Assembly: GCA_000743035.1 (NCBI GenBank)
Contig: CP008936.1
Coordinates: forward strand, 120,001 to 152,000
Direction of reading: 5' to 3'
From: Candidatus Paracaedimonas acanthamoebae
GTDB taxonomy: Bacteria > Pseudomonadota > Alphaproteobacteria > Caedimonadales > Caedimonadaceae
Length of the DNA stretch: 32,000 bases
Numbering within the stretch: position 1 is the stretch's first letter; the number at the start of each line of letters is the position of its first letter. Shown in pieces: positions 1 to 32,000 of this stretch. The translations under genes were made by a program, and so were the position numbers. The notes beneath the pieces are model-generated. The model had not been told where the DNA came from, searched no databases, and saw only the letters and a program-made list of their open reading frames with translations.

Positions 1-1
1 T

Positions 2-511
2 TTTGTTTTTACATTAGGTGGATTGACAGGCGTTGTGCTCTCCAATGCTGGCCTTGATGTGGTACTCCATGATACCTATTATGTGGTGGCTCATTTCCAT
101 TATGTATTGTCAATGGGAGCATTGTTTGGAATATTTTGTGGATTCTATTATTGGTTTGGAAAGATGTCTGGGAGAGAGTTTCCTGAAATCTTAGGAAAAA
201 TTCATTTTTGGCTTACTTTTGTAGGGGTTAATTTGTTATTTTTTCCAATGCACTTCTTAGGTTTAGCTGGAATGCCAAGACGTATCCCAGATTATCCGAC
301 AGCGTATGCTGGCTGGAATAAGATTGCGTCTTATGGGGCTTATATAACTGCTTTTGCCACCCTCTTTTTTATTGTGAGCATTTTTTATGCTTTGCTGCGT
401 GGAAGAAAAGCAGACGAAAATCCTTGGGGAGAGGGGGCTTCAACTTTAGAATGGACGGTCAGTTCGCCACCCCCTTTTCATACATTTGAAACGCTCCCGA
501 CGGTTAAATAG
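2..511 (+). CDS. ctaD: cytochrome c oxidase subunit I, C-terminal part (5' end lies outside the window)
   Basis: The frame is open from the window edge. The translation [35 protein letters not shown]...[19 protein letters not shown] is the conserved C-terminal helices of heme-copper oxidase subunit I. The M at 23 in the ORF track is an internal TTG (Leu). Confidence 0.95.
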
Positions 512-514
512 GCG

Positions 515-1423
515 ATGGCTTTTATCTCCGCAAAGATTTCACAGTTTTCAACGCATTCTGCAGACGCAACGATTAAAGATTTCATCGTGCTGCTTAAACC
601 AGGTGTTATGTCCCTTGTGGTTTTCAGCGGATGGGTGGGAATTTACCTTGCACCCGGTGATTTACATCCATTTTTAATGGGGGTTGCTCTTTTAGCAATT
701 GCTTTAGGATCTGGAGCTTCAGGAGCTCTTAATATGTGGTATGATCGTGATATTGATGCACTGATGAAAAGAACGCAAAATCGTCCTATTCCTGCAGGGA
801 TTATAGCTTCGCAAGATGTTTTAACTTTTGGAATTATATTAGCCCTTTTTTCAATTGTGTTGATGGGGCTTTCAACCAATTATTTTGCAGCCATTTTATT
901 AGCTTTTTCAATCTTTTTTTATGTCGTCATTTATACGATGATTCTCAAAAGAACAACAGTGTATAACATTGTTATTGGTGGGGCTGCGGGAGCATTTCCA
1001 CCTCTCATTGGATGGGTTGCAGCGACGGAAGCCATCAGCCTAGAAGCGGCCCTGTTGTTCCTTATCATTTTTTTGTGGACACCTCCTCATTTCTGGGCTT
1101 TGGCACTTACAAAAGTTGAAGATTATGGGCGAGCTAATATCCCAATGCTGCCTAATATTGCTGGCCCGCAGGCAACTAAAAAACAAATTCTAATTTATTC
1201 ATTGATGTTGGTGATATCTTCTTACCTTTTTTTCTGGTTTCCTCATTATGGTTGGGTTTATGGATTCATCTTAACAATCTTGAATTCTTTATGGCTATTT
1301 TTTACATTTAAGCTTTATTTTGATGTGCGGAATGTGGGCGCAATGCGATTCTTTGGCTTTTCTATAATCTATCTTTTTTTGCTTTTAGGTGCTTTAGTAT
1401 TAGATCATGGGTTGAGTCGATGA
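515..1423 (+). CDS. ctaB: protoheme IX farnesyltransferase (heme O synthase)
   Basis: 302-aa polytopic UbiA-family protein with NMWYDRDIDALMKRTQNRP and a second Asp-rich region. It starts 3 nt after the ctaD stop. Confidence 0.95.
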   Translation: MAFISAKISQFSTHSADATIKDFIVLLKPGVMSLVVFSGWVGIYLAPGDLHPFLMGVALLAIALGSGASGALNMWYDRDIDALMKRTQNRPIPAGIIASQDVLTFGIILALFSIVLMGLSTNYFAAILLAFSIFFYVVIYTMILKRTTVYNIVIGGAAGAFPPLIGWVAATEAISLEAALLFLIIFLWTPPHFWALALTKVEDYGRANIPMLPNIAGPQATKKQILIYSLMLVISSYLFFWFPHYGWVYGFILTILNSLWLFFTFKLYFDVRNVGAMRFFGFSIIYLFLLLGALVLDHGLSR

Positions 1424-1551
1424 AGGGGAAAAAAACGACTGATCAACAAAACAAACAACGCGCTAAAAACATAGCTTTACTTATAGCCTTAATCTGTGTT
1501 GTAGGATTGTTTTATGGTCTTGCGATTGTGCGGATTAAATTTGGTCACTAA
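1420..1551 (+). CDS. 43-aa single-pass membrane protein, unannotated small ORF inside the cta cluster
   Basis: The ATG overlaps the ctaB stop (ATGA at 1420-1423). The TAA at 1549-1551 directly abuts the ctaG ATG at 1552. The product MKGKKTTDQQNKQRAKNIALLIALICVVGLFYGLAIVRIKFGH has a basic N-terminus followed by one hydrophobic helix. It is too short to appear in the ORF track. Confidence 0.55.
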   Translation: MKGKKTTDQQNKQRAKNIALLIALICVVGLFYGLAIVRIKFGH

Positions 1552-2127
1552 ATGACATCCCGACGCAATAAGCGCACAGTTCTCTTTCTTTTAATGATTC
1601 TTTTTGTCATGACGGTTCTTGCCTTTGCCTCGGTCCCTCTTTATCGTCTTTTTTGCCAGCAAACAGGATATGGAGGGACGCCTCGCATTGCCTTAACGGG
1701 AGCAGATCGCATTATCGAACATTCTTTAACAATTCATTTTAATGCGGATATGAATGCCTCTCTTCCTTGGAAGTTTTTACCATTGCAACCAAAAATAACG
1801 GTAAAGGCTGGTGCTTTGGGGTTAGCTTATTATAAAGTGCATAATACCTCAGATGAGCCTCTTATTGGAATTGCGGTTTATAATGTGACGCCTGATAAAG
1901 CAGCTCCTTATTTTAATAAAATTGAATGTTTTTGTTTTGAAGAACAAAGGCTTGAACCTCGACAGACACTTGAGCTTCCTGTTCAATTTTATATTGATCC
2001 TAAAATTGCTGAGGATCCTCATTGCAAAGATCTGACTTCCATCACGCTTTCTTATACATTTTTTGCAGCAAAAGACCCTAAGTTGCCTGAAATCTTAGGA
2101 TTGCCAAGCCTTAAGAAAAAGCAGTAA
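1552..2127 (+). CDS. ctaG: cytochrome c oxidase assembly (copper insertion) protein Cox11/CtaG
   Basis: N-terminal TM anchor, the YRLFCQQTGYGGT motif and the copper-binding CFCFEEQ motif. Confidence 0.95.
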   Translation: MTSRRNKRTVLFLLMILFVMTVLAFASVPLYRLFCQQTGYGGTPRIALTGADRIIEHSLTIHFNADMNASLPWKFLPLQPKITVKAGALGLAYYKVHNTSDEPLIGIAVYNVTPDKAAPYFNKIECFCFEEQRLEPRQTLELPVQFYIDPKIAEDPHCKDLTSITLSYTFFAAKDPKLPEILGLPSLKKKQ

Positions 2128-2296
2128 GAAAGTTGAGCTCTCATCTTTTTTTAAGTTTTTGGAGCGGTTGCGCATTTATAAAATCAACGCAGTGTGCAAG
2201 TACGATGATATTTGAAACAATGTCGAATCTCTTAAATTTTCTTATTTTCGTACATTTTTCTATTGAATTTTGTAACTTATTATGGTAGTCTGTAAG

Positions 2297-2490
2297 TAGA
2301 TGGTCAGAAATGATTCCTTCTTATGAAAAGATGACCTCTCTTCATAAACCCTTTACCTAATTTCTGAAGCCCTCTAAGAAAAAAAAAGAAGAATAAAGCA
2401 GGGATAAAAACCTACATTATTAAACAAAATAAGCCTTTTAACGCTCTTTTTGAGCGAATGACGTCTCTTTGCCTGGTGACAGAGGCAAAG
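2297..2490 (+). repeat. dispersed ~194-nt intergenic repeat, copy A
   Basis: Aligns by eye along its whole length to the reverse complement of 19570-19763. Identical blocks are TAGATGGTCAGA, TCTAAGAAAAAA and AACGCTCTTTTTGAG. It ends in a hairpin (CTTTGCCT-GGTGACAG-AGGCAAAG). Confidence 0.6.
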
Positions 2491-2544
2491 AAGAGGACAG
2501 TGGAGAGCGGCAGGAAAAGACAGGCATAAGCAACTTTTCGGTCC

Positions 2545-2587
2545 TCATCCCCGGGCTTGTCCCGGGGATCTCAGGCAACCTGGTGAT
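2545..2587. repeat. 43-nt REP-like palindromic element, copy 1
   Basis: TCATCCCCGGGCTTGTCCCGGGGATCTCAGGCAACCTGGTGAT contains the hairpin CCCCGGG-CTTGT-CCCGGGG. It matches 3357-3399 at 41/43 positions. Confidence 0.7.
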
Positions 2588-3356
2588 GCAACTAGGTGGC
2601 AAAAGGATCTCAGTATACGTGAAAGGTATGGTGAGGAGAAAAGCCAAAAAGCAAGAGGAAAGGCTTTCTTTTCAAGAAATATTTCTGATCTTTGTATCAA
2701 AGATTCTTGGAAGGGAAGAAAGCCAAGAAATCTCAAAATTGAGATGAGGTCTTTTTCTTTTTTTGTGATCTCTACTTTGGTCGTCCTTGCGAATGTGAGG
2801 GGCATAGTAAGGGAGATAAACCCCAAAAGCATGCGAGAGGGGATTAAAAGGAAGGCCAAAATTATTTTTGGATTTTTCGGCAGAAGGTCTTTTCTCTGGA
2901 TGAAATGGCATTTCAGCCTTTCCTGAGTGCGCACAGGAAAGGTTTAAGATCCTGGAGAATGAGCAAGGATGATGAAGGTGTAAATGGATAGGAAGTAAAA
3001 AGGGTCTTACAGTTTTCTCCTTTGTTGTCCTTGCAACTCTCTCCCTCTTTAGGATTTCTTCTGCTTCATTTTTGCGAAGGGAATATCGAGGAAAGATGAG
3101 AAACATCGATTGGTGAAAAGCCAGATCTTCAAGTTGCTTAAGCTCCTCGGCACAAGGCCTAGGGTGACTCAAGTTGGGGCGAGAATGCTCGTTGGCGAGG
3201 ACAGGAGGGGGATGGTGATAATAGAAACAAGGTTACTCTTCTGAGTCCTCCTCGCGAGCCAGGCTTTGTCGAGGCGAGAGGCGGGGATCCAGGAAGATCA
3301 AAGGGCAACGTTATTGTGTGATTGGTGGCAATAGGAATCGAATGTCCACTCTAGCG

Positions 3357-3399
3357 TCATCCCCAGCCTTGTCCCGGGGATCTCAGGCAACCTGGTGAT
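3357..3399. repeat. 43-nt REP-like palindromic element, copy 2 (left stem arm degenerate)
   Basis: TCATCCCCAGCCTTGTCCCGGGGATCTCAGGCAACCTGGTGAT, in direct orientation relative to copy 1. Confidence 0.7.
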
Positions 3400-3613
3400 A
3401 TTAGAAGATGCCTACGACATAGCCTAGAGGAATGCGAAAATCCTTATCAGAGAATTATTAACGACTTTTTTCTAAAAAACTTGCACACGACATAAAATTA
3501 AAAATTTTTCGATAAAAAAGCTAAAATTGTTGGAAGATAGTTGAAAGCTAAGCTACATTCTGGCAATTTCGCAAAGAGAGACACATTTAATTATTAACAA
3601 GTGAGTGAGGATA

Positions 3614-5692
3614 ATGGATATCTATTATATTATTTTAGGGTGTGGGCTTTTAGCTTTGCTCTATGGTTTATATGCAGGCGCGCAAGTTCTTAAAGCGCCA
3701 AAAGGCACAGCCAGAATGGTTGAAATTGCTGCAGCTATTCAAGAGGGTGCTGCTGCTTACTTAAATCGTCAATATAAAACAATTGCTATGGTTGGTCTTG
3801 TTGTTGCCGCAGGATTATCTTGGGTTCTTGGTTTGCACGTTGGCTTGGGCTTCATTATGGGAGCGGTACTTTCAGGCGTTGCGGGGTATGTTGGAATGAA
3901 CGTGTCGGTTCGTGCCAATGTGAGAACAGCTGAAGCCGCGCGCTCCGGATTACAGCCTGCTCTTGATATTGCCTTTAAAGGTGGGGCAATTACTGGAATG
4001 TTGGTTGTGGGCTTAGGTCTTTTGGGAATCACTCTTTATTTTATGATTTTAAAGAATGGTGGTTATGAGCAACGCGCGATCATGGAAGCCTTGATTGCTC
4101 TGAGCTTTGGTGCATCACTCATTTCTATCTTTGCTCGTCTGGGCGGTGGTATCTTTACCAAGGGGGCTGACGTAGGTGCAGACCTTGTTGGAAAAATTGA
4201 GGCTGGAATTCCTGAGGATGATCCTCGTAATCCAGCCGTCATTGCTGATAACGTGGGTGATAACGTTGGTGATTGTGCAGGAATGGCTGCGGATCTTTTC
4301 GAGACGTATGTTGTGACCATTGTTGCCACCATGGTGTTGGGTACGATTTTCATTAAAGGTGACATGGTAGAAACCTTAACCCTCTATCCTCTATTGATTG
4401 GTGCGGTTTGTATTGTTGGCTCTATTTTGGGCACTTTTGCTGTGAAGCTTGGTAAGCAACAAAACATCATGGGGGCTTTGTATAAGGGGCTTTTAGTTTG
4501 TACGCTTTTATCAGCAGGCTTTATTATGTTCGCAACCCAAAAATTGGTTGGCTTTGAGCAAACTTTTATGATTGGTGATCTTGTGGTTGACGGAACAAAA
4601 CTCTTGATTTGTGCGTTTACAGGTCTTGCCGTCACAGGACTTCTCGTATGGATCACAGAGTACTATACGTCAACAGCTTATCGCCCCGTACGGAGTATTG
4701 CTGCTGCTTCTCAAACAGGACATGCAACCAATATTATTCAAGGTCTTGCCGTGTCTATGGAGTCTTGTGCGTTGCCGGTGCTTGTAATTTCAGCCGGCAT
4801 TCTTATCGCTTACATTAATGCGGGACTTTATGGTGTTGCAATTGCTGCAACAGCAATGTTGGCTTTAGCTGGAATGGTTGTCGCCTTAGATGCTTATGGG
4901 CCAATCACCGATAACGCTGGTGGTATTGCTGAAATGTCTGAACTTCCAAAAGAAGTACGTACAGTAACAGATGCTCTTGATGCTGTTGGTAATACAACAA
5001 AAGCAGTGACCAAGGGATATGCGATTGGATCTGCAGGCCTTGCAACGCTTGTATTGTTCTCTGCCTATACTGAGGACTTAAACCATTACTTCCCGGGGCT
5101 TAATTGTGCGTTCGTTCTTCAAGATCCTTACGTGGTGATCGGTTTATTCATTGGTGGTTTGCTGCCTTACCTGTTCGGTGCTATGGGCATGATGGCTGTG
5201 GGCCGCGCTGGTGGTCAAGTCGTTGTTGAAGTTCGTCGTCAATTTAAAGAAATTCCTGGCATTATGACAGGAAAAGCGAAACCTGACTATCGTCGTGCCG
5301 TTGATCTTTTAACGAAAACAGCCATTAAAGAGATGATCGTGCCGTCTTTGTTGCCTGTCTTGGCACCAGGACTTCTATGGTCTATCGTTCGATTGACGGC
5401 AGATGCTGAGTCAGCGTTCACGGCAGTAGGCGCAATGTTACTTGGAACGATTGTAACAGGTCTCTTCGTAGCTATCTCCATGACATCAGGGGGTGGTGCA
5501 TGGGACAATGCCAAGAAATACATCGAAGATGGTAATTGCGGGGGGAAAGGCTCTGAAGCGCATAAAGCATCTGTTACCGGCGATACAGTTGGTGATCCTT
5601 ATAAAGATACAGCTGGACCTGCAATCAACCCAATGATTAAGATTACGAACATTGTGGCCTTGCTTCTATTGGCCATCTTAGCTCACCACTAA
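3614..5692 (+). CDS. hppA: membrane-bound H+-translocating pyrophosphatase, K+-independent type
   Basis: ~690-aa polytopic protein with [37 protein letters not shown] and [18 protein letters not shown] motifs. The [10 protein letters not shown] motif has Lys rather than Ala, the established K+-independent signature. ATG 3614 is preferred over GTG 3605. Confidence 0.95.
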
Positions 5693-5720
5693 GAACTAAT
5701 CTTTTTCAACCAACCCTTGA

Positions 5721-5751
5721 AACCCCTAGGCTCTTGCCTAGGGGTTTTTTA
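5721..5751 (+). terminator. rho-independent terminator of hppA
   Basis: AACCCCTAGG-CTCTTG-CCTAGGGGTT followed by a T-run. Confidence 0.8.
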
Positions 5752-5852
5752 TGATTTCTCATTTTATTTATTAATCTTTATTTATCAATTCAAGAGAATG
5801 TGTTAATATTTTTTAACTTAAAGTCATAAAATTGTTGGGACGGAGCTTATTT

Positions 5853-6326
5853 ATGAGGAATTTTCGTTGGGTTGCCTTTCGCTTATTTTTGGGTGTGTTG
5901 GGCGTACAGGCGGTAAGCGCCAGCAATCTTTATGATGATAAACTAGATCCTGAAAAGATTTCGCGACTTCAAATCCCTCTCTCTACACTCCAAATGTTAT
6001 GGGAGAATAAAAACTTATATTATGATGAACGCAGTCAGTATTACCTTACAAGAGAGCCAAAATTATGGCAGGGTAATCTTTATATGTTTTCAATCTATAA
6101 TGCTGAAAACTATGGACCATATTTTACAAACCTGAAAAATCCACAATATGGTCATAGAATACTTACACCGATTACTGTGCGCATATGGGGGAAATCTGAG
6201 AGCGAAAAAAAAGATTTTTATATAGGAACTTATGACTTTCATCATCGGTCTTTACAACACTTTAGGTTTCACATCATTACAATTGAAGCCAGCAATTTTA
6301 AAAAATTTCCCAAGAATGTAGGATAG
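5853..6326 (+). CDS. hypothetical secreted protein (N-terminal part of a longer frame broken by TAG 6324-6326)
   Basis: ATG 5853 lies 8 nt after GGACGGAG. The signal-like N-terminus is MRNFRWVAFRLFLGVLGVQAVSA/SN. I recognise no family. Confidence 0.6.
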   Translation: MRNFRWVAFRLFLGVLGVQAVSASNLYDDKLDPEKISRLQIPLSTLQMLWENKNLYYDERSQYYLTREPKLWQGNLYMFSIYNAENYGPYFTNLKNPQYGHRILTPITVRIWGKSESEKKDFYIGTYDFHHRSLQHFRFHIITIEASNFKKFPKNVG

Positions 6327-6569
6327 TATCTTATTAATCTGGGCTCAAAAAGAGGTTCGGTCTCATTAAAAAAACTTTGTAAAGCAGAATTTAAGATAGC
6401 TGAGGAAGGGCAATCTTTAGAAGATTTATTAGGTAAGAAGAAAAAATTCCCTTTCAAAAGAGAAAAGAAAAATACTAATGCTAGTTTATCCTCTTCTTCA
6501 CCTTCACAAGCCATTTCTATACAGAGTCTATCCGGACAAGAAGATTCCCCAAAGGTCTCTCAAGAGGAT

Positions 6570-6992
6570 GTGGCTATCTCTCAAAATCAGCTCTCAGAAG
6601 AATCTTTTACTCAAAAAGAAAGGAAATCATCCTCAAAACAAGAGAGAAGGAAAGGAAATATCACTCAATTAGATGAGGCCATCCAAGACTTGTTGAGTGG
6701 TGAAGAAGTACAAGCTTTGTTAGAAAGGATTAACAAAGATCAAGCACCAAAAATAGAAGAACCTGAAAAAAGCTCACTACCTTCTTCAAGCATTTTGGTT
6801 TCTTCCAAAGAGACTATTTTATCGCAAGAAATACCAATGCCAAGCTCATCAAGCCAAGAAGTCTCTGTAACTGAGCAAAATAAAGGTGATAGAATATCAT
6901 CCCCTTCTATAAGAAGAAGGAAAAATTTTGCGCTCGTGGATATGCCAGTTAAAGCTTTAGTAAAAAATGAAGTAGAAAAGTCAGAGTCTTAA
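6570..6992 (+). CDS. Ser/Glu/Lys-rich low-complexity protein segment, probably the in-frame continuation of 5853-6326 rather than an independent gene
   Basis: It is in the same frame as the upstream ORF, and all 81 codons from 6327 to 6569 are sense codons. The only possible start is GTG 6570, with no SD. The first internal ATG lies far downstream. Confidence 0.35.
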   Translation: MAISQNQLSEESFTQKERKSSSKQERRKGNITQLDEAIQDLLSGEEVQALLERINKDQAPKIEEPEKSSLPSSSILVSSKETILSQEIPMPSSSSQEVSVTEQNKGDRISSPSIRRRKNFALVDMPVKALVKNEVEKSES

Positions 6993-7237
6993 AGATATCT
7001 TTTTTACAGAAATCAGGAAAATAATATCATACTCAATATGAGGGCGCTAAGAGCTCACAAAAAGCGGCCAAAATGGTTAGTAAGTATTTGAAATAACAAG
7101 AAATAAGGATCCAATTTTTTCTGAAAATCGGGATACTTAAATCTTGCTTTTTGGAATGATTTTTGATACACTAATAAATAGGTCGGATGCCTATGTGGGT
7201 CCGATTGGGAATATCCGGCTTTTGCGGATGGTTTAAC

Positions 7238-7260
7238 CTTATTGCTCAATGGAGAATAAG
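7238..7260 (+). promoter_or_regulatory. ROSE-like RNA thermometer hairpin masking the SD of the sHSP gene
   Basis: CUUAUUGCUC-AAUG-GAGAAUAAG forms 3+6 bp with a single bulged G (7244) inside UUGCUC, opposite the GGAG SD (7251-7254). The AUG follows at 7262. A further hairpin, ATCCG-N7-CGGAT, lies at 7213-7229. Confidence 0.55.
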
Positions 7261-7261
7261 A

Positions 7262-7720
7262 ATGCGTAACTACGATTTAACCCCGTTGTTTCGTTCAAGT
7301 ATTGGTTTTGATCGCTTGATGCGGCTAATGGATTCAGCCACCCGTGGCGAAGAAGGAGCAGCATCATACCCTCCTTATAATATTGAAAAGGTGGATGATC
7401 AAACCTATCGCTTAACGATGGCAGTTGCAGGGTTTAGTGAAGATAACTTAAGTATCACAGTTCAGGATAACGTGTTGGTGATTACGGGAAAGGCGCGGGC
7501 AGACGATGAGAATGTCCAGTATCTTTACCGAGGGATTGCAGGACGTGCATTTGAAAGACATTTTCAGCTTGCTGATTTTATTAAAGTGGGAGAAGCAAAT
7601 CTTGAAAATGGTCTTCTCAGAATTACGCTTCAACGTGAAATTCCGGAAGCCATGAAGCCCCGAACCATTGAAATTCGGTCAGCAGCTCATGCACCTAAAG
7701 GAAAACTGATTGAATCGTAA
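7262..7720 (+). CDS. ibpA: small heat-shock protein, Hsp20/alpha-crystallin family (IbpA-like)
   Basis: The N-terminus MRNYDLTPLFRSSIGFDRLMRLMDSA is typical of IbpA. The alpha-crystallin domain is AVAGFSEDNLSITVQDNVLVITGK...YLYRGIAGRAFERHFQLAD...LENGLLRITL. The GGAG SD precedes ATG 7262, so the 7187 start in the track is an upstream extension. Confidence 0.93.
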   Translation: MRNYDLTPLFRSSIGFDRLMRLMDSATRGEEGAASYPPYNIEKVDDQTYRLTMAVAGFSEDNLSITVQDNVLVITGKARADDENVQYLYRGIAGRAFERHFQLADFIKVGEANLENGLLRITLQREIPEAMKPRTIEIRSAAHAPKGKLIES

Positions 7721-7739
7721 ATATTTTCAATGATATACA

Positions 7740-7787
7740 CTTTGGCTGGTTTCAGCTCACAAAATTTGGTGCTGAACTTAGCCAAAG
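7740..7787 (+). terminator. long imperfect hairpin downstream of the sHSP gene (possible terminator)
   Basis: CTTTGGCTGGTTTCAGC-N14-GCTGAACTTAGCCAAAG pairs as 8+6 bp with an internal loop. There is no clean T-run. Confidence 0.35.
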
Positions 7788-7895
7788 ATGTGTTTAAAAA
7801 TGCAATCAATTAAATTGAGAAGAAAACTTTTTTATTGTGAACTCTATATCTTTAATAAAATTGAGGCCTTGCAGGCTGTTGAGCAATAAATTCTG

Positions 7896-8003
7896 ATGGA
7901 TCCAGTACTTGAATTAGTGCTTAAGCAAGAACAGCAATTGCTTCAACAGGATGTGCGGCACTCTATTCAGATGCTTGATACCTTATTAGTTGATAGTTTC
8001 ATA
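7896..8003 (+). pseudogene. 5' fragment (36 codons) of a DUF4440/SnoaL-like (NTF2-fold) gene interrupted by the IS-bounded cassette
   Basis: MDPVLELVLKQEQQLLQQDVRHSIQMLDTLLVDSFI ends exactly at the IS terminus at 8004. It continues in sense at 10644. Confidence 0.75.
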
Positions 8004-8109
8004 ACGCCGATTATGGATAAGAATTAACATTCCAATTGTTGAAAATCTTGTCTGAAGGCTGGTTTTATTGGTCTTAGCTGGTAAGCAATAAGGGCACAAA
8101 AGATATGAC
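8004..8109 (-). mobile_element. solo 106-bp right-end remnant of the IS982-like element, inverted
   Basis: A 106/106 nt perfect reverse complement of 10538-10643, including the 19-bp terminal IR ACGCCGATTATGGATAAGA. I checked this base by base. Confidence 0.9.
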
Positions 8110-8190
8110 GCAGCCCTCTTGAATTCCAGAAAATAGTTCCTATGTAACATAAAGAAAGATGTTTTTTATGTTACGAAGTAGGAGAATAAG

Positions 8191-9354
8191 GTGAAGAAAT
8201 TTATAAAGCTATTATTGGCAATCTCTACACCCCTGTTGGTCCATCCCCTTTATGCAAGCAACGAGATGCAAGAGGATTCTGAGAGAAGTAGTCCTAAGCG
8301 AAAAATAGAGACTCCCAAACATCATAATGAGCCTTTATCTAAAAAGCCGAGACTAGCACCAATTCAAGAGCTTCCTTTAGAGTTAATGGGCAGTCTTCCT
8401 ATAGAAGTTGTAACGCATATTACCAATTATCTTTATCTGGATCGAGACATTCCAAGCTTAGCAAATTTGGCATCTTGTTCAAAGGGTCTTCATCTGTTTC
8501 TGTCCGAGGAATATAACTTAGAAGCTATAAAAGCCTTTATAAAATTGGATCCTTCTCTTGAAGAAGGGCAGGCTTTTAGCTTATGGGAAAAAATATATTC
8601 TAAATCTCGAGGCGTACTAGAAGCTCTCTATAGAGATAAATATTATGCTGAAGAATTAGAAGGAGGAGAAGTAGATGAAGGAAATATAGACTATAGTGTG
8701 GCAAAAAATATTTCTAATTTAGAGTTGTTTTTTTATGCGCAAGGTCTTATTAGAGGCAAGCCAGAGCGAATAAGTGCAGTTCTTCAATTGCCTGAAGGCA
8801 TAGATCCAGAAGCGGATATTAAAAGAAGATCATTAGATATTTTTGGTTATCTTGAAAGAGTGAATCCAAAAGAACTTTTAGCGAGGCTCTCATCCAGAAT
8901 GGCTAGTGCAATAACTTCCGGCATAATTGTTAGCAAGCTTGGAGAAAAGGGATTCCATTGGAGAGAAAGAGCGCCTGAGCTCTATGCAAGCGATCAAGGG
9001 AAAGATATTGAAGAAATTGGTAGAGAATTAAATCTTCCGCTTCCCTATTGGGATTCTTTTTCTGACATTAGTTTTTCCGACCAACAAGACGCAGCTGATT
9101 GGTATGAGAGCTTATATGCAACCTCTCAGAGCACAGGCGCAGAAAAAGAGCAAGCCTTTGGTCATTATTTCTATCATACGCCAGGGGGAGAATACCTTAG
9201 CAGGCTAGCTGAAAATAATCCTGCCATAGGCAATTTATTTCATGACAATCGCTCTCCTCTTACCTTTCAACAACAAAAAGAATTTCTTGAAGATCTTGAA
9301 AGCTATGCTATCAATAAAATAAAAGGACTAGTTGAAAAAAATCAACAAAGTTAG
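8191..9354 (+). CDS. eukaryote-like F-box-motif protein with signal-like N-terminus and basic NLS-like stretch (candidate host-targeted effector)
   Basis: GTG start 6 nt after AGGAG. The N-terminus is MKKFIKLLLAISTPLLVHPLYA/SN. RK-x12-KKPRL fits a bipartite-NLS pattern. LPIEVVTHITNYLYLDRDIPSLANLASCSKGLHLFL fits the F-box pattern LPxE(ILV)xxxIxxxL...L..(CS)K. I do not recognise the remainder of the protein. Confidence 0.75.
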   Translation: MKKFIKLLLAISTPLLVHPLYASNEMQEDSERSSPKRKIETPKHHNEPLSKKPRLAPIQELPLELMGSLPIEVVTHITNYLYLDRDIPSLANLASCSKGLHLFLSEEYNLEAIKAFIKLDPSLEEGQAFSLWEKIYSKSRGVLEALYRDKYYAEELEGGEVDEGNIDYSVAKNISNLELFFYAQGLIRGKPERISAVLQLPEGIDPEADIKRRSLDIFGYLERVNPKELLARLSSRMASAITSGIIVSKLGEKGFHWRERAPELYASDQGKDIEEIGRELNLPLPYWDSFSDISFSDQQDAADWYESLYATSQSTGAEKEQAFGHYFYHTPGGEYLSRLAENNPAIGNLFHDNRSPLTFQQQKEFLEDLESYAINKIKGLVEKNQQS

Positions 9355-9667
9355 CAAGCTGCAGGCTTTTTAAATTTTAATTTTGTAAGCTTCTTAGAAA
9401 ATCCTGAGACTAAATAAAGTTCAAGTTGGGGGCGTTCAAGCCCTCTCCCTTCTTATCTCATTCCCTTCAAGATGAAGCAACTGTTGAGAGGAGGGCCTCT
9501 GGTTAACGCCAGTGATGATGGTGCCACCAGCCATGTCGCCACCCTCTATACGGATAAGGATTGACTATCACTGCAGGATAAGGGGCCACAATTACTGCGG
9601 GCTCTCGCTCAACGATCATAGGATTGGAAGATTCAAGGCAGGCACTGTACTGCCGCTCGCAACTATT

Positions 9668-10643
9668 ACGCCGATTATGGATAAGATAGTTTTGGAAAAG
9701 GGTTAAAAGGTGGGATTATCCAAGTAAGTAGAACAAAGAAAGGATAATCCCGATGATAGATTACGGCAGTTTATTCTATTTTGTAGATGAATTTTCTAAA
9801 GCCTTCAATAATTGGTGGAATAAAAGCCTATTAGCTTCTTCTACCAAGAGAAGAAACCGATCAACGAAGCTTCATTTAAGCGAGATTATTACAATTATGA
9901 TTTCCTATCATGACTCAGGCTATCGTTGTTTTAAAGATTACTACGATTATGTGCTATTTTATCATCTGAGAGAATTTCCTTGTCTTGTAATTTATGAGCG
10001 TTTCGTTGCTTTAATGAAAAGAGCTCTGCCTATTGTTTTAATGTTGTTTGCAGCTCTCAGAGGAGAGGCAACAGATATTCTATTTGTTGATTCAACTCCC
10101 TATGAAGTTTGTAGGACAGCAAGAAGGTATGACCATAAAGTCTTTAAAGGGTTATCAGCTTTATCAAAGAACTCTCTTGGTTGGTTTTACGGGTTGAAGC
10201 TTCATTTTATCTTTAATGATAAGGGGAGCATTGCCCGGTTAAGTATTACACCAGCTGATGTGGATGATCGTAAGGGATTAAAATCGCCCATTAAGGATTT
10301 GATGGGCAAGATGTTTGGTGACAGAGGATATCTAGGAGAAGACTTTTTTAAAGACCTTTGGAGCCAAGGTATTCAAATGGTTACTAAGATTCGTAAAAAC
10401 ATGAAAAAACAAGCTTATGTCACTGTGGGATCGCTTCTATTTAAATAAGAGAATGACAGTAGAAACTATTTTCTCTTCTTTGAAGTCCTGTGGGACTTTT
10501 GAGCATTCAAGGCACCGTAGTGTCCTTAATGCTTTCTGTCATATCTTTTGTGCCCTTATTGCTTACCAGCTAAGACCAATAAAACCAGCCTTCAGACAAG
10601 ATTTTCAACAATTGGAATGTTAATTCTTATCCATAATCGGCGT
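9668..10643 (+). mobile_element. IS982-family-like insertion sequence (976 bp) with perfect 19-bp terminal inverted repeats
   Basis: IRL 9668-9686 is ACGCCGATTATGGATAAGA and IRR 10625-10643 is its exact reverse complement. It encodes a single DDE transposase of ~290 aa. The size, the AC-starting ends and the one-ORF layout fit IS982. Confidence 0.85.
9753..10623 (+). pseudogene. IS982-family DDE transposase, frameshifted in an A6 run
   Basis: Contains VDSTPYEVC...GWFYGLKLHFIFNDKG...GDRGYLGEDF and a C-terminal RMTVETIFSSLK. Frame 0 (9753-10448) and frame +1 (10417-10623) join at ATGAAAAAAC (A-run 10404-10409). Confidence 0.85.
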
Positions 10644-10889
10644 TTTATAGAAATTGGGAGTTCTGGAAGGCGGTATACGAAGGCAGATGTGCTCCAAGCT
10701 TTACCGCTTGAGACTAGCATGACAATAGAGGCAACCGATTTTGAGGTTCGATTTTTAAGGAAAGATTTAATTTTAGTCATCTATCGTGCTTTACAAAGTG
10801 GGGAAAATAAGTCATCCCTTAGGAGCTCTTTGTGGAAGCAGACAGAAGAAGGGTGGAGAATAGTCTTTCATCAAGGGACGCCTTTGTAG
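10644..10889 (+). pseudogene. 3' fragment (81 codons plus stop) of the same DUF4440/SnoaL-like gene
   Basis: FIEIGSSGRRYTKADVLQAL...FEVRFLRKDLILVIYRA...SLRSSLWKQTEEGWRIVFHQGTPL matches the DUF4440 C-terminal pattern (GSSG...RSS.W...W...FHQGT). The track ORF 10548-10889 is a chimera that starts inside the IS. Confidence 0.75.
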
Positions 10890-10943
10890 GGCTATCTTTT
10901 TATTTCTCTCTGCTTTACACTTGTGCCAAAAGTAGGAGCTTTC

Positions 10944-11675
10944 ATGCGCGTTATTGCGAGTCCAAAGCAATTTTTAAGTTTCAAGAAACGGTTTTTACCT
11001 TGGTGTGTCGCAGGCCACGTTGTCATCTTAAGCCTGGGACTGTGGTTTGCATTTTTAGGATCTCCTCCAGATTACCAAATGGGGGAAGCCGTACGGATTA
11101 TGTACATCCATGTGCCTGCTTCTTGGTTTGCTATGGGGGTATACGCATTGATGGCATTGCATGCGATTATAGGGTTGATTACAAAGCATCCTTTGGCCGA
11201 TATTGTTGTTAAGGCAGCAGCTCCAATCGGTGCTCTTTTTACTTTTATTAGCTTAACAACTGGGGCTTTATGGGGTAAACCAATGTGGGGAACATGGTGG
11301 GTTTGGGATGCACGTTTAACCTCTGTTCTCATTTTATTCTTACTGTATTTAGGATATTTAGCTTTGGTTGATAGTTTTGAAAATTATGCACAAGGGCTTA
11401 AATCTGGAAGCGTATTGGTCATTGTAGGGGCATTTAATTTGCCGATTATAAAATGGTCCGTGAACTGGTGGAATACGCTTCATCAACCTGCAAGCCTAAC
11501 TAAGCTTTCTGCTCCTTCTATCCATCCTGAGATGCTTGTGCCTCTTCTTTTGATGGCAGGAGCTTACGCGAGTTATTTTATCATTATGCTCTTGTTAAAA
11601 ATTGAAATAGAATATTTGAGACGGCGAGAACAAAATCTCTATATTCTTAAGGCACAGGCAATAAGGCCTAAATAA
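10944..11675 (+). CDS. ccmC: heme exporter protein C (cytochrome c maturation, System I)
   Basis: Trp-rich motif WGKPMWGTWWVWDARL and a polytopic topology. ATG 10944 lies 5 nt after AGGAG and is preferred over GTG 10923. Confidence 0.93.
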   Translation: MRVIASPKQFLSFKKRFLPWCVAGHVVILSLGLWFAFLGSPPDYQMGEAVRIMYIHVPASWFAMGVYALMALHAIIGLITKHPLADIVVKAAAPIGALFTFISLTTGALWGKPMWGTWWVWDARLTSVLILFLLYLGYLALVDSFENYAQGLKSGSVLVIVGAFNLPIIKWSVNWWNTLHQPASLTKLSAPSIHPEMLVPLLLMAGAYASYFIIMLLLKIEIEYLRRREQNLYILKAQAIRPK

Positions 11676-11688
11676 GAAAGAAGAAGAT

Positions 11689-11841
11689 ATGGATACTCCT
11701 TACGCTTATTATATTGGAAGTGCTTATGCGGTTGTTTTTTTAAGTTGTTTCGCTTTTTTTGTTATCACCCATTTACAAGCACGAGCTGTACAGAAAAGAG
11801 TAAAACGTCTTGAACAGACGTTAAAGAACAATGATATCTAA
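11689..11841 (+). CDS. ccmD: heme exporter protein D (small single-TM protein)
   Basis: The 50-aa product is MDTPYAYYIGSAYAVVFLSCFAFFVITHLQARAVQKRVKRLEQTLKNNDI. It sits between ccmC and ccmE and overlaps the ccmE start by 11 nt. It is too short to appear in the ORF track. Confidence 0.7.
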   Translation: MDTPYAYYIGSAYAVVFLSCFAFFVITHLQARAVQKRVKRLEQTLKNNDI

Positions 11842-12271
11842 AAAGAAACAACGTTTTTATTATATTGCATTTGCGCTTATTAGCTTTGGTGTAGGGATAT
11901 CGGCCGTGCTTTATAATTTGCGTACTCATCTTGTTTTTTTCTATACACCAGAAGAATTGAACAAACAGAATTCTCTTCCTTCCGAAAAAATTCGTCTGGG
12001 AGGTGTTGTCAAAGAAAAAAGTTTAAAATATGCGCCAATTGGGATTACTGGGGAATTTATTCTAACAGATTTTAAGAGAGACATTTTAGTCTCTTTTAGT
12101 ACAGTTCTTCCTGATTTATTTCGTGAAGGTCAAGGCGCTGTGGTTGAAGGAAGTTTTAAAGAAAATGGGGTTTTTGAAGCCGTGCGTGTTTTAGCAAAGC
12201 ATGATGAAAATTATCGGCCCCCTGCGCTTGGGGATAAGCAAGATATAGTCTTGCAGACTCTCAAAGAATAA
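11831..12271 (+). CDS. ccmE: cytochrome c-type biogenesis heme chaperone CcmE
   Basis: N-terminal anchor, an OB-fold region and the conserved VLAKHDENYRPP heme-binding His motif. Confidence 0.93.
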   Translation: MISKKKQRFYYIAFALISFGVGISAVLYNLRTHLVFFYTPEELNKQNSLPSEKIRLGGVVKEKSLKYAPIGITGEFILTDFKRDILVSFSTVLPDLFREGQGAVVEGSFKENGVFEAVRVLAKHDENYRPPALGDKQDIVLQTLKE

Positions 12272-12283
12272 CGGTGATCTGAC

Positions 12284-14191
12284 ATGAATGAATTTGGCGA
12301 GAGCGCACTCTACGCAGCAATTGTGATCATGATTATTAATAGCGTAGGGCCACTTCTTTTAGTTAGGAAACAAGTTCATTTTGCACTTCAGCTTGGTCGG
12401 CTAGGGGCGATCAGCTGCTTTATGTTAATGACTTTTGCGTTTTTCACTTTAATTTATGCTTTTCTTGTTTCAGATTTTAGTTTGCAAATTGTAGCGTCTC
12501 ATTCTCATTCAAAGACGCCCCTTTTATATAAAATCACTGGGGTATGGGGTAATCATGAAGGCTCAATGCTCCTGTGGGTATGGACTTTGTCTCTTTACAC
12601 GTTTTTGATGCAGTTAAGGTCACGCTCTGAGGGGACAACTTTCATTAAAACCCGCTTAAAACTTTTAAGTGTTCAATCTTGTTTAAGTGTAGGGTTTCTT
12701 GCTTATGTGCTCATCCTTGCAAATCCTTTTATGCGTGCAATAAATATCTTCTATGAAGGGCAAGATTTAAATGCTGTTCTACAAGATCCAGCACTTGCTA
12801 TTCATCCCCCTCTTTTATATATAGGATACGTCGGATTTTCAGTGCCTTATAGTTTTTCAATTGTAGGCCTACTTGAGAACAAAATTACATCTTCTTGGGC
12901 TCGAGCCTTGAGACGGTGGGTGTTAGTAAGTTGGATTTTCCTTACATTAGGAATCGCAACTGGAAGTTTTTGGGCTTATTATGAGCTAGGCTGGGGAGGT
13001 TATTGGTTTTGGGATCCAGTCGAAAATGCAGCTTTAATGCCATGGCTCTTGGGGACAGCGCTAATTCATTCTCTTCTAGCTCTTGAAAAGCGAGGTTTAT
13101 TTAAGTTTTGGGGACCTTTATTGGGAATCACAAGTTTTATACTCTGCCTTATAGGGACTTATCTTGTTCGTTCAGGCGCCATTAGCTCCGTCCATAGTTT
13201 TGCAACTGACCCTACTCGGGGTGCTTTCATCCTTAGTTTTACAGCTTTAATTTTTAGTATAGGTATCAGTCTTTTTATTTATAGAGCACCAAAGCTTGCT
13301 TCTCCCCATTCTTTTCATTTATTGTCACGAGAGGGAGGGATTACAGTAAATAACTTTTTATTAATAATAATGGCAGGCCTTATTTTATTAGGGACGCTTT
13401 CTCCTTTATTTGGAGAATTTTGGCTTACTAGAAAACTTATCGTTGGAGCTGATTATTTTCAATTAATGGTGATTCCTCTTACGTTTGTAATGATGATTTT
13501 TATGATTGGGGGGCCTGTATTCATTTGGACCCATACGACACGCAAACAACTCTCGAGATGGCTTAACCTCTTGATGTTGGGAAGCATTCTTATCCTGGTA
13601 GCGCTTGGACTTGGCTCTTGTCAACTCTCATTTGGAGTGGTGGGGCTTGTTTTAGCTGGTTTAATTTTACTCTCTTCATTTATGGAATTGAAGGTTCAGA
13701 AGGTAAATTTAAATAGTTACGCTATGCTTTTTTCACACAGCGGAATGGCGATTGCTATTATGGGAATGAGTATTCTAAATTTGGGTTCTTCTAAAACAAC
13801 AATTTTCCTTCAGCAAGGAGAAAAGGCAAGTTTTCAAGGATATACTTTTTACTTAAAAGAAATAAAAACGTATAAGATGCCAACTTATGAGGCTCGTCAA
13901 GCTTATTTAGAAATCAAACAAGGGCAAGAGGAAACTCACTTGATGATTCCTGAAAAACGCTTCTATCAATCGTCACAAACTTTAACGACAGAAGTCGCTC
14001 TTAAACATCATTGGTTAACTGATCTTTATATTGTTCTGGGGGGGATATTGCCGCAAAAAAGATGGGTATTTGAAATTGCTGTTTATCCTGGTATTCAGCT
14101 TTTATGGATAGGTGCTCTGTTACTGGTTTTGGGAGGATGTGTAAGCCTTATATTATCATTCTTAAGGGAGAAAAAGGCTACGAAAGCTTAG
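12284..14191 (+). CDS. ccmF: cytochrome c-type biogenesis heme lyase subunit CcmF
   Basis: 635-aa polytopic protein with the WWD motif WGGYWFWDPVENAALMPWL. Confidence 0.95.
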   Translation: MNEFGESALYAAIVIMIINSVGPLLLVRKQVHFALQLGRLGAISCFMLMTFAFFTLIYAFLVSDFSLQIVASHSHSKTPLLYKITGVWGNHEGSMLLWVWTLSLYTFLMQLRSRSEGTTFIKTRLKLLSVQSCLSVGFLAYVLILANPFMRAINIFYEGQDLNAVLQDPALAIHPPLLYIGYVGFSVPYSFSIVGLLENKITSSWARALRRWVLVSWIFLTLGIATGSFWAYYELGWGGYWFWDPVENAALMPWLLGTALIHSLLALEKRGLFKFWGPLLGITSFILCLIGTYLVRSGAISSVHSFATDPTRGAFILSFTALIFSIGISLFIYRAPKLASPHSFHLLSREGGITVNNFLLIIMAGLILLGTLSPLFGEFWLTRKLIVGADYFQLMVIPLTFVMMIFMIGGPVFIWTHTTRKQLSRWLNLLMLGSILILVALGLGSCQLSFGVVGLVLAGLILLSSFMELKVQKVNLNSYAMLFSHSGMAIAIMGMSILNLGSSKTTIFLQQGEKASFQGYTFYLKEIKTYKMPTYEARQAYLEIKQGQEETHLMIPEKRFYQSSQTLTTEVALKHHWLTDLYIVLGGILPQKRWVFEIAVYPGIQLLWIGALLLVLGGCVSLILSFLREKKATKA

Positions 14192-14673
14192 ATTTCTAAG
14201 GAAGTATTCTTTATATGATCAAGAGCTTCTGTGAAAAGTTGGTTTTGATTGGTAAGTTTAATTTTTTTCGAAAGACTCTGATGGGCTGCAGTGATGGCAG
14301 CATCAAGAGCTTCATTTTCAATTTCTGCTAAAGTTTGTGCTTTCATTTGGGCGAGACGTTCTAGAAGTAATTGTTCTTCAATTTGGATATAGGCTTCAAG
14401 TTCTTCTTGCGATGTTTTCTGCAAAGTTTCTGCTTGGATTTTTGCGTGCGAAACAATTTCTTGAGCACGTTGCGTTACTTCCATTTGCAACTGTTTTGCT
14501 ACATTAACCAAATCTTGCGCTTCTTTATGAAGGCGTTTTGCTTCTTGTAGTTCATTTCTGATTTTAAAAGAATGTTGATCCAGGTAGTTCATAAGCGTAC
14601 GCCAAGCAGGACGCCCGATCAGTAAAATCAAAATGCAAAAAGCAATTAAAACCCATAAAGAGGCATTAAGCAT
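14188..14673 (-). CDS. atpF: F0F1 ATP synthase subunit b
   Basis: One N-terminal TM helix followed by a long charged coiled coil. It is the last gene of the a-c-b'-b order typical of alphaproteobacteria. Confidence 0.85.
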   Translation of the reverse strand: MLNASLWVLIAFCILILLIGRPAWRTLMNYLDQHSFKIRNELQEAKRLHKEAQDLVNVAKQLQMEVTQRAQEIVSHAKIQAETLQKTSQEELEAYIQIEEQLLLERLAQMKAQTLAEIENEALDAAITAAHQSLSKKIKLTNQNQLFTEALDHIKNTSLEI

Positions 14674-15157
14674 CAGGCGTTTTCCTCTTTTTAATCTTTA
14701 TGCTAATAGTTTGAGAAAAGTCAGACGGGTTTAAAGCCTTTTCAATGATTTTGTGAGTCAGCTGACGGACTATATCAGGCATCTCCCGGGAAATTTGTTC
14801 TTTCTTTTTATGTAAATGATTTTCAGTTAGCTTTATCTTTTCTTTCATAGCATGTGAGAGCCGAGCTCTTTCTTGTTCAAAAGTAAACTTCATCTGGCGG
14901 TCCGCTTGAAGAACAATTTCTTTAGCTTGATGACGGGCAAGCTCAAGATTTTGATCATGAAGTTGTTGAAGGGTCTCCGCTTCAATTCGTAGAGTATGGG
15001 CCAACTTCTTTTGCCCCTCTATTTGTTCCCATCTTTGCTGTAAAAGTATCGCAAGACGCGGAAGCGAAACGCGCCATGAAAAAAGAATAATAAGAGCAAA
15101 ACAAATTGCTAACCAAAAAAGTTGGGAGAAATAAGTTGTTACCTCAAGTTGAGGCAT
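14666..15157 (-). CDS. atpF2: F0F1 ATP synthase subunit b' (second b-type subunit)
   Basis: Same b-type architecture, located between atpE and atpF, with an 8-nt overlap with atpF. The b versus b' assignment rests on position only. Confidence 0.8.
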   Translation of the reverse strand: MPQLEVTTYFSQLFWLAICFALIILFSWRVSLPRLAILLQQRWEQIEGQKKLAHTLRIEAETLQQLHDQNLELARHQAKEIVLQADRQMKFTFEQERARLSHAMKEKIKLTENHLHKKKEQISREMPDIVRQLTHKIIEKALNPSDFSQTISIKIKKRKTPDA

Positions 15158-15178
15158 TACTAAATCCGCCGTTTCATC

Positions 15179-15403
15179 TTAACTAAATAAAATAATGAGG
15201 GCTACTGTGAAGGCTAAAATTCCCACAGCCTCTGTTAACGCAGCACCAATATAAGCAGGAATCATCACATCATTTTTAACAGATGGATTGCGAGCAATGG
15301 CTTTTAAAAGATTCGAAAATATGTTCCCAACGCCAATGCCAACGCCTAGAAGAGCAATAACAGCCAAGCCTGCTCCAATGAATTTAGCTGCACCAACGTC
15401 CAT
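15179..15403 (-). CDS. atpE: F0F1 ATP synthase subunit c
   Basis: 74-aa two-helix proteolipid with GAGLAVIALLGVGIGVGNIF and the carboxylate in ALTEAVGILAF. Confidence 0.95.
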   Translation of the reverse strand: MDVGAAKFIGAGLAVIALLGVGIGVGNIFSNLLKAIARNPSVKNDVMIPAYIGAALTEAVGILAFTVALIILFS

Positions 15404-15449
15404 CTTTTATCTCCTTTATGTATTTTTAATGCCTAAGTGTACCATAAAC

Positions 15450-16178
15450 TTAATGTAAGTGAAGGGTGTCGTGTAAATAAATACACGTCAAAATAGTAAA
15501 AACATATGCTTGAAGCAATGCAACAAAAACTTCAAAAGCTGTAAAAAAAATTAGGAATGGCAAAGGCGCAAACAAGCCATACACTCCCATGGCAACTGTG
15601 AAACCACCAAAAAGCTTTAAAACCATATGACCTGCCATCATATTCGCAAACAGGCGGATGGCAAGTGTAATAGGTCTGAATAAATAAGCAATAATCTCAA
15701 CAGGAATTAAAATAGGCGCAATGGCTAAAGGGACCCCTTTTGGAAAAAAGAGTCTGAAGAATTTGAAGCCATGTTTCATAAGACCAACGCTCGTAATAAG
15801 AATAAAAACAATAAATGCAAGCGCACCTGTGACGATGATATGACTCGTAAAGGTAAAAGAGTAAGGAATCATTCCCCACAGGTTGCCAAATAAGATGAAA
15901 AGAAAAAGGGAAAAAATAAAAGGGAAATATTTTTTTCCATCTTCTCCTAGATTGTCTTTTACCATTGTTTGAATAAATTCATAACTCATTTCATAAAAAG
16001 ATTGAATACGAGAAGGGATTATCTTGCGATCTTTAACGCCTGCCCATTGAAATAAAATAATTAAGGCTGTCGTTAAGACCATAAATAAAGAAGAATTTGT
16101 AAATGAAATATCATACCCACCGATATGAAGAGGGATAAGAGGTTTAATAAGAAATTGTTCTAAAGGATTCATTGCCAT
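15450..16178 (-). CDS. atpB: F0F1 ATP synthase subunit a
   Basis: Polytopic protein with the conserved LAIRLFANMMAGH arginine motif. Confidence 0.95.
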   Translation of the reverse strand: MAMNPLEQFLIKPLIPLHIGGYDISFTNSSLFMVLTTALIILFQWAGVKDRKIIPSRIQSFYEMSYEFIQTMVKDNLGEDGKKYFPFIFSLFLFILFGNLWGMIPYSFTFTSHIIVTGALAFIVFILITSVGLMKHGFKFFRLFFPKGVPLAIAPILIPVEIIAYLFRPITLAIRLFANMMAGHMVLKLFGGFTVAMGVYGLFAPLPFLIFFTAFEVFVALLQAYVFTILTCIYLHDTLHLH

Positions 16179-16199
16179 TAAATTTATTGTAAACCCTTT

Positions 16200-17681
16200 T
16201 TAAGGTTTTAGTTTTTCAAGCAGGATTTTGTTAATAATAGCTGGATTACCTTTTCCTTGCATCATTTTCATGACCTGCCCTACAAAAAAACCAAAAAGTT
16301 TGTCTTTTCCTGATTGGTACTCAGTAACTTTATCTTGATTTTCACTAAGGATTTTCTCAATGACTGTTGCAATTGTTCCTTCATCACTTACTTGAATAAG
16401 GCCTTTTGTATTAATAATTTTGTCAGGATATTCACCAGTTTCCCACATTTCAGCAAAGATATCTTTTGCGAGACGTCCTGAGATCGTGCCCTCATAAATG
16501 AAATTAATAAGTTCAGCTAAAGATTGAGGTGATACTTTACTTGCTTCAATAAGAAGAGAGTCTCTATTGAGGGCTGCAAATAACTCTCCAATGATCCAAT
16601 TAGCCAATTGCTTAATACTTTTTTCGTTTGCCTCTTTAAGATATGTGAGGGCTGTTTCGAAATAAGAAACAGTTTCAAGTTCTGAACTTAGGACGCCTGC
16701 ATCGTAAGCTGAAAGTTGATAATCTCTTATAAATCTGGCTTTTTTGGCATCTGGTAATTCCGGCAGCATGGCACGAATACGCTCGATTTCCTCATCACTT
16801 AAAACTAAGGGAGGAAGATCGGGATCGGGAAAGTAACGATAGTCGTGAGCATCTTCTTTATTGCGCATCGATCTTGTTATGCCCTTTGATGCATCAAAAA
16901 GACGCGTTTCTTGATCTACCTGCCCACCGTTTTCGAGAATTTCCATTTGCCGTTGGATTTCATAAGTGATTGCCTGCCCCATGAACCTGACAGAGTTTAC
17001 ATTTTTAATTTCAGCACGCGTCCCATAGTCCTCGCCGGGGCGCCTCAAAGAAACATTGACATCAGCACGAAGGCTACCTTGTTCCATATTGCCATCGCAC
17101 GTCCCTAGATAACGTAAAAGACCTCGTAATTTCTTAATATAAGCTTGAGCTTCTTCGACAGAACGGATATCAGGTTCAGAAACAATTTCCATCAATGCAA
17201 TGCCCGAGCGATTAAGATCAATATAAGTCTTGCTTGGATGTTGGTCGTGGATGCTCTTGCCGGCATCTTGCTCAAGATGAAGACGCGTAATATTAATTCG
17301 CTTCACTGTGCCATCTTCGAGCTCAATCTCAAGATAGCCTCTTCCAACAATTGGGTATAAATGTTGAGAAATTTGATATCCTTGAGGAAGATCAGCGTAA
17401 AAATAATTCTTACGATCGAAAATAGAGGTTTTGTTGATTTGGGCATTGAGACCAAAACCTGTTTTAATGGCTTGCTCGATGCAAAAATCATTAATAACAG
17501 GTAACATCCCAGGAAAGCCTGCATCAATAAAGGAGACTTGGGTATTGGGATCACCACCAAAAGCTGTTGAAGCGCCAGAGAAAAGCTTAGCTTTTGAGGT
17601 AACCTGCGCATGCACCTCAAGACCGATGACGACTTCCCAGGGACCTGTTTCTCCTTGAATATAATTATTTTTTTCACTCAT
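16200..17681 (-). CDS. gatB: Asp-tRNA(Asn)/Glu-tRNA(Gln) amidotransferase subunit B
   Basis: [32 protein letters not shown] and a C-terminal GatB/YqeY domain. It overlaps gatA by 4 nt. Confidence 0.97.
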
Positions 17682-19162
17682 GTCTTTGTCCGTAATTTAA
17701 GAGCTTTTTCTTTAAATTGTGCTGCTTGTTCTAAAGCATACCCCACATTTAAAATGCGACTTTCTTCAAAAGCAGGACCTAAGATTTGTAATCCTAAAGG
17801 AAGACCTGCTTCTGTAAATGATGTAGGAACAGAAAGGCCTGGAATACCTGCCAGATTTGCAGGAACAGTTAAAACGTCATTCATGTACATTGTCACTGGA
17901 TCTTTAGGCTCTTCTCCGATAGCGAAAGCTGCGGTTGGGGTTGTAGGTGTTAAAATAACATCTACTTTCTTAAAAGCCTCCTCAAAATCTTGTTGAATAA
18001 GGCGCCTGATTTTTTGAGCTTTAAGATAATAAGCATCATAGTAACCAGCTGATAGGACATACGTACCAATCATAATACGACGCTTGACTTCTTTTCCAAA
18101 CCCTTCGGCACGCGTGAGTTCATATAGCTCGTCTAAGGTCTGGCCAGGGACTCTTAAACCAAAACGAACACCATCATAACGGGCTAGGTTGGAGGAAGCC
18201 TCGGCAGGAGCAAGAATGTAATAGGTTGGGAGGGCGTATTTAGTATGAGGCAGCGAGATTTCCTGGATTTCAGCACCGGCACTTTTAAGCCACTCTATTC
18301 CTTGAGTCCATAAAGCATCAATTTCTGGGTTGAGCCCCTCAACTCGATATTCTTTCGGAATACCAATTTTAAGCTTATTAACATTTCCAGTGAGCATCTT
18401 CTCATAATCGGGGACTGGAAGGTTAGAAGAAGTTGCATCTTTGGGGTCGTGACTCGCCATAATTTTGAGCATTAAGGCAGCATCACGAACATTTTTTGTA
18501 AGGGGACCTGCTTGATCTAAGGAAGATGCGAAAGCCACAATCCCATAGCGTGAGCATCGACCATAAGTTGGCTTTAGGCCAACAATACCAGCAAAAGCTG
18601 CAGGTTGCCGAATCGAACCCCCAGTATCTGTTCCTGTTGTGGCGAGAGCAGAACCAGCCGCAACAGCAGCTACAGATCCTCCAGAAGATCCCCCAGGAAC
18701 AAATTGACGATTATTATCTTTAATTTTCCAGGGACTTATAACAGGACCATAAGCACTTGTGAGATTAGATGAACCCATGGCAAACTCATCAAGATTTAAT
18801 TTTCCCAATAATACAGCTCCTGCGTCCCATAAATTTTGGGTTACAGTTGATTCATACTGAGGTTTATAGTCATCAAGAATTTTTGAAGCTGCTGTTGTGC
18901 GGATGTCTTTGGTACAAAAAAGATCTTTAATCCCAATAGGTAAGCCTTCGAGAGGACGAAGGTCTTCTTTTTTTGCAAACTTTTCATCAGAAGCTTGCGC
19001 CATTTTAAGAGCAATATCAGGCGTTTCAGTAATATAAGCGTTGAGTGCCCTTGTTTCCTCCATTTTGTCTAAATGAGCTTGGGTTAGTTCTTGGGCTGAA
19101 AACTGCTTATTAACAAGGCCCTCTCTTGCTTCACATAAGGTAAGTTCGGTTAATTTTGTCAT
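17678..19162 (-). CDS. gatA: Asp-tRNA(Asn)/Glu-tRNA(Gln) amidotransferase subunit A
   Basis: Amidase signature [14 protein letters not shown]...[14 protein letters not shown]. Confidence 0.97.
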
Positions 19163-19165
19163 GGG

Positions 19166-19453
19166 TTACTCTACAACTTTGGGCACAACAAACATGCCAA
19201 ATTCTGCTTCTGGTGCATTGGCGAGGATGGCGCTAGGATAATTTCCATCGTTTATTTGATCCTCGCGTCTGGGCATGTTCTCAAGCGAAATATTATAAAG
19301 AGGTTGAATGTTGTCTGTATTAACCTCTGATAGCTGTTCAATCCATCCTAAAATACGATTAAGATCTTCCTTAAGAGATTTAACATCTGCTTCTGGGACC
19401 TTAATTCTCGCGAGCCTGGAAATTTTATGAACTGTTCTTATATCAATCGTCAT
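19166..19453 (-). CDS. gatC: Asp-tRNA(Asn)/Glu-tRNA(Gln) amidotransferase subunit C
   Basis: 95-aa protein with VHKISRLARIKV...EDLNRILGWIEQLSEVNTDN, located 3 nt upstream of gatA. Confidence 0.93.
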   Translation of the reverse strand: MTIDIRTVHKISRLARIKVPEADVKSLKEDLNRILGWIEQLSEVNTDNIQPLYNISLENMPRREDQINDGNYPSAILANAPEAEFGMFVVPKVVE

Positions 19454-19569
19454 ATTGCCTCTTTTAACCCGATGCTTTTATGGGATTCATTCATTGAGTT
19501 ACTGTTCCATACCATTTTTTTTAGCCTCTTTGAAGTTCTTTATCCCTTCATGTTTATCCCCCCCTTCTA

Positions 19570-19763
19570 TTCTTGCCTTTTCACCAGGAAAAGAGAAAAT
19601 ATTCACTCAAAAAGAGCGTTTAAAGGGTTGTTTTTAATAACTTAGGTTTTGTTATTCCCTATTTTATTATTCTTTTTTCTTAGAAGGTTTCAGAGAAGGA
19701 AGGGAAAGAATTACTGGGGTATCGGAATATCCAATAAGAGAAGACTCCCTCTCTGACCATCTA
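19570..19763 (-). repeat. dispersed ~194-nt intergenic repeat, copy B (inverted relative to copy A)
   Basis: Its reverse complement aligns with 2297-2490. It lies 117-310 nt upstream of gatC, in the same orientation as the gatCAB-atp gene string. Confidence 0.6.
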
Positions 19764-20017
19764 TAATTAAGCTAACATATCATGCTACAAATTTCAAGGA
19801 AAATCGTCACAAGAATCAAAGAAATAATTACCCAATATCAAGTGCTTATAAAATAATTTTCGGGCTATTTTGCCTCTTTTTTATTACGGCAAAAATAAAA
19901 CGCTCTTATTCTTTTTCTCTTACCACTTGAAAGAATTTATGTGCCGGGATTTCAGCGCATGTCATGGTTGCGTTTAATAGCTTTGGAGGGATAATTCTTT
20001 TAAGCTATTTTTAAATC

Positions 20018-20770
20018 CTATTGGGCGGTAAGCCCTTCATGAATGGCAACAATTCCTTGCGTAAGATTTTGATATGAGACTGAGGCGAAGCCCGCTTCTT
20101 TTATCATTGTGACGAGCTCTTCTTGAGATGGAAAACGCACAATACTTTCAACTAAATATTGGTAAGCAGCTTTATCTTTTGCAATAAGGGCGCCTATCTT
20201 TGGAATAACGTTAAAAGAATAGAGAGAGTATGCTTTCTCGAATAAAGGATGGTTAACTTTAGAAAATTCAAGACAATAAAAGCGTCCTCCTGGCTTTAAA
20301 ACGCGGAAAGCTTCTTTCAAAGCGGATTCTTTGTTGGTGACATTGCGTAAGCCAAAAGCAATGGTATAGACATCAAAAGAAGCATTTGGGAAAGGGAGGC
20401 TTTCAGCTGTTCCACAAACCCATTGCAATCCTTTGATAACGCCTTGATCAATAGTTCGAGCTCGTCCTTGTTCAAGCATTGCAGGATTAATATCGCAGAT
20501 TGTAATATCTGTTTCAGGCGCTGACTTATTAAGAAGCCGCAGCGCAATATCTCCTGTTCCTCCTGCGACATCTACAAATTTTTCTTCTTTTTTAGGGGCA
20601 ATTTTTTGAATAAATTGATCTTTCCACCATCTGTGAATGCCAAAACTCATCACATCATTCATAAGGTCATAATTACTTGCAACACGACGGAAAATGTCGG
20701 TGACGAGGTTTGTTTTTTCTGATGAATCAACATCTTGAAAACCAAAATCAGTAGTGCTACGGTTTGTCAT
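20018..20770 (-). CDS. ubiE: ubiquinone/menaquinone biosynthesis C-methyltransferase UbiE
   Basis: FGFQDV...VASNYDLMNDVMSFGIHRWWK and the SAM motif VDVAGGTGDIA. Confidence 0.95.
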   Translation of the reverse strand: MTNRSTTDFGFQDVDSSEKTNLVTDIFRRVASNYDLMNDVMSFGIHRWWKDQFIQKIAPKKEEKFVDVAGGTGDIALRLLNKSAPETDITICDINPAMLEQGRARTIDQGVIKGLQWVCGTAESLPFPNASFDVYTIAFGLRNVTNKESALKEAFRVLKPGGRFYCLEFSKVNHPLFEKAYSLYSFNVIPKIGALIAKDKAAYQYLVESIVRFPSQEELVTMIKEAGFASVSYQNLTQGIVAIHEGLTAQ

Positions 20771-20842
20771 CTGTGAGTTTTCTTATCTTTTGTGAGATAT
20801 GCTAAACCATAAAGGAATCTTAATTTAATTTCTAGTACTCTT

Positions 20843-21676
20843 ATGCCTGAATTGCCGGAAGTTGAATCTGTCAAAGTAAACCTTGAAAAACGTATACTTG
20901 ATCAGACCATAGAAAAAGTTGAAGTCCATCATCGAGGATTACGTTGGCCCATTCCTCATAATTTTGAAACATTGCTTGAAGGAAAAAAAGTTAAAATGCT
21001 TGCGCGGCGCGCTAAGTATCTACTCTTACATTTTGAGCAAGCTGATTTTATCTTATTATGGCATTTAGGGATGTCTGGAAGAGTGCAGATTGTTACACCA
21101 AAAGAGTTAACTCCTCGCCAAGCACACGATCATGTTGAGATTACCTTTTATTCTGGTTTAAAGCTGCGTTTCCGAGATCCGCGTCGGTTTGGGGCGATGT
21201 TGCTTGTTCCATTGAAAGAATTATCGTGTTTTTCTTTGTTAAGCTCTTTAGGGGTTGAGCCGTTAGATAATAATTTTTCAGGTTCATTTCTTTTGGAGCT
21301 ATTTAAAAACCGATCGCTCACACTTAAAGCGGCGCTTTTAAATCAAAAAATAATTTCAGGCCTTGGAAATATTTATGTTTGTGAAGCGCTTCATTGTGCA
21401 AAATTATCCCCTCTTCGATTAGTTAAAACAATCAATCATCTCGAAGCTGATATTCTCGTCAAGGCAATTCAAGATGTTTTAAGAAGAGCAATTATTGCAG
21501 GGGGGTCAACGTTAAGAGATCACCGGCAACCCGATGGTAAAAAAGGTACTTTTCAATATACTTTTAAGGTATATGGTCGTGAAGGAGAGCAGTGCTTACA
21601 GTGTCATCATGTAGAGATTAAAAGAATTCTTCAATCTAACCGTTCAACATTTTACTGTGCAAGGTGCCAAAAATGA
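20843..21676 (+). CDS. mutM: formamidopyrimidine-DNA glycosylase
   Basis: N-terminal MPELPEVE, an H2TH region and the C-terminal zinc finger CLQC...YCARCQ. Confidence 0.95.
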   Translation: MPELPEVESVKVNLEKRILDQTIEKVEVHHRGLRWPIPHNFETLLEGKKVKMLARRAKYLLLHFEQADFILLWHLGMSGRVQIVTPKELTPRQAHDHVEITFYSGLKLRFRDPRRFGAMLLVPLKELSCFSLLSSLGVEPLDNNFSGSFLLELFKNRSLTLKAALLNQKIISGLGNIYVCEALHCAKLSPLRLVKTINHLEADILVKAIQDVLRRAIIAGGSTLRDHRQPDGKKGTFQYTFKVYGREGEQCLQCHHVEIKRILQSNRSTFYCARCQK

Positions 21677-22053
21677 GATTAATTTTATGTTTTGTCTGTT
21701 ATAGCCTTATTATATCCTTTTCATATGCAATGAATAAACCAAAACTAGGGCAAGGAAGCGCTAAGACTATTTTTGCGCTAGAGAGTATACCGCTTATGCA
21801 AGGCCTTAAGCTTACAGGCGAAATTGAAGATGTTGGTCAAGGAGGCGACATTTACCGGATTGAAACGGAAGCTTCGGGGAATCTTTTTGTGGAAGATATA
21901 GAAGAATTTTATCAAGATGCATTGCAAGCGTATGGATGGGAACGAATAGGGCGTTTTGCCTATGCTTTAAATGATAAATATTTAGAAATTATTCCTCAAA
22001 ATAAAGGAGGGATGTTAACAGTAATTTTTCAGCTTAAATCAAAAGTTATTTGA
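21673..22053 (+). CDS. hypothetical small exported protein
   Basis: The ATG overlaps the mutM stop (ATGA at 21673-21676). The signal-like N-terminus is MRLILCFVCYSLIISFSYA. I recognise no family. Confidence 0.6.
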   Translation: MRLILCFVCYSLIISFSYAMNKPKLGQGSAKTIFALESIPLMQGLKLTGEIEDVGQGGDIYRIETEASGNLFVEDIEEFYQDALQAYGWERIGRFAYALNDKYLEIIPQNKGGMLTVIFQLKSKVI

Positions 22054-22057
22054 GAAC

Positions 22058-22094
22058 CCCCTCTTTTTTAGGGAAAGAATTGAAAAAAGAGGGG
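22058..22094. terminator. bidirectional rho-independent terminator between convergent genes
   Basis: CCCCTCTTTTTT-N13-AAAAAAGAGGGG is a perfect 12-bp stem with U-tracts on both strands. Confidence 0.75.
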
Positions 22095-22104
22095 TGTAAG
22101 AAAA

Positions 22105-22566
22105 TTATGCCTCGCTTTTCTCTAATACTGTGTTTTCAAGCCATTTTTTATGTCTTTTTTCATCCTCTAATCCTCTTCTAATAATATCCTTAGCCTCAGA
22201 CCACATGTCTTCTCGTAAAGAAATACGTTCATAAGCAGTATTTGTATCAATCTCGTTGCTAATCATGGCTCGTAAAATGACGTTATCGCCAATTAAGTTT
22301 GCTAGCACTACTTTTCCCTTTGTAAGCCACTGTTTACCTGTGCTTGGGCCAGAAGGAGGATCAATGTTTCTTTTCTTTAAAACGTTTGTGAGCTCTTGAA
22401 TATGCCATTCATGATCGGCTTTAAAAATATTTAATTTTTCTTTAAATTCTTGGTTTTCAAGTCGATTTATGGCAGCATCATAAGCTTCTACGGCATCATA
22501 ATCTAATTCAATGAGATCCTTTAGAGCATCTTCAAAATTTGCTTGCATACCAACTAAAGTTACCAT
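22105..22566 (-). CDS. ferritin-like four-helix-bundle protein, DUF2383/TIGR02284-like (stress-associated)
   Basis: LKDLIELDYDAVEAYDAAINRLEN...FKADHEWHIQELTNVL...PSGPS...AYERI...EDEKRHKKWLE follows the DUF2383 pattern as I recall it. GGGGGA SD upstream. Confidence 0.75.
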   Translation of the reverse strand: MVTLVGMQANFEDALKDLIELDYDAVEAYDAAINRLENQEFKEKLNIFKADHEWHIQELTNVLKKRNIDPPSGPSTGKQWLTKGKVVLANLIGDNVILRAMISNEIDTNTAYERISLREDMWSEAKDIIRRGLEDEKRHKKWLENTVLEKSEA

Positions 22567-22712
22567 TATTTCCCCCTTTATCTTTGGATGGTGAAAACTT
22601 ATTTTTGTCCGTCGTATTTCTCGTATCTTTAAGAGTGAAGGGTAAACATTAAAAGATTGGTTATTGTGTCTACCCTTTTTTAAGAAATCGAAGGTTTACC
22701 AAGACATTTTAA

Positions 22713-23036
22713 TTATTTAGCTTCCCTTGATTTATTTCTACGAGCATTGCCACCTTCACGACCCATGCGTGCATAACCTTCTGGGCCTAACTGCTTTTTT
22801 CGAGCTTCTCCGCCCATATGACCTAGCTCAACATAACCTTCATGACCAAGCTGGCGTTTTCTCTCTTCGCCGCCTTTTTGTCCTCGCTCGGACATACCTT
22901 CATGGCCAGCTTTTTCGGCGCTTGCTAATCCACCTTGACGCGCAATTTTTTGCACTTTTTCATGAGGCATTGAAGCAAAACCACGTTTGGAAGTGTTGAA
23001 GCTTTGGGTTTGTTTGTTGCGATTATTTTGTGCCAT
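22713..23036 (-). CDS. KGG-repeat general stress-induced protein
   Basis: Repeated QKGGEERKRQLGHEGY / HMGGEARKKQLGPEGY / REGGNARRNK modules. ATG 23036 is preceded by AAGGAGAG. The track start at 23066 is a TTG. Confidence 0.85.
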   Translation of the reverse strand: MAQNNRNKQTQSFNTSKRGFASMPHEKVQKIARQGGLASAEKAGHEGMSERGQKGGEERKRQLGHEGYVELGHMGGEARKKQLGPEGYARMGREGGNARRNKSREAK

Positions 23037-23571
23037 TTTTCTCTCCTTTGATATTTGGGTGACCAAAGAAAGGGATAGTCAGTAACAGCTTTCGTGGAAG
23101 TAAAGGTCGCTATTCAGAGACCTTAGAAGTATTGTGTTCCTGAATCCCCTTTCTTGCAAGGAATAGAGTTGCAAAAGCTAACAATATGTTCCTTTTGTGT
23201 GCGCCCAAGTCACTGATATTGGTAAGGCTCTCTTTGATTTCTTAACTGCTTGCTTAGTTATATTGCGAAAATAGGAATAATTTCTTCTATAAATGCGAAT
23301 ATAATAAGTACAAGTTTTTCCAATCCATTATTCGTGTCGCACACTAACGCATTTTAAGACGCGTTAATAAAATTTTATAATCCTCAAACCTGAGAGGCTA
23401 GTTGAAATAGAGTTTATTTTGCGCCTACGGAGTTGCTATAAGTATTGAAGTGGATAGTTCTTATTGTAACTACTTTGAATAGGGAAGAGGTTTGTTTGGA
23501 GTGTAGCTTTGTATGACTCTGAAGCTCCCTGGTTCAATTGAGTCCCTCTTTTAAAATAATTTAATGGATGC

Positions 23572-24588
23572 TTAAGCTTTTTTATAGGTTTTTTTTACAA
23601 AAGGAGATCGTTCTATTTTTGAAATAGAATTATTTGTATTCTTATTGATCTTTTGAGCCTCTTTTGGAAGGGCTGCTTGAGAAGCATCTTTTTTTAAAAA
23701 TTTAATTAGATGAAATTTTTTAAATAATAATTGAAATCTTGTAATAAAAACACCCATTAAAATGACAGCCCCCGCAGTTATTTGAGAAAATGTAAGTGTT
23801 TCATCGAGAAGCAAGGCTGACAGTAAACAAGTGAAGACGGGTAAAAGTAACATAAAAGGAGTTTGCTTAAGAGATGTGACCCGTTGTGCCAGGCTTAACC
23901 AAAGATAGCCTGCCCAAACTGTTGAGACAAGACCAACATATATAGAGCATAGAACACCAATATAAGAAAGATGAGTGAAATTATAGATGGCTTCTTGGGG
24001 GCCCTCGATAATAAATGGGATTGTCATCAACGAAGGAATAGAAATGATCGAAAGCCAGACATTGTCAGCCATTCCGGCTCCGATTTTAAATTTTTTAAGA
24101 AGTGTAAATCCAATCCCCCAGCAGACTGCTGAAATTAGGATAGATGCAATTCCTAAGAAAGGCATATCTGAGGTATTGCCATATCTTGCTTGAGTGAGGA
24201 GATAGGCGCCAAAGAAAGCAATAGTCATCCCAGCAACCTCAATAGGTGTTACTTTCTCACGAAGGATGAAAGAGCAAAAGAGTACTCCAAACAATATGTT
24301 TGTCTGTATTAAGAAAGATGATAATCCTGCTCCTACTCCAGCTTTAAGACCAAATCCAAGAAATAACCAGTTGAGAGCATTCCAAAAAAGACCAGCTAAA
24401 AAATATCTAGAAATAGGATGAATAGGCTTGGAGTAGAGTAAAAGTAAAGGAACGACAGAAACAAGACGTAAGAAGCTTAAAATATAAATTGAAATATGGC
24501 CTAAGGCAATTTTTTGTACAATTAAACTTGTCGCCCATAAAAAGGTAACAAAAATTGCAATAAATGTGTCTTTAAGACTCATACTCAT
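23572..24588 (-). CDS. EamA/DMT-family transporter with a Lys-rich C-terminal tail
   Basis: About ten TM segments in two EamA-like halves. The start is ambiguous: GTG 24615, ATG 24588 or ATG 24582. Confidence 0.85.
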   Translation of the reverse strand: MSMSLKDTFIAIFVTFLWATSLIVQKIALGHISIYILSFLRLVSVVPLLLLYSKPIHPISRYFLAGLFWNALNWLFLGFGLKAGVGAGLSSFLIQTNILFGVLFCSFILREKVTPIEVAGMTIAFFGAYLLTQARYGNTSDMPFLGIASILISAVCWGIGFTLLKKFKIGAGMADNVWLSIISIPSLMTIPFIIEGPQEAIYNFTHLSYIGVLCSIYVGLVSTVWAGYLWLSLAQRVTSLKQTPFMLLLPVFTCLLSALLLDETLTFSQITAGAVILMGVFITRFQLLFKKFHLIKFLKKDASQAALPKEAQKINKNTNNSISKIERSPFVKKTYKKA

Positions 24589-24905
24589 ACCTTCCCTGAA
24601 AGCTTTGTATTCCACGCATTTTTAGGACGCTTAGGATACATACAGCTTGCTTTTAACCCCCCCAACAGCTCAGTTTAATATACACAAATTTAGGTAAAGT
24701 TAAATTTAATAATGAATGACGTAACTAGTGTAGTGAGTAAAATTTTTAAAATTTTACTTAAGTTATTGAAATGCTTATAATAGTAAAAAATTAATTAAAA
24801 ATGTTGCAATATTAAATCATCATGCTAGTATTGCTCCGTGTACTGGTGATTCACTTGGTGCATAACTTCAAATCTTAAATTTGATTTAATGTTTAGGAGG
24901 AAAAC

Positions 24906-24974
24906 ATGCTGAAAAAAATCGATCACTCAAAAGTATTAACTGTCAAAAATTATCTTGTGACAACAAATATCTAA
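24906..24974 (+). CDS. 22-aa mini-ORF in a self-contained SD-ORF-terminator unit
   Basis: The SD TAGGAGG lies 5 nt before the ATG. The product is MLKKIDHSKVLTVKNYLVTTNI. A strong terminator follows 21 nt downstream. Confidence 0.35.
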   Translation: MLKKIDHSKVLTVKNYLVTTNI

Positions 24975-24995
24975 TTAAAAGAAGTTTACTTTTGT

Positions 24996-25027
24996 AAAAG
25001 CCCGCCGTGTTAACGCGGGCTTTTTTT
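24996..25027 (+). terminator. rho-independent terminator
   Basis: AAAAGCCCGC-loop-GCGGGCTTTT followed by a T7 run. Confidence 0.8.
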
Positions 25028-25164
25028 ATAACTCTAGTGTTATTTCTTGATTTCAATCTAACATTTTTATAGTCCTCTGAGGATAAATAGTTATTAATTT
25101 AGAGGCTGGCACCTGAATTTCAAGAAATTAGGATGTCACGATATATATAAAAAATTGTAATTTT

Positions 25165-25652
25165 TTGAGAAAAGGACAAGCTCGTCTGATAGAATGTTTT
25201 GTTGCAGGAACTCCAGCCAAAACAGCAGCAAATCTAGTGATGGTACACCGTACTCTGCTATAAAGTTTTTCACGAAAATGAAAGAAGATAGCTCTCAAAC
25301 AGCAGGACCGAAGTAAGAAGTTTTGTGAAAACATTGAGCTGGATGAGAGTTATTTTGGAGGAAATCGTAAAGGAAAGCGTGGTCGCAGTGCTGCTGAGAA
25401 AGCTCCTGTTTTTGGTATCTTGAAACACGGAGACCAAGCCTATACACAAGCCAGCACTCTAAAACGCTAATGCTTATTATTCGAGAGAAAAATCAACCCT
25501 AATAGCATCGTTTATACGGATAAAAATTTGCTCGCATAAAAAAGTTAGTGATTCTAAATGGATTTGGGAAGAAATAAGATTTCATTATGGACTCTCAAGA
25601 CATTCCCTTACATCGGTAAGCAGCATATGTGGGTTTTCGATGTAATAACCGC
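25165..25652 (+). pseudogene. decayed IS1595-family (ISXO2-like DDE) transposase remnant
   Basis: Colinear pieces spread over several frames with multiple stops: KGQARLIECFVAGTPAKTAANLV, SAIKFFTKMKE, ELDESYFGGNRKGKRGRSAAEKAPVFGILKHGDQAYTQ, KTLMLIIREK, PNSIVYTD, GFRCNNR. Confidence 0.7.
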
Positions 25653-26320
25653 ATATTTTTTAAGACAGGAAGCTATGGGTATTTTTCATCAATTAACCTT
25701 AAGACAGAGACTGACGTACTGCGTTCATTTGTTCAAAGCTCTCACGAAGCAACACCATCAACTCTTTATACCTCGTTTGGAAAAGTTTATACCTTTGAAC
25801 CTGGAAATTATGCTTATTCAATCCTCTCTAAGACTAAAAATTTTAAAAGACTCAACAACGTAGAGATGTTTAAAATCGGCTTAAGTTCCAAAGATGGTAT
25901 GATTAGTTTTCATATTCCTTTAAAGAAATCTGGAAGTATTGGATATGGTACAAGTCATGTATGTTTAGAAGGTCATCAAACGATAAAGGGAGCCTATATA
26001 AAAGAGGAAATCCAATTTAGACAATATCAAAGGAATTAAAAAATATCTCTTTTATTAAAATAGACGTTGAAGGTCATGAGTTAGACCTTTTAAAAGGAGC
26101 TAAAAAAGTTATCGAAAAAGATCATCCTGCCATCATGGTGGAAATAAGTAGCGAGAACTTGCTGCGCTCAAATACTTCAAAACATCAAATTTTTGATTAT
26201 CTAGAAGATCAGGGTTATATATCTGCCAAAATCGTTGATGCAGGCGGCTTATTAGTCCATGAGCATCACAGAGATGACGCTGATTTTCTTTTCTATAAAG
26301 AAGAGAAGCTATCTGCTTAA
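25653..26320 (+). pseudogene. FkbM-family methyltransferase pseudogene (at least two frameshifts)
   Basis: GKVYTFEPGNYAYSIL...NVEMFKIGLSSKDGMISFHI in one frame, NLDNIKGIK in a second, and IKIDVEGHELDLLKGAKKVIEKDHPAIMVEIS... in a third. Confidence 0.7.
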
Positions 26321-26355
26321 ACACACAACTTCTAATTCTTCTTAGAGGTTATACT

Positions 26356-26610
26356 TTATATCAGTATGTATTGAACTTGGGACAAATTAAGGTGTTTTAT
26401 AGCAGTACCTCCAAAAGTGCTCGTTTTATTTAGGCCACTTTCCAGAAGTGCTGTTTTTAAGCCTTTTTTAAAGGTATATATCATTGCTTTTATATCAATT
26501 TCATTAATTATGCTTGCCTGTAAAAGTGATATGAATTCAAGCAATGAGCGAGATTCTTGTAAATTCATGAATAATTTATTGACTAAATCTCTTTTTGAGC
26601 ATTTTTTCAT
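26356..26610 (-). CDS. 84-aa hypothetical ORF, doubtful
   Basis: An open frame only, with no SD upstream and no recognisable motif, in a decayed region. Confidence 0.2.
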   Translation of the reverse strand: MKKCSKRDLVNKLFMNLQESRSLLEFISLLQASIINEIDIKAMIYTFKKGLKTALLESGLNKTSTFGGTAIKHLNLSQVQYILI

Positions 26611-26832
26611 AAATGATATTTAAGCTAATGACGTTGTAAGCCATAATCATCCTGCAGCAAGGCTTGTTGCATGTACGTTAACTTGAGTGTTGATTATTTT
26701 TTTCCTTTTAAAATACTCTATGAAAAAAATCGTTGATACCTGACTTTTAAGAATTATCGCTATCTTACTTGCAATAATGTATGTATAAAACGTTTACCCT
26801 TTAGTGTATGTCTTTTATTAAAGGAATTGACG

Positions 26833-27288
26833 ATGATTTTATACCCCTTTCTAATCATATTTTACTTACTTATTAATCCAACGTCAGCTAATGAAACTTC
26901 TTCACTGACATTTATTCATGTTGATGGGGCATGGGTTCGTGCCACCAAAGTAGCCAATAGTGCTGCTTACATGAAGATTGTGAACAATGGATCCAAATCC
27001 GATCGTCTTATTAGCGTACAAACAGAGGTGTGCAATACAGTGGAATTACATACCCACTTGAAAGAAGGCGATGTTTATAAAATGAGGCCGATTGATTTTA
27101 TTGATATTCCTGCCGGGCAAACAGTTGATCTTAAAGAAGGGGGGCTTCATATCATGCTATTAAATATTTTTAAGCCACTCAAAGAAAAAGAGAAAATTAA
27201 ACTTACTTTAACCTTTGAAAAAACTGGTCAAGTCTCGATAATTGCAGAAGTTCGTAAAAATAGGCATGAATGTAATTGTAAAGGGTAG
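26833..27288 (+). CDS. periplasmic copper chaperone PCu(A)C (DUF461)
   Basis: Signal peptide plus an exact H-x10-M-x21-H-x-M copper motif (HTHLKEGDVYKM...GGLHIM). ATG 26833 lies 7 nt after AGGA. The C-terminal tail is RHECNCKG. Confidence 0.9.
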   Translation: MILYPFLIIFYLLINPTSANETSSLTFIHVDGAWVRATKVANSAAYMKIVNNGSKSDRLISVQTEVCNTVELHTHLKEGDVYKMRPIDFIDIPAGQTVDLKEGGLHIMLLNIFKPLKEKEKIKLTLTFEKTGQVSIIAEVRKNRHECNCKG

Positions 27289-27317
27289 TATTCTTTAAAA
27301 TGGAAGCACACTTTTAG

Positions 27318-29084
27318 ATGACAAATCTAACAGAATTTATTGATTTTCTTAAGTCGCGTTTAGTGCTGAGTGAGATTATTGGTACGCGTGTGAAGATTAT
27401 GCGACGAGGCCGCCTTAAATTAGGCTTATGTCCATTTCACGCTGAAAAGTCGCCTTCTTTTCATATTAGAGATGAACAAGGAACTTACCATTGCTTTGGT
27501 TGTGGTGCTCATGGTGATGCGCTCACTTTTCTCCAAGAAATAGAGGGTGTGAGCTTCATGGAAGCATTAGAGAAGTTAGCATCGTTAATGGGGTTAACAG
27601 TACCTACATTTAAAGATAAGCCAGCAAGTGAAGAATCCTTACAAAGCAAATTGTTTCAAGCTCTAGAAGCTGCAACGGTATTTTTTGAAAAGCAGCTTAA
27701 AACATCAAAAGGTTTTAAAGCCGCTCAATATCTTGAGACGAGAGGGGTAAAACCTGAAACGATTTCCCAATTTCGGCTTGGGTACGCAAGTGTGGGCAAC
27801 ACGCTTAAGGAAGCCTTAAGGAAAGAAGGTTTTTCTGAAGATATTTTGCAACAAGCAGGTCTTATTATTCAACGGGAAGAAGATAAGGGAACATATGATC
27901 GCTTCCGTGATCGTGTTATGTTTCCTATTTTTGATCGGAAAGGGCGGGTAATAGCTTTTGGGGGCAGGATTCTAGAAACAGGTGAGCCTAAATATTTAAA
28001 TTCGCCAGAAACAAGCATTTTTCATAAAAGTCAGGTTTTATATGCTTATAATCTTGTACAGCGTGATCTTAAAAAAGGACAATCATTGTTGGTAGCTGAA
28101 GGTTATCTCGATGTTATTTCACTGCATCAGGCTGGTTTTAATGGGGCTGTTGCTCCCTTAGGCACTGCTTTGACCGAAGAACAAATACTTCTATTATGGC
28201 GATTTCGCTCAGAGCCTGTTCTTTGTTTTGATGGTGATAATGCAGGTCAAAAAGCGGCAATACGCGCAGCAGAGCGCGCTATTCCATTGTTAAAGTCCGG
28301 TCTCTCATTACGTTTTGCTCTTCTGCCTAAAGGTGAAGATCCCGATAGTTTATTACGCTCTGGAGGGATTAAAAGTTTTGAAAGTGCTTTAGAGCGTACA
28401 TTGCCTCTTTCAGATCTATTATGGCAATTTGAAGTGCAGCAAAAACCTCTTAAAACACCTGAGCAAAGAGCTGTATTTGAAAAGGTGATAATGGCATACG
28501 TGAATGGTATTCAAGAGCCTACGTTGCGTGAGCAATATCGTCAAGAATATCGATCTCGGTTGAAAGAATTATTTTATGTGAATTCTAGTAAAGGAGCCAA
28601 CCCGTCTCTTAAGAAAGCTTCTTTGAGTACCTCATCTGGAGCTCAGTCATTTTTAAATTCAAATATTTTATCACAAAAAATATTAATTGCTGTGCTTTTA
28701 AATCATCCAAGTCTTATTTTAGAATATGCCGAAGATTTTGTTGAGCTTGAACTTCCTGATCCTGGTTGGGGTAAGCTTCGAGAAGCTATGCTTACAAAAA
28801 TAAATGATTCGACAGGACTTGACGCTGGCGTTTTGCATCACCATTTGTATAATGAGGGGTTCCGTGAGATTATACAGGAAATTCTATCTTCTCAGGTTAA
28901 ATCATTAGCCCCATTTGTAAAGGAAGAGAGTGAAATTAGTGAAGCAAGAGAAGGATGGAAAGAGATATGGTCTCGTATTCAAGGACAGAAAAAATTAACC
29001 GAAGCACTTCTCGAGGTGAAACGTAGGTTTGGTGAGGATATGAGTTATGAAGCATGGGTTGAAGTTCAAAACTTGCAGCAATAA
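27318..29084 (+). CDS. dnaG: DNA primase
   Basis: Zinc finger CPFHAEKSPSFHI...YHCFGCGAHGD, and a TOPRIM region with VAEGYLDVISL and CFDGDNAGQKAA. Confidence 0.97.
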   Translation: MTNLTEFIDFLKSRLVLSEIIGTRVKIMRRGRLKLGLCPFHAEKSPSFHIRDEQGTYHCFGCGAHGDALTFLQEIEGVSFMEALEKLASLMGLTVPTFKDKPASEESLQSKLFQALEAATVFFEKQLKTSKGFKAAQYLETRGVKPETISQFRLGYASVGNTLKEALRKEGFSEDILQQAGLIIQREEDKGTYDRFRDRVMFPIFDRKGRVIAFGGRILETGEPKYLNSPETSIFHKSQVLYAYNLVQRDLKKGQSLLVAEGYLDVISLHQAGFNGAVAPLGTALTEEQILLLWRFRSEPVLCFDGDNAGQKAAIRAAERAIPLLKSGLSLRFALLPKGEDPDSLLRSGGIKSFESALERTLPLSDLLWQFEVQQKPLKTPEQRAVFEKVIMAYVNGIQEPTLREQYRQEYRSRLKELFYVNSSKGANPSLKKASLSTSSGAQSFLNSNILSQKILIAVLLNHPSLILEYAEDFVELELPDPGWGKLREAMLTKINDSTGLDAGVLHHHLYNEGFREIIQEILSSQVKSLAPFVKEESEISEAREGWKEIWSRIQGQKKLTEALLEVKRRFGEDMSYEAWVEVQNLQQ

Positions 29085-29118
29085 CAAACCTAAAAAATAA
29101 GAAGTTAAATTAGATTTT

Positions 29119-31095
29119 ATGATTAAATTAGGAAAGGATAAAATTGTGAGAACAACCGCCGAACTTCGTGATGAAACCCAAGGAGAGGCCGCTGTTGAGC
29201 TTAAGAAGGTAGATCTAAAGGCTACTTTAAAGAAGCTCATTATCAAAGGGAAAGAAAAAGGCTACATCACTTATGATCAGTTGAATAATGCTTTGCCTCA
29301 AGACGAATTTTCTTCAGAGCAGATTGAAGATGCAATGGCAGTGATTGCAGAGCTTGGAATCAACGTCATTGAAGCTGATGAGGTTGATGAGGAAGAAGCT
29401 GAAAGTTCTGAGAGCTCAGAGACTGAGTCTGAAGATGATTTGGAAGAAGAGGGTAGTACTGAGCTTGCCGAAGGTGGAAGAACCGACGATCCAGTACGTA
29501 TGTATTTGCGGGAAATGGGAAGAGTTGAACTTTTGTCCCGTGAGGGTGAAATAGAAATTGCAAAACGAATAGAAGATGGTCGTTTGATGATGATCGACGC
29601 TATTTGTGAAAGCCCTCTTACGATTCGAGCTATCATCTCTTGGCGTGATGCATTAGTAGAAAATCAAATTTCTTTACGAGAAATTATTGATATTGAAGAT
29701 ACAAGTGAAGAAGAAAATCCTGAGGAGGAAGAGTTAGAAGAAGAACTCGTTGATGAAGAAGAAGACAACGAAGAAGGCGAAAACGATAAAAATGAGGATG
29801 CTGAAGAGAGTAGTGAAAACGAAGCTGAACAAAATCCGTTTTCAGCTCAAGAGGAAGCTCTTAAACCTCAAATATTAGAAAAATTTGATAAGATTGCGGA
29901 AATCTATGAGTCTTTGTATGCTTTACAAGTTGAGCGTTTGAAACTTGCTCAAGAGAAAAAAAACCAAAGCTCGAAGAATGAAAAGACTTTTAAAGAATTA
30001 AAAAAGACACTTGTTGAGCTCGTTAGCGAGATTCGGTTTAATCCTCTTCGCATTGATCAACTTGTTGATCAACTTTATACTTTAAATCGAAAACTTATGG
30101 GGCTTGAGGGTAAGATTCTGCGTTATGCAACAGAATCTGGGATCCAAAGAGAGAAATTTTTAACCGTTTATTTTGGTCGTGAACTTGACCCTGATTGGCT
30201 ATCTTCAATAAAAGAGTTTGGGAAATCTGGGGATAAGTTTATTACAAAATATGGCCAAGAAGTGCAGCATATCCGTGATAGTGTTGCTGAAATTTCTGTT
30301 GAGTCTGGGCTTAATATTGCTGAATTTAGGCGTATTGTCGCAGATGTTCAAAAAGGGGATCGCCAGGCCCGACGTGCTAAGAAAGAAATGATTGAGGCTA
30401 ATTTACGCCTTGTTATTTCAATCGCAAAAAAATATACCAACCGGGGATTGCAATTCTTGGATTTAATTCAGGAAGGGAATATTGGGCTCATGAAAGCCGT
30501 GGACAAGTTTGAATATCGTCGTGGGTATAAGTTCTCAACTTATGCGACATGGTGGATTCGCCAGGCTATTACGCGCTCAATTGCAGATCAAGCCCGCACG
30601 ATTCGTATCCCCGTCCATATGATTGAGACGATTAATAAGCTTGTGCGGACGTCGCGCCAGATGTTACATGAGATTGGTCGTGAGCCAACACCGGAAGAGC
30701 TTGCAGAAAAACTCATGATGCCAGTTGATAAAGTGCGCAAGGTCATGAAGATCGCTAAAGAACCTATCAGCCTTGAAACGCCAATTGGTGACGAAGAAGA
30801 TGGAAGTTTGGGCGATTTTATTGAAGACAAAAATGCTATTCTTCCTATGGATGCGGCAGTAAATGCAAACCTAAGGGAAACAACAACGCGCGTTCTGTCA
30901 ACTCTGACACCTCGTGAAGAGCGTGTTTTAAGGATGCGTTTTGGGATTGGAATGAATACTGATCATACCCTTGAAGAAGTTGGGCAGCAGTTCTCTGTGA
31001 CGCGTGAACGTATTCGACAAATTGAAGCAAAAGCACTTCGGAAGTTAAAACACCCGAGTCGCTCGAGAAAGTTAAGAAGTTTCTTAGACTCTTAA
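29119..31095 (+). CDS. rpoD: RNA polymerase primary sigma factor (sigma-70)
   Basis: [11 protein letters not shown], region 2 with [30 protein letters not shown], and region 4 with [28 protein letters not shown]. The spacer regions are highly acidic. Confidence 0.97.
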
Positions 31096-31119
31096 AGAGA
31101 AGACTAAATTTATTCATAG

Positions 31120-31156
31120 TGGAAAGGCTTTGACGAAAAGCTTTTCCATTTTTTTT
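31120..31156 (+). terminator. rho-independent terminator of rpoD
   Basis: GGAAAGGCTT-loop-AAGCTTTTCC (one mismatch) followed by a T9 run. Confidence 0.75.
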
Positions 31157-31232
31157 TATGGTTAGGTCGTTTTAGGGCTTTTAAATAATTGCAAAAACTT
31201 AAGAAGAAAATTGAGTAATGAGCATTAAAAAT

Positions 31233-31256
31233 GCCACTGGCTAAAGAGACAGTGGC
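31233..31256 (-). terminator. hairpin terminator of the small minus-strand ORF
   Basis: GCCACTG-N10-CAGTGGC, followed on the minus strand by ATTTTTA. Confidence 0.45.
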
Positions 31257-31278
31257 TTGTTAAGAAAAGCTAAAAAGC

Positions 31279-31428
31279 TTAATTTGCAGCTTCAGCTGGT
31301 TGTTCAGCAACAGCAGCAGCGTCAGCTTGAGCTTCAGCAGCTGGAGCTTGAGCAGCATCAGCAGCTTTTTCTTCAGCGATAGCAGCAGTTGAAAAAGCAA
31401 CGAGAGCAGCTAAAAGAATATTCTTCAT
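31279..31428 (-). CDS. 49-aa exported Ala/Glu-rich peptide (unannotated small ORF)
   Basis: GGAG SD before the ATG. The product is MKNILLAALVAFSTAAIA/EEKAADAAQAPAAEAQADAAAVAEQPAEAAN. A hairpin follows the stop. Confidence 0.5.
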   Translation of the reverse strand: MKNILLAALVAFSTAAIAEEKAADAAQAPAAEAQADAAAVAEQPAEAAN

Positions 31429-31615
31429 GTTTTTCACTCCATAACATTAAATATAACATAACACTTTGTCATGCAGCATGCATATTCTATGAAAAATAAT
31501 TGAAAAGCAAGGACAATTTATTGGAACTAGTTAATTGTTGTATTTTTGAAGTTGTTGTGTGCTAACTGTTTGTATTTTCTTGCTATTATGAGGCCAATAT
31601 GATGAATTTTAGAAG

Positions 31616-32000
31616 ATGATGACGAAAAAAACAACAATATTAAAGCTGGATGAGAGAGGGTATGGTTTTGCGCAGGATGAAAATAATAATTCTCTGATCA
31701 TTCCTTATAGTTTACCAGGGGAAAAGGTAGAAATTGAAAAAAACCAGGATCATTGGCACCTCAAAAAGCTCATACAGTCGAGTCCTCATAGAATAACGCC
31801 CCCTTGTCCTTATTATGAAGCTTGTGGAGGGTGTGTTTTACAGCATATGTCGCCTGTCGCGTATACTGAGTATAAAATGCGGCGTCTTTCTCAAGCCTTA
31901 GAGCGTTATGGGCTTAGAGAAGTCTCTATGGATCCTATTGTAGTTTTAGGGCCTCACTTGCGAAGGCGGGCTATTTTCCATGCTTTGCGTACCGCTACTG
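31616..32000 (+). CDS. TRAM-domain, Fe-S-type RNA (uracil-5)-methyltransferase, RlmD/RumA family (3' end lies outside the window)
   Basis: MMTKKTTILKLDERGYGFAQDE...PGEKVEIE (TRAM-like) followed by the CPYYEACGGCVLQH cysteine cluster. The frame is open to the window end. Confidence 0.8.
   Translation, partial: MMTKKTTILKLDERGYGFAQDENNNSLIIPYSLPGEKVEIEKNQDHWHLKKLIQSSPHRITPPCPYYEACGGCVLQHMSPVAYTEYKMRRLSQALERYGLREVSMDPIVVLGPHLRRRAIFHALRTAT

Follow-up and report, generated by a model that had tools for sequence, protein, structure and literature searches.

A composite IS982-family unit in a DUF4440 gene of an amoeba symbiont and its apparent spread between lineages

The chromosome of Candidatus Paracaedimonas acanthamoebae, a symbiont of Acanthamoeba, carries a 2,640-bp composite unit of the IS982 family within a DUF4440 gene located between ibpA and ccmC. 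From left to right it comprises an inverted copy of the IS, 1.56 kb of cargo and a second, direct copy of the IS (Table 1). With a probability of roughly 0.7, we consider that the locus arose by one composite insertion, followed by decay of the left IS copy, loss of the transposase and recombination between lineages. What is new here is a second lineage, represented by the metagenome-assembled genome (MAG) Caedibacter sp. 38-128 and more than 20 metagenome contigs, that has the same cassette with identical junctions. The step-like identity profile (98.5% inside vs 77-90% outside) points to the allele having later crossed diverged lineages by recombination. The case documents the entry of an accessory gene into the conserved core of the chromosome in an obligate symbiont of amoebae, and it is relevant to the real degree of isolation of such endosymbiont populations. 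No new mechanism is involved: the disruption of genes by IS elements, composite transposons and recombination between intracellular bacteria are familiar phenomena.

Table 1. Features of the interrupted locus (positions within the window, that is, the whole 32-kb stretch of DNA analysed)
Feature	Position	Strand	Basis or remark
N-terminal 36 codons of the interrupted DUF4440 gene	7896-8003	+	joined protein spans PF14534 1-107 of 107
Left copy of the target-site duplication, TTCATA	7998-8003	.	same sequence in the MAG lineage; possibly 7 bp, TTTCATA, from 7997
IS fragment, terminal 106 bp, right end of an inverted second IS982-family copy	8004-8109	-	100% reverse complement of 10538-10643
Possible further colinear patches of the decayed left IS copy	8128-8180	-	8128-8145 resembles IS 10474-10456; about 8160-8180 resembles IS 10412-10390
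Imperfect palindrome, 13-nt, just 5' of the cargo ribosome-binding site	8144-8174	.	repeat analysis of the sequence
Cargo gene IM40_00635, 387-aa protein	8191-9354	+	ORF intact in four variants; no homologue beyond the two lineages
Non-coding cargo-segment spacer	9355-9667	.	no Rfam/Pfam match; 98.4% identity between lineages
His/Trp-rich 38-aa ORF, sole ORF of the spacer	9503-9619	-	no Pfam match
Full-length IS982-family insertion sequence, 976 bp	9668-10643	+	perfect inverted repeats (IRL 9668-9686, IRR 10625-10643); NF033520 match
Transposase gene, split in two ORFs (9753-10448, 10417-10623)	9753-10623	+	one extra A in the run 10404-10409
Right copy of the target-site duplication, TTTATA	10644-10649	.	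junction sequence
C-terminal 81 codons and stop of the interrupted DUF4440 gene; GenBank IM40_00650	10644-10889	+	PF14534 and homologue alignment; annotated start inside the IS at 10548

The interrupted gene and the borders of the unit

Joining 7896-8003 to 10650-10889 restores a 115-aa protein that matches the DUF4440 profile PF14534 from end to end with 55.6 bits (cutoff 25.2, E-value = 8e-15), the right half by itself scoring 38.9 bits. The joined protein is colinear with four full-length homologues (119-126 aa), and the alignment is gap-free at the junction. The first-pass annotation had read the codons on either side of the unit as halves of a single DUF4440 protein and had named these two alignments as the way to check it; both bear the reading out. 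The insertion point lies within the invariant motif FIEIGSS. NCBIfam held no match for the DUF4440 protein, and the homologue search returned no uninterrupted close allele that would represent the empty site.

As originally described, the junction hexamers TTCATA and TTTATA form a direct repeat with five of six positions identical. Both encode Phe-Ile, a pair that homologues have only once, and the duplication is therefore real. Because a close relative of the IS produces a perfect 7-bp duplication, the junction may represent the 7-bp TTTCATA minus one base, instead of a 6-bp repeat with a substitution. In a composite, the duplication is expected around the whole unit and not around an individual IS; TTCATA and TTTATA enclose the whole unit, and no separate duplication surrounds the full IS (AACTATT on its left, TTTATAG on its right). 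The imperfection of the target duplication counts against the composite-insertion account.

A repeat finder paired 8003-8109 with 10538-10644 over 107 nt at 100% complementarity, that is, 106 nt plus one chance flanking base, in agreement with the 106/106 reverse complement reported earlier. This pair is the sole long repeat in the 32-kb window, in which no Rfam family matched at the gathering threshold. An assembly artefact, a worry that the first-pass annotation had attached to the 106-bp identity, was ruled out, as the structure is identical in the complete genome, in NCBI MAGs and in the more than 20 independently assembled metagenome contigs.

Identical IS termini face outward at both borders, so that two copies of one IS (9668-10643 and 8004-8109) surround the cargo with equivalent ends outward. 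Composite-type transposition is supported as the only simple route by which both target halves come to adjoin right IS ends. Intramolecular replicative inversion does not account for this arrangement and was rejected, since it would leave one target half next to a left IS end. In a single Tn10-like transposition, a mechanism suggested by the anatomy, the transposase would have linked a pair of right IS ends to the target, duplicating 6-7 bp within the conserved FIEIGSS motif. Movement of the unit would show in additional copies or in an empty site; in the collections searched, the cargo and the IS end were found at this locus only. Anatomy is thus the one basis for mobility as a unit, because neither an empty-site allele nor a second copy of the cassette was found.

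The unit resembles Tn10/Tn5-type composites in that its cargo lies between inverted IS copies that present the same kind of end to the outside, the whole is enclosed by a short target duplication, and the target gene is inactivated. It differs from them in belonging to the IS982 family rather than IS4, in the reduction of one IS copy to 106 bp and patches, and in the frameshift of the surviving transposase. Moreover, its cargo has no known homologues and is not a resistance gene, and there is no second copy to demonstrate mobility.

The insertion sequence and the probable decay of its left copy

The complete IS is bounded by perfect 19-nt terminal inverted repeats, ACGCCGATTATGGATAAGA, which begin with AC; the same 19-mer opens the left IS fragment (8004-8022). 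Its length and repeats agree with those of IS982 elements (about 1 kb, inverted repeats of about 18-35 bp beginning AC). The transposase gene is disrupted by a +1 frameshift in a run of six A at 10404-10409, and deleting one A restores a 289-aa ORF. With 214.1 bits on NF033520 (cutoff 130), the restored protein belongs to the IS982 family, and ORF1 matches PF13612 with 144.5 bits. Functional elements have one uninterrupted transposase ORF, which is missing here, a difference that concerns activity and not family membership. Mobile insertion cassettes and MITE-like units bounded by inverted repeats are mobilised in trans, and DDE elements usually require only the terminal inverted repeat and neighbouring bases as transposase substrate. 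One member of the family is ISLll1, with 999 bp, a 296-aa DDE transposase and 20-bp terminal inverted repeats starting ACCC (PMC13339394). The present element is similar to it in size, in its AC-starting perfect repeats and in its restored DDE transposase.

The nearest transposase homologues are single ORFs of 291 aa, and the nearest intact ones are only 77-78% identical, which, like the frameshift, sets the element apart from functional IS982 elements. Because of this distance the IS is an undescribed and apparently extinct IS species. An exact-sequence look-up showed that the transposase ORF of the present genome is absent from records as a gene product. No second copy of the IS end was detected beyond this locus in genome and metagenome collections, a search that did not extend to a scan of the whole P. 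acanthamoebae genome; many copies are unlikely, because short-read assemblies pass straight through the IS. With a broken transposase, a left copy reduced to remnants and no other copy in the collections scanned, the element is now a fossil.

The MAG lineage has five A in the run at 10404-10409, but its transposase carries deletions of 177 bp and 11 bp. Since the lesions are lineage-specific, the last common ancestor of the two cassette copies probably still had an intact transposase, which would have been broken separately, by the extra A in P. acanthamoebae and by the two deletions in the related lineage.

The first-pass annotation had proposed a composite transposon whose left copy was later truncated. 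Its composite-type transposition stands; the truncation needs revision, as the left copy apparently decayed by several deletions and not by one cut. Because patches colinear with the IS persist at 8128-8145 and about 8160-8180, this copy seems to have lost sequence stepwise, shrinking after the insertion to its terminal 106 bp and small patches. The first patch is exact at 15 of 15 positions in the MAG allele, and the chained score of the patches was equalled by just 1-7 of 500 shuffles, so that their support is marginal. Alternatively, the truncation may have preceded the insertion, the IS and an already truncated solo right end having transposed in their present form, much as a mobile insertion cassette would. 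A terminal inverted repeat and nearby bases would normally suffice as substrate for such a transposition, and the 106-bp arm is exactly alike in both lineages, which places the truncation at least before their exchange. However, the colinear patches fit gradual deletional decay of a longer copy, and the truncated form was seen nowhere else in the collections searched, so that there is no sign of movement in that form. We regard this order of events as unlikely, though worth keeping in mind. The unit does share with mobile insertion cassettes and MITE-like units a short IS-end fragment that bounds a cargo-bearing segment; unlike them, it holds a complete IS with a formerly intact transposase, which makes mobilisation in trans unnecessary.

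Probable exchange between two lineages

In the second lineage the insertion is the same, including the imperfect duplication. Between lineages, the cassette is 98.5% identical, as opposed to 81-90% for the flanking core genes. Outside, identity is 90.2% for ibpA, 77% for the ibpA-DUF4440 spacer, 85.1% for ccmC, 84.8% for ccmE and 85.3% for ccmF. Inside, it reaches 100% for both the adjacent DUF4440 stretch (7927-8003) and the IS fragment (8004-8109), 98.5% for the cargo gene, 98.4% for the cargo-segment spacer, 98.5% for the IS and 95.5% for the C-terminal half of DUF4440. Synonymous divergence differs accordingly, with dS of 0.025 for the cargo vs 0.78, 0.50 and 0.67 for ccmC, ccmE and ccmF, respectively. 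The cassette and adjacent DUF4440 sequence are nearly identical in a setting of much more divergent core genes, a pattern that points to a single insertion, after which homologous recombination (allelic replacement) carried the allele between the lineages. The flanking DUF4440 sequence moves along with the cassette, which argues for homologous recombination and not transposition between the lineages. The interrupted allele and its adjacent DUF4440 sequence would thus have entered the other lineage with no second transposition, and the passage was probably recent. At a 12-bp indel (7899-7910) each lineage retains its own 5' end of DUF4440; therefore, both lineages had DUF4440 here before the exchange.

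The same site, junctions and truncation in both lineages would also be expected had the cassette been inherited vertically from a common ancestor and only looked young through slow evolution or homogenisation. The IS pseudogene and the non-coding spacer, expected to be neutral, are nevertheless 98.4-98.5% identical next to an intergenic spacer at 77% and flanking genes with dS of 0.5-0.8, and there is no other known copy to act as a conversion donor, making this explanation very improbable. Even less credible are two independent insertions, one per lineage, of an active site-specific transposon into the same target. The transposase was probably intact when the cassettes diverged, given its lineage-specific lesions, but both lineages share the imperfect duplication and the left-arm truncation, and the adjacent target is identical over 77 bp (7927-8003), where about 10% or more divergence would be expected.

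The earlier suggestion that the locus directly traces the movement of effectors is only partly borne out. The movement visible between lineages apparently took the form of homologous recombination; the transposase is disrupted, and the collections searched contained no further copy of the cassette or IS end.

Two details of the profile count against this account. All 11 mismatches in the C-terminal half of DUF4440 lie at or past 10689, and one clean recombination tract does not account for the intermediate identity of this half. The cassette borders have 0 mismatches in 359 bp vs 1.67% in the interior (P of about 0.0025, post hoc), a difference that the account does not explain either.

The cargo gene and the F-box question

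The cargo gene starts with GTG. Judged by eye, its product has a predicted Sec-type signal peptide at the N-terminus and a basic stretch, KRK...KKPR; residues ~67-105 form a weak F-box-like motif. Apart from its orthologue, no homologue was found among 5.8 billion clusters or 1.84 billion representatives; the sole non-orthologue match in the full phmmer search was repeat-inflated and spurious. PHROGs, PADLOC and NCBIfam gave no match, nor did a plasmid collection, distant mode included, and no second copy of the cargo or cassette was found at any other locus in the collections searched. When the full-length cargo protein and its 70-aa motif region were compared by sequence with solved structures, nothing above noise was returned. 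AlphaFold, based on a four-sequence alignment, gave an unusable model (mean pLDDT 38.6, ~30 in the motif region).

Known bacterial F-box effectors are type IV substrates, and those of amoeba-associated bacteria include Legionella AnkB/LegU1 and Amoebophilus F-box proteins. The cargo resembles these effectors in its amoeba-symbiont host and its N-terminal-proximal LPxE...L...K motif. It differs in its predicted Sec-type signal peptide, lack of homologues and sub-threshold profile scores: 14.3-16.0 bits on PF12937 (gathering cutoff 24.3), 12.4 on PF00646 (20.5) and 12.6 on PF15966 (32), which leaves membership unproven. The description of the cargo as an F-box-like, eukaryote-like effector is accordingly not supported in that form, and the label is weak. 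A genuine exported F-box protein that, like Legionella AnkB, enlists the SCF ubiquitin ligase of the amoeba is still a serious contender, to which we give somewhat less than even odds. The three profiles, all of the F-box clan, coincide on residues ~65-105 with a library-wide E-value of 0.01-0.035, the motif LPxE..I..YL...DI..L....SK can be recognized by eye, and the ORF is intact in every variant. Against it stand the scores under every gathering threshold, the missing homologues and solved-structure matches, the low pLDDT and a signal peptide atypical for known bacterial F-box effectors.

The cargo gene appears to be kept by selection, as far as its sequence variation indicates. Over its 1,164 bp, the four variants have 0 indels and 0 stops, compared with 5 indels over 1,371 bp of IS and non-coding cassette DNA; at non-coding and IS rates we calculate ~4.2 expected indels and P(0) of ~0.015. 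Its dN/dS is about 0.48. A tentative and rather doubtful reading is that the cargo is a young host-directed secreted protein, with a Sec signal, a basic nuclear-localisation-like stretch and a degenerate F-box, which was brought in by the IS982 composite and later carried through diverged Paracaedimonas lineages in a sweep by homologous recombination. If true, this would show directly that amoeba symbionts with an obligate intracellular life still trade adaptive alleles when they share hosts.

A promoter scan 5' of the cargo returned no plus-strand sigma-70-like site. The gene has the same direction as DUF4440 and, speculatively, could be transcribed by read-through from the DUF4440 promoter.

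Structure of the interrupted locus

The transposase gene of the insertion sequence (IS) is broken into two ORFs (9753-10448 and 10417-10623), and shortening the A run at 10404-10409 by one base recovers a 289-aa protein that scores 214 bits on the IS982 family transposase profile NF033520 of NCBIfam (cutoff 130) and also matches PF13612. The left fragment starts with the same 19-mer as the IS inverted repeat and is a perfect reverse complement of the right IS end (107 nt by the repeat finder, one flanking base pairing by chance); a repeat search of the whole 32-kb window returned no other long repeat.

The first-pass annotation, the sequence facts of which were all borne out, had read the flanks as halves of one DUF4440 protein. 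Joining 7896-8003 to 10650-10889 indeed gives a 115-aa protein that spans positions 1-107 of the 107 positions of PF14534 (55.6 bits, cutoff 25.2) and aligns without gaps at the junction with four full-length homologues (119-126 aa), one of them from Legionella pneumophila. ORF 10548-10889 is identical to IM40_00650 of Candidatus Paracaedimonas acanthamoebae. The insertion point falls within the invariant motif FIEIGSS, and two codons are doubled: the left half finishes with DSFI (TTC ATA) and the right half starts with FIEIG (TTT ATA), in agreement with the imperfect direct repeat TTCATA/TTTATA reported earlier. Because a related IS in metagenome contigs L017 and L018 (inverted repeats ACGCGAACTATGGATAAGG) makes a perfect 7-bp duplication, TTCTAAC, the junction could represent 7-bp TTTCATA minus C on the right side. 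Alternatively, the duplication could be 6 bp long and carry a C/T substitution. Under either reading one mutation separates the two copies. An IS982-family relative (contig L015, 423-3346; transposase 78% identical) hosts a group II intron reverse transcriptase (RVT_1 and GIIM) between its left inverted repeat and transposase gene.

A right IS end abuts each of the two target halves, and no separate duplication flanks the full IS (AACTATT on its left, TTTATAG on its right). Insertion of one IS would put the left IS end against one target half, and intramolecular replicative inversion would likewise give one left-end junction; both are rejected, as both halves abut right ends. The same junctions fit the composite transposon proposed in the first-pass annotation, which we retain as the best model: one transposition would have acted on the right ends of two inverted IS copies bracketing the cargo, the arrangement seen in Tn10 and Tn5. 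That annotation also had the left copy truncated later. It is now reduced to its terminal 106 bp, but the 81 bp separating this arm from the cargo gene still show patches that match more internal IS sequence, colinear and likewise inverted (chained score reached by just 1-7 of 500 shuffles), which with moderate confidence favours decay through several deletions over one truncation. A 13-nt imperfect palindrome at 8144-8174 (GTAACATAAAGAA / TTTTTTATGTTAC), directly upstream of the cargo ribosome-binding site, overlaps a possible IS-derived patch.

Features of the locus and nucleotide identity between the two lineages
Feature	Position	Identity (%)	Remarks
ibpA		90.2
ibpA-DUF4440 spacer		77
DUF4440, end of N-half	7927-8003	100
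Left IS arm	8004-8109	100	reverse complement of 10538-10643
Possible IS patch	8128-8145		matches IS 10474-10456; 15/15 exact in related allele
Possible IS patch	about 8160-8180		matches IS 10412-10390
Cargo gene	8191-9354 (+)	98.5
Cargo spacer	9355-9667	98.4
IS	9668-10643 (+)	98.5	976 bp; perfect 19-nt terminal inverted repeats ACGCCGATTATGGATAAGA
DUF4440 C-half		95.5
ccmC		85.1
ccmD		81.7
ccmE		84.8
ccmF		85.3

The same insertion in a second lineage

Scanned against one genome per species, the 44-nt IS end matched only the MAG Caedibacter sp. 38-128, which has at the same locus and in the same order HSP20, DUF4440 N-half, cargo, IS982, DUF4440 C-half and CcmC. More than 20 metagenome contigs, independently assembled in several studies, show this arrangement. 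The two lineages agree exactly in their junctions, in the 106-bp arm and in the imperfect duplication. Synonymous divergence is 0.025 in the cargo gene versus 0.78 in ccmC, 0.50 in ccmE and 0.67 in ccmF. A 20- to 30-fold better conservation than at silent sites of neighbouring core genes is not possible for pseudogene and non-coding DNA, so the common ancestor of the cassette and of part of DUF4440 is much more recent than that of the surrounding chromosome.

Independent insertions at the same site are ruled out by the common imperfect duplication, the common truncation and the identical adjacent target DNA. The 5′ end of DUF4440 differs between the lineages by a 12-bp indel (7899-7910) and has stayed specific to each, so the gene was already at the locus in both. 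The simplest reading of these sequences is one insertion event, after which the interrupted allele would have passed between the lineages by homologous recombination; this recent exchange is what is new here. In the DUF4440 C-half, all mismatches (11/11) lie at or beyond 10689, where divergence is 5.5%, and its divergence, intermediate between cassette and core genes, suggests a mosaic of recombination tracts. The cassette borders with short DUF4440 flanks (7927-8114 and 10518-10688) have 0 mismatches in 359 bp versus 37 in 2,214 (1.67%) in the interior between them, an unexplained difference with P ~0.0025 in a post hoc test.

The cargo gene

The 387-aa cargo protein (IM40_00635 of the same species) has its orthologue as sole relative in a word-indexed search and in a full phmmer search over 1.84 billion representatives; one additional phmmer match was a repeat artefact. 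The first-pass annotation had called the gene F-box-like and a eukaryote-like effector candidate; the effector label is not established: F-box-clan profiles match residues ~65-105 below threshold throughout (PF12937, 14.3-16 bits with cutoff 24.3; PF15966, 12.6; PF00646, 12.4), solved-structure sequences gave no match, and the AlphaFold model has a pLDDT of 38.6. An F-box protein is plausible but unproven, and we put its chances at somewhat below even. Visual inspection suggests a Sec signal peptide at the N-terminus (MKKFIKLLLAISTPLLVHPLYA/SN) and a resemblance to a nuclear localisation signal in the basic stretch KRKIETPKHHNEPLSKKPR.

All four sequence variants have an uninterrupted cargo ORF. 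Five indel events fall in the remaining 1,371 bp of cassette DNA; at those rates about 4.2 would be expected in the ORF and none is seen (P(0) ~0.015, our own arithmetic). With dN/dS of ~0.48 (17 substitutions), the gene is probably maintained. The cargo spacer contains a 38-aa ORF (9503-9619, minus strand) with a His/Trp-rich tail, RGWRHGWWHHHHWR, and no family match; a gene is called at the matching site in one metagenome contig.

State of the element and its surroundings

The window IS copy has the A6 frameshift, whereas the MAG copy has A5 but lacks 177 bp (window 9758-9934) and 11 bp (10474-10484). The lesions are independent of each other, so the two copies probably still had an intact transposase at the time they diverged. 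A search of 5.8 billion protein clusters gave no transposase above 78% identity, the genome scan (one genome per species) and the metagenome scan gave no IS end outside this locus, and the plasmid collection contained nothing similar to the element. Short-read assemblies pass unbroken through the IS. "Fossil" describes the element best; further degraded copies may lie elsewhere in the complete P. acanthamoebae genome. Some strains of the MAG lineage have an IS3-family element (NF033516, E = 9e-41) inserted in the left IS982 arm at window 8094/8095, and there, by contrast, the assemblies do break: the two contigs (L012 1-419 and L013 1-127) terminate inside the element, the behaviour expected of a multi-copy IS.

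Candidatus Paracaedimonas acanthamoebae lives as a symbiont in the cytoplasm of Acanthamoeba and has a genome of 1.7 Mb (PMC11909080). Core chromosome makes up the rest of the window (cox, ctaG, H+-PPase, ibpA, ccmCDEF, atp, gatCAB, ubiE, mutM, dnaG, rpoD). This core region is otherwise syntenic between the lineages, but it has a second variable stretch, 5864-7139, which separates the H+-PPase gene from ibpA and cannot be aligned (compare contig L003, 2865-4962). Its ORFs differ (window 5832-6326 and 6570-6992; MAG 394-401 aa and 182 aa), with no family match in either lineage. Two short dispersed repeat families may be MITE- or REP-like: a ~140-nt intergenic element (2340-2480 and 19580-19720, inverted, about 78% identical) and a 43-nt intergenic unit (2545-2587 and 3357-3399, 95% identity) with a CCCCGGG...CCCGGGG hairpin. 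On the minus strand, 22713-23066 encodes a small protein with matches to the KGG stress repeat and to LEA_5, a family of plant seed proteins; its gene adjoins that of a DUF2383/DUF892 protein, and in this obligate symbiont the two look like a small pair of stress proteins.
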